Assembly (NCBI GenBank): GCA_039799965.1
Contig: JBDLRS010000015.1
Location: forward strand, 7,497-71,496
Length of the DNA stretch: 64,000 bases
Reading direction: 5' to 3'
DNA from: Pseudomonadota bacterium
GTDB taxonomy: Bacteria; Bdellovibrionota_C; UBA2361; OMII01
Position numbers and translations under genes: made by a program. Shown one piece after another: positions 1 to 64,000 of the stretch. How positions within the stretch are numbered: position 1 is the stretch's first letter; each line of letters starts with the position of its first letter. Below the pieces are notes generated by a model, which was not told the origin of the DNA, did no database searches, and saw only the letters and a program-made list of their open reading frames with translations.

Positions 1-140
1 GACTCCTCCGCTAGCTAGCAAATGCACTCGATAACCGGACTTTACCTCCTCTCACAGCGAAGCAAAGGAAGGGTAGCTCGCCGTGGCGAAGCGAACGTGG
101 ACCCCAACGGGCCGGAATCGATACCGATATTCCAGATCCT

Positions 141-2123
141 CTAAAGCGTTACCTGCTGCACAAAGAGTTTTGTTCCTACTCTGGTCGCGCGCACTAGCGT
201 CATCTTGCCAACATCTTCCGGTATCGTGACCGAACCAGTTGATCCACTGCCGGCATGCGCGAGTTCAAGTACCTGTCCTGGCTTCGCGTGGATTCGAACC
301 ACCTGCGCGTTCTGGGGTAGGCTGCGCCAACTCCGAGTGTCCGCTTTCTCCGACGCGACGTTGTAAAGGCTCACCGCCGCGCCAGCCAATCCACCTCCAT
401 GCTTCGTCGCCATCGATGCCGCTGCGCCCTTAAGAGCGGCGCGCACTATCTGTCTGGTGAGCATGGCGGTCGCATCCTCCTCGAACGCCTTAACCGCCAA
501 CGCATCGATAGCGCAGATCAATTCAGACTCGGCGATCTTCTTGCCAGCAGATGTAACCACGAGCGGCTTCACTGGCTTCGGCGACGCGTTGAAGATCGGG
601 ATAGATACCGCGGTGCCCCCCTCAGCCCCCGGTATCGGTATCGGCACGGGAAAAGAGACCGCCTCTTTTTCAGGGACGAGACCGTCCTCAAAAAGGATTA
701 CGACCTCTTCCTTAGATGACTTTACCGCGGTCGCCGCGGAGAAGGTGGAGGGGAATCTTCCTCTAAATTTTGCGATATCCTCGGTCATGTTGAGAGATGT
801 TGCGAGCCGAGCTACGTCCCTCTGAATAACCTTATTTGTAGGAGCTATCTCAAGCGCTTTTTTATAATCGATGTAAGCGTCATTCGGTTCATTTCGCAGC
901 TCATGAACAACACCTGACATGTAAAAGGTATATGCATTCTGGAACGAGTTCTTAACCTGGCTGGCAATCTTCTTCGAATTACCGAACAGCTTCATAAAGC
1001 CGGGAAGGAGATCTGACATCTTGAAGCCCTGCTCATCCGCGTTCCGCTCAGCCTCAAGGATCTCATCCTCATGCGCCTTTAGGGCGAGCTCCTGTTCGGC
1101 GTTTGCCCTACGCACCTCTACGCCGGCGGCCTCGAGATCTCCCTTCATGAGGTAATTGAGCCCTTGAAAATGGTAGACCAGCACGCGCTCAAATCCCGCC
1201 GGCTCGTAGGAGATCATAGAATCATTGACGACGAGGGCAGCCGCGTGGGAACCGATCTCGCGTAGACTTACGGTCGCGCGCTCCTCGAACTCCTGTATCT
1301 CCTCAATACTCTCGTCAAATTCCGCAATGCTCCGATCTGCATCTCCGAGGATCTGAGCGATCCGCCCGCGCTCGGAGCGAGCTAAAGCTGCGTCGCCTCC
1401 ATCGGCGTTATCCTCCATAATGGAATCAACGTCGATCGACCGACCTTGGCCGACAGCGGCGATTACCGCAGGCATCTCAGATTCGATCCCTTCGACCTTG
1501 GTATCTGTGATCTGATTTTTGGGGTTGAGAGCGTCGTTGACCTTACCGAACCACTCGGAATAGACCTCTGGGTCTGTAATTTGCTGAGAGTTCACCGTAT
1601 AGATTCGGAGTCGCAGGTCGGAGGACTTGTTCTTGGGCCCAGCTTTCAGTTCTGATTCTATGGTGAAGGGCCTATTATGAAAATCATCTAACTGTGAACT
1701 GGATTCGATAGCAGCCGGGATAGCAAGCAGCGCACCGAGGTAGGGAATTCTCATCAGAGATGTCAGGGTGGACTGTTGCTCTAGGTTGTATTGGATAGGT
1801 AGTCGACAGGTCCCACCCGCGCCGTTTCGAAGATCCCGATCACTTGTTTTTGGGGGAACGGCTGATGGTAAGCTCATGTACAACGGTACGTATGGGGATA
1901 CCCCCTGGGAACCATATACCTGTCCCCCAGCATCTTTACACGCCGTTACGAAGGCATCTGAAACGCTAGTAGGCGCACTACTCAGCTTCCGGATCTGGAT
2001 CGCAGCGAGTTCAGAGGGGGTTGCATGTGTCTGTTGCCGATGACTACTACAGCTCACAAGTGATGTCACAACCACCAACACAACCAGAGGGGTAGCTACC
2101 TTTCCTGTAGGGCATTTCACCAT
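141..2123 (-). CDS. Hypothetical lipoprotein with a signal peptide and lipobox (LVSCSS), a central acidic and coiled region, and a TPR-like segment. The large C-terminal domain is conserved but uncharacterised.
   Basis: 660-aa ORF. The N-terminus MVKCPTGKVATPLVVLVVVTSLVSC is a lipoprotein signal. A TPR-like stretch reads ...AYIDYKKALEIAPTNK.... No catalytic motifs recognised. Confidence 0.45.
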   Translation of the reverse strand: MVKCPTGKVATPLVVLVVVTSLVSCSSHRQQTHATPSELAAIQIRKLSSAPTSVSDAFVTACKDAGGQVYGSQGVSPYVPLYMSLPSAVPPKTSDRDLRNGAGGTCRLPIQYNLEQQSTLTSLMRIPYLGALLAIPAAIESSSQLDDFHNRPFTIESELKAGPKNKSSDLRLRIYTVNSQQITDPEVYSEWFGKVNDALNPKNQITDTKVEGIESEMPAVIAAVGQGRSIDVDSIMEDNADGGDAALARSERGRIAQILGDADRSIAEFDESIEEIQEFEERATVSLREIGSHAAALVVNDSMISYEPAGFERVLVYHFQGLNYLMKGDLEAAGVEVRRANAEQELALKAHEDEILEAERNADEQGFKMSDLLPGFMKLFGNSKKIASQVKNSFQNAYTFYMSGVVHELRNEPNDAYIDYKKALEIAPTNKVIQRDVARLATSLNMTEDIAKFRGRFPSTFSAATAVKSSKEEVVILFEDGLVPEKEAVSFPVPIPIPGAEGGTAVSIPIFNASPKPVKPLVVTSAGKKIAESELICAIDALAVKAFEEDATAMLTRQIVRAALKGAAASMATKHGGGLAGAAVSLYNVASEKADTRSWRSLPQNAQVVRIHAKPGQVLELAHAGSGSTGSVTIPEDVGKMTLVRATRVGTKLFVQQVTL

Positions 2124-2264
2124 ATATTGACCCTGTTCGACGATAACCTCTGCGACGGGTATTATGAGCGAGCGGACCCATCATCGTTGACCTAGCACCC
2201 TACGGGATAACGGTCTAGTGTTTGAGCTTGCCAGCGCTAAGTGCGAAATGGCTCAAAATAAATG

Positions 2265-2498
2265 TTACCGAAATGAGGTGATCCCACCTGTTTGGAGATC
2301 CTGATAATTCCGGATCTGTTCGCGAATCTCAGTAGCACTGGAGGCTTCTTTTCGGGTCCAGTAGTCGTAGTATATTGGTGCACAATGATCAAGCATAGGA
2401 TTGTGAAATGCATCGTTAAAACTTCTTGTGTAGTTTGACTCTTTCAAGTCAATGGCTTGATCGCGAGCAACGCGAATCAATTTCCATTCCCTTTTCAC
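2265..2498 (-). CDS. Hypothetical protein, second half of the low-GC ORF pair.
   Basis: 77-aa ORF in the same orientation, overlapping the upstream ORF by 4 nt. No recognisable motifs. Confidence 0.25.
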   Translation of the reverse strand: MKREWKLIRVARDQAIDLKESNYTRSFNDAFHNPMLDHCAPIYYDYWTRKEASSATEIREQIRNYQDLQTGGITSFR

Positions 2499-2932
2499 AC
2501 TTCAAGTTCATTCGAGAGGGCTGCTTCCGGGATAGCACAAATCAGGTTATCGATGTCTAACATCATCCGCCTATACTCGTTTCCGGACTTGCTATATAAC
2601 TTAGGAAAGATCGCATCAATAAAAGCGTGATGTTGATCAGATTCAAGGCGTGTATCCAAGTGGGACTTCAAATGATGTTGGCATAGGAGAGCCGCCACAT
2701 CATACCGACTAAAACTCAAGGCCACCTCACGAGCCACGCCGCTAACCTCATAGTCTATGAGGTTAACACAATCAGCCAGTCGGGCGAAATTATCAGCCCG
2801 AGTCAGAACTAGCGGCTCTCTGTATCTTTGGGAAAAGGTACTGATAAGCTTACCAGTGAAGTCTTGGGCGCGCGTTATAGCATCCGCGTGGTGTAAGATC
2901 TGCTGAACCATCGAATTAGCGTAGCAATTCAC
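2495..2932 (-). CDS. Hypothetical protein in a low-GC islet. It forms an overlapping ORF pair with the ORF at 2265..2498 and may be a truncated or split acquired gene.
   Basis: 145-aa ORF. Local GC is visibly lower (about 45%) than the rest of the window. Its stop overlaps the start of the next ORF (ATGA). Confidence 0.3.
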   Translation of the reverse strand: MNCYANSMVQQILHHADAITRAQDFTGKLISTFSQRYREPLVLTRADNFARLADCVNLIDYEVSGVAREVALSFSRYDVAALLCQHHLKSHLDTRLESDQHHAFIDAIFPKLYSKSGNEYRRMMLDIDNLICAIPEAALSNELEV

Positions 2933-3264
2933 ACGATCCTACTCAAGGCGCTAGCCGGGAGCGCTTTCGGCACAGGGATGTATGCGGCCACTTTCTTTAC
3001 AGCCTACAAGAGCCGCTCTAAACTCGTGGCAGCAATACTGACTTCCGCGACTTCTATGCTCTACGAGCTGCAGCTGTTCGTGCAATCGTAGTGTATAACA
3101 CTAAACGAACTCACTTCTCGCTTGGGCTGAGAACCCAACAGGAGGTTCACAGCCAAGCGGCATAGGAGTACACACAAACAGGGAGGTAGGAGAGTTATCC
3201 ACATGTGGATTTCCCCCCGCGCCCCCCAATGACTACTGCTGTAGACATTGGTTAGGACGGGAGA

Positions 3265-3325
3265 CCACGTGAACGTGGACGAGCACGTTCACGTCGGGAT
3301 TAACTCGATTTCACGAAGACCCAAT
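3265..3325. repeat. Conserved roughly 60-nt element with a 12-bp hairpin (CACGTGAACGTG-N6-CACGTTCACGTC). It is followed by CGGGATTAAC and CTCGATTTCACGAAGACCCAAT. This is copy 1 of 2.
   Basis: Direct sequence match to 56279..56358 for both the core CACGAGCACGTTCACG.CGGGAT(T)AAC and the box CTCGATTTCACGAAGACC(C)AAT. The element lies just 3' of a gene. Confidence 0.45.
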
Positions 3326-4114
3326 CGTAATATGCGATCCAGTTCGTGGCTTCTTGTACGTGTGCCACGCCGATCCTCCACGCTGGAAGATCTCCCAGTA
3401 CTTTCTGTCGTGTCCGCTCGATCCAGGAGAGAACGCGATATCTCCCTCCTGAACGTTGAAGCTTCCCGCCGCGACGGTCGCTGCCATCTCAACATCGTTG
3501 ATTGCGATGCGAACGCGCTGCCCTGGCTCGAGGTTGGCGATTAAAGGGTCTCCATCTCTTAGTGTGGTTTTCAAGTTGCCGAAGGAGTCGACGTACCCGA
3601 TTGCGGATGTTGGTGGCGGAGCGACAACCTTCATGGGATCGAGACGCTCGATGAGGAAGTCGTTCTCACCACGGGCAGCCATGCCGACGAGCTTAGGAAA
3701 GTTGTCCCGCGAGCGGAATTGAGAGCCCCCCACATCTACCTTAATCGCCCAGAGCTCCTTGAGCTCTTCGCGCACGAAGGAGAGGGAGAAGCCGGAATTA
3801 ACGGCCATGATTCCAACGCCGCTGTTCAGGATCCCGTAGAGAAAACCTTCTCCCTCATTATTGGTGCGAGCCTCACGCCGGTCCTTGCGAGGGGCGCAGT
3901 TGGCGTAAATAAGGGTGTCCTTGGGTCGTCGGGCCTCGGATTGATTGCCGAGCTGGGCGACCACGAAGCCGGTAGAAACGGTGTCGAAGCTGTTCACCGA
4001 GGTGATATGCCAGTGGTAATCGGCCGGGATCTGGGCGGCAAGAGCCGACACCACCTCTGCGCACGCCAGGTCCCCGGGGGCATAGTCCATAACAAGATGA
4101 ATGAGCTTTTGCAT
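3311..4114 (-). CDS. SAM hydroxide adenosyltransferase family (DUF62; SAM_HAT N and C domains) -like protein.
   Basis: The C-terminal motif IGYVDSFGNLKTTL...GDIAFSPGSSG resembles the DUF62 C-domain (v.yiD.FGNl.TNi ... GS.G). The N-terminal DYAPGDLACAEV loosely matches DFGl.D.YvG.mKGV. An internal ATG at 4114 with GGGAG 5 nt upstream is preferred over the TTG at 4144. Confidence 0.45.
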   Translation of the reverse strand: MQKLIHLVMDYAPGDLACAEVVSALAAQIPADYHWHITSVNSFDTVSTGFVVAQLGNQSEARRPKDTLIYANCAPRKDRREARTNNEGEGFLYGILNSGVGIMAVNSGFSLSFVREELKELWAIKVDVGGSQFRSRDNFPKLVGMAARGENDFLIERLDPMKVVAPPPTSAIGYVDSFGNLKTTLRDGDPLIANLEPGQRVRIAINDVEMAATVAAGSFNVQEGDIAFSPGSSGHDRKYWEIFQRGGSAWHTYKKPRTGSHITIGSS

Positions 4115-4451
4115 ATAACTCCCTATAATTGCTACTAAAGTCAATCGGTACCTCCACCTAATCCCGAGGGAAAAAGAGCCCTAAAAGGTGTAGGAATACG
4201 TGCTGAGCGCCGAAAACTTATCGTATTTTATCAGCTCCTCAATCCTTAGTCTCATCCAAGAAGCAGGGAATGTGAGGAAAAGAGGGGGGAGAGTTGGCAG
4301 TACAGGGTCAAAGGTGCTATACCGAGACGCTAACTTATCGCACCCGCATCGGTCTTAGTGCTTGAGGGCGAAAGGTAATGTCCAAAGATAGGACGACCTT
4401 TTGCGCTCAGTATATCGGGCGGGGAGGTCAAACTAAGACGTAAAGGATAGA

Positions 4452-5303
4452 ATGAGTACGAAGAATACCGCTACAGCTACGCCTGCGGCTATCGAGCCAG
4501 GCACCCCAGTAACCATCCGCACCCTGATGGATGCCGGCGCGCACTACGGTCATCAGACACAGCGTTGGAACCCAAAGATGCTTCCTTATATTTATGGTGC
4601 TCGCAATGGTGTTCACATCATCAACCTCGATCTCACCCTCAAGAAGTGGGAGGTGGCTCGCAAGTACATCGTTGACCGTGTCGCTCTCGGAGGAAACGTT
4701 CTCTTCGTAGCTACGAAGCAACAGGCCAAGGAGATCGTAAAGGAAGAGGCTTCACGATGTGGAGCTTTCTACATCGCTTCCCGATGGCTCGGTGGTTGCT
4801 TGAGCAACTTCCAGACGATTAAGAATTCGATTGAGCGGATGCGCAAGATGGAGAACCTCCTTGCGGAGTCAGCTCAGGAAGGCTCCAAGATTCGAATCAC
4901 CAAGAAGGAGCGTCTCGACATCAGCCGTCAGGTTGAGAAACTTGAGGCTAACCTTGGTGGTATCCGCAATATGAAGAAGGTTCCAGATGTAATCTTCCTT
5001 GTTGACGTTGTGAAGGAGCAGATCGCGATAGCTGAGGCTAATCGACTTCATATCCCGGTTGTAGCGCTCGTTGATACGAACGCCGATCCAGGAGCTGTAA
5101 ATTTCCCGATCCCATCAAACGACGATGCGGCGCGTACCTTGAAGCTCTTCCTCTCGGCGGCTGCTGATGCTGTCCTTGAAGGGCGCGCGATCTACAAGGC
5201 TCGTGTGCCAGGTAGCGACCAACAAAATGGCGTAGACGCTGGAAAGCGCGCTGAGGCCAAGCTCGTTGGTAACGTAACCGAGGGTGGAGCTGCCGTAGCG
5301 TAA
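4452..5303 (+). CDS. rpsB: 30S ribosomal protein S2, with N- and C-terminal extensions.
   Basis: The motifs DAGAHYGHQTQRWNPKM and the S2 core are present. Synteny with tsf. Confidence 0.95.
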   Translation: MSTKNTATATPAAIEPGTPVTIRTLMDAGAHYGHQTQRWNPKMLPYIYGARNGVHIINLDLTLKKWEVARKYIVDRVALGGNVLFVATKQQAKEIVKEEASRCGAFYIASRWLGGCLSNFQTIKNSIERMRKMENLLAESAQEGSKIRITKKERLDISRQVEKLEANLGGIRNMKKVPDVIFLVDVVKEQIAIAEANRLHIPVVALVDTNADPGAVNFPIPSNDDAARTLKLFLSAAADAVLEGRAIYKARVPGSDQQNGVDAGKRAEAKLVGNVTEGGAAVA

Positions 5304-5409
5304 GCTGCCGCTCCACATCCGCGCGCACCATCGCTTCGGTTTTACTGAAGTGAGGTGCGCGCGGCTATGTGACCTATAGTTTTTTATTCAAACCAAGATA
5401 GGAGAGAGT

Positions 5410-6063
5410 ATGTCTGCGATTACCAGTGACATGATTAAGAAGCTTCGTGAGATGACCGGGGCTGGAATGATGGACTGCAAGGGCGCCTTAACCGAGGCTG
5501 AGGGATCTATCGAGAAGGCTATTGAGATACTTCGTAAGAAGGGCCTCAAGGATATCGAGAAGCGTTCCGGAAAGACCGCTGCCGAGGGCACTCTCGGGGT
5601 GTACATCCACCCAGGAGATCAAGTTGTGTCCGTGGTAGAGCTCAACTGCGAGACCGACTTCGTTGGTCGTGGAGACGAGTTTCGTCAGTTGGCTAAGGAC
5701 CTCGCTATGCACGTCGCGGCTATGAAGCCTCGTTACCTCACCGTTGAGGAAGTTCCAGAGCAGATCCTTGAGAAGGAAAAAGAGATACTCATTGACCAGC
5801 TTAACGATGAACAAAAGAAGAAGGCTAACATCATCCTTCCGGGCAAGATTGAGAAGTTCCTTGAGGCCGTTGTCCTCATGAATCAGATCTACATCAAAGA
5901 TGAGACCGAGTCGAAGACGATTAAGGCCCTTATCGATGACATGAGCATGCGATGTGGTGAGAAGGTAACAGTTCGACGCTTTAGCCGACTTGAGGTGGGT
6001 GAGGGCGTGGAGAAGGTTGCTGGAAACCTCGCTGAAGACGTTGCAGCGATGGTGGGTAAGTAA
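5410..6063 (+). CDS. tsf: Elongation factor Ts (short form, 217 aa).
   Basis: The N-terminal ITSDMIKKLREMTGAGMMDCKGALTEAEG UBA-like motif is typical of EF-Ts. The gene sits downstream of rpsB. Confidence 0.9.
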   Translation: MSAITSDMIKKLREMTGAGMMDCKGALTEAEGSIEKAIEILRKKGLKDIEKRSGKTAAEGTLGVYIHPGDQVVSVVELNCETDFVGRGDEFRQLAKDLAMHVAAMKPRYLTVEEVPEQILEKEKEILIDQLNDEQKKKANIILPGKIEKFLEAVVLMNQIYIKDETESKTIKALIDDMSMRCGEKVTVRRFSRLEVGEGVEKVAGNLAEDVAAMVGK

Positions 6064-6216
6064 TAACCACCAAGGCGCGGCAGTCTTCATCTTGTAGAAG
6101 GATGATGACTGCCGATGTCGCCGTCGTATCGGTTTCCGACGGGGATATACGGGAGCGATCGTAGTGATGCTCCCGAGAAACCGATCACTTTCGAGCGCTA
6201 CATCTCCGGAGAATCC

Positions 6217-6933
6217 ATGACCAACGTGAAGTATAAGCGAATCCTTCTGAAGCTGAGTGGCGAGATCCTTGGTGGTGAGAAGGGGACTGGAATCGAGTCC
6301 TCCATCATCAACGCGCTTGTTAGCCAGATTCGTGAGGTGACACAGCTTGGCGTTGAGGTCGGAGTCGTTATCGGGGGAGGTAATATCTTCCGCGGTGTGC
6401 AGGCGGGTTCCCAGGGACTCGATAGAGTAACCGGCGACTACATGGGAATGTTGGCGACCGCCATCAACGCACTCGCCCTTCAAGATCGCCTTGAGGCTGA
6501 AGGGGTATACACCCGAGTGCTCTCCGCTATTGAGATGAAGGAGATCTCAGAGCCTTACATCAAGCGCCGCGCGACGAGACACCTTGAGAAAGGGCGTGTT
6601 GTTATCTTCGCGTGTGGAACAGGGAATCCATTCTTCACCACTGATACCGCCGCCAGCCTCCGCGCTATGGAGGTTGGGGCCGAGATCCTTCTTAAGGGAA
6701 CGAAGGTCGATGCGGTATACGATTCAGACCCCAAGAAAAACCCTAACGCAAAGCCGTTCGGGAAGATCACCTTCATGGATGTCCTACAGAAGGGCTTGAA
6801 GGTGATGGATGCAGCGGCGATCTCGCTGTGTATGGAAAACAATCTTCCGATCGTGGTGTTTAACGTGGGAGTCGAGGGGAACCTTAAACGGATCGTTTGT
6901 GGCGATGTCGTGGGAACCCTCGTTGAAGGATAA
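6217..6933 (+). CDS. pyrH: UMP kinase.
   Basis: [12 protein letters not shown]...GGGNIFRG are amino-acid kinase motifs. The start is chosen at ATG 6217 with an upstream GGAGA. The track ORF begins at 6115. Confidence 0.9.
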
Positions 6934-6965
6934 GGCATTCAAACGATTGAACTGGAGGATATGGT

Positions 6966-7520
6966 ATGAGTGGTAAATTTGACGCATACAAAGCCAACTG
7001 CGCTAAGGGACTTGAGCACTTCAAGAAGGAACTTGGTCGTCTCCGTTCAGGACGAGCGACTCCACAGCTCCTTGAGACCGTACAGGTGGACTACTACGGT
7101 TCGCGTTGTCCTATTCAGCAGCTCGGGATGGTTTCGGCTCCAGAGCCTCGGATGCTTACCATTCAGGTGTACGACGCGGGTGCTGTTGAGGCGATTGAGA
7201 AGGCGATTCAACAGTCAGAGCTTGGCTTGAATCCATCTCGTGAGGGATCTCTTATCCGAGTTGTTATCCCGGCTCTGAATGAAGAGCGTCGCAAGGACCT
7301 TATCAAGAAGGTTGGAAAGATGTCGGAGGAGGCCAAGGTCGCTCTCCGTAATCTTCGCCGTGATGAGGTGGAGAACGTAAAGAAGCAGGTCAAGAGCAAG
7401 GAGATCTCCGAGGATGATTCTCGCCGCGCTCAGGATGAGATCCAAAAGATCCTCGATAAGGTGATCGCTGAGGTGGACACCGCCGCATCCGCAAAGGAGA
7501 AGGAGTTGATGGAGGTTTGA
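6966..7520 (+). CDS. frr: Ribosome recycling factor.
   Basis: 184 aa, typical RRF length and sequence. Conserved position after pyrH. Confidence 0.9.
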   Translation: MSGKFDAYKANCAKGLEHFKKELGRLRSGRATPQLLETVQVDYYGSRCPIQQLGMVSAPEPRMLTIQVYDAGAVEAIEKAIQQSELGLNPSREGSLIRVVIPALNEERRKDLIKKVGKMSEEAKVALRNLRRDEVENVKKQVKSKEISEDDSRRAQDEIQKILDKVIAEVDTAASAKEKELMEV

Positions 7521-7550
7521 CCTCCCCCCAGATTAACGATATCCAAAAAA

Positions 7551-8336
7551 ATGACCATGGAGAGCGAATCAGTAGTAGCACGGGTGAAGGAGGGGGACTC
7601 AGCGCGAACCGCGCTAAAGGTAATCCCTGCGCACGTCGCTATTATCATGGATGGCAACGGTCGGTGGGCGAAGAAGCGGTTCCTTCCCCGTGTGGAGGGG
7701 CATCGTAACGGCGCCAAGAGCGTTCGCTCAACGGTTGAAGAGGCGCGGCGCCTCGGCGTTCGGTATTTGACCCTCTTTGCCTTTTCCACTGAGAACTGGC
7801 AGCGGCCAACCGATGAGGTCGGCGGTTTGATGCAGCTGTTCTTGCGTCATCTTGAGTCGGAGCTTGAGGTGCTTTTAAAAAACGGTGTGCGACTCCGCGC
7901 GATGGGTGACATCGCTCGATTGCCACAGTCCGTTCAGGATCTCTTGCATCGAAACGAGGAGAAGACCAAGCACCTCGACGGGATGGACCTCATTCTGGCA
8001 GTTTCTTACGGCGGGCGGGATGAGGTAGTACAGGCGATGAAGAAGATTGGCCGTGCTATCAAAGCCGGCGAGGTTGATCCAGATTCGGTTACCGAGGAGA
8101 TGGTGTCGCGTTCCCTTTACCTTCCTGATGTTCCGGATCCTGAACTTCTCATTCGCACGAGTGATGAGAACCGCATCTCGAACTTCTTGTTATGGCAGTT
8201 GGCCTACGCGGAGATAGTGGTAACTCCCGTGCTCTGGCCTGATTTTACGACTGATGAGTTTCACAGGTGTCTCCATGTCTTTGCAGGACGCAATCGTAGG
8301 TTCGGACGAACTCAAGAGCAGATCGACGGGAAGTAA
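7551..8336 (+). CDS. uppS: Undecaprenyl diphosphate synthase (cis-prenyltransferase).
   Basis: HVAIIMDGNGRWA...ENW..P are UPP synthase signature regions. Located next to frr and cdsA. Confidence 0.9.
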   Translation: MTMESESVVARVKEGDSARTALKVIPAHVAIIMDGNGRWAKKRFLPRVEGHRNGAKSVRSTVEEARRLGVRYLTLFAFSTENWQRPTDEVGGLMQLFLRHLESELEVLLKNGVRLRAMGDIARLPQSVQDLLHRNEEKTKHLDGMDLILAVSYGGRDEVVQAMKKIGRAIKAGEVDPDSVTEEMVSRSLYLPDVPDPELLIRTSDENRISNFLLWQLAYAEIVVTPVLWPDFTTDEFHRCLHVFAGRNRRFGRTQEQIDGK

Positions 8337-9243
8337 TCCGTTTCTCTCAGCCTTCCGATTTGATCATACCGGTTCGTTAAAGGACCGACTTCTTACCGCG
8401 CTTATCGTTCTCGCTATCGCGGTCGCGCTCACCATTATCGCGTTAGTTATGCCACATGGGCGGATTCTCGCGGTCGCGTGGGCCGGCTGTGTCGCTGTGT
8501 TCTCAGCCTTTGAGGTAGCTCGTCTCTTTGCTCGCGACGCGGTAACCTCCGCCTATCGCAAGGGGTGGGGGACCGTTCACTTCGCGGTCATTGCGCTTCC
8601 GGCGCTTGTGGCTACGGTTGTCGGCACCCAAGCGGTTGTTAATTGCACGCTTAACTGGAAGCTCCTCTTTATCTCCATAGTCGCCAGCGCGCAGATCCTT
8701 ATGATCCTCCAAACAATCGCAGGGCGAATCTGCCTTGAGGATGGCTCCCGTCACGCGCAGAGCTTCGCTCCAGCATTTCTGCTTGTTGGAATCTGCGCGC
8801 CGCAGCTTATCGTTATCGCTTCGCTGCCGGCGGGAGTGCACCTTGTGTGGTGGCTTGTGGGCGTTGTTGCTCTGAACGACGCAGGGGCATACTTCGCTGG
8901 GAGGTATCTGGGAAAAAACAAGATGGCTCCCGCGCTCTCTCCGAATAAGACGATTGAGGGTAGTGTCGCCGGATTCGGTATCGGGATCCTCGCTGGGATC
9001 GGGTTGGGGCACCTTATCCTCGGGGAAATGTTAAGCACCGTATCTCTCACATTCGTGTCCTTACTTGTCGTTATCTCAGCGCAGGCGGCCGATCTCTCTA
9101 AGTCATACCTCAAGCGACTTCGCGGCTTGAAGGACACCGGCGCCTTCTTCCCTGGTCATGGTGGTGTGCTCGATCGGTTTGATGGAGTGATCGGCGCTGC
9201 GCCCGCCGTCGTCCTGACCCTCTTGCTTCTCGGGGCGCTGTAA
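8254..9243 (+). CDS. cdsA: Phosphatidate cytidylyltransferase (CDP-diglyceride synthase).
   Basis: Multi-TM protein with a C-terminal ...KRL.G.KD.G...PGHGG.LDR.D motif. The start is uncertain because the annotated ORF overlaps uppS by 83 nt, and no in-frame start lies closer to the conserved TM core. Confidence 0.8.
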   Translation: MSFTGVSMSLQDAIVGSDELKSRSTGSNPFLSAFRFDHTGSLKDRLLTALIVLAIAVALTIIALVMPHGRILAVAWAGCVAVFSAFEVARLFARDAVTSAYRKGWGTVHFAVIALPALVATVVGTQAVVNCTLNWKLLFISIVASAQILMILQTIAGRICLEDGSRHAQSFAPAFLLVGICAPQLIVIASLPAGVHLVWWLVGVVALNDAGAYFAGRYLGKNKMAPALSPNKTIEGSVAGFGIGILAGIGLGHLILGEMLSTVSLTFVSLLVVISAQAADLSKSYLKRLRGLKDTGAFFPGHGGVLDRFDGVIGAAPAVVLTLLLLGAL

Positions 9244-9244
9244 G

Positions 9245-10435
9245 ATGGGGCTTCGACGTATCGCCGTTGTTGGTTCGACGGGCTCCATCGGAACCTCAAC
9301 TCTTGAGGTGGTGAGGGCGCATCCCGAGCGATTCGTCATCGATTGTCTTGTCGCCGGTCGACGTGGTGACGCGTTGGCTGAGCAAGTGCGGGCGTTTCGG
9401 CCCCGTGTGGCCGCGGTGAGCGACGTTGCGGGGTTTGAGGCGCTGTGCAAAGGGCTCGGTGTTTCGCCGACAACCTCTCGCTGGAACGAGACAGAGCTCC
9501 TGTGCGGTGATGAAGAGATCGTCAATCTGATTCGCGAGAGTCGCGCTGAGGTTGTGGTCGCGGCCGTCGTAGGGATGGCGGGACTCGCTGGAGTTCTTGC
9601 CGCGATCGACTCTGGAAAGGATATCGCGCTCGCCAATAAAGAGGCGCTCGTAGTGGGGGGAGAGCTCGTGATGGAGCGAGCCCGCGCCGTTGGTGTCTCG
9701 ATCATTCCTGTTGATAGTGAGCACTCGGCCATCTTCCAGGCGCTTCAAGGTACTCAAGAGGAGGATCTCGAATCGGTAATTCTTACCGCCTCCGGCGGCC
9801 CGTTTTTGCATACCCCTCTGGCGGATTTTAGCTCCATAACCCCCGAGCGAGCGCTCAAACATCCGAAGTGGAACATGGGGGCAAAGATATCCATCGACTC
9901 CGCGACTATGATGAATAAGGCTCTTGAAGTTATTGAGGCTCGATGGCTCTTCAACGTTCCAGCAAAACGGATTGAGGTCATTATCCACCCGCAAAGCATC
10001 ATTCATTCGATGATCCGGCTCGTTGATGGCTCTGTTTTGGCGCAACTATCCATCCCAGACATGAAGGGCCCGATTGCATACGCCTTAACGTATCCGAACG
10101 AGCGAGCCCATGGGGTGATGGAGCGTCTTGATTTTACCAAGGTCACTGAGCTGACCTTCCTCCCTGTTGATGACCAGAAGTTTCCAGGATTACGCCGGGC
10201 TAGGGAGTGTTTAGAGGGGGCAAATGGGGCATGCGCGGTACTTAACGCGTCAAATGAGGTTGCCGTAGAGCTCTTTTTGAATAAGGCTGTAGCCTTCGAG
10301 TCTATTCATAGATTGGTAGGGGACTCCCTTGAGAAGTTCGGTTCCCGGTCTTATCAAGATGTGAGGGAGCTTTTCTCGCTGACCGACGAGGTGTCGGTGT
10401 GGGCTCGACAACACGCGACGAGTATTCAAACATAG
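9245..10435 (+). CDS. dxr: 1-deoxy-D-xylulose 5-phosphate reductoisomerase.
   Basis: The N-terminal IAVVGSTGSIG NADPH motif is present, at the conserved position after cdsA. Confidence 0.9.
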   Translation: MGLRRIAVVGSTGSIGTSTLEVVRAHPERFVIDCLVAGRRGDALAEQVRAFRPRVAAVSDVAGFEALCKGLGVSPTTSRWNETELLCGDEEIVNLIRESRAEVVVAAVVGMAGLAGVLAAIDSGKDIALANKEALVVGGELVMERARAVGVSIIPVDSEHSAIFQALQGTQEEDLESVILTASGGPFLHTPLADFSSITPERALKHPKWNMGAKISIDSATMMNKALEVIEARWLFNVPAKRIEVIIHPQSIIHSMIRLVDGSVLAQLSIPDMKGPIAYALTYPNERAHGVMERLDFTKVTELTFLPVDDQKFPGLRRARECLEGANGACAVLNASNEVAVELFLNKAVAFESIHRLVGDSLEKFGSRSYQDVRELFSLTDEVSVWARQHATSIQT

Positions 10436-10441
10436 AACGTT

Positions 10442-11671
10442 ATGAGCATTATTACCGCGATCCTTGTCCTCGGCATCCTCGTCTTCGTGCACGAGCTCGG
10501 CCACTTTCTCGTCGCTAAGTACTTCGGTGTTGGAGTGCTAGAGTTCGCTCTCGGCTTCGGTCGAGTTCTTACCCGATTCCAGTACGGCGAGACGACCTAT
10601 ACGATTCGCATGATCCCGCTCGGTGGTTTTGTGCGCATGGCGGGTGATGATCCGACCCTTGTGCATGGAGATCCTAATCGGTCGCAAAAAGAGATCGCGG
10701 AGCAGGCGGCCGCCGGCGCCTCTCCTATTGAGGGAGGAAATGAGAAGTTGACTCCGCTCCAAGAGGCGATGGTGAAGGACTCCACGCGGTGGTTCCTAAA
10801 GAAGCCCTACGGGCCTCGAGCAGCTATCGTTCTTGCTGGCCCACTCTTCAACTTCCTCTTCGCATGGGTCCTTGCCTCGGGGATGTACTATACGATCGGT
10901 CTTCCTAAAATAATTGATGGACCTGTGACGGTCGGCGGGCTCTCACCTGGGATGCCCGCTGAGACCTCAGGTATGAAGGTCGGTGACCGAATCCTCACCG
11001 TGAACGGATCGACGGTTGAGAGCTATCAGGAGTTGATTGAGATCGTTCGTGGCTCTGATGGTAAGCCGCTTTCCGTGAAGGTTGAGCGTTCATCACAAGA
11101 AAACGCCGGAACGGCCGCAGCGGCCGACACGATAGAGCTGACCATAAACCCACAGGCGAGTAATCCCGAACTCGACGCACTTGAAGGAACTATCGGAGAT
11201 AAGCCGACCTACAGGATCGGCATCGCGCCGACCTTCAAGAATGTGGAGTACGAGGATATCGGATTGGTTGGCGCCATGCAGGCAGGCCAAGCGCAGGTGG
11301 TGGGACTCTCTCTTCAGACCTTGCGGGTTCTGAAGGGCCTTCTTACTGGACTTATCAATCCGCAAAAGGCGATCGGCGGTCCTATCGAGATTATTAAGCA
11401 AACCGCGGCGAGCGCAAGCGAGGGGTCGGTCGCGATCATCTCGATGATGATCTTCCTGAACGTGACCCTTGGGGTCATGAATCTCCTTCCGATCCCCGTG
11501 TTGGATGGTGGTCACCTGGTACTCTTTACCCTTGAGTTCCTTCGCGGACGACCGCTTAGTATGCGCTTTCAAGAGTATGCGATGCGGGTAGGTATGACCC
11601 TGCTCCTGCTCCTCATGGTGTTCGCCATCGGTAACGATATCCGGCGCATTATTCCGTGGCCCCTCTTTTAG
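10442..11671 (+). CDS. rseP: RIP zinc metalloprotease RseP (site-2 protease with a PDZ domain).
   Basis: HELGHF HExxH motif in the first TM helix, a central PDZ-like region and a C-terminal LDGG motif. Conserved position after dxr. Confidence 0.85.
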   Translation: MSIITAILVLGILVFVHELGHFLVAKYFGVGVLEFALGFGRVLTRFQYGETTYTIRMIPLGGFVRMAGDDPTLVHGDPNRSQKEIAEQAAAGASPIEGGNEKLTPLQEAMVKDSTRWFLKKPYGPRAAIVLAGPLFNFLFAWVLASGMYYTIGLPKIIDGPVTVGGLSPGMPAETSGMKVGDRILTVNGSTVESYQELIEIVRGSDGKPLSVKVERSSQENAGTAAAADTIELTINPQASNPELDALEGTIGDKPTYRIGIAPTFKNVEYEDIGLVGAMQAGQAQVVGLSLQTLRVLKGLLTGLINPQKAIGGPIEIIKQTAASASEGSVAIISMMIFLNVTLGVMNLLPIPVLDGGHLVLFTLEFLRGRPLSMRFQEYAMRVGMTLLLLLMVFAIGNDIRRIIPWPLF

Positions 11672-11683
11672 TAGCTAGGTTAC

Positions 11684-12373
11684 ATGGCGGCACTTTGTAC
11701 GGACGTTCTTGCGATCGACACAAGCGGCTCATTTTGTAGCATCGCGGTTGTGAACAGATCGGGTGTACGCACGGCCGTGTCCTCCACCGGTTCAGGGGAT
11801 CACTTTGAACAGCTTCCGCTGCTCGTTGGGCGAGTGTGCGAGGAGGCTGGTATCTCACTAAGCGATATTCGTTCAATTCGGATCGGTATGGGGCCCGGGT
11901 CTTTCACCGGACTTCGGATCGGCATGAGTTTCGTAAAGGGATTGGCGTGCTCTCTTCGAGTGCCCCTTGTCGGATGTTCGTCGCTCGCGGGCGCCGCGGC
12001 GGCCGCGTGGTTACGGGACAGCTCCCTGGAGCGGGTGGTGGTGCTCGCCGACGCCCGTCGTGATGAGGTGTTCGCCGCCGCGTATACCCGGGGGGCTCCC
12101 ATTATGGAGGAGGTGGCTCCCTGTATCGTTCCTGTCGCGGAACTGAGTGCGGCGACATGGTCTACGTCCGGGACCCACTGGGTGACTCCCCAGCGGGATT
12201 TTACTCTGCACGGGGTGCCGTTAGTCGCGGAGGGCGAGATCGCCTCTGGGTTGGTAGTCCTTCAGGGGGATGTCCTAAAAGCCTTTGATATCGGTGATAT
12301 CGCAGCCCTTGAGCCGAGCTATCTCAGGGCTGTGGCCGCAAAAACGATAGCGGAGCGAAGGCAGGGGGCTTGA
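11684..12373 (+). CDS. tsaB: tRNA threonylcarbamoyladenosine biosynthesis protein TsaB (YeaZ family).
   Basis: The N-terminal LAIDTSGSFCSIAVV is typical of the inactive Kae1/TsaD paralogue. Confidence 0.65.
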   Translation: MAALCTDVLAIDTSGSFCSIAVVNRSGVRTAVSSTGSGDHFEQLPLLVGRVCEEAGISLSDIRSIRIGMGPGSFTGLRIGMSFVKGLACSLRVPLVGCSSLAGAAAAAWLRDSSLERVVVLADARRDEVFAAAYTRGAPIMEEVAPCIVPVAELSAATWSTSGTHWVTPQRDFTLHGVPLVAEGEIASGLVVLQGDVLKAFDIGDIAALEPSYLRAVAAKTIAERRQGA

Positions 12374-12740
12374 CGCACCTTCAACTCCTTGCTAGGAAGT
12401 CTGAGGGGAGACGTCTTTCGACGCCCTCCGGCGCTTCTTTTTAGTATCCTTTGTCGGTAACGCTAGCGCTCCTTTTCATCCCTCGCATCGGGTTCCTCTA
12501 AGCTCCGCTTTTTCAGCGGTGGTGTAGATAGCCCAAGGGGGAGGTTTAGCGCGGCTATTCGAGAGATACGATTCAATAACAACTTTGTCGGATCCACGTA
12601 TCTGGACATCTGTAGCAAAAAACTCCAAGGCACGTAGATCACATCTGTAGTGGTTTCGCTCCCGCGTGAGAGATGACCATGAGAGTGCGGACGAGGGCTG
12701 AACGAGTAGTGTGTAGAAACAATAAATCGAGTGTTACACC

Positions 12741-13994
12741 ATGAACCTCAATGAACTAAAACGCCAAAAGACCGAAGAACTCATGAAGTTGGCCGCCGAA
12801 TTCGATATCGAGGGGGCTAACAACATGAGGCGCCAAGAGTTGATCTTCGCGATCCTAGCGGCGCAGGCTGACGCGAATGGAAGCATCTACGCGAGCGGCG
12901 TTCTTGAGTGCCTCCCGGATGGTTTCGGATTCCTCCGTTCCCCAGATTATAACTACCTTCCAGGTCCAGACGACGTGTATGTTTCGCCAGCTCAGATCCG
13001 ACGGTTCGGGTTGAAAACTGGAGATTCCATCGAAGGGCAGATCCGTTCCCCTCGAGAGAAGGAGGGTGAGCGTTACTTCGCGCTCCTTAAGGTTAACTCC
13101 GTTAACTACGATCCACCCGAGGTTCTTAAGACAAAGATTCACTTCGACAACCTCACCGCACTCTACCCCGATGAGCGTATCAAGCTTGAGACCAAGAGCG
13201 GCGCCCTTTCGACCCGCATCATGGAGCTCTTCTGTCCCGTAGGAAAGGGACAGCGCGCTCTGATCGTCGCTCCTCCACGTACCGGTAAGACAATCCTCTT
13301 GCAGAACATAGCCAACGCGATCACTGAGAACCACCCTGAGATTATTCTCTTGGTTCTGCTTATCGATGAGCGTCCTGAGGAGGTGACTGACATGGCTCGC
13401 TCCGTCAAGGGTGAGGTTGTGAGCTCAACCTTCGACGAGCCGGCTCAGCGCCACGTACAGGTCGCTGACATGGTTATCGAGAAGGCGAAGCGGCTGGTTG
13501 AGCACAAGCGGGACGTGGTAATCCTTCTTGACTCGATTACTCGTCTGGCTCGTGCGTATAACACGGTCGTTCCTCCGAGCGGTAAGATCCTCTCCGGAGG
13601 TGTGGACGCCAACGCGCTCCACAAGCCGAAGCGTTTCTTCGGCGCGGCTCGTAACGTCGAAGAGGGGGGAAGTCTTACCATCATCGGCACCGCGCTCATC
13701 GAGACCGGAAGCCGAATGGATGAAGTTATCTTCGAGGAATTCAAAGGAACTGGTAACAGTGAGATCGTGCTCGATCGTAAGCTCTCGGAGCGACGCGTTT
13801 ACCCAGCGATGGACATTAAGGCGTCGGGAACTCGTAAAGAGGATCTCCTCCTTGAGAACGACGTCATGCAGAAGGTGTGGGCGCTCAGACGGGTGCTCAA
13901 CCCACTCAACTCCGTCGAGGCTATGGAGTTCCTCGTCAGCAAGATGGATGGAACTAAGAGTAACAAGGAATTCTTGGACAAGATGAAGGGGTAG
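12741..13994 (+). CDS. rho: Transcription termination factor Rho.
   Basis: N-terminal RNA-binding domain, P-loop [17 protein letters not shown], 417 aa. Preceded by a long C-rich leader of about 370 nt. Confidence 0.95.
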
Positions 13995-14018
13995 GGAAAC
14001 CCGTCCTTCACGAAAAGA

Positions 14019-14045
14019 GGTCGTCCGAAAGGGCGGCCTTTTTTG
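14019..14045 (+). terminator. Rho-independent terminator downstream of rho.
   Basis: GGTCGTCC-GAAA-GGGCGGCC forms an 8-bp stem (with 2 G-U pairs) followed by TTTTTT. Confidence 0.5.
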
Positions 14046-14135
14046 TGGTCATGATTGCGGCGTTCCGAACTGGTTATCCTCGAGTGAGGATGTAGGGGTC
14101 TTTTCGCGGCAGGCACTTCAAGCTAAAGTTTTCTT

Positions 14136-15542
14136 ATGTCCGCAGAGCGAAACATAAAGATCCTCGCCGTTGATGATGAGCCAGATGGGTTGTATGCCCT
14201 TGAACAGCTTTTGGTACTGCGTGGCTATTCAGTGATTACCGCCTCCTCTGGAACGGAGACCTTAGAGAGAGCTCGCAACGAGCGTCCCGATCTTATCCTC
14301 CTTGATGTGATGATGCCCGAGCCAAACGGGTATCAGGTGGCAAAGACCCTCAAAGCGGACCCTGAGCTTCGGTACGTGCCGATCGTGCTTCTTACCGGCA
14401 AGGATGAGCTCGAGGATATTATCCACGGACTTAATCAGGGTGCGGATGACTACATCTGCAAGCCGTACAACTCGCAGGAGCTGATCGCTCGGGTTCACGC
14501 CGCTTTGCGTGTGCGATCGATTTATGGCGAGTTGCGCGAGACGAAGGTCGCTAATCGTCGGCTACAAGCGCGCATGGAAGAGAGCTTCTCATTCGCGAAT
14601 ATCATCGGTCGAAGTCCGGCGATGACCTCGTTGTATGAGGTAATGACCAAAGTGGCTGATTCCGATGTTCCGGTGCTGGTCACCGGTGAATCTGGTACCG
14701 GTAAGGAGCTGGTGGCAACAGCGCTTCACACAAACGGCCCTCGTAAAGATAAGGCGTTCGTAGTGGCGAACTGCTCGGCGTTTAATGAGAACCTCCTTGA
14801 GTCCGAGCTCTTCGGTCATGTTAAGGGAGCCTTCACCGGAGCGTTGCGAGATAAGCAGGGGCTCTTTGAGGTCGCTGACGGTGGTACATTTTTCCTCGAT
14901 GAATTGGGTGAGATGAGCCCCGCCCTGCAGGTGAAGCTTCTGCGAGTTTTGCAGGACGGCACCTTCATGCCGGTCGGAGGGACAAAACAGATCCGAGTTA
15001 ATGTGCGTGTTATCGCCGCGACCAATCGAGACCTTGATGAGATGGTTAAGGCTGGAACGTTTCGCGAGGATCTCTACTACCGATTGAACGTGGTGAATCT
15101 CTCCCTTCCGCCGCTGCGGGAGCGAAAAGGAGATGTTCCGTTGCTCGTTGCGTTCTTCCTCAAGAAGGTCGCTGAGAGGAGTGGTAAAGTACCGAAGGAG
15201 ATCGCTCCTGAGGCGATGGCGGCGCTTGAGTCCTTCTCCTGGCCCGGAAATATCCGACAGCTTGAAAATGAGCTTCAACGCGCCTACGTAATGGCGGGCA
15301 AGGATCCGCTTATTACACGCTCGTGTCTCTCACCCGCTGTGGCTGCGAGTGGTACTACGGTAGAGGGTGATGTCATGTTTCCTCAAGAGGGAAAGCTGAA
15401 AGATGTTCTTGAGAGCGTTGAGCGAGATATGATCGTTGCGACCTTGAAGCGGTGTGAAGGGAACAAAAGCGAAGCGGCTCGTCAGTTAGGTATTTCACGT
15501 TCGAACCTCATAGCGAAGGCGCAAAGTTTTGGTATCGAATAG
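14136..15542 (+). CDS. Sigma-54-dependent response regulator (NtrC family: REC + AAA+ + HTH).
   Basis: N-terminal receiver (ILAVDDEPD...LDVMMP), Walker A GESGTGKE, GAFTGA sigma54-contact motif and a C-terminal Fis-type HTH. Confidence 0.85.
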   Translation: MSAERNIKILAVDDEPDGLYALEQLLVLRGYSVITASSGTETLERARNERPDLILLDVMMPEPNGYQVAKTLKADPELRYVPIVLLTGKDELEDIIHGLNQGADDYICKPYNSQELIARVHAALRVRSIYGELRETKVANRRLQARMEESFSFANIIGRSPAMTSLYEVMTKVADSDVPVLVTGESGTGKELVATALHTNGPRKDKAFVVANCSAFNENLLESELFGHVKGAFTGALRDKQGLFEVADGGTFFLDELGEMSPALQVKLLRVLQDGTFMPVGGTKQIRVNVRVIAATNRDLDEMVKAGTFREDLYYRLNVVNLSLPPLRERKGDVPLLVAFFLKKVAERSGKVPKEIAPEAMAALESFSWPGNIRQLENELQRAYVMAGKDPLITRSCLSPAVAASGTTVEGDVMFPQEGKLKDVLESVERDMIVATLKRCEGNKSEAARQLGISRSNLIAKAQSFGIE

Positions 15543-15902
15543 GTGCATATGTTGACCGGTATCCTTGTCTCGAGTGATCTCATTTTTATCTCCAAGGTTA
15601 AGGAGGCCGCGGCCGCGGCGCAGGGGCAGGTGAAGGTCGCTCGCTCACTCCAGGCGCTCGAGCAAGCGATGGCCGAGGTGTCATCGCCCGGTGTGCTTAT
15701 GATCGACCTGGAAAAGAGTGGGGTTCCCATGGATGCTCTGCAAGAGCCGGTGTCGAAGCTGACTGCTCAGGGATGGCACGTGATTAGTTTCTTTTCTCAT
15801 GTTCATGATCACCTAGCTGGAGAGGCGAACGCACTCGGTTTAGGGGAGGTGATGCCCCGCTCGAAGTTCGTTCGGATTCTTCCTGAGCTCTTTCCACGTT
15901 AA
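15543..15902 (+). CDS. Stand-alone receiver-like (CheY-like) domain protein with an atypical acidic pocket.
   Basis: 119 aa. ILVSSDLIF...VLMIDLEKSG...ISFFSH follows a REC fold pattern but has SD in place of the DD pair. The GTG start abuts the NtrC stop codon. Confidence 0.4.
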   Translation: MHMLTGILVSSDLIFISKVKEAAAAAQGQVKVARSLQALEQAMAEVSSPGVLMIDLEKSGVPMDALQEPVSKLTAQGWHVISFFSHVHDHLAGEANALGLGEVMPRSKFVRILPELFPR

Positions 15903-16138
15903 GGCCTCGCTGTGTATGCCGTGCTCGTGAACATCACCCGCCCGAACTGCTCGCTCCTTCTATAGCCCGTTAGGATAACCCTACCTAAAAACCTACGGCA
16001 TCCGGCTAGCAAACCCCTGTTTTGCCTCGCAAGTCCCAGGTATTCCTGCCCAAACGCGAAAAATTACCCACCATGCCCCTAAACTCCTTCAGGGCTCGTC
16101 GAGCGTGGCCCGATACTAATAGCAGGGGTGTATGAGTG

Positions 16139-16327
16139 AATAATCCTAACCTCGGCAGTTGTGGGTCTGAAAACGGCGCATCTGACTACAATCACTTTGT
16201 CTTTTGAATGTTCGGTGCTCACCCTGACGGTTCCAGGGTTGCGCCTTTCGAAAAGTTCAAAATACTTGGGGCTTGTAGCCATCTGCACCATTTCCATCCT
16301 CCTTACCTGCCCAATGTAGGATAATCG
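16139..16327. repeat. MITE-like intergenic repeat, copy A, with terminal inverted repeats ATAATCCTAACCTCGGCAG / CTGCCCAATGTAGGATAAT.
   Basis: Shares about 90 bp of near-identical core with 25611..25700 and a diverged core with 35404..35614 and 35966..36170. The TIRs were read directly. Confidence 0.6.
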
Positions 16328-16403
16328 CTCAGGTCCTCCACGCAGTGGTGTGGTGTTTCTCGTGGTGTGGCGGTACCGACTAGCAACCAAAACGTAGAAC
16401 CTC

Positions 16404-17099
16404 ATGACCGAACTTCTCTCACTACCTTGGTACGTAACGGTGGCGCCCCTGTGCGCGCTCATCGGCGCGATAGCCGTGAGTAAGGCGCTAAACATCTCTC
16501 AGCTTGCTTCGTTTCTGGGCGCTGCGCTGCCCCTTGGATTACCTCACGCCGACCTCTCCGTTTCCTCTCAGTCGCTGCTATCTAAAGCTCCCGTTCAGGT
16601 CGTAGGGGGATGGGGAATGATGCTGGGGATCGCTGTAATCTGGGTCCTTCTGCGTGCCCTTGTGCGAGCGGTTAAGGGACCCGTGGGGCTCCTGAAAGCG
16701 ATCTTTTCACTTCTCCTCGGCGCCGCAGGAGTCGTGGTGGTGTTACTGCTTGCGGAACCGAGGATGCTTCACACGTATTTCCCTGATTGGAGGGAGTCCG
16801 TCGGTGGGCTACTCCTCGCGACAACAACGGCGAGTGTCGCGCTCACGATTATTCGACTCTTCAAATCGGCAGCTATCCTTGTCGTTGCCTCGGTGGCAAC
16901 GGTTATACTCGCGAGTCAGGTATTCTTCGAGAAGATGCCATACGATCTCAAAGAATCTGACATCCAGAAGATTGAGAGGGCACTCCCAGCCTCGATGCCG
17001 AAAGGGCTCGTTGCAAACGGGTTTGAGGGGCTGATCAAAGCCAGCGCCTCAACTCGCTCCGCCCTTGGGACGGCGGCTTCTGACGATATTGAGTCTTGA
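16404..17099 (+). CDS. Hypothetical polytopic membrane protein.
   Basis: 231 aa with several hydrophobic helices. No motifs recognised. Confidence 0.4.
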   Translation: MTELLSLPWYVTVAPLCALIGAIAVSKALNISQLASFLGAALPLGLPHADLSVSSQSLLSKAPVQVVGGWGMMLGIAVIWVLLRALVRAVKGPVGLLKAIFSLLLGAAGVVVVLLLAEPRMLHTYFPDWRESVGGLLLATTTASVALTIIRLFKSAAILVVASVATVILASQVFFEKMPYDLKESDIQKIERALPASMPKGLVANGFEGLIKASASTRSALGTAASDDIES

Positions 17100-17399
17100 T
17101 ACGAAACCTTCCACCGAACGTCGATGCCGCACGATATCGAGCCCCACCAGGATCGCGGCGATGCACACAAGAGCGATCCCTCCCATCAACACGATTCGGT
17201 AGAAGCTCTGCTTGGACTCAAGGCGTTCGAGGAGCATGGGGTCGAACGTTCCCATCTCGCCCCGCTTACGGAGGAGGTCTTGCACCGATTCCTCGAAGTG
17301 GACACCTTTTCGATACCCCATAACCACGTTTCCCGTTCCGATCACGAGAAAGAGAAGGGCGCACATAGTCATCGTCGTGAAATGTAGTCGGTATCGCAT
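17049..17399 (-). CDS. Hypothetical small membrane protein (2 predicted TM helices).
   Basis: 116-aa ORF with two hydrophobic segments. Weak support. Confidence 0.25.
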   Translation of the reverse strand: MRYRLHFTTMTMCALLFLVIGTGNVVMGYRKGVHFEESVQDLLRKRGEMGTFDPMLLERLESKQSFYRIVLMGGIALVCIAAILVGLDIVRHRRSVEGFVSRLNIVRSRRPKGGAS

Positions 17400-17545
17400 A
17401 CGGGGGGTCTAGAGTAAGGACCACCGAGGCCCTCAAGCACTATACTCCGGTCGGGCCCGGAGAGAACATAATGTGGACCAGACCGGAGCCTCTGAGCCGA
17501 AACTTCTGTCTGGTGTAATTTCAAGGGGCGCTATAAGAGAAAACC

Positions 17546-17995
17546 ATGAGCGCAGAGGCCGGAAACAACACAAGTCAGATACCCGTGGAACCGCCCCTTC
17601 AGACCGTTTTTGCTCCCTCAAATTCTGCTCCTTCAAAAACTGTGAGACAGGGTAGCCCCTTCGCCCGCCTGGGGCTCACTGCACTGGTGTTGTTTTTAGG
17701 TTACAAGGCTCTTCCGTTCTACTATTATTACTTCGATATCAAGAATAACTGTGCGCAGGTACTACGAAACGCCGCCGTTCGGTCTGACGAAGAGCTTCGC
17801 AGGGAATGGCTGGAGGTGATTCGTGGCCACGGGATCGAGAAGGACGCGCGAGATATCGGTATACAGAGGATTGGTGGTCGGGTAAAAATGTGGCTACACT
17901 ATCAAGAGATCCTTGATGTTTCCCTTTTTGGGCGCAGTGTCACCCTCTACAGTTTTGATTTCACCCCCTCAGCGGACGTAGGGGTTGAGGAGTAA
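17546..17995 (+). CDS. Hypothetical membrane-anchored protein.
   Basis: 149 aa, with an N-terminal TM (LGLTALVLFLGY). Immediately precedes pyrR. Confidence 0.35.
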   Translation: MSAEAGNNTSQIPVEPPLQTVFAPSNSAPSKTVRQGSPFARLGLTALVLFLGYKALPFYYYYFDIKNNCAQVLRNAAVRSDEELRREWLEVIRGHGIEKDARDIGIQRIGGRVKMWLHYQEILDVSLFGRSVTLYSFDFTPSADVGVEE

Positions 17996-18007
17996 GGAAT
18001 TCAACGT

Positions 18008-18577
18008 ATGACAGAGAAGTTTAAGCCGGTACCGCGTGAGTGGCAGGTGGTCATGGATGAAGACACCATCTCTCGAGCCATCTCCCGCATGAGTTACGAG
18101 ATCCTTGAGAAGGACCGTGACATAAAGCACCTGGCGATCGTTGGAATCCGCACCGGGGGCGAATACCTTGGAAAGCGGCTTCAGCAGGAGATTCAACGGA
18201 TTGAGGGGGTCGAGGTCTCTTACGGTATCATCGATATCACCTTGTATCGTGACGACCTCTCAGCCGCCCAGTCCCAGCCAACCCTTAGAGGCACTGATCT
18301 CCCATTCAGGATAGCAGGGTCCCGAATCGTGTTGGTGGACGACGTGCTCTTCACTGGACGCACAATCCGGTCTGCTCTAGACGCTATTATTGATTTCGGT
18401 CGTCCGCGGCGGGTTGAGCTCGCGGTTCTATGTGACCGTGGGTACCGCGAGTTGCCGATCCAGGCTGACTATGTCGGGAAGGTCGTTCCGTGCCACCGTA
18501 ATCAATTGGTGCGGGTACGGCTCTCTGAGATGGGGTATCGCGACGGGGCCTATCTCATCGATCGAGAGGAGCGGTAA
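18008..18577 (+). CDS. pyrR: Bifunctional pyrimidine operon regulator / uracil phosphoribosyltransferase PyrR.
   Basis: The PRTase motif VLVDDVLFTGRTIRSA is present, at the head of the pyrBC-carAB cluster. Confidence 0.85.
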   Translation: MTEKFKPVPREWQVVMDEDTISRAISRMSYEILEKDRDIKHLAIVGIRTGGEYLGKRLQQEIQRIEGVEVSYGIIDITLYRDDLSAAQSQPTLRGTDLPFRIAGSRIVLVDDVLFTGRTIRSALDAIIDFGRPRRVELAVLCDRGYRELPIQADYVGKVVPCHRNQLVRVRLSEMGYRDGAYLIDREER

Positions 18578-18679
18578 GCTATCAATTCGCCTCAACTCCC
18601 CCTCAGTTGCATTTTTCTGAAAATAATGAGCAGCTAAGCTCTTGTAAAGTTCGCGCCAGTGGGATTAACTCACGACTCG

Positions 18680-19642
18680 ATGGTCGACCACCTTTTGGGA
18701 ATACAAGGGCTTTCGAAGAGTGAAATTTATCGGTACCTCGACACGGCACACTCGTTTGTAGAGGTTTCCGAGCGGGACATCAAGAAGGTTCCAACTCTCC
18801 GCGGTAAAACAATCGTCAACATATTCTTCGAGCCGAGCACTCGCACGCTTGCCAGCTTCGATATAGCTGGAAAGCGACTCTCCGCCGATACGATTAACGT
18901 CAGTATCGGTTCGAGTTCGGTGAAGAAGGGTGAGACGCTCCTTGATACCGTACGCACACTTGAATCAATGAAGCCCGATGTTCTCGTCATGAGGCACTCG
19001 GAGAGCGGAGCTCCACACTTCGCTGCACGATGCCTGGCGAACACCTCCGTTGTGAACGCCGGTGACGGTCAACATGAACATCCCACGCAAGCACTTCTCG
19101 ATCTGCTCACGATACGTCAGCACTTCAAAGGTCGTGGCATCGAGGGACTCAAGGTCGGATATGTTGGTGACGTACGCCACTCCCGCGTAGCTCGCAGTAG
19201 CGTATGGGCAAACCTCGCGCTTGGTAACGAGGTTCGGCTCATCGGTCCGAACACCTTGGTACCTGAGGATTTCGCTCGGGGAACGTTCGGTGAGGGAAAG
19301 GTGCAGGTTTTCGATAAGCTTGAGGCCGGTCTTGAGGGGCTCGATGTGGTGGTCGCCCTGCGTATGCAGCTTGAGCGCCAAGAGGAGCACTTTGTTCCGA
19401 ATCTCGACGAGTACAGCCGCGAGTATTGCATTAGTGAGGGGCTCCTCTCTAAGGTTGCACCGAATTCCATCGTTATTCACCCCGGTCCAATGAATCGAGG
19501 GACTGAGATCGCAAGCGATGTCGCGGATGGTCCCCGATCATTGATCCGGCAACAGGTCACGAACGGTGTGGCTGTGCGCATGGCGGTTCTCTACCTCCTT
19601 GCGCGTACCGTGGAATCTGTTGAGGAGGTTGGGCATGGCTAA
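18680..19642 (+). CDS. pyrB: Aspartate carbamoyltransferase catalytic subunit.
   Basis: STRTR motif (EPSTRTLASF) and HP.Q motifs. The start is placed at ATG 18680 (the track GTG is at 18659). Confidence 0.9.
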   Translation: MVDHLLGIQGLSKSEIYRYLDTAHSFVEVSERDIKKVPTLRGKTIVNIFFEPSTRTLASFDIAGKRLSADTINVSIGSSSVKKGETLLDTVRTLESMKPDVLVMRHSESGAPHFAARCLANTSVVNAGDGQHEHPTQALLDLLTIRQHFKGRGIEGLKVGYVGDVRHSRVARSSVWANLALGNEVRLIGPNTLVPEDFARGTFGEGKVQVFDKLEAGLEGLDVVVALRMQLERQEEHFVPNLDEYSREYCISEGLLSKVAPNSIVIHPGPMNRGTEIASDVADGPRSLIRQQVTNGVAVRMAVLYLLARTVESVEEVGHG

Positions 19643-20975
19643 ATCAAAACCGGTTGTTATTCATGGTGGAACCCTTGTCGACGCTGCGTCAGACCGTGAT
19701 GGCGCGTTCGACCTGCTCATTGAGGAGGGAAAGATCGCGGCTATTGAGAAGCCGGGTGTGTTGACCTCTAAAGTAGAGGCTGATCACCTAGACGCCCAGG
19801 GGCAGTGGGTGATGCCCGGTTGCGTGGACCTTCACGTGCATCTCCGCGAGCCGGGAGAGGAGTGGAAGGAGACGATACAAACTGGCGCAGAAGCTGCCGC
19901 TCTTGGTGGGTACACCTCGATCTGTTGCATGCCGAACACTAAACCGGCGAACGACTCACCCGAAGTCACTCGATTCATCCTGGAAAAGGCGAAGGCCGCT
20001 GGTGCATCACGAGTCCTTCCAATAGGCGCCATTTCTATGGACCGAAAGGGGCAACAACTAGCGCCGTACCATGAGCTCGCAAAGGCTGGGTGTGTCGCGT
20101 TCTCTGACGATGGAGATCCCGTAGCTGACGCCGGGCTTATGCGTCGTGCCCTGGAGTGGTGCTTAATGCTCGGCTTGCCGCTCTCGTGCCACGAAGAGGA
20201 TCGCAATCTTAGCTGCGGGGGCTGCATGAACGAGTCACCGCTCTCACTTAGGTTGGGGCTCAAGGGATTCCCCGGCGTCGCTGAGGATGTGATGATCGCC
20301 CGGGATATCGAGCTCGCTCGCTTCACCAAGGGCAAGGTTCATATCTGTCACGTCTCCACCGCTCGCGGCGTTGAGCTGATTCGGCGCGCCAAGAACGATG
20401 GTATCAACATCACCTGCGAAGTGGCTCCACACCATCTCTTGCTCAATGAGTGTTGCGTTGAGACCTACGACACCTCGTACAAGATGATGCCACCGTTAAA
20501 GGGCGATGAGGATATAGCTGGTTTGATTGAGGGCCTCAAGGATGGGACGGTCGACGCTATTGCGAGCGATCACGCGCCGCACCATGCCGACAGCAAGCTT
20601 GTGGAGTTCTCTCGCGCTACTGTGGGAATCCTCGGGCTGCAAACGAGCTTGCCCCTCCTTATGGAGATGTCCGCGCAGGGCATAATCAGTCGTACACGGA
20701 TGGTAGACCTGCTCTCTTCCGGTCCCTGTCGCTCCTTTGGTCTCGATTATGGAACGTTAAAGATCGGGCGCGACGCTGACGTCATCGTTGTCGATCCTTC
20801 CCGCACGTGGACATTCTCGTCGGATGAGATCCGTTCCAAGTCAAAGAACAGTCCGTTTATCGGTCGCACGTTGACGGGACAAGCCGCACACACCTTTGTG
20901 GGTGGTCGTCATGTGGTGAGTAATGGACTGTTGGTGTCGGATCGGGGAGAGGCGGCGGCCGCGAATTCAAGATAA
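19635..20975 (+). CDS. pyrC: Dihydroorotase (multifunctional-complex type).
   Basis: DLHVHLREPG metal-binding HxH is present, as is a downstream Asp. The start ATG 19635 overlaps the pyrB stop and has GAGGAGG upstream. Confidence 0.85.
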   Translation: MAKSKPVVIHGGTLVDAASDRDGAFDLLIEEGKIAAIEKPGVLTSKVEADHLDAQGQWVMPGCVDLHVHLREPGEEWKETIQTGAEAAALGGYTSICCMPNTKPANDSPEVTRFILEKAKAAGASRVLPIGAISMDRKGQQLAPYHELAKAGCVAFSDDGDPVADAGLMRRALEWCLMLGLPLSCHEEDRNLSCGGCMNESPLSLRLGLKGFPGVAEDVMIARDIELARFTKGKVHICHVSTARGVELIRRAKNDGINITCEVAPHHLLLNECCVETYDTSYKMMPPLKGDEDIAGLIEGLKDGTVDAIASDHAPHHADSKLVEFSRATVGILGLQTSLPLLMEMSAQGIISRTRMVDLLSSGPCRSFGLDYGTLKIGRDADVIVVDPSRTWTFSSDEIRSKSKNSPFIGRTLTGQAAHTFVGGRHVVSNGLLVSDRGEAAAANSR

Positions 20976-20988
20976 GAGAGAGCACACT

Positions 20989-22182
20989 ATGAAGAACGAG
21001 CGACCACAAACTGGAGCGACTGAGGCGAGAGGCGAAGTAGGATACCTCGCTTTCGCGGACGGCGCGATCTTCAAAGGGAAATGCTTCGGGGCGTTGCGAG
21101 GAGCCTCCAATCCGGTTACCGGCGAGGCGGTTTTCAACACATCCATGTACGGCTATCAGGAGATCCTAACCGACCCCAGTTACGCCGGGCAGGTGATGTG
21201 CTTTACCTATCCGCATATCGGTAACGTTGGATGTAACGAGGAAGATGTAGAGTCCTCGCAGATCTTCACTGAGGGTTTGGTCGTTCGAGCTGCTCACAAG
21301 ACCCCATCGAATTTCCGCGCAACTGTTTCTCTTCAATCCTATCTCGCTCGAAATAACGTGATGGGTCTTGAGGGGATCGATACCCGTGTCATCGTGTCGC
21401 ATCTGCGTGACCATGGCGCGCAGATGTCGGTGATGGCCGGCGGCGCGGACGTGAAACCAGATGAGCTCGTTGATCGTGCGAAAACCCTTGGCTCGATGGA
21501 GGGGAAAGATTTCGTGAAGCACGTTGCGTGCAAAGAGACGTACACATGGGACCACCTCTCGTGGAGTCTCGCACACGGTAATTCCAGAAAGCTCTCACAG
21601 GAGCAGCTTGTATCACGGCCTCATGTCGTTGCGGTAGATTGTGGTGTGAAGACAAACATCCTGCGGCTTCTTGTTGATGTGGGATTCCGTGTGACGGTTG
21701 TTCCCGCTGGCACTAGCGCGGATGATATTATGGCGCTCCGGCCTGACGGCGTGTTTCTCTCAAATGGGCCGGGCGATCCCGCGACCCTAGGGTACGTTGT
21801 AAAGCCCGCTAGGGAGCTGCTCGGAAGGGTTCCTATGTTCGGCATCTGTCTCGGGCATCAGATCCTCGGACAGGCATTCGGTGGTACGACCTATAAGTTG
21901 AAGTTCGGTCACCGTGGTGGAAACCATCCGGTACGAGATGAGACAACGGGAAAGGTTGAGATCACCGTGCAGAATCACGGATTCGCCGTGAAAAAAGAGG
22001 GCCTCTCCGACAAGGTAAAGGTCTCCCACATCAATCTTAATGACAACACCGTTGAGGGTCTCGAGTCGAAAGCACTGAAGGCGTTCTCGGTGCAGTACCA
22101 CCCAGAGGCATCGCCGGGACCGCACGATTCCCGATACCTCTTCAAGCGATTTTTTGATCTCGTCGTAGGGGCAGGAGCGTAA
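20989..22182 (+). CDS. carA: Carbamoyl-phosphate synthase small (glutaminase) subunit.
   Basis: Class I glutamine amidotransferase with the catalytic GICLGHQ. Start chosen at ATG 20989. Confidence 0.9.
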
Positions 22183-22183
22183 G

Positions 22184-25100
22184 ATGCCAAAAAGAACTGA
22201 TATTAAATCCATACTCCTGATCGGCTCAGGGCCTATCGTCATCGGACAGGCGTGTGAGTTCGACTACTCTGGTACGCAGGCTATTAAGGCGCTGAAGCAA
22301 GAGGGGTACAAGGTCATCCTGGTAAACTCTAATCCCGCTACCATCATGACCGATCCCGAGTTTGCGGATCGTACCTACATCGAGCCGATCACGGCTGACT
22401 TCGTTGAGGAGATTATCAGGATCGAGCGTCCGGACGCCGTTCTTCCTACGATGGGCGGGCAGACGGCGCTCAATACCGCGCTTGAACTTGAGGAGCGGGG
22501 AGTTTTCAAGAGGTACGGATGTCAGCTTATCGGCGCGAACGTCCAGGCGATTAAGACCGCAGAGGATCGTGACCTTTTCCGTAAAGCGATGGATGAGATC
22601 GGACTTGAGTCCGCTCGTTCGGTGCTCGCGACCTCCATTAAGGACGCTGAGGCAGCGGCGAATACGCTTGGGTACCCACTTGTGCTTCGTCCATCTCGAA
22701 CCCTCGGAGGAACGGGGGGAGGAATTGTGAAGTCCCCTGATGAGCTTCACCGAAAGGTTGGTATAGCCCTCGCCGCAAGTCCAAACCATGAGGTCCTTAT
22801 TGAGGAGTCCCTTTTGGGTTGGAAGGAGATCGAGCTTGAGGTGATGCGTGACCTCAAGGACAACGTCGTGATCGTGTGCGGTATAGAGAACTTTGACCCA
22901 ATGGGTGTGCACACGGGAGATTCTATCACGGTAGCCCCGATTCAAACGTTAACCGACAAGGAGTATCAATTGCTTCGTGACGCGGCCATTAGGGTGATGC
23001 GTCGTATCGGTGTTGATACCGGTGGTTCGAACGTTCAGTTCTCCCTCAATCCAAAGGATGGACGGATTATCGTTATTGAGATGAATCCCCGCGTGTCGAG
23101 AAGCTCCGCGCTCGCGTCGAAAGCGACCGGGTTCCCGATCGCGAAGATCGCGGCCAAGCTCGCCGTAGGCTACACCCTCGATGAGATCTCAAACGATATC
23201 ACTAAGGAAACCCCCGCGTGCTTTGAGCCCTCGATCGATTACGTTGTGGTGAAGATCCCACGATTTAACTTCGAGAAATTCCCAACCGCGGACACCACCC
23301 TTGGAACTCAGATGAAGTCGGTGGGAGAGGTGCTCTCGTTCGGTCGTACCTTCCAAGAGGCGCTCCAAAAAGCGATGTGCTCCATGGAGATGGATACCTA
23401 TGGGTTTGATCGAGCAAAGCTCACCAAGGATATGGGTAGGCAGGAGATCTTGGACGCCGCCGGCGTTTCAGGACCGCACAGGTTGTGGATAGTAGGGGAG
23501 GCTCTTCGCGCGAAGTTCTCGGTGCGGGACCTTTTCCAAACTACCGCAATCGATCCATGGTTCCTTGGTCAGATTGAGGAGATCATTCAACGTGAGGAGT
23601 CCCTCAAGGGCACTTCGCTCGAGAGCCTTGATCGAGAGGCGCTCCATGAATTAAAGAGCCTCGGATTTACAGACCGTCGGCTCGGGCAGATCTTGGACGT
23701 CAAAGAGTCCACCGTTCGTGACCACCGCAAGAAGCTGAAGGTTGCGAGCTCGTTTAAATCGGTTGATACGTGTGCGGCTGAATTCGTCGCGCACACGCCA
23801 TACCTCTATTCCTCGTATGATCAAGGCGAGGACGCTCCTCCAACCAATCGCAGGAAGGTTATGATCCTGGGAGCGGGGCCGAATCGAATCGGGCAGGGGA
23901 TTGAGTTCGACTACTGCTGCGTACACGCGGCGATGGCCCTGAGAGAGGATGGCTATGAAACAATCATGGTCAACTGTAACCCGGAGACCGTATCTACTGA
24001 CTACGATACGAGCAATCGTCTCTACTTCGAGCCCCTTACGGTTGAGTCGGTGCTCTCGATCGTTGAGCGCGAGAAGCCTTACGGCGTTATCGTTCAGTTC
24101 GGTGGGCAGACCCCGCTTCGTATCGCGAACGAGCTCGCGGCACATGGGGTTCCTATCATCGGCACCTCGGTTGACTCTATCGATATCGCTGAGGACCGAG
24201 AGCGATTCTCAGCGTTAATCAATAAGCTCGGACTTCGACAGCCACAGTACGCAACTGCTCGTTCCGCGGAAGAGGCTCTTGAGGCGGCGCGATACGTCGG
24301 CTTTCCTCTCATGATACGCCCATCCTTTGTGCTCGGTGGACGCGCGATGCGCATTATTTATACCGAGGATGAGGTAAAAGCCTACATGCAGGAGGGTGTG
24401 GAAGTTTCTCACGATCGTCCAGTACTGCTGGATCGATTCCTGGATTCAGCTATTGAGGTGGATGTAGACGCGGTGAGCGACGGCAAGAATGTGCTTATCG
24501 CCGGCGTGATGGAGCACATCGAACCAGCGGGGATTCACTCCGGTGATAGTTCGTGCTGTTTGCCACCGCAGACCCTCTTACAGACCGTTGTTGATGAGAT
24601 GAAGCGACAAGCAAAGATCCTTGCAAAGGAGCTCAACGTCATCGGTCTCATGAACATCCAGTTTGCGGTCACGGAAGCGGGAGAGATTTATGTTCTTGAG
24701 GTTAATCCTCGCGCGTCCCGAACCGTTCCTTTTGTCAGTAAGGCAACGGGAGTTCCGTGGGCGAAGGTGGCCTCGCGAGTTATGGCTGGAAAAACCCTCG
24801 ATGATCTCGGTGTGAAAGAGGTAGAGCCGGTGGGGTATGTATCCGTTAAGGCGTCTGTATTTCCATTCAGTAAGTTCTCCGGCGTCGATACGATCCTTGG
24901 ACCTGAGATGAAATCTACCGGTGAAGTGATGGGTATTCACACCAATTTCGGTGGCGCCTTCGCGAAGAGTCAGTTCGCGTCGAATACGACCCTTCCGTCA
25001 ACCGGTAAGGTCTTTCTAAGCATTAGAGATCGTGACAAGGGGCCTTTGCCAGGGATGGTCAAGCGCCTCTCAGGGCTTGGTTTCTCAATCGTCGCTACGA

Positions 25101-25447
25101 AGGGTTCCGCGCAGTTCCTCAAGGAGCACGGACTTGAGGTTGAGGTAGTCAACAAGGTCCGTGAGGGTTCTCCGCATATCGTGGATATGCTCGGACGGGG
25201 TGAGATCGTGATGGTGATTAACACTCCGGAAGGGTGGCAGCCAGTGATGGACTCCAAGTCGATCCGCATCGTGGCGAATGAGATGCGTATTCCAACGTAT
25301 ACAACGATCGCCGCGGGCCGCGCGGTGTCGGAAGCGCTTGGGATGGTGAAGGATAGGAGTTACCTCTCGGTGCGCGCGCTGCAGGACTACCTGTGTCCAG
25401 GTGTGCAGGAGAACCTTCCTCCTGCAGCCTCTGCCGCTATGAGGTAG
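22184..25447 (+). CDS. carB: Carbamoyl-phosphate synthase large subunit.
   Basis: 1087 aa with duplicated ATP-grasp halves and an MGS-like C-terminus. The start overlaps the carA stop. Confidence 0.95.
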
Positions 25448-25610
25448 GGACGGGAGGGGGCATCTGCTCTTGGTGCGGTGATATCTGGGCGGGTGGTTGT
25501 TTGGTTCCTCCGAATGACGGGCTTGGGTGAGCTTGCCTGTCTTTTCCCCATGCAAGGATTATCCCGGACTTGGAGCATGTGCGCGATCCTTTATCTTTAA
25601 AACTGTCCCC

Positions 25611-25755
25611 TGATCCTAACTTCGGCAGGTGCGGGTCTGAAAATGGCGCATCTGACTAGAATCACTTTGTCTTTTGAATTTTCGGTGCTCACCCTGACGG
25701 GGCAATCTGGGCGTTCCTCATGCGCAACAGGAAATCATTTTTCACCACCCTGCTA
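25611..25755. repeat. MITE-like repeat, copy B. It appears chimeric. The left roughly 90 bp match family 1 (copy A). The right end, CACCACCCTGCTAG, matches the TIR of the 37676..37787 element in inverted orientation.
   Basis: Read directly: 25611..25700 is about 93% identical to 16145..16234, and 25711..25755 is the reverse complement of 37676..37716. Confidence 0.55.
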
Positions 25756-25923
25756 GTTATTTACAGCCTCGATGGCCTTTGATAACCTGCTGCGATAGCT
25801 AAAGATATTTCTACCGATTAACGCCTCCTGCCGGTGGCGTAGGGTAGAGTTTGGCAGATGATTCGGCGCTTCTTTTCTAGGGCGCGGCTCATCTGAACGT
25901 GTCCCAGAGGGAGTTTGTAAGAT

Positions 25924-26316
25924 ATGGCCCGCATTACCGTAGAAGATTGTCTCGTTCAAGAGAATAACCGTTTCTCGCTCGTGCAGCTTGCGTCAAAGCG
26001 CACGAAGCAGCTCCTGCAGGGTTCTACTCCACAAACAAACGATCGTCGTAACAAATCCGTGGTGACAGCGCTTCGAGAGATCGCTGATGGTAAGGTTCGT
26101 TTCATGACTCCTGAGGAAACGGTTCAGTATGAGGCTGAGAAGGCGCGTGAGGCTGAAGAGGCTCGTATCGCTGCGGCCGCTGAGCGTGAGCGTCGGCCTG
26201 AAATCGGCGCTGGCCTTTTCGGGAATGGTGGTGATACCCGTTCGACCGATTTCCTTCGCGATTCACTTACGAAGACCGGTCCAGTAAGTGCTGGCGATGA
26301 TGACGACGAGGAGTAG
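25924..26316 (+). CDS. rpoZ: DNA-directed RNA polymerase subunit omega, with an extended acidic C-terminus.
   Basis: The N-terminal ARITVEDCL...[16 protein letters not shown] is the omega signature. Located upstream of the RelA/SpoT gene. Confidence 0.8.
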
Positions 26317-26370
26317 ACCGTTCTTCGCATTCAAAAGGTTTAATCATAAGATCCTAGGTGGTGTCCCGGT

Positions 26371-28557
26371 ATGTCTTTTGAGCAGCTCGCGGACGCACTG
26401 AAGAAATACCACCCTAGTCCCGACCTCGATACCCTCAAGAGGGCGTACGATTTCGCCTTTGAGTGCCATAAGGGGCAGATTCGAGCGTCGGGAGATCCAT
26501 ACTTCAATCACATTGAGGAGACCGCCCTTCTTGTTTGCAAGCTTAAACTTGACGAGCCGTCGGTGGTGGCATCGTTACTTCACGATACGATCGAGGATAG
26601 CGACGTTACTCGTGAGGACATTCAACGCGAGTTCGGCCCCGGCGTAGCGGATATCGTTGAGGGAGTCACAAAACTTACCCGTATTGAATTCGAGTCTCGT
26701 GAAGAGAAGCAGGCGGAGAACTTCCGAAAGATGCTTCTCGCGATGGCGAAAGATATTCGCGTGGTATTGGTCAAGTTGTGCGACCGTTTGCACAATATGC
26801 GAACCCTCAAATACTTCTCTGAGGATAAGCAGCAGCGTATCGCGACGGAGACGCAGGAGATCTACGCGCCGCTCGCCAATCGACTCGGTATTCACTGGAT
26901 AAAGTCCGAACTTGAGGATCTCTGCCTCCTGTATCTCCGACCTGAACTCTACGATCAGATCGAGAACCACATAAAAAAATCCGCTCCGGAGCGTGAGGCA
27001 TACGTTGAAAAGGCTACCATTGATATTCAAAAGACCTTAGCTGAAGCTGGAATCTCGGCTTCGGTGAAGGGTCGTGGAAAGCACTACTACTCCATCTGGC
27101 AGAAGATGGATAAGGACAAACTCTCCTTCGAGGATGTGTACGATATCCTGGGCTTCCGTGTGATCGTACCGACCGTTCGCGCGTGTTACGAGTCGCTCGG
27201 TGTCGTTCACTCGGCGTGGAAGCCGATCCCAGGTCGATTCAAAGATTTCATCGCGATGCCGAAGCCTAACATGTACCAGTCACTCCACACCTCGGTCATC
27301 GGTCCAGAGGGGCAGCGCATAGAGATCCAGATCCGAACTCCCGAGATGCACCGCATCGCCGAGGAAGGTATCGCTGCTCACTGGCGATATAAGGAGGGCG
27401 ATGGGGCTCCAGCGTTCGATCTGCAGTGGGTGAAGGAGCTCGTAGAGACGCAGCAATATCTCAAGAACCCAGATGAGTTCCTCCAATCCGTGAAGGGAGA
27501 GCTCTATCCTGAGGAGGTATTCATCTTTACCCCTCGCGGTGATCTTATTCGCCTCGCCTACGGCGCGACACCGGTCGATTTCGCCTACGCCGTGCATACA
27601 GACGTTGGGCACCGCACAGTGGGAGCGCGCGTGAACGGGCAGATGGTGTCGCTTGATCATACCCTGTCGAACGGGGACACGGTCGAGGTCGTCACCTCGA
27701 AGACGCACGTTCCGAGCAAGGATTGGCTCCGATTCGTGAAGACCTCCAAAGCGAAGCAGCGCATTCGCGCGTTCCTCAAGGCTGAGGAGCACGCACGCTC
27801 GCTCGTATTGGGAATGGATCTCCTGACGAAAGATCTCCGCAAGGTTAAGCTGAGTCTGAAGAAGCTCGAAAAGGACGGAAGCCTTCAAAAAGTAGCTGAG
27901 GAGATGGGCCTGAAAGCCGTCGGGGATCTCTTCGCTGGTATTGGATACGGTAAGATCAGCTCCGCGAAGGTGATTGCTAAGATTCTGCCTGAGGATAAAT
28001 CCGTCGTAGCGAAGCTGGAAACACAGCCATCGCCACTTCAGCGCATCTTCCAGCGGGCCGCGGCGGTGAGTCGTGATAGAGTTGGTGTGCGGGTGTCCGG
28101 TCTTGATGACATTCTGGTTCGATTCGCCAAGTGCTGTGAGCCCCTTCCTGGGGATCGGATAGTTGGTTTCATCACTCGCGGTCGTGGCGTGACGGTGCAT
28201 AACGCCGAGTGTCCGTTCGTGTTGAGCAGCGATGTGATGCGGCAGATCGATGTTGAATGGGATACGGGGGTTCGCGCTCCTCGCCGAGTCCGTATCACGG
28301 TTCATTCGCAGGATCAGCTCGGATTGCTCGCTTCTGTTACGCAGGCGATCACAACTATCGGCGTGAACATCGCGAGTGCGCAAATTAAAACCGAACGTGG
28401 CAAAGCGGTCATCAGCTTCGAGCTCACGATCGCGGACGCGAACCAACTCCAAAAGATTAAGCGCGCTATCGAGATGGTTCCCGGCGTGATTAAGGTTGAG
28501 CGTGTAAGGCACCTTTCCGGTCCGGGCGAGGTGGATAGCGAGAGGGGGGACGCGTGA
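26371..28557 (+). CDS. spoT: Bifunctional (p)ppGpp synthetase/hydrolase (RelA/SpoT homologue).
   Basis: HD hydrolase domain (HDTIEDS), synthetase domain, TGS and ACT C-terminal domains, 728 aa. Confidence 0.9.
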   Translation: MSFEQLADALKKYHPSPDLDTLKRAYDFAFECHKGQIRASGDPYFNHIEETALLVCKLKLDEPSVVASLLHDTIEDSDVTREDIQREFGPGVADIVEGVTKLTRIEFESREEKQAENFRKMLLAMAKDIRVVLVKLCDRLHNMRTLKYFSEDKQQRIATETQEIYAPLANRLGIHWIKSELEDLCLLYLRPELYDQIENHIKKSAPEREAYVEKATIDIQKTLAEAGISASVKGRGKHYYSIWQKMDKDKLSFEDVYDILGFRVIVPTVRACYESLGVVHSAWKPIPGRFKDFIAMPKPNMYQSLHTSVIGPEGQRIEIQIRTPEMHRIAEEGIAAHWRYKEGDGAPAFDLQWVKELVETQQYLKNPDEFLQSVKGELYPEEVFIFTPRGDLIRLAYGATPVDFAYAVHTDVGHRTVGARVNGQMVSLDHTLSNGDTVEVVTSKTHVPSKDWLRFVKTSKAKQRIRAFLKAEEHARSLVLGMDLLTKDLRKVKLSLKKLEKDGSLQKVAEEMGLKAVGDLFAGIGYGKISSAKVIAKILPEDKSVVAKLETQPSPLQRIFQRAAAVSRDRVGVRVSGLDDILVRFAKCCEPLPGDRIVGFITRGRGVTVHNAECPFVLSSDVMRQIDVEWDTGVRAPRRVRITVHSQDQLGLLASVTQAITTIGVNIASAQIKTERGKAVISFELTIADANQLQKIKRAIEMVPGVIKVERVRHLSGPGEVDSERGDA

Positions 28558-29639
28558 TGCACCTCTCCTGGCTCTTCGTGTTCGTTGTTTGGGGGATGGT
28601 AGCGAGCAGAGCTGACGCTCAGGTTCCAAATCTTCCCTCTCGTACCCCCGAAGAGCAAAAAACCATAGATCTCTACAAACGTGTTAACCGCGCCGTTGTG
28701 TTCATCACCACCCGCAGCTACGTGATCGACCCGTTTACGTTCTTCGACGATATCAAGCCTCAGGAGGGCACGGGGAGCGGAACGATTATCGACGCTGACG
28801 GTAAGCTTGTGGTGACCAATTTGCACGTTGTGCAGGGCGCTCTCCAATCGGGTGGGAGCGTTGAGATTATGCTCGCCTCTGGTGAGAGTAGTAAGGCAAC
28901 CCTTGTGGGATACGATCAAGAGAACGACATCGCTGTGCTGAAATTGTCGGACAAGGTCCGAGATGTTGTGGCGGTTCCGTTCGGAGACTCCTCTAAGCTT
29001 GAGATCGGACAGCGTGTGTTCGCTATCGGAAATCCCTTCGGCCTGTATCGAAGCCTAACCTCCGGTATCGTCTCCTCGCTCGATAGAACCATGAAGACCG
29101 GGAATGGAACGGCGCTGAGAGATCTGATTCAAACCGACGCGGCGATCAATCCCGGAAACTCCGGCGGACCGTTGCTCGACAGTGATGGTCGCCTCATCGG
29201 GATTAACACCGCTATTTTAAGTCAATCTGGATCCTCCGCTGGGATCGGCTTCGCTGTCCCAATCAACACTATTCGACGAGTGCTTCCAGAGCTTCTCTCA
29301 AACGGCAAGGTCAGTCGTCCACGCATGGGGTGGCAGCTTGTGGATACGGACCAAGGACCGATGGTGCTTCGTGTCGCGCCTACCGGGGTCGCAGCTCTCG
29401 CGGGGATCTCGCCGATTGAGCGTCCGCTTCCCACGAGCGCGTTTGTTCGCGGCTATCGTGAGGATATTGAGAGCGCCGATCTGATCTACAAAGTCGATGG
29501 CGCTAAGGTAAAAAACCGAGATGAGGTCGAAGACGCGATTCGGCGCTCCGATCGGTCGCACAGTGTGACACTCGTGCTCCGGAAAGGTGGTATGTACGGG
29601 CGTGAACGTGAAGTCAAGGTCGTTCCGAGGTGGGAATGA
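28557..29639 (+). CDS. HtrA/DegP-family periplasmic serine protease with one PDZ domain.
   Basis: Signal peptide, catalytic triad context (NLHVV, DIAVLKL, GNSGGPL) and a C-terminal PDZ. The ATG overlaps the spoT stop. Confidence 0.85.
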   Translation: MHLSWLFVFVVWGMVASRADAQVPNLPSRTPEEQKTIDLYKRVNRAVVFITTRSYVIDPFTFFDDIKPQEGTGSGTIIDADGKLVVTNLHVVQGALQSGGSVEIMLASGESSKATLVGYDQENDIAVLKLSDKVRDVVAVPFGDSSKLEIGQRVFAIGNPFGLYRSLTSGIVSSLDRTMKTGNGTALRDLIQTDAAINPGNSGGPLLDSDGRLIGINTAILSQSGSSAGIGFAVPINTIRRVLPELLSNGKVSRPRMGWQLVDTDQGPMVLRVAPTGVAALAGISPIERPLPTSAFVRGYREDIESADLIYKVDGAKVKNRDEVEDAIRRSDRSHSVTLVLRKGGMYGREREVKVVPRWE

Positions 29640-31546
29640 AGATAAAGGTACTTGCCGACGTAGTTATCAACCAGATAGCAGCTGGTGAGGTGGTTGAGCG
29701 TCCCGCCTCTGTGGTGCGAGAGCTCGTCGACAATGCTGTCGATGCTGGCGCTACCGATATCTTCATCGCCCTTGAGTCAGGAGGGCACAATCGGATACGT
29801 GTTCGTGACAACGGATGCGGGATGACTCGTGATGAGGCGCTCTTGGCGTTCGAGCGCCATGCGACCTCGAAAGTTACCTCAATAGAGGATCTGAACACAC
29901 TCACGACCATGGGGTTTCGCGGCGAGGCGCTCGCGTCGATCGCCGCCGTGTCCAAGATTAGGCTCACGACACGCTCCAAGGATGCGGGTATCGGCACCGT
30001 GATAACCTTTCGGGGTGGTAAGCTCGTTGATGTGCAATCGGTGGCTTGGAACGAGGGCACTGAGATGGAGGTTGAACACCTCTTCTTCAACACGCCAGCT
30101 CGACGGAAGTTTTTAAAATCCCCTCGCTCTGAGGTCTCAAGAATTCGTTCATGGGTTGCGCACTCGGCCCTCTCTCGTCCGCACGTTCGGTATCGATTGG
30201 TGTCGGATGGGGATGAGATTCTGAACCTTCCGGTCGTTGATTCGATTCAGGCGCGTGGAGCACACGTGTTCCCGGGAGATCTCACTCCGATATCCCTTCG
30301 AGAGGGTGGTGTGAGGGTGCAGGGGATGATCGGGCATCCCGGGCAGGCGCTCTCCGACGCATCGGGTTTCGTTATTCTGATCAATGGGCGCCTTGTATCT
30401 GACAAAGTTATCCTTCGCGCGGCGCGAGAGGGGTACGACTCTATGCTCAAAGATCGGGAATTTCCGATCGGCTATCTCTCCCTCACGATGCCACCTGAGT
30501 ATGTCGATGTGAACGTTCACCCTCAAAAGAGTGAGGTGCGGTTCCGTCATCCCGACCAGGTGTTTGCGGTGGTTCGCGGAGCCGTGCTCGCTGGTGTTCG
30601 ATCGATTAAGCGACCCATGATGTCGGCGTCACCGTCTGTGGTATCGGCGCAACCTGAGGATGCTCCCCCTCCGCAACGTGGATTCCCTCGCGCGGCGTTC
30701 GTTCCACCGTTCGTTCCATCGAGCGTTCCGGCGTCGAACGGGACAGATCCAGCACATCCCGCTCCGGTCTCTCGCTTTGAGTGGCCGATCCCAGCGCCGG
30801 CAGTTCAGGTTTCCGCTGTCAAACAGTCCGTCCCGATAGCGAACTCGGCGAGCGTCGCGGAGCATCTCGCTCCAAAGAGCTTTCAACCTTCGTTCTTCGT
30901 CGCGTCCGTGCCACCGGTTGCTTACGAAAGCTCCACCAAGGATGTCGCCAATAGAGATTTTAGATACCAGGATCTGCGCTATATCGGGCAGCTCCTCGGA
31001 TGTTATCTGGTATGCGAGATCGATAATCGGCTGGTGGTTGTGGATATGCACGCGGCGCATGAGCGGGTAAATTACAACAAACTTCGTGAAGCGCGAGCGA
31101 AGAGAGATCTTGTTGTGCAGAAGCTTCTTATCCCCGAGCGTGTCCGATTAACCGCTGAGCAGGTGGTATGGTTGCTTGAGCAAGAGGAGGCCCTGAGGGA
31201 GCTCGCCTTCGAGATAGCGCAGGTAGACGGTGAAACAGTTGAAGTTCATGGCGTCCCTGGAGTTCTCTCTTCTCTCGACGCCATCGGCGTTATCAAAGAT
31301 ATCGCCGCCGAGCCTGTGGTTGCGGGATGGCGCGAGCGGTTTGATGAGCGAATCGATCATGTAACGGCTCGCCTCGCGTGTCACGCGAGTGTACGGGGAG
31401 GGGATGTTATTAACCGCTGCGAGGCGTATGCGCTTCTTCAGCAGCTCGACGCCGCGGAGACCGCTGGAGCGTGCCCTCATGGACGGCCCGTTGTTGCGGA
31501 GTTCTCTCGTGACGCTGTTGAGCGGTGGTTCGGCCGGGATAGGTAA
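29636..31546 (+). CDS. mutL: DNA mismatch repair protein MutL.
   Basis: GHKL ATPase N-terminus (IAAGEVVERPASVVRELVDNAVDAGA) and a C-terminal dimerisation domain. The ATG at 29636 overlaps the htrA stop. Confidence 0.9.
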   Translation: MKIKVLADVVINQIAAGEVVERPASVVRELVDNAVDAGATDIFIALESGGHNRIRVRDNGCGMTRDEALLAFERHATSKVTSIEDLNTLTTMGFRGEALASIAAVSKIRLTTRSKDAGIGTVITFRGGKLVDVQSVAWNEGTEMEVEHLFFNTPARRKFLKSPRSEVSRIRSWVAHSALSRPHVRYRLVSDGDEILNLPVVDSIQARGAHVFPGDLTPISLREGGVRVQGMIGHPGQALSDASGFVILINGRLVSDKVILRAAREGYDSMLKDREFPIGYLSLTMPPEYVDVNVHPQKSEVRFRHPDQVFAVVRGAVLAGVRSIKRPMMSASPSVVSAQPEDAPPPQRGFPRAAFVPPFVPSSVPASNGTDPAHPAPVSRFEWPIPAPAVQVSAVKQSVPIANSASVAEHLAPKSFQPSFFVASVPPVAYESSTKDVANRDFRYQDLRYIGQLLGCYLVCEIDNRLVVVDMHAAHERVNYNKLREARAKRDLVVQKLLIPERVRLTAEQVVWLLEQEEALRELAFEIAQVDGETVEVHGVPGVLSSLDAIGVIKDIAAEPVVAGWRERFDERIDHVTARLACHASVRGGDVINRCEAYALLQQLDAAETAGACPHGRPVVAEFSRDAVERWFGRDR

Positions 31547-31548
31547 AG

Positions 31549-32592
31549 ATGACTTCGACGTCGATCCGAGCGATCGCGGTGTGTGGACCGACGGCATCAG
31601 GAAAAACAGCCCTTGGCATCGCTCTTGCCCGGCAACTGAACGGTGAGGTCGTAAACGTTGATTCGGTGCAGCTATATAGAGGGGCTGATATCGGCTCCGC
31701 TAAGCCCTCCCTTGCGGAGCGACAAGGAGTTCCTCACCATCTTCTCGACATAGTGGCTCCGCATGAGCCGGTGAACGCCGGTGAGTATCGTGCGCGCGCG
31801 CTTGCGTGTCTCAGGGATGTCTCCACCCGTGGAAGGGTTCCGGTTCTCGTTGGTGGCTCTGGTATGTATCTGACGATCCTGTTGCACGGGATCGCGGAGA
31901 TTCCGGCGACCCCATCGGAAGTGCGCGCGGCTGTCGCGAGCTTCTCCCGTGAAGAGCAGTTCGATGAATTAACACGTGTGGATCCGGTGACGGCCGCGCG
32001 ACTTCACGTCAACGATACGCAACGTGTGTCGCGCGCCCTGGAGATATTTAGAGTTTCTGGCAGGAAAGCATCAGAGTTTTTTGAGGCTCATAAGTTTGGT
32101 GATCGTGATGTCGCTGCGTTGATGATCGTGATCTGTCGAGAGCGCGACGAACTGTATGAGCGTATTACTCTTCGTTGTCGGGGCATGATAGATGCTGGAT
32201 TAATTGAGGAGACGCGCACTCTCTTGAGTGCTTATGGTCACGTCCCTGTCCTTGACACCATTGGATACAAGCAGGCTTGTGATTACCTGGAGGGAAGGAT
32301 TCCTCTTGAGCGTGTGGCAGAAGAGATATCGTTGCACACCCGTCGATTCGCAAAGCGTCAGATGACGTTCCTGCGAAATGAGCCCGCTAAACGAGGTTGG
32401 GTTGTTCGACCCACGCCTGAAGAACCGGCCCGTGAGATCGTCGGATCCTCCTCCGACTCCAAACGAGCACTCGCCCAAACCAAGGGCTTTCGGGCGATGG
32501 AGATGAGCGAAGTGGAGCTCGTTCAGCGAGTCCAGGAGCGCCTCCAGACGCCGTTGGAGCGGACGGAGGTGTGGTATGTGTTTGTTACCTAA
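31549..32592 (+). CDS. miaA: tRNA dimethylallyltransferase.
   Basis: P-loop GPTASGKT near the N-terminus. Conserved mutL-miaA synteny. Confidence 0.9.
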   Translation: MTSTSIRAIAVCGPTASGKTALGIALARQLNGEVVNVDSVQLYRGADIGSAKPSLAERQGVPHHLLDIVAPHEPVNAGEYRARALACLRDVSTRGRVPVLVGGSGMYLTILLHGIAEIPATPSEVRAAVASFSREEQFDELTRVDPVTAARLHVNDTQRVSRALEIFRVSGRKASEFFEAHKFGDRDVAALMIVICRERDELYERITLRCRGMIDAGLIEETRTLLSAYGHVPVLDTIGYKQACDYLEGRIPLERVAEEISLHTRRFAKRQMTFLRNEPAKRGWVVRPTPEEPAREIVGSSSDSKRALAQTKGFRAMEMSEVELVQRVQERLQTPLERTEVWYVFVT

Positions 32593-32856
32593 AGACTCCC
32601 TGTCACGGGTCGCACGACGGATAGGGCGACGGTCCTCGGTCGCCGGAAGGTCCCGTATCGCCATCGACCTCCGCCACACGCACTACGGCGGACCGGGACG
32701 ACCGCCCTAGCAGGTTTGCTTTTTGTAACTTGCTGTAAGTAATGGGTTTGTTTGAACTCCCCACACCCCCCTTTGACCTACCCCTCTACCTATGGAATCA
32801 TCACCCGTCATTAATCTGGATATTGGTATACGTAGTAGTTTCAAGGTGTAAGACGC

Positions 32857-33846
32857 ATGAGTCCAATTGAGCACCCCCTCGATTTTGAGCGGCCTTTGGT
32901 TGAGTTAGAGTATCAGCTTGAGCGCTTAAAAGATGAGCTGGCGAGCGGAAACGCTGCCCGTCGAGAAGAGTACGCGGCACTCGAAAGTAAGGTTTCTAAG
33001 ATCCGAAAAGATATCTACGGTAAGCTCACAGCGTACCAAAGAGTTCAGCTCTCACGACACTTTGATCGTCCATTCACCTTGGACTACATCAAGTTTATTT
33101 TTACTGATTTCATAGAGTTTCACGGTGACCGCGCCTTCCGTGATGATCCCGCTATCGTTGCTGGAACCGCTCGTTTAGGTGAGGTTCCGGTCATGGTCGT
33201 TGGTCACCAGCGTGGTCGGACCACAGCCGAGCGTTTGAAGCGCAACTTCGGAATGCCGAATCCGGAGGGCTACAGAAAGGCTCTTCGGCTCTTCCAAATG
33301 GCTGAGAAGTTCGGTTTGCCGGTCATCACCTTCATAGATACTCAGGGGGCCTTCCCAGGGCTTGAGGCTGAAGAGCGAGGCCAAGCTGAGGCTATCGCGC
33401 GAAATCTTTTAGAGCTGTCAGAGCTTACGGTGCCCGTTATCAGCGTCGTTATCGGTGAAGGTGGAAGTGGTGGTGCGCTTGCGCTCGGTGTGGCCGACCG
33501 CATCCTCATGATGGAGAACGCGTGCTACTCAGTTATTACCCCTGAAGGCTGTGCTTCTATCTTGTGGCACTCGGCTGAGACTGCGGCGGTGTCGCCAGAG
33601 CAGGCCGCCATGGCGGCCGAGGCTCTCAACCTGACCGCCAAGGATCTCAAACGTCTCAACTTGATTGACGATATCGTCGCTGAGCCAGCGGGTGGCGCCC
33701 ATAGCAACCACAAAGAGGCCGCTGAGATCCTGCGAGCGGCGCTCGTGAAGACCCTTGAGCCCCTCGCAAAACTTAAGGTGAAGGAATTGACGGCGCAGCG
33801 ATACGAGAAGTTCCGCCGCATCGGAGCGTTCCACGGAGATAACTAA
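32857..33846 (+). CDS. accA: Acetyl-CoA carboxylase carboxyltransferase alpha subunit.
   Basis: Crotonase-fold carboxyltransferase motifs (GGSGGALA, FIDTQGAFPG). Confidence 0.9.
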   Translation: MSPIEHPLDFERPLVELEYQLERLKDELASGNAARREEYAALESKVSKIRKDIYGKLTAYQRVQLSRHFDRPFTLDYIKFIFTDFIEFHGDRAFRDDPAIVAGTARLGEVPVMVVGHQRGRTTAERLKRNFGMPNPEGYRKALRLFQMAEKFGLPVITFIDTQGAFPGLEAEERGQAEAIARNLLELSELTVPVISVVIGEGGSGGALALGVADRILMMENACYSVITPEGCASILWHSAETAAVSPEQAAMAAEALNLTAKDLKRLNLIDDIVAEPAGGAHSNHKEAAEILRAALVKTLEPLAKLKVKELTAQRYEKFRRIGAFHGDN

Positions 33847-33966
33847 AGAGGGGGGCCTTACCGCCTGCTCACCCATCGTGTTGCATAAGGGGGGTGTGAA
33901 GGGTACTCTCACCCCACTGTATAACGGTGGCAAAAACGTAAACGGAAGAACTGGAAAGAAGAAAAG

Positions 33967-34221
33967 ATGTCAAAGGACGCGATTGAGCTTAACGGAGTAG
34001 TAAAGGAGTGCTTCCCGAACGCATTCCGTGTGCAATGTGATAACGGCCATGAGGTGCTCGCTCATCTCGCCGGAAAGATGCGAAAGTTCTATATCCGCGT
34101 GCTTCCTGGTGACAAAGTTGTTGTGGAGATCTCTCCGTATGACCTGTCAAAAGGTCGCATCGTTCGACGTCTCGTTGAGGGGCGTGGTGGTCCAAAGCCG
34201 GGTGAACCAACCCCATCGTAA
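33967..34221 (+). CDS. infA: Translation initiation factor IF-1, with a short Gly/Pro-rich C-terminal extension.
   Basis: S1-like OB fold: [40 protein letters not shown]. Confidence 0.85.
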
Positions 34222-34233
34222 GAGATAGCTCTT

Positions 34234-34716
34234 ATGAAAAAGTACCTACCGATCCTTGGCCTTTCGCTCGCCCTCCATGGCTGTGGCGGGGGCGATTCCC
34301 CCGATTTCGCTGGGGTCTGGAACGGTTCATTTAACACCTCCTCCCTTCAGAACGGTTGTCCCTTCGGGTTGCGTTCAGACATTAATCCACTCTTCCCCAT
34401 GACGGTATCGGTTCACAACGGACGCTACACGGTTGAGAATGTGGCGGGTCAGATCGCCACTGGTGGGCAGGGACAGGGGGAGGATATCAGCTTCCTTGCA
34501 CAGGCTTCGGTCTTCGGTTCCTACGGTTCTATCGCTCCGTATACCTGTGGGAGCGTTCTGGCTGAGGTTGGGTTCCTTACCGCTGGCGGTACGCAGGCCC
34601 AGGTGACTATGACGTATCAGTTCACGCAATGTACAGCTCCGGGCACGGACAATGACTCGGATAATCCGGTGTCTTGTGGAGCGGTGTACTATGGAGACGC
34701 TGTAAAAGTTCAGTAG
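34234..34716 (+). CDS. Hypothetical Cys-containing secreted lipoprotein.
   Basis: Lipobox LALHGC, six Cys, no recognised domain. Confidence 0.45.
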   Translation: MKKYLPILGLSLALHGCGGGDSPDFAGVWNGSFNTSSLQNGCPFGLRSDINPLFPMTVSVHNGRYTVENVAGQIATGGQGQGEDISFLAQASVFGSYGSIAPYTCGSVLAEVGFLTAGGTQAQVTMTYQFTQCTAPGTDNDSDNPVSCGAVYYGDAVKVQ

Positions 34717-35063
34717 GTAGAAAGCTCAGGAGGTAATCGAGCCTCTAGCAGGATCTCTATCTCGGGCGGCGCTATCGGGGCTTGTTTGGACCGCCGCTCG
34801 AGGTCGCTGCTTCACGGAGCTAGCAAAATTGTTCGCCCTCAAAATACCGCCAGGCCGAGGCGAAGTTTCCTGAACCATCGGTACGATATCAGTATTACTG
34901 CACTGATCTCCCGCGGCTACGAGTACGGTGGTATCTGACTTCAGCACAGGGGGCAGTCCAACTGTAAAAACAAGAGTACTAATTTTTCCATCCTGCATGC
35001 CGGTGGAAACTTAGTAGGGGGGCGGTCGCCAGGAGTACAAGATTCCCAAAGGCGCTTGCGCTA

Positions 35064-35396
35064 CTACCGTTCTCCTAGCTCAAAGAGAAGGGAGAAGGGG
35101 TATATCCCAGAGTCGTGCCCATCTCCCCACCTCATGCCGAGCGCGTACTGGCCAACAGACCAGATCTCCTTGAGATCGAGCTGCTCGTCAATCGTGTTTT
35201 GAATTACCGTGAGCCCCCGCCTCTTCGTGGTGAGGGGTTTCGAGTGGGAGGTGTCTCCTCGTTGCTCCTTGCAACGTGCGCACGGGCATTCACGACGTAG
35301 GGTTTCCGTGGAGAGGTGTGTTGTCGTTCCGTCGCGCCATGCGATGGTAATTCCGTTGCGCGCGTCGCGTTTGATCTCAGTGGGGATGTAGTTCAT
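35064..35396 (-). CDS. DUF971-family protein (gamma-butyrobetaine hydroxylase-like N-terminal domain).
   Basis: Has the CPCARC motif plus the C-terminal GQYALGMRWGDGHDSGIYPF signature of DUF971. Confidence 0.7.
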   Translation of the reverse strand: MNYIPTEIKRDARNGITIAWRDGTTTHLSTETLRRECPCARCKEQRGDTSHSKPLTTKRRGLTVIQNTIDEQLDLKEIWSVGQYALGMRWGDGHDSGIYPFSLLFELGER

Positions 35397-35403
35397 AGAG
35401 ACT

Positions 35404-35614
35404 TATTAACCTACATTCGGCAGTTGCAGGCCTGAAAACGGCGCATCTGGGAAAAATCGCGGCGGCCTTTGAATTTTCGGTAACCTCGGCGTGAGCTCGG
35501 TCAAACGCTCACCCTGACGGTGCCAGAGTTGCGCATCTCGAAAAGTTCAAAATCCTTGGTGCTTTTAGCAACCCGCATCATTATCGCTCTCCGTAACTGC
35601 CGAATTTAGGATAA
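35404..35614. repeat. MITE-like repeat, copy C, with 20-bp terminal inverted repeats TTATTAACCTACATTCGGCAGTT / AACTGCCGAATTTAGGATAAAA.
   Basis: TIRs read directly. The core shares GGCGCATCTG...TTTGAATTTTCGGT...CACCCTGACGG...AAAAGTTCAAAA with copies A, B and D. Confidence 0.6.
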
Positions 35615-35728
35615 AAAACTGTTGTCTGAAAGCGGTGAGCATATATGATACCACTTTCAAAGTTTCGTTCTACCTCTTGGAGGTAACGGACTAAGGTACT
35701 AATACGATTTTTAGGATAAGGATACAGT

Positions 35729-35890
35729 ATGGGAAGAGGAGATGGTCGTTCTCGTCGAGGAAAGATCTTCAAGGGTTCATACGGCAATACCCGCAAGCAC
35801 AAGGTGAAGTCAGCGGTCCCAACAGGTAAGACGGCTGCTAGAAAGGTGACCGGAGTCAAGAAGGCTCCAGCTACCAAGAAAGCGAAGTAG
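35729..35890 (+). CDS. Small basic ribosomal protein bTHX (Thx)-like, 53 aa.
   Basis: MGRGDGRSRRGKIFKGSYGNTRKHK resembles Thermus Thx ([24 protein letters not shown]). An AGGA RBS sits 7 nt upstream. It is not in the ORF track because it is under 60 aa. Confidence 0.55.
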   Translation: MGRGDGRSRRGKIFKGSYGNTRKHKVKSAVPTGKTAARKVTGVKKAPATKKAK

Positions 35891-35965
35891 TCCTCGGTCG
35901 GCTCTGCAGTCTGCCGAGTGCTATGTAGTTTAGGGCTACCTACGTAGTTTAGGGCTACATTGAGG

Positions 35966-36170
35966 ATTAAACCAACATTCAGCAGCCGCGGGCGCCAAAA
36001 CGACGCATCTGGCAAAAATCACGATGGCTTTTGAATTTTCGGTGGCTTCAGCGTGAGCTCAGTCGAACGCACCCTGACAGTGCCAGGGTAGCACCTTTTC
36101 AAAATTCAAAAGCCGAAGTTATTTTGACCAGATGCGCCATTCTTGGGCCCGCAACTGCTCTTTTTAGGTT
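35966..36170. repeat. MITE-like repeat, copy D. It is nearly palindromic, with long imperfect arms.
   Basis: The left arm TTCAGCAGCCGCGGGCGCCAAAACGACGCATCTGGCAAAAATC pairs with the right arm GATTTTGACCAGATGCGCCATTCTTGGGCCCGCAACTGCTC. The core is shared with copy C, including the CGGCGTGAGCTCGGTCAAACG insert. Confidence 0.6.
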
Positions 36171-36172
36171 CA

Positions 36173-36793
36173 TCATTCTGCTAGAATCTCAGCTCTGTGG
36201 TCCGCATAGAACTTGAAAAGCTTCGTTTCAACATCACGAGCCGCATGTCGGCTGTACTTTTTTGAGATGCGAGCCGCTTTCGGATTCATGGGGCCTTGAT
36301 CGGGGTGAGCGAGCTGCGCGGTGGTTGGGCTCTCTTGGATCACTTTCCACGTCTCTTCAATGATTCGCGCTGGATCGGTTGAGCCGATCTGGGAGAGCGC
36401 TGACACTACCGTAGATACGTTGTTGGTTTTGGCGAACTCGAGTGTGCGGTAGAGTCCAAAAGAGCGTGCCCGTTCGTTGGTCTCGTACACAGCCAGGAAG
36501 GTGGTTTTTATTGGTGACAGAGGTGAGGATATCATCGACTGCTCGATGTTGATTAAACGCTCTCGAGTTCCTCCGAGCGCCTCGTAGGCCTGATAGAGTT
36601 GCGCCTTTCGATCTTTGTCCGCCAGTTTAATTTTGTATCCGGCCACACTCGCGGTGACGCCTGAGGCGAGCAGAAGGCCGATCATAAACACAACCGCCAC
36701 CCAGTTCTCCCGGAGCGGGGCTTTCTGGCCGAGGTAGGTAGTGTTGGGTTCTGAGGACGTAGTGTTTACCATAGAGATATCTCGATTGGGCAT
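36173..36793 (-). CDS. Hypothetical single-pass membrane protein.
   Basis: 206 aa with an N-terminal TM WVAVVFMIGLLLASGVTASVAGY. Translationally coupled (ATGA) to the upstream 82-aa ORF. Confidence 0.4.
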   Translation of the reverse strand: MPNRDISMVNTTSSEPNTTYLGQKAPLRENWVAVVFMIGLLLASGVTASVAGYKIKLADKDRKAQLYQAYEALGGTRERLINIEQSMISSPLSPIKTTFLAVYETNERARSFGLYRTLEFAKTNNVSTVVSALSQIGSTDPARIIEETWKVIQESPTTAQLAHPDQGPMNPKAARISKKYSRHAARDVETKLFKFYADHRAEILAE

Positions 36794-37041
36794 TAGGGCG
36801 CCATCGTACGAAGACGCGCTGAGCCGGACAGAGCGTCGAGCTGTCGTTCAAGTGTCGCCACGCGCAGTACGTCCTCTGGCGATCCGCCCTGGGCTCTCCA
36901 ACATACGGCGAGGGCCGCTCGGTAATTTTCAAGGGTCGCTAGGATCGACGACTTCGTGAGAGGGTCGACGTGTTCGGTAGTTACGTAGTGTAGAACATCT
37001 CTGTAGCGCTTCTGTTTCGCCGCAAGCCGTGGTAACTCCAT
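36793..37041 (-). CDS. Hypothetical small helical protein, first gene of a two-gene minus-strand operon.
   Basis: 82-aa ORF whose stop overlaps the start of 36173..36793. Confidence 0.3.
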   Translation of the reverse strand: MELPRLAAKQKRYRDVLHYVTTEHVDPLTKSSILATLENYRAALAVCWRAQGGSPEDVLRVATLERQLDALSGSARLRTMAP

Positions 37042-37137
37042 GCCGGTAATCCTTGAAATGTTTGACCTCGAGGATGATAGTCAATTCGCTGGGTTGGGGA
37101 AACCCCGATGTGATGTGCCGGAGCGGTGAGGAGCGTT

Positions 37138-37671
37138 ATGGCTTTGAAAACAGAGAAACGAGCGAAAGGGAGGGATTTTGCCGCGGTTTTCCCCGGTTCG
37201 TTTGACCCGTTCACCAACGGGCACGCCGATATCGTCGAGCGCTCCCTTGAGATCTTCGACCGGATCATTATCGGAGTTTTGCACAATCCCTCGAAGAACC
37301 TCCTCTTTTCTCAGGACGAGCGGGTTGCTCTGATATCAAAGCAGTTCGCCCGGTATGATGGGCGGGTGTCGGTGGTTAGCTTCTCTGGTCTCTTGGTTGA
37401 GTTCGTTGAGAGTACCAAGAGCAGGGTGGTCATTCGTGGTCTCCGTGCTGTGTCGGACTACGACTACGAGGCGCAGATGGCGTTGGTTAATCGTCGGCTC
37501 TCGCCTCAGATTGAAACACTCTTCCTCACCGCTCGAGAGGAGCACTCCTATATCAGCTCCACGGTAGTGAAGCAGGTGGCCCTCCTTGGCGGGGATGTTG
37601 CGGATATGGTTCCTCCAGTCATAGCTGCGGCCCTTAAGCGAAAATATCGGGCCAGCCCTAGGACCCGCTAA
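37138..37671 (+). CDS. coaD: Phosphopantetheine adenylyltransferase.
   Basis: AVFPGSFDPFTNGHADIV is the nucleotidyltransferase motif. ATG 37138 has a GGTGAGGAG RBS. Confidence 0.85.
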   Translation: MALKTEKRAKGRDFAAVFPGSFDPFTNGHADIVERSLEIFDRIIIGVLHNPSKNLLFSQDERVALISKQFARYDGRVSVVSFSGLLVEFVESTKSRVVIRGLRAVSDYDYEAQMALVNRRLSPQIETLFLTAREEHSYISSTVVKQVALLGGDVADMVPPVIAAALKRKYRASPRTR

Positions 37672-37675
37672 GGCT

Positions 37676-37787
37676 CTAGCAGGGTGGTGAAAAATGATTC
37701 CCTGTTGCGCATTTCGATAGTTTGACTGCAACTTCGTTGGGGGCGCTACTGAACCCTCTTGTACCACCCTGCTAAACATTGTGGGGG
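37676..37787. repeat. Short palindromic repeat element with 12-bp TIRs TAGCAGGGTGGT / ACCACCCTGCTA. It is related to the right end of repeat copy B.
   Basis: TIRs read directly. The first 40 bp are the reverse complement of 25711..25755. Located immediately after the coaD stop. Confidence 0.45.
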
Positions 37788-38107
37788 TCTTGGCGATACC
37801 GGCTATCTTTTAAAGCATAGTTAAATTACATTGTTAGGATAGTCGACGCGCACACCCTAGGTACCTTGAGTTGGACCCAAGAGCCGTTTATAGTACCGGG
37901 GCACGGAGTCGAGGGTGATAACCCTTGAGTCCCGTTACGTAATCAGCCAAGGCTTGCTCCTACGTGAGCTTCAGCTTGGCAGGGTGTGATGTACGCATCC
38001 TGGCTTCGTCTCGAAAAAGGCGCCTACCCCTCTGGGTATTCAAAGGTGACAGGAGAGTATCTCCACGAGGAAGCAGATACATTTGAACTAAAGGACAGAT
38101 AATCATT

Positions 38108-38521
38108 ATGACAAAGCAGCGTACCCTCTCCATCATCAAGCCTGACGCGACATCTCGTAATCTCGTTGGCAAGATCCTCGCGCATTTCGAAGACGCTGGT
38201 CTTACGATCGTAGCGGCTAAGATGGTAACCCTTACTCCGGAGCAGGCTGGTGAGTTCTATGCTATTCACAGAGAGCGTCCGTTCTTCGGTGAGCTCGTTG
38301 ATTACATGTGCTCGGGCCGCGTGCTCGTGTCGGTTCTTGAGGGTGATGACGCTGTGAACCTCAACCGCAAGCTCATGGGCGCAACCGATCCTAAGAAGGC
38401 TGACCCAGGAACTATTCGTAACCTCTACGCGGAGAGCATCGCGGCTAACGCTGTGCACGGCTCCGATAGCCCAGAGAACGCGGTAACTGAGATCAAGCTC
38501 TTCTTCCCGGAGCTTCACTAG
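38108..38521 (+). CDS. ndk: Nucleoside diphosphate kinase.
   Basis: Canonical NDK sequence including the NAVHGSDS active-site His region. Confidence 0.95.
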
Positions 38522-38547
38522 CCGATTTCTTTTAACGAGGTGGTGTT

Positions 38548-39630
38548 GTGACATCGGCCAGCAAGGATTTCTTTAACTACAGCTACTCCGAACTGGTTGA
38601 ACTTCTGGATAAGGAGTACGGCGCTACCCGGTTTCGCGCTACTCAGCTTTTCGAGTGGGTGTATCGGCGTGGGATCATCGATGTTGAGCAGATGACCAAC
38701 ATCAGCCGCGTGCTTCGCGATAGGCTGGCGCAAGATTTTTTCTTCCCTACCGCTCGTATTCACGATCGTCAGATTAGCTCCGACGGAACGAGGAAATACC
38801 TCTTTGAAGTGGAAGGGGGGGATCTCGTTGAGTCAGTAATGATAAAGCAGCCGAATCGGATGACCCTGTGTGTCTCCTCCCAGGTCGGGTGCGCGATGGG
38901 ATGTCGTTTCTGCCGAACGGGGACGATGGGGCTGAAGCGCAGCCTCTCCACCTCTGAGATCATCCGCCAGGTGCGTGGTGTGATCGAGGACGCCAAGGAT
39001 TTTGGTGATAGTTTCTCTAATATCGTGTTTATGGGAATGGGTGAGCCGCTTCACAACTTCGATGGAGTGACGAGAGCTGTAAAACTCCTGACCGATCCCA
39101 CCGGGTTCGGAATGTCCCCTCGTAAAGTAACGGTGTCCACGGTCGGCCTGGTTCCAGCTATCCGAAAGCTCGCCGCGAGCGATGTGAACGTGAGTCTTGC
39201 GGTATCGCTTAACGCGACGACCGATGAGATTCGCTCTCAGGTGATGCCGATTAACGATCGGTTTCCGATTAGTGAGCTTCTCGACGCAATCAAGGCGTTC
39301 CCGGTTGGTCCTCGTAAAAAGGTAACTATCGAGTACGTGATGTTGGGCGGTCTCAACGACACTGAGGACGATATGAAGCGTCTCGCGAAGATGATGCGGG
39401 GTCTCCCTGTGAAGATAAACCTCATTCCCTACAACGACAACGCCGGTCTCGGATTTAACACTCCTCCAAAGGAGTGGGTTCACCACTGGCAGCGGTATAT
39501 GAACACGCAGGGGCATCAGGCCTTTATCCGTTGGTCGAAGGGACAGGATATCGCAGCGGCGTGTGGGCAGTTAGCCACCACGTCAAAGAAGCAGCCACGA
39601 CTTCCAGTGCTCGAACAGGAAGCAGCCTAA
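38548..39630 (+). CDS. rlmN: 23S rRNA (A2503-C2) / tRNA m2A37 methyltransferase RlmN (radical SAM).
   Basis: CAMGCRFC radical-SAM cluster motif, conserved RlmN N-terminus. GTG start. Confidence 0.9.
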   Translation: MTSASKDFFNYSYSELVELLDKEYGATRFRATQLFEWVYRRGIIDVEQMTNISRVLRDRLAQDFFFPTARIHDRQISSDGTRKYLFEVEGGDLVESVMIKQPNRMTLCVSSQVGCAMGCRFCRTGTMGLKRSLSTSEIIRQVRGVIEDAKDFGDSFSNIVFMGMGEPLHNFDGVTRAVKLLTDPTGFGMSPRKVTVSTVGLVPAIRKLAASDVNVSLAVSLNATTDEIRSQVMPINDRFPISELLDAIKAFPVGPRKKVTIEYVMLGGLNDTEDDMKRLAKMMRGLPVKINLIPYNDNAGLGFNTPPKEWVHHWQRYMNTQGHQAFIRWSKGQDIAAACGQLATTSKKQPRLPVLEQEAA

Positions 39631-39639
39631 AAGGGTTCA

Positions 39640-40746
39640 GTGTTGAAAAGAAATATACTACTCATACCGAAAGGTTTTTTTGGTGATCTTGTCCTGATGA
39701 CGCCAGCGATAGCGGCCTTGTCACGTTCTCAACCTAACGCCTCTATAACGGTGCTTTGCACCCCTAGCGCGGCGGAATTCGTGCGGCGCGATCCGCTTGT
39801 CAGCGATGTGATCGTATACGATCGACGCAAGCAGCACAAAGGACTCTCCGGGCTCCGCTTGTTCGCCAAGGCGCTCGCGGAGCGGCAATTCGATGTGGCA
39901 TACACATTTCACGGTTCTCCTCGAACCGCGCTTCTCCTGAGGCTCGCGGGAATTCCTGAGCGTGTTGGATACCGCGGATCTTTGCTGGGCTCTCTCTACA
40001 CCAAGCGTGTTCACAAGAACGCGTGCGTTCATGAAGTTCTTCGCACGGTCGATCTGATCAAAGACGAACTTGATGATATAACTCGCCATCAATTTGAGGC
40101 ACTCTTTGTCAATCAAGATGAAGGCGCTCCCTGGGCTGATCTTCGGGTTCCGCAGAGTAGTAACGCAGGAATCTCAGAGCGAGTGAGCGCGATCACAGGT
40201 AGTAGCGAGCCGTACGTTGTGCTCTCTCCAGGTAGCGCGTGGCCGACGAAGCAGTGGGATACCGAGGGCTTTCGTGGGGTAGCCAAGAGCTATATCTCGA
40301 AGGGGATCCGTGTCGTGATTGTGGGCGCTCCGGCCGATGTATCGACCGCTCGTCGGGTTGGTGAGGGGCTCGATGTGGAGGACCTCTGCGGCCAGACCTC
40401 TCTGGAGGAGTTAATCGCGATTATTAAAGGGGCTTCCTGTGTTGTATGCAACGACAGCCTTGCCCTCCATATCTCCTCGGCGACGAAGACGCCTGTTGTG
40501 GTGGTATTTTGCGCGACATCTCCCCTATTCGGATTCGGTCCGTGGCGAAATCGCTCTGTGGTGCTTGAGAAGCGAGATTTATTCTGCAAGCCATGTCACC
40601 GTCACGGATCCCGCGCGTGTCCGACCGGAACTCGGCTCTGTATGACCGGCGTTTCCTCGTCGGAAGTGGTTTGCGCCGTCGATGAATTTTTGGGAGAAAG
40701 AAGTGGTCGCCATCAGGCGCGACATCTCCCCGTAATAGATTCATAG
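39640..40746 (+). CDS. ADP-heptose:LPS heptosyltransferase (glycosyltransferase family 9) with a C-terminal Cys4 motif.
   Basis: GT9 fold (LVLMTPAIAAL..., C-terminal ...CNDSLALHISSA...). The tail CKPCHRHGSRACPTGTRLCM has 4 Cys. Confidence 0.7.
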   Translation: MLKRNILLIPKGFFGDLVLMTPAIAALSRSQPNASITVLCTPSAAEFVRRDPLVSDVIVYDRRKQHKGLSGLRLFAKALAERQFDVAYTFHGSPRTALLLRLAGIPERVGYRGSLLGSLYTKRVHKNACVHEVLRTVDLIKDELDDITRHQFEALFVNQDEGAPWADLRVPQSSNAGISERVSAITGSSEPYVVLSPGSAWPTKQWDTEGFRGVAKSYISKGIRVVIVGAPADVSTARRVGEGLDVEDLCGQTSLEELIAIIKGASCVVCNDSLALHISSATKTPVVVVFCATSPLFGFGPWRNRSVVLEKRDLFCKPCHRHGSRACPTGTRLCMTGVSSSEVVCAVDEFLGERSGRHQARHLPVIDS

Positions 40747-40750
40747 GGAT

Positions 40751-41500
40751 ATGGAAGCGAGAGTAACAGAGAGAGTTGAGGGAGCGCCGTTGAACCAGTT
40801 GGTTCGCGGTCCGTACCTGATTGGAGGGCGCGAATACCTCTCGGAAGAGATCGCAACCCGTATTGTCCAGTTGATGAGAAATGTTCCTGACGGCGCCCCC
40901 CGTGGTGTGCTGGCGGGGAGGGGGTATACCGGAATTCAAACCATCGAAGGTCTTGGTCGGGTGTTTGTGAAGCAGTACGCCCACGGGGGACTGCTTCGTT
41001 ACATCACGGGTGGAAGTTTCCTGTGTGTGGGGCCCTCCCGCTCGTTACAAGAGTTGCTCATGCTTGAGCGAGTTAGAGAGATCGGGATCAACGCACCAAA
41101 GCCTATGGTGTTCGTGAACAAGGGCTCGTTCTTCTACCGTACGTGGCTCTTCATGGAGGAGATCGTCGGTTCGCGTAACCTTGCCGAGGTGAGCCAAGGC
41201 GAAAAGAGTGAGGACGCCGATGTGCTGCATGAGGCTATGAAGAAACTTGGCGAGCAGGTTCTTGCATTGATTAATCACAAGATATTTCACGTGGACCTAC
41301 ACCCTGGGAATGTGCTCGTTCAAGATGGGGGGAGGGTGTCCATCGTTGACTTTGATAAGGCACACGAATTTAAAGGAAGCGCCGAAAGACTGAGGGAGCT
41401 CTATCTTCGTCGGTGGCGGCGGGCTGTCATCAAGCACAAGCTCTCTCCGGTGCTTACTGAGGTTATGTCACTTACCTTACGGAGCTATTATGAGTCATAG
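40751..41500 (+). CDS. Kdo kinase (KdkA) / lipopolysaccharide kinase family protein.
   Basis: Has the protein-kinase-like catalytic loop HVDLHPGNVL and a DFD motif (IVDFDKA). Embedded between two GT9 genes. Confidence 0.6.
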   Translation: MEARVTERVEGAPLNQLVRGPYLIGGREYLSEEIATRIVQLMRNVPDGAPRGVLAGRGYTGIQTIEGLGRVFVKQYAHGGLLRYITGGSFLCVGPSRSLQELLMLERVREIGINAPKPMVFVNKGSFFYRTWLFMEEIVGSRNLAEVSQGEKSEDADVLHEAMKKLGEQVLALINHKIFHVDLHPGNVLVQDGGRVSIVDFDKAHEFKGSAERLRELYLRRWRRAVIKHKLSPVLTEVMSLTLRSYYES

Positions 41501-42524
41501 ATCCTCTGATCCAAGACGCCGAATTCTGATCATCCTCTTAGGCGCTTTGGGGGATGTGGTTCGCGGCCTCGCCGTTGTGAACGCTATCAAACAGAGCGAT
41601 CCCTCGTGTCATATTACCTGGCTGGTGGAGCCTGCAAGCTCCGGCGTCGTTTCGCTGCATCCTGGAATTGATGAGGTAGTGGTCTTTCAACGCAAGGAGG
41701 GGCTGCGTGGGGTTCTCGCGCTGCGTAAGGCGCTCCGCGATCGAACGTTTGACGTGACCCTCGATATGCAGCGGCACCTCAAGAGCGGGTTCTTTTCCTT
41801 GCTCTCGCGCTCACCCCGTCGGATCGGATTTCACCCCGAGGACACCAAGGAGGGTAATTGGTTTTTTAATACCGAGTACATTGAGTCGCGCGGAGATGGT
41901 GCCTCCAAGATAGATCACTACCTCAGTTTCGTTGCCGCTCTAGGGTTCTCGGTTCCAGAACGGGTTGATGCGGGTTTGTCCCATATCACCCTCGATTCGG
42001 TTGGCGGTGATTGGGCGACCACACTCCAACGACCCTACATTGGGATCGTTCTCGGTTCCTCAAGATATTCAAAGGATTGGCCCCTTGAAGGGTATCAGGG
42101 ATTGCTTGAGCGATGTACCGTCCCTGGTGTTGAGACAGTTGTTTTGCTCGGAGATCGCTCCAAGGTTGAGATGGCTCAACAGCTTGAGGGTGTCCCATCA
42201 CCGTTACCTATCGTCAATGCGGTCGGTAGAACTAATCTGCGAGAGCTCGTGGGGATCATCCATGGAGCCCGCTGTTGTGTTGGTCCCGACTCCGGTCCTG
42301 GGCATATCGCGGGGGCTCTTGGAGTTCCTCACGTGACCCTTTTTGGGCCAACCCCGGCGGGCCGTAATGCCCCTCGAGGAAGTGAGGCGCTCTCCGTGGT
42401 GAGTTCGATAGGGTGTGCCCCATGTCGACGGCGGGTGTGTCCTGGGCTTGATAAACTCTGTATGCGATTGATTACCCCCGAGAGTGTTTTGGACCGGTTG
42501 CGCCTCGCTATCCGTTCAAATTAG
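41490..42524 (+). CDS. ADP-heptose:LPS heptosyltransferase (GT9), second paralogue, also with a C-terminal Cys4 motif.
   Basis: GT9 fold. The tail CAPCRRRVCPGLDKLCM parallels the upstream paralogue. Confidence 0.7.
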   Translation: MSHRSSDPRRRILIILLGALGDVVRGLAVVNAIKQSDPSCHITWLVEPASSGVVSLHPGIDEVVVFQRKEGLRGVLALRKALRDRTFDVTLDMQRHLKSGFFSLLSRSPRRIGFHPEDTKEGNWFFNTEYIESRGDGASKIDHYLSFVAALGFSVPERVDAGLSHITLDSVGGDWATTLQRPYIGIVLGSSRYSKDWPLEGYQGLLERCTVPGVETVVLLGDRSKVEMAQQLEGVPSPLPIVNAVGRTNLRELVGIIHGARCCVGPDSGPGHIAGALGVPHVTLFGPTPAGRNAPRGSEALSVVSSIGCAPCRRRVCPGLDKLCMRLITPESVLDRLRLAIRSN

Positions 42525-42594
42525 TTCAACTTTTATGTGAGACCAGGGGCTAGGCAGGTAGCGCAAGGGGGGCTCCCTTGCTATAACCTCACTC

Positions 42595-43617
42595 ATGGTA
42601 TCCATCAAAAAAGAACAGCTTCTTGCCACCCTGGATAAGATCGCGGGGACTCCGATCTTGGTCGTAGGGGACTTAATTCTCGATAGGTACATTTGGGGCA
42701 AGGTCGATCGGATCTCTCCCGAGGCGCCGGTGCCGGTGGTTGAGGTTTTGAGGACTGACGGTCGTCTCGGAGGCGCGGGGAACGTGGTGTGGAACCTTGC
42801 GGCGATCGGCGCGAAGCCGAGCGTGTGTGGATTAATCGGTGACGACGAGGATGGTCGATATCTCACCACCCTCTTCCAAGAGATCGGGATTGGCGTTGAG
42901 GGTGTCGTGGTTGATCCGACTCGACCAACAACGCTTAAGACCCGTGTCATCGCGGCGACGCAGCAGATAGTTAGAATTGATCGCGAGAAAAGGAGTTTCG
43001 ATTCACCTGAAGCCTCGAAAAAGATGGTTGAGGCGATTAATCGTTCTCTTGAGGGAAGTCGGGCAGTGGTCCTTTCGGATTACGGCAAGGGAGCGGTGTG
43101 TTCCGATGTTCTCGATGCTTTGCAGCGCGCGAGCGCCGACCACCGCCTTGAGCTCGCCGGTCGGCCTCTCTTTGTGGATCCGCACCCCAAAAATTATAAC
43201 AACTATCGTTCAATGAGTGTCGCAAAGCCGAATCGCAAGGAGGCTGAGATCGCCTCGGGCCATGCGATTAAGTCTATCGATGACGCTTACGCAGCGTCGG
43301 ATATTTTGATGCGCAAGTGGAACTCTGAGATGATGGTTATTACGCTCGGAGAGGATGGAATGGTCGTGAAGCAGTCGGGGGAGCCTCGCGGTGTTCATCT
43401 CGCTACGATGGCGCAGGAGGTGTTCGATGTGAGTGGTGCGGGGGATACCGTGACAGCCCTTTTCTGTTCGGCCCTCGCGGTCGGCGCGTCCCCAACTACA
43501 GCGGGTGTGCTCTCCAACATCGCCGCCGGTATCGTTGTATCAGAGATCGGTACGGTAGCGGTGGATGTGAAGCGTCTTCGTCGTGAGATTGAGAGGTGGG
43601 GTATCGAAAGACCATGA
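42595..43617 (+). CDS. D-glycero-beta-D-manno-heptose-7-phosphate kinase (RfaE domain I / HldA-like; ribokinase family).
   Basis: PfkB and ribokinase motifs (ILVVGDLILDRY..., DVSGAGDT near the C-terminus). 340 aa with no adenylyltransferase domain. Confidence 0.75.
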   Translation: MVSIKKEQLLATLDKIAGTPILVVGDLILDRYIWGKVDRISPEAPVPVVEVLRTDGRLGGAGNVVWNLAAIGAKPSVCGLIGDDEDGRYLTTLFQEIGIGVEGVVVDPTRPTTLKTRVIAATQQIVRIDREKRSFDSPEASKKMVEAINRSLEGSRAVVLSDYGKGAVCSDVLDALQRASADHRLELAGRPLFVDPHPKNYNNYRSMSVAKPNRKEAEIASGHAIKSIDDAYAASDILMRKWNSEMMVITLGEDGMVVKQSGEPRGVHLATMAQEVFDVSGAGDTVTALFCSALAVGASPTTAGVLSNIAAGIVVSEIGTVAVDVKRLRREIERWGIERP

Positions 43618-44525
43618 CGACGAACAAGAGGTCAGGATCGGTGCGGAGCATGACAGGGTTCTCCCGGGTCTCTTTTGGTGGACACGGAGTAGAGATCGAC
43701 GTTGAGGTGCGATCTGTGAACCATCGATTTCTCGACGTTGCTGTAAAAGGGCCCCGTTGTTACACCTCGTTCGAGCGAGATATCAAATCCCTCTTTCAAC
43801 GGCACCATCGACGGGGACGTGTGGAGGTGTCTATCACCCGGCGTTCAGTAGTTGATGGTGGTGGTGACTCTGAGATCCTTCCGGCATCTGTCGATCGCTA
43901 CGTTACGTTGTTCGGCGCCGCGTGCAGGCGATATGGGGTCTCAACTGATTCCCTTGGGGCCTTCATTGGACAGGTCATCCTCCGAGAGGGGAACCTCGTC
44001 GGGGAGGGCGCTCCCGTTCCAGAGGAGGAGGTCGGTGTTCTTCTTCGAGTTATAGATGAAGCGAGCGAGGCGCTTGCTGTGATGCGGGAGGGTGAGGGCG
44101 CAGCGTTGAACGCCGACCTCTCGAAACGCCTTGAGGTTCTTGAGGGGCAGGTGAGTGCTATTCAAGGAATGAGCACCGTGGCGCCAGCGCGGCTGAGAGA
44201 GCGGTTGATGGAGCGCATCCGGCTCATCGCGCCGGACGTTCGTGTCGATGAGCAGCGGTACGCCGCTGAGGTCGCGTTCTTGAGTGACCGTATCGATATC
44301 TCAGAGGAGATCTCTCGAGCGGTGATTCATCTCGCGGCGTTCAAGGATGCACTGAAAGGTAACGCGGAGGGTGTAGGTCGCAAGCTCGACTTCCTTACCC
44401 AGGAGATCGGAAGGGAGTTTAACACTATCGGTTCTAAGGCGCAGGACGCGGCCGTGCAGGGACTTGTGGTTGAGGCAAAAGCGGAGCTTGAGCGGATCCG
44501 CGAACAGGTTCAGAACATCGAGTAA
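43596..44525 (+). CDS. yicC: YicC-family stress-induced protein.
   Basis: MTGFSRV...EVRSVNHRFLD resembles the YicC N-terminal domain, with a DUF1732 C-terminus. The true start is possibly ATG 43650. Confidence 0.75.
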   Translation: MGYRKTMTTNKRSGSVRSMTGFSRVSFGGHGVEIDVEVRSVNHRFLDVAVKGPRCYTSFERDIKSLFQRHHRRGRVEVSITRRSVVDGGGDSEILPASVDRYVTLFGAACRRYGVSTDSLGAFIGQVILREGNLVGEGAPVPEEEVGVLLRVIDEASEALAVMREGEGAALNADLSKRLEVLEGQVSAIQGMSTVAPARLRERLMERIRLIAPDVRVDEQRYAAEVAFLSDRIDISEEISRAVIHLAAFKDALKGNAEGVGRKLDFLTQEIGREFNTIGSKAQDAAVQGLVVEAKAELERIREQVQNIE

Positions 44526-44528
44526 GGT

Positions 44529-45185
44529 ATGAAGAGGGAATTGCAGCGCACGGGGATATTGTTCGTTCTGATCGGTCCGTCGGGGAGCGGTAAGTCTACC
44601 TTCTGTTCCCGTTTGGTGAGGGATTTTGACGATCTTCACTATTCGATATCGGTAACTTCTCGGCCCCCACGAGCTGGAGAGGTACAGGGCACGAGTTATC
44701 ATTTCGTGTCTCGCGAGGAGTTTATCGCTCGTCGAGATCACGGCGAATTCTTTGAATGGGAAGAGACGCACGGGAACCTCTATGGCACGCTACGAGCGAC
44801 CCTTCAAAACGGTATCGATGGAGGACACGACCTCCTTTTTCAGATCGATATTAGGGGTGCTCTAACAATGAAGAAGCACTTCCCGGATAACACCGTGGCG
44901 GTTTTCATAGTTCCACCGAGCTTTGAGGCGCTCCGTGGTCGACTCCTCGCCCGGGGGCCTGTGGACACTCTCGAGTTGGAACGACGCTTCGCTACAGCCC
45001 GTCAGGAGTATGAGGCGCTCATCTCGCTTCGGTCGGAGCACGACAAGATCGATTATCTGCTCTTGAATGAAGATATCGAGGACGCCTACGCGCAGATAAA
45101 GGGTATCGTCGTAGCTGAGCGCGCGAGGTATCTTAGGATGGATGGGGATTCCGTCGCGCAGTTTTGCAAAGTTGATGGGAGTTAG
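44529..45185 (+). CDS. gmk: Guanylate kinase.
   Basis: P-loop GPSGSGKST. Conserved yicC-gmk adjacency. Confidence 0.9.
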   Translation: MKRELQRTGILFVLIGPSGSGKSTFCSRLVRDFDDLHYSISVTSRPPRAGEVQGTSYHFVSREEFIARRDHGEFFEWEETHGNLYGTLRATLQNGIDGGHDLLFQIDIRGALTMKKHFPDNTVAVFIVPPSFEALRGRLLARGPVDTLELERRFATARQEYEALISLRSEHDKIDYLLLNEDIEDAYAQIKGIVVAERARYLRMDGDSVAQFCKVDGS

Positions 45186-45191
45186 TGCCGT

Positions 45192-45665
45192 ATGAAGCGT
45201 GTGATAGCTCTTTGTTCTGTCGTGGTTGTGACCCTTATGGCTGGGTGCTCGGCCTCATTGATTCGGCAGCCTAAATTCATCGATGATATCCGCCCTGTCC
45301 CTCCACCGATGAAGGTGCTTCACTACTCTATTCAACGAAAGGACCTGCAAGATGCCCTTGTTCAACAGGGAGTCAACACCATTCGTCTTGTGCCGGTCTA
45401 TGACAGCGTCAATGTTAGTCAGAGCTACTCGTATCGGCTCTTCGACGTACAGGAGGGGAGCGCTTACTCGCTCTTGGGATTGCAGACCTCGGATGTCGTT
45501 GTTGCCGCTGATCGTTACTTGATTAAGCGTCCCGACCAATTCCCGCAGTTTGTGTCGCTCCTCGCTGGCGTTAATGAGGCGACAATCGAGATTCGTCGTG
45601 GTGGCGAGTCTAAGCTCTTTAAGTACAATTTCATCCCCGTGGTCGGAAAGACGCCGGACTCGTAA
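45192..45665 (+). CDS. Hypothetical lipoprotein with a degenerate PDZ-like segment.
   Basis: Lipobox LMAGCSAS. LGLQTSDVVVAADRYLIK...ATIEIRRGGES resembles a PDZ GLxxGDxI...ING pattern. Confidence 0.4.
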   Translation: MKRVIALCSVVVVTLMAGCSASLIRQPKFIDDIRPVPPPMKVLHYSIQRKDLQDALVQQGVNTIRLVPVYDSVNVSQSYSYRLFDVQEGSAYSLLGLQTSDVVVAADRYLIKRPDQFPQFVSLLAGVNEATIEIRRGGESKLFKYNFIPVVGKTPDS

Positions 45666-45672
45666 GGTAGCA

Positions 45673-46158
45673 CTATCGCTCCCCACCGCGCTCTCGGAGC
45701 GATACGTTAAGCTGAACGAGAGAGTTCTCCTCCTCTCTTTGTATGAGGTGCGCCAGTGTACGCTCCTGAAGGAGTTTATCGATCGCTGAGCGAAGATCCT
45801 GCCATACTCCGTGGAGTTCGCACGACTCGCGCGTTGAGCACCGTGTAGGACCGTCCGACTCGGGATGAAGAGGAGCGTGCTCGCAGATGACTTGAAAGGT
45901 ATCTCCCTCCACTGCGTAGAGGATGTCCTTTAAGGTGATCTCAGCGGGAGGGCGCAACAGTCTGTAGCCTCCTTTAGGGCCCCGGATACTCTCAATAACC
46001 TTTTCTTTCCGCAGGCGGTGGAGGATCTGTTGGGTGTAGGGGAGATCGATCCCCTGGCTTTCGGCGATCTCAGCCGCGCCGATCGCCATCTCTCCGTAAT
46101 TTTTCGCGAGGTGAAGGGCGCACAGAATGCCGCACTCGCCCCATTTTGTGACTCTCAT
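45673..46158 (-). CDS. Rrf2-family transcriptional regulator (IscR/NsrR-like).
   Basis: The N-terminal wHTH MRVTKWGECGILCALHLAK...GPKGGYRLLRP is typical of Rrf2. ATG at 46158 preferred (the track TTG is at 46173). Confidence 0.75.
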   Translation of the reverse strand: MRVTKWGECGILCALHLAKNYGEMAIGAAEIAESQGIDLPYTQQILHRLRKEKVIESIRGPKGGYRLLRPPAEITLKDILYAVEGDTFQVICEHAPLHPESDGPTRCSTRESCELHGVWQDLRSAIDKLLQERTLAHLIQREEENSLVQLNVSLRERGGER

Positions 46159-46226
46159 ACTATCTACCGCCAAGGGATGCCTGGAGGTTAGATCCGTACC
46201 TTACTCGGGTTGTTATGTCTATTTTT

Positions 46227-46267
46227 TGGTGTTTAACGGGTGTTTGGGTGGGGCAAACAAAAACACC
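46227..46267. promoter_or_regulatory. Candidate operator: repeated GGTGTTT half-sites, with inverted AAACACC, in the Rrf2 gene's upstream region.
   Basis: GGTGTTTaacgGGTGTTTgggtggggcaaacaAAAACACC, read directly, lies 70-110 bp upstream of the Rrf2 start on the minus strand. Confidence 0.3.
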
Positions 46268-46333
46268 AATTCCGCGTACCTAAGAAATTGATGGATGGCT
46301 TGCAACAGTAATTGGCTGAAAGCTCCAGTTCTC

Positions 46334-46765
46334 CTACGCCAGCAGATCGGTAACTAAGATATAGGTCCACGGTACCACGGCCCCAACGATGTAGAGCGCC
46401 ATGACACCGTACAATGCTGGCTTGAGCCACGATATCTTGGTGGTTTGGTGGCAGAGAAGAATTATCAGCGCTATTGAGGCGCTCTTAACCATAGCGAGAG
46501 CGGGAACATATCCGATAGCTGACATAAGAGAGCGGAGAAGGATGTTTCCCTCCATCGACGTGCCGTACTGTGCCATACCCAACCCAGTCAGTACTCCGTC
46601 AAGAATCTGCAGTGTGGCGAGAATGAACCCGAGTACGATGATATCGGTAGGAAGGTGAGCAGCGGCTGCCGCGTGAGGATCGCTGGACCGCCCACCACGC
46701 ACCAGGTAAAGGGTGCGTGCACTCAGTGGTTGCGCGTCTTGGATCTGTACAGCACATTGGCCCAT
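46334..46765 (-). CDS. Hypothetical small integral membrane protein.
   Basis: 143-aa ORF with 3-4 hydrophobic helices in its C-terminal two-thirds. The start is uncertain. Confidence 0.35.
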   Translation of the reverse strand: MGQCAVQIQDAQPLSARTLYLVRGGRSSDPHAAAAAHLPTDIIVLGFILATLQILDGVLTGLGMAQYGTSMEGNILLRSLMSAIGYVPALAMVKSASIALIILLCHQTTKISWLKPALYGVMALYIVGAVVPWTYILVTDLLA

Positions 46766-46869
46766 AGTGTCCCCCTTACAAGTCCGCCGAAGCTAGACTT
46801 ATATCCGGAACATGGGCATGAGTGAATCAGGTAAAGTGGTAAGTATCTGAATAGTCGTTGCCCACCCTG

Positions 46870-47082
46870 CTAGTGTGAGCCTTCAACCACCGCCATCTGC
46901 TCAAGCTCTGAGATAAGGGTAGTTAGTTTCTCTCGAATGTCCTCAGCGAGAACGGACATAAGGGTTCCTGTTTGCGAGATCGAGTTGTCGGTGTGAACGG
47001 TCTCGCGAGCGATCCACTCAGCACACGTGCCGAGGTGATCAAGGCGGCTTGCGATTTCGAGAACTTGAGCAAGGGTATTCAT
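46870..47082 (-). CDS. Hypothetical 70-aa acidic protein.
   Basis: ORF lying between the lipoprotein and membrane genes on the same strand. No motifs. Confidence 0.3.
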   Translation of the reverse strand: MNTLAQVLEIASRLDHLGTCAEWIARETVHTDNSISQTGTLMSVLAEDIREKLTTLISELEQMAVVEGSH

Positions 47083-47265
47083 GGTGTATGCCTCATCGAA
47101 AGGTGTCTTTCAAACTATCTCTTACGATGAGGCAAGAAGGGGGGCGGCTTCTAAATATCGGCGTAGCGATGGGGGACTCCTCGCTTAGGAGGATGGGACG
47201 CTCGTGCCAAGCGACAAATCTGGCCTAAGCCCCCAATTTTGTTTCCCCCTTAAAAGGCGAGAGCC

Positions 47266-48990
47266 TTACGGGGTCTCCCCTCGATCAAAAACCGATTTAA
47301 TTTTAAACACTCCGTTTGCGTAGGAGAGACTCCCTATGCCGATTCCGAGCTTCTTTAGGTTTGCAGAATCAAGCGCCCGACCGAGCTCGGGGTTCGGTCC
47401 CATCATCGACTCAACGGTACCCTTGACGCCGTCTAGGAGAGTGGCGAGTTGTATAAAGTTAAGGTAGAGCGAACCGGATGATGATTCCGCTACCCGATTT
47501 CGCAGCGCTCTTGGCATCGAGATATCCAGGGAGGCCCCTCCGCTGTTTGAGGTGGCTATGTCCTGAACGGCGCGTTCAGAAGAGGCCACAACCAGAGCCG
47601 AGGAGTTCTTCGGAGAGCTCAGGTATACTCCGACTCCAAGGGGCGTCATGATGTAACGAGTTGGCGCGCCACTGATCTCCTTTGAGTTCCATTGGAGCTG
47701 TTGGCCTGTGGCCATCATCCCCAATCCGATACCACTCTCAACCGTCGAGGCGACCTGGTCGCGTGCAGAGGTGTCAAGGGTGAGGTAGATATCAGGCAGC
47801 GGAGAGGCCTGGTCACCATTGCGGAGACCGAGGGTGATCCCCTGAATGTTCTTTAATTGCTCAACCACCATTGCGGCGGATGGGTCATTGAGGCTCTTCA
47901 ATGCCGACTCAAGCTTGGTAATCACGCGGGTGTCTAGGGAGAGAGAAAGGGCGGTGTCAGCTGGAAGTTTGAACGCGTTCGTTGGAATTCCGCTGTTCTC
48001 AAAGGCAGCGAACACGCTCTTCTGAAGTTCATTTCTCGGAGTCACGGTCACGCCCGCTAAGGTCACCATCTGTTCGGAGTAGATTTGGCTCATCGCCAAC
48101 GATGTAACCGGTATCTCTTGAGGATCGAACCCAGCATCGCTCTCCCCCCTTTTCGGGGCGAAGTTTGTTAGGAAGCTTGATACCGAGAGGAAGGCAAATG
48201 AGAGGGGGGCTTCGGATGATCGTACGCTCTCTTCGGCTTTTGAGAACTCTGGGAGGGCCTTGAGGTTGGCCATCCCATTTGTTGTGCCTGCGCCTAAGAG
48301 CCCCTCGACAGCCTCCTTAGAGAGGGCCATGCCGAACGTATCCTGCGTTCCAACCACGTAGAGGGCGATTGGTAAACCCTCTTCTTGCGGAACTGGCATG
48401 GTGGCGACAAATCCCTTTGTCGCACCGAAGTGCTCGTCGGCTACCTTCAGCCCAGCGTCAGAGAGGATCTGTTTGAGTGAGGTGGCTTGGTCTGAGAGAT
48501 TCACACCGGTTGCGCCCCGAGCGAACACGCCCAGGTCGAGAGGGGCCTTAGTATCCTTTCGAATGCTGATAAAACCGACCGCCTCACTAATCACCTTTTC
48601 TACTTGTGATTTGCCCTCGGGAGATACGAGTCCAAGCTTCTGAAGGGAGTTCAGTATCGTTTTCGCGATCTTGATCTGATGATCCGAAGCCCCGCTCGCC
48701 TCGACCTCCTCCACAGCCGACTTGAGGGCATTAAGGCCCCTCATGTCATTCCCCCATGGGCTCGCCATAAATCTCTTATACCCTTCGCCAGCGAAGTTCA
48801 TAACCGCCAAGGCCGCCGTCGTGTTAGGAATCTTCTGCAGGAGTGGCTCATCGAGGAGGGATGAGGAGGTCAGCCCTTTTTGTTGAAGGGGCGTGTCCCC
48901 CTCTTTTTTGGAGCATCCTACGATGGGCGCTATCGCAAGGGATACGGCAAGGCAGGTGGCGAGGATGTGATTTGGGGGGGCGATCTTCAT
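47266..48990 (-). CDS. Large hypothetical lipoprotein (574 aa).
   Basis: Lipobox LAIAPIVGCS. Ser/Ala/Gly-rich throughout. No catalytic motifs recognised. Confidence 0.5.
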   Translation of the reverse strand: MKIAPPNHILATCLAVSLAIAPIVGCSKKEGDTPLQQKGLTSSSLLDEPLLQKIPNTTAALAVMNFAGEGYKRFMASPWGNDMRGLNALKSAVEEVEASGASDHQIKIAKTILNSLQKLGLVSPEGKSQVEKVISEAVGFISIRKDTKAPLDLGVFARGATGVNLSDQATSLKQILSDAGLKVADEHFGATKGFVATMPVPQEEGLPIALYVVGTQDTFGMALSKEAVEGLLGAGTTNGMANLKALPEFSKAEESVRSSEAPLSFAFLSVSSFLTNFAPKRGESDAGFDPQEIPVTSLAMSQIYSEQMVTLAGVTVTPRNELQKSVFAAFENSGIPTNAFKLPADTALSLSLDTRVITKLESALKSLNDPSAAMVVEQLKNIQGITLGLRNGDQASPLPDIYLTLDTSARDQVASTVESGIGLGMMATGQQLQWNSKEISGAPTRYIMTPLGVGVYLSSPKNSSALVVASSERAVQDIATSNSGGASLDISMPRALRNRVAESSSGSLYLNFIQLATLLDGVKGTVESMMGPNPELGRALDSANLKKLGIGIGSLSYANGVFKIKSVFDRGETP

Positions 48991-49259
48991 AGAGGCGGTG
49001 TTTTAAGAGCTCAACATACAACTAAATATCTCCACAGGTTCTTAACTGGAACCTTTAGGTATCACAAGGGTTCTTTGCCCTTTCATGTGAAGAAATAAGT
49101 CGGTTCAGCATCGTATGAGTGGGTGAGTCGAATGTTTTCCTCCCACCCGTCCCGCTCGGCGTTGCAATCAATGTGTAAATACTGATTGCTAACATGCTAA
49201 GCGCCCGATTTAATGGAGTAGGCGGCCAGTATGCTTTACGGCCGTGGAGAATTAATAGT

Positions 49260-50072
49260 ATGGCGTTAACTCGGCTCGATTGCCATCTCTACCGAGGAGA
49301 TAAGGCGGCTCACGATGTCTCGTCGTTTGTCGCCTTCAATCCGGAGATGACGCCCTCTCGGATGATCTTTGCGGGCTCGTCAGCGGCTCGCGATAGTCTT
49401 GGCAGTCAGGTAGCGTATCGGCTCGCAATCGATTATTTCCTCAAGGGTGTTGAGGATTCATATGTCGCTCAAGCCGGGAAGCCTCCCCAAACGAGGGGCG
49501 AGGACTCGGTAGTGAAGGTGCTGGAAGACGGGTTTCGTAGCGCAAACTCCTCAGTGTACTCGTTCGGGCATAAGCTTTCCGCCGGTGGGCGGATGGCGGC
49601 GTCTCTTCTTGGGGTCGCAATTCAGGATGGACGGATCGCTACGGGGCGGGTGGGGTTCGGTAGTGTCTATCTATTTCGGAAGAATCAACTCTATCCATTC
49701 TTTGAAGCTCCCGAAGGGGAGGTTGATAAGGTGGGGGACGCGCAAGAGTTTCCCGACATGTTCGCTACGCGTAAGTATTCCTTCGTTGGAACAAATTCCC
49801 TCGTCGATGTCGAGATGGCTTCTGTCGAGTTGCAGGGTGATGACATCGTCTGCGCGTTCTCTCGACCCTTAACGAGCCTGAACGAGGCCCTCCTCTTTGA
49901 ATCCCTTGAGTCTCTGATCGCTGATGGATTTCCCCTCGTGGTTCACGACGATGTCGCGGCTCGATTGTGCCACGATGTGTTTACAGAGCCAGAGAGCTTA
50001 TCGTACGCGCTCGTCGCGTCGGTAGGGCCGGATGTGGTGTATTGCTCCCGACCGGCCGCGTCCGGTTTCTGA
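49260..50072 (+). CDS. Hypothetical protein with a degenerate PP2C-phosphatase-like pattern (possible pseudo-phosphatase).
   Basis: FAGSSAARDSLGSQVAYRLA and VGFGSVYLFRKNQL occupy positions analogous to the PP2C motifs DGMGGH.AGE.AS and GDSR.Y. The metal-binding Asp residues are not conserved. Confidence 0.3.
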   Translation: MALTRLDCHLYRGDKAAHDVSSFVAFNPEMTPSRMIFAGSSAARDSLGSQVAYRLAIDYFLKGVEDSYVAQAGKPPQTRGEDSVVKVLEDGFRSANSSVYSFGHKLSAGGRMAASLLGVAIQDGRIATGRVGFGSVYLFRKNQLYPFFEAPEGEVDKVGDAQEFPDMFATRKYSFVGTNSLVDVEMASVELQGDDIVCAFSRPLTSLNEALLFESLESLIADGFPLVVHDDVAARLCHDVFTEPESLSYALVASVGPDVVYCSRPAASGF

Positions 50073-50246
50073 AGTGAATTAGCCGGAGAGGTCACCTATC
50101 ATCCTCTGTGCTCGATGTTGAAGATGGAAGCCGGCGTGTTGGTGTGCTTAACGAGATCGTATTTTCTGGGGTTTATCAACGATGACTCGCACGGTGCGGG
50201 TTAACGATAGTGGGAAGGTCGTGAATGTCACGGCTTTTGTGATGAT

Positions 50247-52265
50247 ATGGAATCAACGAAGAATTTGCTTGGAGCAGAGACCAGCCCGTACTTGCGGCAA
50301 CACAAAGATAACCCTGTATGGTGGCAGCCATGGGGGGACGCGGCGTTTGAGAGGGCTCGTGCCGAGGACAAGCCCGCATTCCTCTCGATCGGATATTCCA
50401 CGTGCTACTGGTGTCACGTCATGGAGCACGACTCCTTCGAAAACGAAGAGGTCGCTCGACTCCTGAATGAAAACTTCGTCAGCATCAAGGTCGACCGTGA
50501 GGAATTACCCGACGTTGATCAGATCTACATGGATGTGGTGATCGGCATTCATGGGCACGGCGGATGGCCGATGTCCGTGTTCCTAACGCCGGATCGCCAA
50601 CCGTTCTGGGGTGGCACGTTCTTCTACCGCGCGAATTTCATGGGCATCCTTCAGGCGATGTCCGACGCATGGAAGAATGACCGTGCCAAGGTCACGACAT
50701 CGAGCGTGGAGCTGACCCGATTTCTTGAGTCCCGAAAACCAAAGCTCGCTGAGGCGCCGATTGATCTGAACGTTCTTGGTCTCGCGATGCACCAACTCTT
50801 TAAACGCTACGATCGTGAGTTTGGCGGATTTGGGCAGGCTCCTAAATTTCCGCCGACCCAATCGCTGGCATTTCTTCTCAGAGCGCACGCCGTTCGTCCG
50901 AACGCGGCCGCGCTTGAAGCGGTCACAACGACCCTCTCAGGAATGGCACGGGGCGGTTTCTACGATCAGCTTGGGGGAGGTTTTCATCGCTACTCGGTCG
51001 ACGGTGAGTGGAAGATCCCGCACTTCGAAAAGATGCTGTACGATAACGGGCTTCTGGCGCCGCTCTATCTCGACGCCTACCGGGTGACGGGGGAGCCGCT
51101 GTACTGCATGGTCGCGGAGCGCACCCTGGAGTACATCGTCCGTGATATGACGGCGCCGGAGGGCGGATTCTTCGCCGCGGAGGACGCTGGGGAGGTAAAC
51201 CGCGAGGGAGAATACTATTCATGGACGCAAGAGGAGGTTCGAGCAGCTCTTCCACCGGCGATGGCCGAGCGGTTCTGCGCGCTCTACTCGGTTACCCTTG
51301 AGGGGAACTTTGAGCACGGTCGCTCGGCGCTGGTGGTTCCATCGAATGAAGCGTGGCGAGAGAGTGAATCTCAAGAGATTCGGGACGCTCGGCGACTGTT
51401 GCTTGAGGCTCGCGCGAAGCGTCCTCGACCACATCGTGATGAAAAGATTTTGACGGGATGGAACGGGCTCGCGATAACGGCGCTGTGTCGTGGCTATCAG
51501 GTGCTTGGACGACAGGAGTTTCTTGATTCCGCGCTGAGGGCGGCCACATTCATAGAGCGTGCGCTGGTTATTGATGGGCGCCTCCAGCGGCGATACTGCG
51601 GCGGGCAGGCTGGGATACCTGCTCTTCTTGAGGATTATGCATATCTCATTGAGGCGTATCGAGCGCTCTTCGAGTCTACGGGTGACGCCGCGTGGATAGA
51701 GCGAGCAGCCGCCCTTCAGCGTGAGCAGGACAGGTATCTCTGGAGTGGAGAGCGGCGGGCGTATGTGAGCTCGGCTGCCCCCGGCCTTATCGTTCACATG
51801 ACCGAGTGGGTGGATGGCGCCGCCCCTTCGCCGAACGGAATCTCCCTCTCGAACCTCCTTGTTCTCGCGGAGGTTACCGGCGATCCATCCTTCGCCTATC
51901 GCGCGCAACTCCTTGAGCAGGGGATGCCGCAGGAGGCCTCCTCACTTCCAATGGTCTATATGTCAACCCTCAACGGTGTCATGGTGCGTATGGCAGGCGC
52001 CGCGACCTGTTCTGTGCTCTCCCCGACACGTGGGGAGAGTCCGCCCGCTGAGGTTAGGGAGCTTTGGACGCGGTTCCTTCCCTTTACCACGGTGGTATGG
52101 GGAAGAAATGGCGCCAAGAATGCGAAAATACTTGAAAGTCGGGGTTCTCTCGGGGATAAAGCTACGATGTACGTGTGTCGACATTCGGCATGTCAGGAAC
52201 CCACCGTTGATGTGGAGCGGGCAGTGCGATTATGCTCTACCACGGCTATCACCTTCGGTGAGTAG
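50247..52265 (+). CDS. Thioredoxin-domain protein of the DUF255 / YyaL family (N-terminal thioredoxin fold plus a six-hairpin glycosidase-like domain).
   Basis: The N-terminal WQPWGDAAFERARAEDKPAFLSIGYSTCYWCHVME is the DUF255 hallmark. 672 aa. Confidence 0.75.
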   Translation: MESTKNLLGAETSPYLRQHKDNPVWWQPWGDAAFERARAEDKPAFLSIGYSTCYWCHVMEHDSFENEEVARLLNENFVSIKVDREELPDVDQIYMDVVIGIHGHGGWPMSVFLTPDRQPFWGGTFFYRANFMGILQAMSDAWKNDRAKVTTSSVELTRFLESRKPKLAEAPIDLNVLGLAMHQLFKRYDREFGGFGQAPKFPPTQSLAFLLRAHAVRPNAAALEAVTTTLSGMARGGFYDQLGGGFHRYSVDGEWKIPHFEKMLYDNGLLAPLYLDAYRVTGEPLYCMVAERTLEYIVRDMTAPEGGFFAAEDAGEVNREGEYYSWTQEEVRAALPPAMAERFCALYSVTLEGNFEHGRSALVVPSNEAWRESESQEIRDARRLLLEARAKRPRPHRDEKILTGWNGLAITALCRGYQVLGRQEFLDSALRAATFIERALVIDGRLQRRYCGGQAGIPALLEDYAYLIEAYRALFESTGDAAWIERAAALQREQDRYLWSGERRAYVSSAAPGLIVHMTEWVDGAAPSPNGISLSNLLVLAEVTGDPSFAYRAQLLEQGMPQEASSLPMVYMSTLNGVMVRMAGAATCSVLSPTRGESPPAEVRELWTRFLPFTTVVWGRNGAKNAKILESRGSLGDKATMYVCRHSACQEPTVDVERAVRLCSTTAITFGE

Positions 52266-52296
52266 TCAACGAAGATTCTAATCCTCGCGTCAACCT

Positions 52297-53121
52297 ATGA
52301 AGCAATACCTCGACCTGATCAGAGACGTCCTTGAAAACGGAAAACCGGAAGCTGGTGAAGAAAAGAACGGGGCGATCGTTCGGCCTGATCGTACCGGCGT
52401 TGGCACCTACTCGGTGTTCGGACGGCAAATGAGGTTCAATCTTGAGCAGGGGTTTCCTCTTGTTACGACAAAGAAGGTTCACCTCAAATCGATCATCTAT
52501 GAACTCCTCTGGTTCCTGAACGGAGAGACAAATATTAAGTATCTCAAGGACCACAACGTCACGATCTGGGACGAGTGGGCTGACGCCAACGGCGATCTCG
52601 GCCCGGTGTACGGAAAACAGTGGCGTTCATGGGAAGGTCCCCGCGGTAAGGTAGATCAGATTAAACGGGCGGTTGAGACTATCAAAGCCAATCCATCAAG
52701 TCGGCGCATCGTGGTGATCTCATTCAATCCGGCGGATCTCCCCGAGGTTGCGCCCCCCGCCTGTCACACCCTCTTCCAGTTTTATGTTGCTAGTGACAAG
52801 TTGAGCTTGCAGCTCTACCAACGCTCAGCGGATCTGATGCTCGGAGTTCCGTTCAACATCGCCAGCTACGCGCTCCTCCTGATGATGGTGGCCCAGGTCA
52901 CAGGACTGCGGCCGTATGAGTTCGTGCACACCTTCGGTGATTGTCACATCTACTCAAATCACGTTGAAGGGGCGCTGCTTCAACTTGAACGTGAGCCACG
53001 ACCACTTCCGACCATGAGGCTCAATCCTAACGTAACGGATCTCTTTTCGTTCACGTATGAGGACTTCCAGCTTGAGGGATACGAGCCCCACGAGCGCATC
53101 AAATTCGATATCGCAGTGTAG
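52297..53121 (+). CDS. thyA: Thymidylate synthase.
   Basis: Canonical ThyA, including the active-site region PPCH.LFQFYV. Confidence 0.95.
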
Positions 53122-53127
53122 GTTGGG

Positions 53128-53634
53128 ATGTCGAAGCCGCTTATTGCAGCAATCGTCGCCATGAATGAGGGACGTGTCATCGGCAAAGATGGCGGGCTCC
53201 CGTGGCACCTCCCGGAGGATCTCGCACACTTCAAGGCGAAGACCCTTGGTCACTTCGTGCTTATGGGTCGCAAGACGTGGGATTCTCTACCTTCCAAATT
53301 TCGCCCACTTCCAGGGCGAACCAACATCGTGATGTCTCGCACGCCCGCTGCCCTCAATCTCGCGGAGGGGACGCACGGTGTGAGCTCTCTTGAGGAGGCG
53401 CTTGAGATAGTGAAACGTGTCGGCTCGCCAGAGCAGATCCTGTGGTGTATCGGAGGCGCTGAGCTCTACGCATCGGCGTTGCCACTGTGCGACGAACTTC
53501 ACCTCACGCTTGTGCAGGGTCACCATGAGGGGGACGCGCGGTTTCCCCGTTTTGAGGATCGGTTTGAAGAGGTCTCCTCTCAAGCGGGAGAGCGGTGTGT
53601 GTTCAAGGTGTATCGCGCCGTTCATGCGCGATAG
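53128..53634 (+). CDS. folA: Dihydrofolate reductase.
   Basis: IAAIVAMNEGRVIGKDGGLPWHLPEDL is the DHFR N-terminus. thyA-folA adjacency. Confidence 0.9.
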   Translation: MSKPLIAAIVAMNEGRVIGKDGGLPWHLPEDLAHFKAKTLGHFVLMGRKTWDSLPSKFRPLPGRTNIVMSRTPAALNLAEGTHGVSSLEEALEIVKRVGSPEQILWCIGGAELYASALPLCDELHLTLVQGHHEGDARFPRFEDRFEEVSSQAGERCVFKVYRAVHAR

Positions 53635-54177
53635 CAAGGTGTTGCAAGCCATCCGCTACACTTTTCACCATCGGTCCGTTGTCGGGCCTGGTAATCACGT
53701 TACGCTGTGATGTTGAGCAATCGCACCTGTGCGTGAAGTCCATCGGCGGTGATTACGGGGCGATCTTTGCCCTCGTCGTCCCTTTTAGCGCGCTCAGGTG
53801 AATCATTGTGTTGGAACCCATGCTGTTCGCTTGAGAGGTTGGCGGTGCTGGTAATCCGACGAGTTGCGGCGTAGCGCGATATCTCTCGTATCGCTGAGGT
53901 CAACGAGTGTTGAATCCGGTTAATCTTCATGATGCCCTCCGTGGCAGTCCGGGAAGTTTCCCAAAGAGAGATATCGGCGGTCTCTCAACACCCCTTAAGT
54001 GGAAGAAATGAGGGAAGGGGGGGGCGTTAATTGGTAGGAAAGGTTCGTAAGTGCTTATGAAACCGACGATTTAGCCCCTGGTCGTCAAGTCGCAACAATT
54101 TCTGGTCGAACTTTTTGATACGCCTGAGGAAATAAAACCGAAGGCCTGCGAGTACTTTGCAGCATCGTAAGGGGTAT

Positions 54178-54534
54178 ATGAAGAGGGAAGGCAAAAACAC
54201 AGCGATTTACGTCGGTTTTGATGACTATGAGCAGCCCGAGTTGGCGACTCCGGAAAAGAACCTTCTGAGAGCAATCTTGCTCAACGCTATCGCGGACGTG
54301 AATAGACCGGGGGAGTTCTCGCGACGCGCGAAGGACTACCTCTTGAGTAAAGAGGATGACTACATCTTCTCTTTTCAATCTGTGTGTTCCTTTCTGAACA
54401 TCAACCCTCATCACATCCTCGTACTCACCGGACTTGAGCACTCCGATCGGTACACGGTAAAAAAGCCGCTCAAAGAGGCTTCGCCGAGCGCAGGGGGAAA
54501 CGGCGAGATCGCTCCTTCACGAGATCGACTCTGA
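54178..54534 (+). CDS. Hypothetical protein.
   Basis: ORF with an AAGGGG RBS before the internal ATG 54178 (the track start is 54157). No motifs recognised. Confidence 0.3.
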   Translation: MKREGKNTAIYVGFDDYEQPELATPEKNLLRAILLNAIADVNRPGEFSRRAKDYLLSKEDDYIFSFQSVCSFLNINPHHILVLTGLEHSDRYTVKKPLKEASPSAGGNGEIAPSRDRL

Positions 54535-54575
54535 TGTAGTTGCTATCTCGCTCCGAATTCCGCTAGGCTCCGCCC

Positions 54576-55229
54576 ATGCGCGAGCAATCGGATACTATCC
54601 AAGAGGAGTTCGTTGGCCTCACCTTCATACATCGGCTGTGCGGCGATCCAACCGCTCCGTTGATCGTGTTAGTGCATGGTCGCGCAGGATCCGCGCAGGT
54701 TATGTGGGCGTTTGATCGAACACTTCCAGAACACGCTCATGTTGTCTCGTTTCAGGCCTTTCTCCCTGATGTTCTTGGTGGGTTTAGCTGGTGGGATATG
54801 GCCTGTGATAAGCCCCTTGAGCCCGCTATTATGCTCGCTCGCGATCGGCTGCACTTCGCGCTTGAGCGATATGTCGAACTCTTTTCCCTTCACCCGAGCA
54901 AGGTCGTCGCCGCTGGTTTCTCCCAGGGCTCTGTGTTGCTCTCGGCGGCGGTACTGACCGGAGTCATTCGCCTCGATGGCCTCGCTATCTTAGCTGGTTT
55001 TGTGTCCGAGTTTGGCGGGTCGGATTTTGTTCAGGGAACTCCTGACGTGTTTATTGCGCATGGAACCGCTGACGAGGTCTTATCCGTTGAGAGGGCCCGA
55101 GCAGCCGTTGAGCGTTTACGCTCGTACGGATTACCTGTTACCTACATCGAGGAGGACGGAGTTGGGCATAAACTCGGCATCCAAGGTATGCGGGGCCTGA
55201 AGGAGTGGATGGCCCGGGTCGTATGGTAG
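54576..55229 (+). CDS. Alpha/beta-hydrolase phospholipase/carboxylesterase family protein.
   Basis: The nucleophile elbow GFSQGS and a C-terminal HG..D..V pattern are typical of the esterase and phospholipase family. About 217 aa. Confidence 0.7.
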   Translation: MREQSDTIQEEFVGLTFIHRLCGDPTAPLIVLVHGRAGSAQVMWAFDRTLPEHAHVVSFQAFLPDVLGGFSWWDMACDKPLEPAIMLARDRLHFALERYVELFSLHPSKVVAAGFSQGSVLLSAAVLTGVIRLDGLAILAGFVSEFGGSDFVQGTPDVFIAHGTADEVLSVERARAAVERLRSYGLPVTYIEEDGVGHKLGIQGMRGLKEWMARVVW

Positions 55230-55364
55230 CTCATGGATCGAGGGGCCTCGAAGCGCCACGTGGTCCAAGAAATATCAGACGGTTATCTCTTTTGACGGGT
55301 GGGGTCGGAAGCGTTCCCACCGGGGACCTCATCCTAACCAGGCGAGTCTCTCCATCGTACGGCT

Positions 55365-56273
55365 ATGGGCATATCAACACTTACCAGCGTCATCACGGGT
55401 GATTTCATCACGAACATCGGTTCGGGATCGGCGAGCTCTAAGCCGAAGATCGGATTACGTAAGGAGCCCGATGAGCCGCTCTCAGTTACCCTCCAGCGAG
55501 GAGCACGGGGAGCTGCTGCCGCTATTCAGTCTTTGAACTCCGGTATTTCATTCATCAACACCGCCTCCGAGTACACCGAAAATATGCTCAAAGTGGTTAA
55601 CGGACTTGATGCGCTGGTTCAGAAAGCGGGAAAGGGAAATATCCCGCCGAGCAAAGCAAAGGTTTACAAGCGTCAATTCGACGAGCTTTCACAAGCATAT
55701 GAGGAGCTCGTCGTTGGCTCCGTTATCAAGGGGAGAGATCTCCTTTCTACCGAACAGATGGCCGAGGTGTTGAAGAAGGGTGGTCTCGATCCCGCCAGAG
55801 TTGATGAGCTTGAGGCGGCCTTCAAACAGGTATCATCGTTTTCCGGGGTTGATATTTTGTCGACCGGAGAAACGAAGTCGAGTGGCGAACTCTTCCCCGC
55901 GCAAGACTTTTATCGGGCCCTTCGACAGGCCACCCGCGATCCAGAGGATCCCGCTCAAAACGATGACGGATCGGCCGCATTCACAAAGATTCGAATAGCT
56001 GTAAAGGAGATTAAAAAGAAGGTTATTAAGAACATCGAATCACTCAACAGCGCCGCCGATCTGGTCCAAAGTAACATTGAATTAGTTCGAGCGACCGGAT
56101 TCGCGTTTCTTAACGCGTCGAAGTCGGTCTCCGGCGACAAGGACGCCGATGTGCTCGCCATGGAGATCAGGGGGGCGATCCGGTCCGCGGCGTTAGGAAA
56201 CCTCTCCGAGGCCCATAACCTCAACTCCATTCTCGCGGCGGGGCTCCTGGCGGTGTCTACGCAGGACGATTAG
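55365..56273 (+). CDS. Flagellin / FlgL-superfamily-like protein (divergent; N- and C-terminal flagellin-type helical motifs).
   Basis: The N-terminal IQSLNSGISFINTASE...LNGLDALVQKAGKGN resembles the flagellin_N LsSGlRIN.A.DDaAG...LqR.REL.VQA.NGT. The C-terminal DKDADVLAMEIRGAIRSAAL resembles the flagellin_C DADmAkEm. No other flagellar genes nearby. Confidence 0.4.
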   Translation: MGISTLTSVITGDFITNIGSGSASSKPKIGLRKEPDEPLSVTLQRGARGAAAAIQSLNSGISFINTASEYTENMLKVVNGLDALVQKAGKGNIPPSKAKVYKRQFDELSQAYEELVVGSVIKGRDLLSTEQMAEVLKKGGLDPARVDELEAAFKQVSSFSGVDILSTGETKSSGELFPAQDFYRALRQATRDPEDPAQNDDGSAAFTKIRIAVKEIKKKVIKNIESLNSAADLVQSNIELVRATGFAFLNASKSVSGDKDADVLAMEIRGAIRSAALGNLSEAHNLNSILAAGLLAVSTQDD

Positions 56274-56278
56274 CGGGT

Positions 56279-56358
56279 ACGTTCACGTTTACGTGCACGA
56301 GCACGTTCACGACGGGATAACACCGAACCCTACCCACTCGATTTCACGAAGACCAATA
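56279..56358. repeat. Conserved short element, copy 2 of the 3265..3325 repeat. It carries a 21-nt insertion.
   Basis: CACGAGCACGTTCACGACGGGATAAC ... CTCGATTTCACGAAGACCAAT matches copy 1. It lies just 3' of the flagellin-like gene. Confidence 0.45.
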
Positions 56359-56528
56359 GATTTAGGTGGTTAGAGTCCTCAAGTTTAGCGCTCCTCTCTC
56401 CGACCTCTCTCTGTAGGGAACGACCTTTACTCCAACCAAAAGCTGAATTCAGGCGCTCCTGGGCACTTTGAGGACGTCGTAGCTTCTGCTAGGATCTCCT
56501 CCGCAATCGGTTACTATTTTGATACGTT

Positions 56529-59291
56529 ATGAACGGTGAAAGTTTTGTCAGATTCGGGGAAAACGCGGGCTACCTTGCCGAGCTTTACCAGCTCTACCTC
56601 ACGGACCCATCCCTCGTTGATCCCGTATGGGCCGATTTCTTCGGATCGCTCGACCACAACGGGCTCGGTAATGGATATACGAATGGGCGCACCAATGGAC
56701 ACGCCGCAGTGGCGGATGGACACGCCGCAGTGGCGGAGGGGGGGCGTATCGCCACCTCAAGCAATTCCGTTGGAGAGAAGCTCGTGGAGGCCTTCCGAGC
56801 GTACGGGCACACCGCCGCTGATCTGAGCCCGCTCGGTGCGGGGGGGCTGAAGCCGGAGAACGCCCCCGAGCTCCAGCTCTCGTATCATGGGGAGACTCGA
56901 GACGCCTCGCAGGTATCCCTCTCCAGTTTCTCCTTCGGGGATCGCTCCTATTCATCGTGCTCTCACCTCATGCAGGCTCTGAAAGAGACCTACTGCGGAA
57001 CTATCGGCTACGAATTCTCGCATCTTACCAAGTTCGAGGAGCGTCGTTGGTTGCAAGCTCGCATTGAAGGGAAAGCTCCATCATTTTCGGCGCAGGAGAA
57101 GAAGCAGGTTCTTCGAGATCTCATTCGCGCGGAGATGTTCGAGTCAGAGCTTCACCGAAAGTATGTAGGAACGAAGCGATTCTCCCTTGAGGGTAACGAT
57201 ACCCTCATTCCGATGCTCTCGGTTCTCGCTACCTCCGCGGCGCGGATTGGGGTAAAGGGTATCGTGTGTGGTATGGCGCACCGTGGTCGCTTGAACGTCC
57301 TCGCCAACTCGATCGGTAAGCCACTTTCGATGATCTTCGCCGAGTTCGAGGATAAAACCGTAGCGACCATCGCGGGCGCTGGCGATGTGAAGTACCACCT
57401 CGGATGGGAAGCAAATCGGGCTCCAAACGGCGCTCAGATTGAGCTCTCGATCGTGCCAAATCCATCTCACCTTGAGTTCGTTAATCCCGTTGTTGAGGGA
57501 GTTGTGCGCGCTCTTCAAGACAAGAACGACCGAAATAATCGGGGCGCGTACCTGCCGCTTGCGATGCACGGGGACGCGGCTTTCGCCGGCCAAGGTATCG
57601 TGTTCGAGACGATTAACTATTCCGGCATCGGTGGGTACTACACGGGTGGAACGTTCCACATCGTGATCAATAACCAGATCGGATTCACCACGACTCCGGA
57701 TGAGTCTCGCTCCACTCGATACTGCACCGATTTGGCGAAGGGGATCGATTGCCCTGTATTCCATGTTAACGCGGAAGATCCTGAGGCGGCGTGCTGGTTA
57801 ACTCAACTGGCGTTAGAGTACCGTATGGCGTTCGGGAAGGATGTCATCATTGATCTGATCGGTCATCGCAAGCACGGTCACAATGAGGGAGATGACCCAA
57901 GTTTCACGCAGCCGACCACCTACGCGGAGGTAAAGGGTAAGAAGCTTATCTGGCAGCACTACGCAGAGCGTCTGATCGCGGCGGGTGTTGTTTCTCAGTC
58001 TGACGTTGACGGCGAGGTCGAGGCGTACAAGAGCGAGTTCGCGGCCGCGTCAGAGGGGGTCGCCAGCTCGATTGGCGCGGAAGCGTGCTGTATTCACGGT
58101 CGCCTTGAGGTTCCCGTTCAAGATACCGGTGTCAAGAAGGAGAGCCTTCTCACGGTCGCGCGAGCGCTGACGCAATGGCCGGAAGGTTTTAAGCCTCATC
58201 CGAAGCTACAAAAGATTATCGAGAAGCGTGTAGAAACCGTTGAGGCGGGAGAGGGGATCGAATGGGGCGTCGCGGAAGCGCTCGCCTTCGGATCGCTTGT
58301 GCTTGAAGGTCACTCCGTTCGTTTGAGCGGACAGGACTGTTGCCGCGGAACGTTCAGTCATCGGCACCTCGTCCTTGATGACAACGAGGCTCGCGGCACC
58401 TTCAGTCCACTCGTCGATCTTGTTAAACGTGAAGGGGCTCACGGCGTATTTGAAGTGTATAACAGCTCGCTCTCTGAGGCATCAGTTCTCGGTTTTGAGT
58501 TCGGGTATTCGGCGACTAATCGCGACTCCCTGGTGATGTGGGAGGCGCAGTTTGGCGATTTCGCCAACGGCGCTCAGGTCATTATCGATCAGTTCATCTC
58601 GAGCTCTGAATCGAAGTGGGGACAACGTTCAGGTGTGGTCATGATGCTTCCTCACGGCTACGAGGGACAGGGGCCAGAGCACTCCAGTGCCCGCTTAGAG
58701 CGATACCTTCAGATGTGCGCAGAGGGGAATATGCGAGTGTGCTACCCGTCGACAGCGGCGCAGCACTTCCACCTCTTGCGACGACACGGTCTCTCGGAGA
58801 TCAAGCGTCCACTTATCATTATGACTCCGAAAAGCCTTCTTCGGTTGCAAGCGGCGATGAGTTCGCTCAAGGAGATGATCAACGGAACGTTCAAGCCTGT
58901 GCTGGAGACCGATCTCTCTGGTAAAAAATCCTGCAAGAATCTTGTGTTTATGACGGGCAAGGTGGCACACGATCTTGAGTCCGCCCTTCAGGGTGCTGAT
59001 AAAGTTTCGGCCCGATTAATTCGTGTTGAGGAGCTCTATCCATTCCCGCAAGCTGAGGTCGCTCGGATCCTCAAGGAGACCGGCGCTAAGAACGCGTTCT
59101 GGGTACAGGAGGAGCCTCAAAATATGGGCGCATGGAGCTACATCGCGCCGCTCTTGCGAGAGACGCTCGCATTCGATCCGGTGTATATCGGGCGACCAGC
59201 GTCCGCCGCGACCGCAACCGGCTCCTCGAAGCACCACGCTATCGAGCAGAAGGCGATCCTCTCCGAACTCCGTGCTCGACTGACCAAGTAA
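56529..59291 (+). CDS. sucA: 2-oxoglutarate dehydrogenase E1 component.
   Basis: 920-aa ThDP-dependent E1 with a conserved N-terminus (YLAELYQLYLTDP) and a transketolase-like C-terminus. It contains an in-frame 21-bp tandem duplication at 56705..56746. Confidence 0.9.
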   Translation: MNGESFVRFGENAGYLAELYQLYLTDPSLVDPVWADFFGSLDHNGLGNGYTNGRTNGHAAVADGHAAVAEGGRIATSSNSVGEKLVEAFRAYGHTAADLSPLGAGGLKPENAPELQLSYHGETRDASQVSLSSFSFGDRSYSSCSHLMQALKETYCGTIGYEFSHLTKFEERRWLQARIEGKAPSFSAQEKKQVLRDLIRAEMFESELHRKYVGTKRFSLEGNDTLIPMLSVLATSAARIGVKGIVCGMAHRGRLNVLANSIGKPLSMIFAEFEDKTVATIAGAGDVKYHLGWEANRAPNGAQIELSIVPNPSHLEFVNPVVEGVVRALQDKNDRNNRGAYLPLAMHGDAAFAGQGIVFETINYSGIGGYYTGGTFHIVINNQIGFTTTPDESRSTRYCTDLAKGIDCPVFHVNAEDPEAACWLTQLALEYRMAFGKDVIIDLIGHRKHGHNEGDDPSFTQPTTYAEVKGKKLIWQHYAERLIAAGVVSQSDVDGEVEAYKSEFAAASEGVASSIGAEACCIHGRLEVPVQDTGVKKESLLTVARALTQWPEGFKPHPKLQKIIEKRVETVEAGEGIEWGVAEALAFGSLVLEGHSVRLSGQDCCRGTFSHRHLVLDDNEARGTFSPLVDLVKREGAHGVFEVYNSSLSEASVLGFEFGYSATNRDSLVMWEAQFGDFANGAQVIIDQFISSSESKWGQRSGVVMMLPHGYEGQGPEHSSARLERYLQMCAEGNMRVCYPSTAAQHFHLLRRHGLSEIKRPLIIMTPKSLLRLQAAMSSLKEMINGTFKPVLETDLSGKKSCKNLVFMTGKVAHDLESALQGADKVSARLIRVEELYPFPQAEVARILKETGAKNAFWVQEEPQNMGAWSYIAPLLRETLAFDPVYIGRPASAATATGSSKHHAIEQKAILSELRARLTK

Positions 59292-59383
59292 GATTGTCGG
59301 GCCTCTCTGATATGCCCGACAGCGAGGGAGCGCGTGGATGTTTCCACGTGTTCCCTCTTTGTTTTTGGTGTACGCTCAGGCTC

Positions 59384-60784
59384 ATGTACGCCGTCTTCTA
59401 CGACCTCGAAACCACGACCAAAAACACCGTCGGTCAGATCCTCAACTACTCATGTATCCTCGTTGATGATGAGTTAAAGCCAATTAGGGAGCTTTCAGGA
59501 CTCGTTAAGCTCAATCGGCTTCAACTACCCGAGCCTGGCGCGATCCTCGCGAACAGAACCGATGTTCTTGAACACCAAAGGCGCGCGACCGATACCGAAC
59601 CTCAAGCGATGAAAAAGATTGAGCACTTCCTCTCTTCGTGCATCAAGACCGCGCAGGGCGCGATAGCGTTCGTGGGATATAACTCCTCACGATTCGACCT
59701 GAACTACCTTCGCACGAGCTTCATTCGAAATGGGTTTAATCCCTACTTCAAAGGGCTTCTCTCTTCGCGAGATCTCCTTCACGCGGTGCACAAAGCGTAT
59801 CTCACGAACTCTGAGTTTCGTGAGAAGGTGCGCGCGCAGTGCACGGGCGAGAAGCGGCTCTCGCTCTCGATGCAGACCGTCACCCACGCCCTCGGACTCC
59901 TCGAAGGGGTGCAGGCGCACGAATCGCGGGAGGATGTGCTGCTCACAATCAAGCTCGCCGCGTGGCTAAAGGACCGCTGTAACGTTGATGTGCGTACCTA
60001 CGAGGCCTACGAGGGCGTGTCGCTCCACTCAACCGTTCGGAGCGGCTCGGTGTATGAGATAGAGGAGCCGAATTACGATCTTCTTGAGGGAGTTTATAAT
60101 CGCAAGGTCCCGATGTGCCTTTTAGATGAAAACAAGCGGGCCTCTCTGTGGGTTAATCTGGAGCGATACGCTGAGGATCCCTCGCCGAAATCTATCTCGT
60201 GGCGGCAGCCTATGAAGCACTCCTTCTTCACGACAGGAAGGGCCGTAACAACACCGGAGGTGCAGCAGCTCGCTCGAAAGGCGTTGGCCCAATTCAAGAA
60301 GATTACCCTCTCAAACTACTTTGAAAAGAGTGAGGCTGACATCGAGCAGGATATCTACCGCCTCGATTTCGACGCCCAGGATGTCTACTACCGAGCGCTT
60401 CGAGAGGGCAAGAAAGAGATCCTCGCGGGTACCACCAATCCGGACGCTAAGAAATTATGGGTGCGATACCAGCTCGCGAACGCGAATCTTAGCCCCTCAG
60501 ACACCCGGTCGGCGGATCTTCTGCGGCAGTACGCGACCTATCGTTACGGTGGGAAGCTTCAGCTCGTGAAGTCGATTCGAAATCCTACCGACCCTGATAA
60601 TTTCCACCCCAAGCTCTCCGATATGATGGCAGAGCTTGTCCGCTCAAAGGAGAGCGCGGTGCAGGAGGGAAACGAGGCTGATATCAAGTTACTGCAGTCG
60701 TTGGAGCGCTTCTATCGGGAATCTGAGATCGTCCGTGTGGCAGGAGATGAGTTGGTGCCGGGGTGGGCGAAGGTTGCGGTGTAG
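59384..60784 (+). CDS. sbcB: Exodeoxyribonuclease I (SbcB)-like DnaQ-fold 3'-5' exonuclease.
   Basis: The Exo I motif FYDLETTT and the Exo II region GYNSSRFDLNYLR parallel E. coli ExoI HDYETFG / GYNNVRFDDE. The start is at ATG 59384. The track ORF extends upstream to 59132 and overlaps sucA. Confidence 0.65.
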   Translation: MYAVFYDLETTTKNTVGQILNYSCILVDDELKPIRELSGLVKLNRLQLPEPGAILANRTDVLEHQRRATDTEPQAMKKIEHFLSSCIKTAQGAIAFVGYNSSRFDLNYLRTSFIRNGFNPYFKGLLSSRDLLHAVHKAYLTNSEFREKVRAQCTGEKRLSLSMQTVTHALGLLEGVQAHESREDVLLTIKLAAWLKDRCNVDVRTYEAYEGVSLHSTVRSGSVYEIEEPNYDLLEGVYNRKVPMCLLDENKRASLWVNLERYAEDPSPKSISWRQPMKHSFFTTGRAVTTPEVQQLARKALAQFKKITLSNYFEKSEADIEQDIYRLDFDAQDVYYRALREGKKEILAGTTNPDAKKLWVRYQLANANLSPSDTRSADLLRQYATYRYGGKLQLVKSIRNPTDPDNFHPKLSDMMAELVRSKESAVQEGNEADIKLLQSLERFYRESEIVRVAGDELVPGWAKVAV

Positions 60785-60925
60785 GGTGCGACATGGTGCC
60801 TGGGAGGGCTCAAAGAGGTGCCAAAAACCCTCCCCATTTCAATTTCTTATGCTTGAGGCTTGCCTCCGGAGGGGGTAGGATTGGAGGCCGATTAACACTG
60901 TCTTTTTCTCTCTTTTTGGGGCGAC

Positions 60926-63900
60926 GTGTCGCAGTTCGTTCACCTCCATCTTCACACCCAATACAGCCTCCTCGATGGGGCTAATAAGCTCAAGGAGGTT
61001 ATCGCGCACGCCGCCCAGCTCGGTCAGCCAGCTATCGCGATGACCGACCACGGCAATATGCACGGTGCGGTCGAGTTCTTCTACGAGGCCAAGAAGTGTG
61101 GCATTAAACCGATCATCGGATGCGAGCTCTACGTGACCCCCGGCTCTCGGCATGAGCGAAAGATGCGCGCGCAGGGTGGCGCTGGAACGTGTCACTTAAC
61201 GGTGCTCGCAGCTAACAAGACCGGCTACCACAACCTCTGCAAGCTCTCGAGCTTAGCGTACAAGGAAGGCTTCTACTTCAAGCCCCGTGTGGATCATGAA
61301 CTCCTTGAGCGGTACTCAGAGGGGTTGATCGTCCTGAGCGGATGTCTCGCTGGTGAAGTGGCCCAGGCCACCATGGGGGATGACTACAAAGGGGCGAAGG
61401 ATCTCGTTGAGTTCTACGCTAAGACCTTCAAGGACCGATACTACCTCGAGCTTCAGCCACATCCGATCGATGATCAGCGAAAGCACAACAACGCTATCAT
61501 GGACCTCGCCCAAAGTATGGGAGTGCCGCTCGTGGCTACAACAGATTGTCACTACCTCAACAAGGACGACCACTTCGCGCAAGAAGTGCTTATGTGTATC
61601 TCCACTGGGAAAACCACCCTCGACCCTGACCGTCTCCGCCACGAGGGCATAACCCTTCACTTGAAAACCGAGATGGAGATGCTCGCAGAGTTCGATAACA
61701 ACGATCGGTGCGCCGAGGGTATTCGCAATTCAGCGTTGCTCGCGTCACAATGCGATCTCTCGCTTGAGTCAAAGACCTACTATATGCCGAAGTATGAGTG
61801 CGCCGACGAGCGGCCACTCATCGATATCATGGCCGAGATGGCTCGAGAGGGATTAACGAGCCGAGAGGAGGCGCTCGCGGCGCTTCCAGGGTGGGGCCCG
61901 GCGATGAAGCAGCAGTACCTCGATCGATTAGAGGAGGAGATCTCGCTGATCGGTAAGATGGGATTCGCTGGGTACTTCCTCGTGGTGGCGGACTTCATCG
62001 TATGGGCGAAAGATCACGGCATCCCTGTGGGGCCGGGCCGAGGTTCGGTAGCGGGCTCGCTCGTCGCGTACGCCATGCGGATCACTGAGGTTGATCCGAT
62101 CTCGAACAAATTGTTCTTTGAGCGATTCCTCAATCCAGAGCGTATCAGTATGCCTGATATCGACGTGGACTTCTGTATTCACGGGCGTGAGCACGTCATC
62201 AAGTATGTGATCGAGAAGTACGGTAAGGAGAAGGTTTCGCAGATCGCGACCTTCGGAACGCTCAAAGCGAAGGCGGCTATTAAGGATGTTGGTCGCGCGT
62301 TGGGCATGAGCTACGCTGAAACCGATCGTATCGCGCAGCTCGTTCCAGCTCCCCGACAGGGATTCGATTATCCGATCTCTGAAGCGCTTAAGATGGAGCC
62401 GAGGCTCGCCGAGTACGCGGCAGGAGAGGGGCGCGAGCTGATTGAGCTGGCGCAGAAGCTTGAGGGGCTTACCCGGCACACCTCAACGCATGCTGCCGGA
62501 GTGGTAATCGGAGACCGTCCGCTCGACGAACTCCTCCCCATGATGGTCGATAAGGACGGCAACGACGTTACGCAGTACTCGATGACCTACGTTGAGAAGG
62601 TCGGACTTGTGAAGTTCGACTTCCTCGGTCTTAAGACCCTCACGGTGCTTCACACCGCGTGTCAGATCATCAAGGAGAGCCGCGGCGTTATAATCGACCT
62701 AAACACGCTCCCGCTCAACGATCCGAAAACCTACACACTTCTGTGCGGTGGAAACACTACCGGTGTGTTCCAGCTTGAGTCGAGCGGCATTACCGAGATG
62801 GTGGTGCGGCTTAAGCCGAGCTGCTTCGATGATATCGTGGCTATCTTGGCGCTCTACCGACCCGGTCCACTCGACGCGGGGATGGTGGATCACTACATCG
62901 AGCGAAAGCACGGACGGGAGCCGATCTCGTACCTCCATCCGCTGATGAAGGATATCCTTATGGATACCTACGGTGTAATCCTCTACCAAGAGCAGATCAT
63001 GCAGCTCGCGCGGGCACTCTCCGGATACAGCCTCGGCGAGGCGGATCTGCTCCGTAAGGCGATGGGTAAGAAGAACCCAGAGGAGATGGCGAAGCAGAAG
63101 ACTCGCTTCGTTACTGGCGCTGTCGAGAAGGGGATTTCGCCTAAATTGGCGGATGAGATCTTCCAGCAGATGGAGACCTTCGCGCGTTACGGCTTTAACC
63201 GAAGTCACACCGCCGCGTACGCGCTCGTTTCGTTCCAGACCGCGTACTTGAAGGCGCACTACGGTGTGGAATTCATGGCGGCGCTCATGACGCACGACAT
63301 GGAGGATACCGACAAGACCTTCAAGAACTTCAATGAGTGCAGAAAGCAGGGGATCGCGGTGTTGCCCCCGAATATCAACGAGAGCTTGGCGAGCTTCACT
63401 GTACGACAAGGAAAGATCCTTTTCGGACTTGAGGCGGTCAAGGGAACTGGTCAAAAAGCGGTAGAGGCGATTCTTCGCGCCAAACAGGATGGTCCATTCA
63501 AAGATTTAGAAGATCTCATCTCGCGTGTTGACCTCAATAGCGTCAACAAGCGTGTATTCGAGAACATGATTAAGAGCGGGGGCTTCGACTTCTCGAAGGT
63601 GAGTCGCCGTGAGATGAGTGAACGCCTTGAGGATCTCCTCAAGGTGTACGCCTCGCGCAAGGATGTTGATCCGAACCAGATGAGCCTCTTCGGTCCCGCC
63701 ACTCCTAAGCCCGTCGTGGGGCGTCGTGCGATATCGGTACCCGAGTGGCCCATCAACCAGAAGCTCTCCTTTGAGCGTGAGGCGCTTGGTTTCTATATCT
63801 CAGGGCACCCGCTTGAGAAGTTCAAGTGGGATCTCAAACGTCTGGGCGCGCTCTCAACCGCTGATGTGAAGGCCAAGAAGGCGAAAGAGGTGCGGGTCGG

Positions 63901-64000
63901 TGGTGTTATTACCGCACTTAAGCTCAAGAACACGAAGAAGGGAGACCGCTACGCGAGCTTCGCCCTTGAGGATTGGCTTGGAACGATTGACTCCCTGGTA
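60926..64000 (+). CDS. dnaE: DNA polymerase III alpha subunit (5' partial; it continues past the window end).
   Basis: The PHP domain begins VSQFVHLHLHTQYSLLDGA, followed by polymerase core motifs. No stop codon before the window ends. GTG start. Confidence 0.9.
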   Translation, partial: MSQFVHLHLHTQYSLLDGANKLKEVIAHAAQLGQPAIAMTDHGNMHGAVEFFYEAKKCGIKPIIGCELYVTPGSRHERKMRAQGGAGTCHLTVLAANKTGYHNLCKLSSLAYKEGFYFKPRVDHELLERYSEGLIVLSGCLAGEVAQATMGDDYKGAKDLVEFYAKTFKDRYYLELQPHPIDDQRKHNNAIMDLAQSMGVPLVATTDCHYLNKDDHFAQEVLMCISTGKTTLDPDRLRHEGITLHLKTEMEMLAEFDNNDRCAEGIRNSALLASQCDLSLESKTYYMPKYECADERPLIDIMAEMAREGLTSREEALAALPGWGPAMKQQYLDRLEEEISLIGKMGFAGYFLVVADFIVWAKDHGIPVGPGRGSVAGSLVAYAMRITEVDPISNKLFFERFLNPERISMPDIDVDFCIHGREHVIKYVIEKYGKEKVSQIATFGTLKAKAAIKDVGRALGMSYAETDRIAQLVPAPRQGFDYPISEALKMEPRLAEYAAGEGRELIELAQKLEGLTRHTSTHAAGVVIGDRPLDELLPMMVDKDGNDVTQYSMTYVEKVGLVKFDFLGLKTLTVLHTACQIIKESRGVIIDLNTLPLNDPKTYTLLCGGNTTGVFQLESSGITEMVVRLKPSCFDDIVAILALYRPGPLDAGMVDHYIERKHGREPISYLHPLMKDILMDTYGVILYQEQIMQLARALSGYSLGEADLLRKAMGKKNPEEMAKQKTRFVTGAVEKGISPKLADEIFQQMETFARYGFNRSHTAAYALVSFQTAYLKAHYGVEFMAALMTHDMEDTDKTFKNFNECRKQGIAVLPPNINESLASFTVRQGKILFGLEAVKGTGQKAVEAILRAKQDGPFKDLEDLISRVDLNSVNKRVFENMIKSGGFDFSKVSRREMSERLEDLLKVYASRKDVDPNQMSLFGPATPKPVVGRRAISVPEWPINQKLSFEREALGFYISGHPLEKFKWDLKRLGALSTADVKAKKAKEVRVGGVITALKLKNTKKGDRYASFALEDWLGTIDSLV

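Follow-up and report, generated by a model that had tools for sequence, protein, structure and literature searches.

The 64,000-nt stretch of DNA analysed here (the window) contains four similar intergenic repeats, which raises the question of what kind of element they are and how they are moved. The first-pass annotation had placed them at 16139..16327, 25611..25755, 35404..35614, and 35966..36170 (copies A to D, respectively) and had taken them for either a non-autonomous transposable element or a family of structured sRNAs. Our analysis indicated that the repeats are very probably a non-coding MITE of ~176 nt, with a long form of ~200 nt, that cannot move by itself and depends on an IS1380-family DDE transposase acting in trans. 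All four homologous repeats were present by direct reading, by the repeat finder, and by nhmmer, and nhmmer searches seeded with either copy A or copy C returned exactly these four places in the window. The identity of ~93% over ~90 bp reported for A and B was reproduced by the repeat finder (93% over 88 nt). C and D were 65-68% identical to A, and long inverted matches were found among the four copies as well. Alignment with MAFFT showed that the element was quasi-palindromic, in that its left ~75 nt resembled the reverse complement of its right ~75 nt. The copies had been described as occurring in both orientations, whereas all four matched best on the + strand in nhmmer; the misreading probably arose because the element is quasi-palindromic.

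The earlier description was corrected at four points, namely where the copies begin and end, how far the terminal inverted repeats (TIRs) extend, which way the copies point, and what the tail of copy B is. The inverted termini of ~20 bp held up, but the TTAT/ATAA that had been counted as part of them was instead part of a 5-bp target-site duplication (TSD). With these corrections, A is a short copy complete from end to end, B is truncated, and C and D both belong to a long subfamily. Copy A (16145..16320, + strand) was a full-length short-form MITE of 176 nt, CCTAACCTCGGCAG ... CTGCCCAATGTAGG, delimited by nhmmer and alignment. It was flanked by ATAAT on the left (16140..16144) and ATAAT on the right (16321..16325), assigned as the TSD from the sequence and the TSD statistics given below, and was the only window copy with a perfect duplication. 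Copy B (25615..~25705, + strand) consisted of the left ~91 nt only, from the left TIR through the central CACCCTGACGG, without the right half, and was fused to an inverted-repeat fragment of a second family (25720..25756, + strand). Copy C (35410..35610, + strand) was a full-length long-subfamily MITE of 201 nt with an internal insert of ~25 nt, and its flanking pentamers, ATTAA at 35405-35409 and ATAAA at 35611-35615, matched at 4/5 positions. Copy D (35972..36168, + strand) belonged to the long subfamily, measured 197 nt, and had a right arm of the left-arm type, with flanking pentamers TTAAA and TTCAT (3/5 match). The insert shared by C and D, given before as 21 bp, was confirmed near the centre of the alignment at ~25 nt. 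Because the pentamers of C and D matched only at 4/5 and 3/5 positions, the window copies may be old.

The copies were strictly intergenic, as had been stated. All four lay between real genes, and the spurious-looking ORFs that overlapped them, such as 16079-16495(-), had no family match. Their neighbours were ordinary chromosomal genes, encoding a sigma-54 activator, carB, rpoZ, a GBBH-like_N protein, ribosomal protein Thx, and a cytidylyltransferase-like (CTP_transf_like) protein. No tRNA or tmRNA was found in the 64-kb window, and an origin of the repeats from these genes was rejected. The Thx gene (53 aa, window 35729-35890, + strand; Pfam Thx 29.1 bits, just below the cutoff) had a MITE on either side. 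In the MAG CAZZLV01 the Thx gene (L072 ~6573-6647) was also flanked by MITEs in equal relative orientation but at other distances, and the flanking MITEs of the two genomes therefore look like independent insertions. In an NCBI assembly of the window's population the Thx gene was on a contig of 758 nt, presumably cut by the two MITEs. The fragment fused to copy B belonged to a second small inverted-repeat element of ~100 nt, unrelated to the MITE. Its full copy was at 37676-37775 of the window, its ends were CTAGCAGGGTGGTG ... ACCACCCTGCTA(A/G), and fragments of it were present at 25720-25756 and 46849-46873. The former was 97% complementary to 37676-37712 in the repeat finder and was matched by nhmmer as well. 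This second element had no match in the 103 related genome loci described next.

Copies in other genomes were scanned with a 20-base core pattern in one genome per species, which gave at least 103 loci. Among the matches listed, nearly all were in a single MAG labelled uncultured Bdellovibrionales (CAZZLV01), with a few in the MAGs JBIKWQ01, JBIKKR01, and JBKCMS01 (labelled Bdellovibrionota or Pseudomonadota) and one on a small contig binned elsewhere. A match in Pseudodesulfovibrio (L100) had no nhmmer match and was set aside as a chance occurrence of the pattern; viral contigs gave 0 matches to it. In the window plus the 103 loci listed (686 kb), nhmmer found at least 224 non-overlapping copies or fragments, 115 of them near full length and 54 touching a locus or contig end. 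CAZZLV01 alone accounted for at least 203 of these in 504 kb, roughly one per few kb, so that the expectation of a major genome-wide repeat was borne out for abundance in a related MAG. At the megablast level only the repeats matched between the window and the loci, and the window therefore comes from another genome with the repeat in common. Synteny with the window was nonetheless seen in several loci, at 70-75% nucleotide identity, which places the window's organism near these Bdellovibrionota MAGs.

By a simple ORF model, 106 of the 115 full copies were intergenic, and the tandem, divergent, and convergent contexts (49:22:20) came close to the 2:1:1 ratio that insertion at random between genes would give. 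Where the context was tandem, 20 copies were co-oriented and 29 anti-oriented with respect to the genes, without orientation bias, and the flanking sequences were unrelated between copies. Exact-protein look-ups placed the window within a 75-kb JGI metagenome contig (3300044701, Ga0451755_0000095), and contigs of the window's own population, assembled from short reads, ended inside copies B, C, and D. CAZZLV01 appears to be an unusually repeat-rich genome. At least three further short repeat families were seen in it, sometimes nested in or beside the MITE, with examples ...CGTATTTTTCACGAAGCTCGCTGCGCTCCGGAATTTGCAAGTGC..., ...AAAGCCTTGCCAGTTTTACTGGCACGGACTTTTGC..., and ...GTTTTCCAAAAGTTCGTAGCGATATAACGGCTCTTGGAAAAC..., the last also present in JBKCMS01 (L093). 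Their sites were L007 3424-3585, L065 6760-6870, L076 1370-1500, L036 ~50-110, L045 ~760-810, L082 ~50-110, L093 ~7885-7940, and L094 ~5385-5440.

The anatomy of the family was obtained from an alignment of 111 full copies with 20-nt flanks, whose consensus was CCTAAATTCGGCAGTTGCGGGCCCGAAAACGGCGCATCTGGCTAAAATCACTTTGTCTTTTGAATTTTCGGTGCTCACCCTGACGGTGCCAGGGTTnCGCCTCCGAAAAGTTCAAAATnCTTnGTGCTTTTAGCCAnCTGCACCATTTTCntCCTCCTTAACTGCCGAATTTAGG. The element started with CCTAAATTCGGCAGTT and finished with AACTGCCGAATTTAGG; conservation set in at CC, ended at GG, and was at background just outside. The length was 175-177 nt with a mode of 176 nt in the 84 full copies compared, which came from related MAGs as well as the window, and the long form measured 197-201 nt. 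The TIRs comprised 16-21 nt (CCTAAATTCGGCAGTT...), the element had no transposase coding capacity, and its size was well under the ~600 bp limit for MITEs. Column conservation was 96% in the TIRs, 95.6% in the centre, and 78-90% elsewhere, where the variation was mostly between subfamilies. The strongly conserved centre, TTTTGAATTTTCGGTGCTCACCCTGACGGTGCCAGGGTT, contained a small hairpin, ACCCTG-N7-CAGGGT. High conservation of the TIRs together with the centre fits cis-requirements for transposition. The variants included the short and long subfamilies (the long form was also present in CAZZLV01), a TIR variant (CCTAAAAACGGCAG), copies with the left-arm type at both ends like window copy D, nested copies, truncated copies, and derivatives of 42 nt that consisted of the two TIRs alone. 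Such two-TIR mini-derivatives, which are probably internal-deletion products of the MITE, occurred back to back at L045 713-754 (e.g. CCTAAATTCGGCAGTTGCGGGCCCGCAACTGCTGAATTTAGG, 42 nt) and L067 ~732-790.

The insertions of this family left a defined footprint. A 5-bp TSD was perfect (5/5) in 32 of the 84 copies, versus 5.3 expected when left and right flanks were re-paired at random with the target consensus preserved. The signal was confined to 5 nt, and registers of 3, 4, 6, 7, and 8 nt gave none. The target consensus was A/T-rich, W-T-N-A-H, with nearly invariant T and A at its second and fourth positions. We took the combination of a 5-bp duplication and ends starting with CC to point to IS1380, and this family was therefore taken up for comparison.

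The termini of the MITE resembled those of IS1380-family elements. On plasmid pC15-1a, ISEcp1 has the IRL CCTAGATTCTACGT and, read inward, the IRR CCTAAATTCCACGT, and the terminal nine bases of the MITE, CCTAAATTC, were identical to that IRR. The same IRL of ISEcp1 has been published, along with 5-bp direct repeats on insertion (PMC6061673). The ends of IS1247 (CCCACATTTCC and CCTGCATTCCC) and of an IS1380 member from Ligilactobacillus (CCTGAATTATTC) were likewise of the CCTnnATT type seen in the MITE. A metagenome collection was then scanned for autonomous ISs with a pattern made of the 21-nt TIR and MITE-excluding bases at positions 59-64, which on local data rejected 135 of 137 MITE arms. 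The scan returned seven loci, two of which (L111 and L114) carried an IS of 1,673 bp (L114 366-2038). The IS end beside the transposase stop codon in L114, CCTAAATTCGGCAGTTGCGGGCG, shared 23 identical nucleotides with the MITE, and the other end, CCTAAAAAACGCAGCTTGCC, resembled the TIR variant of the MITE. The 518-aa ORF of this IS (L114 438-1991, - strand) matched Pfam DDE_Tnp_1_4 (PF13701) with 84.7 bits against a cutoff of 34.7. Its best NCBIfam model was NF033539 transpos_IS1380 (E = 1.4e-40), at 139 bits and thus under the 180-bit cutoff, and ISEcp1 matched the same Pfam and NCBIfam models. The similarity between the L114-type IS and the MITE was confined to the first ~23 nt, and the MITE is therefore not a simple internal-deletion derivative of this IS.

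The L111/L114 copy had no 5-bp TSD. The two loci, from different metagenomes (L111 256-2297 and L114 1-2042), were 99.9% identical through the IS and 365 nt past its stop-side end, and diverged exactly at the other IS end, a pattern that the IS may have produced by mobilising DNA next to it, in the manner of ISEcp1, or that may reflect a chimeric assembly across the repeated IS. By protein search the subgroup of the L114 transposase was very large, with more than 7,600 relatives, mostly on contigs of ~1.7 kb. One relative, P0052, was 65% identical to the L114 transposase and occupied eight different sites in long contigs (L125-L132). Its IS was 1,696 bp long with the TIRs CCTAAATCCGGCAGTTGAGC and CTCAACTGCCGGATTTAGG, and 16 of the 17 nt in its TIR CCTAAATCCGGCAGTTG were identical to the MITE. 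Perfect 5-bp duplications flanked this IS at all eight sites (ATGAC, GTGAA, TTTAT, ATGAT, ATTAC, GTCAT, TTGAT, and GTCAA), and every one had the form N-T-N-A-N. The MITE and the IS1380-type ISs thus agreed in termini, duplication length, and target consensus. The matching ISs were on contigs of 58-59% GC and higher, versus 55% for the window.

Other elements with similar ends were seen in the course of these searches. A related IS with protein P0053 was present in L124 (gene 1201-2766; 4.87-Mb contig ctg17339, ENA ERZ25069711). Its left end, CCTAAATCCGGCAG, was at 1143, no matching right end was found within 1.2 kb downstream, and it may be a one-ended or truncated copy. Other metagenomes contained different non-autonomous elements with the TIR of the MITE (L112 298-786; L113 1559 onward; contig ends of L110 and L116). 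One of them, at L112 298-786, had 489 nt and was flanked by ATAAT/ATGAT, and another was represented by an element end, CCTAAATTCGGCAGTTGAGGGGCGCG..., found at contig ends in two different flanks.

A partner was also sought closer to the window. Neither tblastn with ISEcp1 nor hmmsearch with a three-member IS1380 profile, run against all ORFs of the 64-kb window and of 621 kb of related loci, gave an IS1380 transposase, and an all-vs-all search of the window and loci found no multi-copy ORFs. TIR pairs 0.26-4 kb apart in the loci were inspected as candidate ISs and rejected: the pair in L007 was a truncated MITE beside other repeats, and that in L065 was a MITE with a nested second repeat. A fragment in L084, in which a left arm ran into unrelated DNA, was considered as an IS end and discarded, the DNA adjoining it being an ordinary 444-aa gene.

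These observations upheld the earlier reading of the repeats as a non-autonomous transposable element, in that the family had TIRs, a 5-bp TSD above chance, hundreds of dispersed copies, and termini and a footprint matching IS1380, and its presence appeared to vary between syntenic genomes. In the mechanism we propose, a transposase of the IS1380 subgroup would bind the TIRs of the MITE and catalyse its transposition. Supplied in trans, this DDE enzyme would cut and paste the MITE, or copy it; each insertion duplicates 5 bp of an A/T-rich W-T-N-A-H target. Such a transposase would be present now, or would have been present recently, in these Bdellovibrionota genomes, and the partner IS would be expected to carry a DDE_Tnp_1_4 / IS1380 transposase gene between CCTAAATTCGGCAG-type ends. 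The centre of the MITE may have been conserved because only copies that retain it would continue to be mobilised.

Mobilisation by another family that duplicates 5 bp, such as that behind the Tn3-derived TIMEs, IS1634, ISH3, or the ISAba11-type elements, was the alternative that survived best, and we consider it very improbable. Families other than IS1380 also leave a 5-bp A/T-rich TSD, and searches of the window and of the 621 kb of loci gave no IS1380 partner. The TIMEs are close in several respects, as they are also non-autonomous and generate 5- or 6-bp duplications in AT-rich DNA (PMC4133298). However, they carry 38-bp Tn3-type IRs beginning with GGGG (PMC4133298), whereas the IRs of the MITE are of 16-21 nt and start with CC. 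The attribution to IS1380 was further favoured by the 23 identical terminal nucleotides shared with an IS whose DDE_Tnp_1_4 protein is of the IS1380 type, by the same N-T-N-A-N 5-bp TSD at 8/8 sites of the sister IS (P0052 type), and by the nine terminal nucleotides in common with the ISEcp1 IRR.

The sRNA reading, by which the repeats would act through a long hairpin, as a small-RNA family or as RNA elements regulating in cis, drew on the quasi-palindromic form of the MITE, on the small conserved hairpin at its centre, and above all on copy D. As the first-pass annotation had stated, copy D formed a long hairpin, and a near-perfect one, with an RNA MFE of -80.7 kcal/mol, far better than its shuffles (z = -6.3). 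The hairpin of copy D was strong because both of its arms are of the same type, and it is not a property of the whole MITE family. Copy A folded no better than its shuffles (z = -1.5), and RNAalifold on 82 copies gave -2.7 kcal/mol and 11 pairs, only one of which had a single compensatory change, so that neither a consensus fold nor covariation was evident. In the whole window there were 0 Rfam matches at gathering thresholds, and two sub-regions searched at E <= 10 gave only sub-threshold miRNA and snoRNA noise. A scan of window copies A, C, and D found no sigma-70 promoter or intrinsic-terminator consensus inside them. The absence of orientation bias with respect to flanking genes (20 co-oriented versus 29 anti-oriented) also spoke against an RNA role, and TSDs and IS-type TIRs are unexpected for an RNA gene family. 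There is therefore no evidence for an RNA gene or regulatory cargo in the MITE, and we regard a structured RNA family as very improbable, slightly more so than mobilisation by another 5-bp family. The least credible reading takes the repeats for REP/BIME-like palindromes that a RAYT (IS200/IS605-type) enzyme has spread, or for chance or segmental duplicates of regulatory DNA. It would account for intergenic, palindromic copies in high number, but IS200/IS605-type mobilisation leaves no target duplication whereas a significant 5-bp TSD was present here, the MITE has 176 nt and defined TIRs versus the 20-40 nt of REP palindromes, and the unrelated flanks of the copies exclude segmental duplication.

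With the repeats taken as a MITE moved by an IS1380-family transposase, we asked how recent its movement has been. The 93% identity of A and B had been held to imply recent mobility; this was a reasonable inference but not a proof for this genome, in whose population no empty/filled polymorphism was found. The full copies of CAZZLV01 were a median of 87% identical to one another with a range of 67-99.4%, so that the copies in this MAG range from old to very young. Copy A of the window was a median of 84% and at most 90% identical to the CAZZLV01 copies, and the left half of copy B was up to 96.7% identical to one of them (L025 2681-2770). Between genomes, MITE copies were thus 84-97% identical (A and B versus L025, L095, L068, and others), compared with 70-75% for orthologous genes. 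This gap suggests horizontal spread, or continued amplification from constrained master copies.

Three MITEs lay between genes of MAG L076 and were absent from the corresponding intergenic regions of the syntenic MAG L073, but the two MAGs were ~75% identical and their intergenic DNA was too diverged for a base-precise empty site. Within the window's own population no insertion polymorphism was found, and exact-protein look-ups of flanking genes (Thx, RpoZ, and a 119-aa ORF) for empty sites led only to that population again or to contigs that broke off at the repeats. A more ambitious view holds that the family is currently active and horizontally exchanged among freshwater Bdellovibrionota, and that its centre is an exapted unit, such as a host-factor binding site or a regulatory hairpin, beyond a cis-requirement alone. 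We consider this unlikely, though less so than the alternatives weighed above.

Among known systems, the closest to the MITE are ISEcp1 and other ISs of the IS1380 family (IS1247 and ISPme1), whose termini begin with CCT..ATTC as in the MITE. These ISs measure 1.65-1.7 kb and encode a DDE transposase of 420-521 aa, whereas the MITE is of 176-201 nt, encodes nothing, and beyond ~23 nt has no similarity to the ISs found. The classical bacterial MITEs include the Correia elements of Neisseria, pneumococcal RUP, the cyanobacterial MaeMITEs, and Nezha; Correia and RUP give TA duplications. Like them, the family described here has a length of ~150-250 nt, TIRs, a short TSD, and tens to hundreds of intergenic copies (for MaeMITE counts, see PMC2779907), and it shows subfamilies, nested insertions, truncated copies, and broken short-read assemblies. 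Unlike them, it has its own TIR sequence, a different inferred transposase family, and a host lineage of uncultured freshwater Bdellovibrionota. An outward promoter has been reported for ISEcp1 (PMC9330008), and no such outward promoter consensus was seen in window copies A, C, and D.

As far as full-text literature searches show, the family is undescribed, although the class of elements to which it belongs is known in depth. The searches found no paper containing the TIR string and no named IS1380-derived MITE, and we know of none. Our findings leave the knowledge of how MITEs work unchanged. They provide a clean, statistically supported case of a MITE tied to IS1380, the family of ISEcp1, and they define an N-T-N-A-N 5-bp target for this IS1380 subgroup. 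MITE copies are more alike across genomes than housekeeping genes, which hints at recent horizontal spread or continuing activity. Together with other repeats, the MITE riddles the genomes of uncultured freshwater Bdellovibrionota and fragments their short-read assemblies, and annotating it would help the binning, scaffolding, and intergenic annotation of these organisms.
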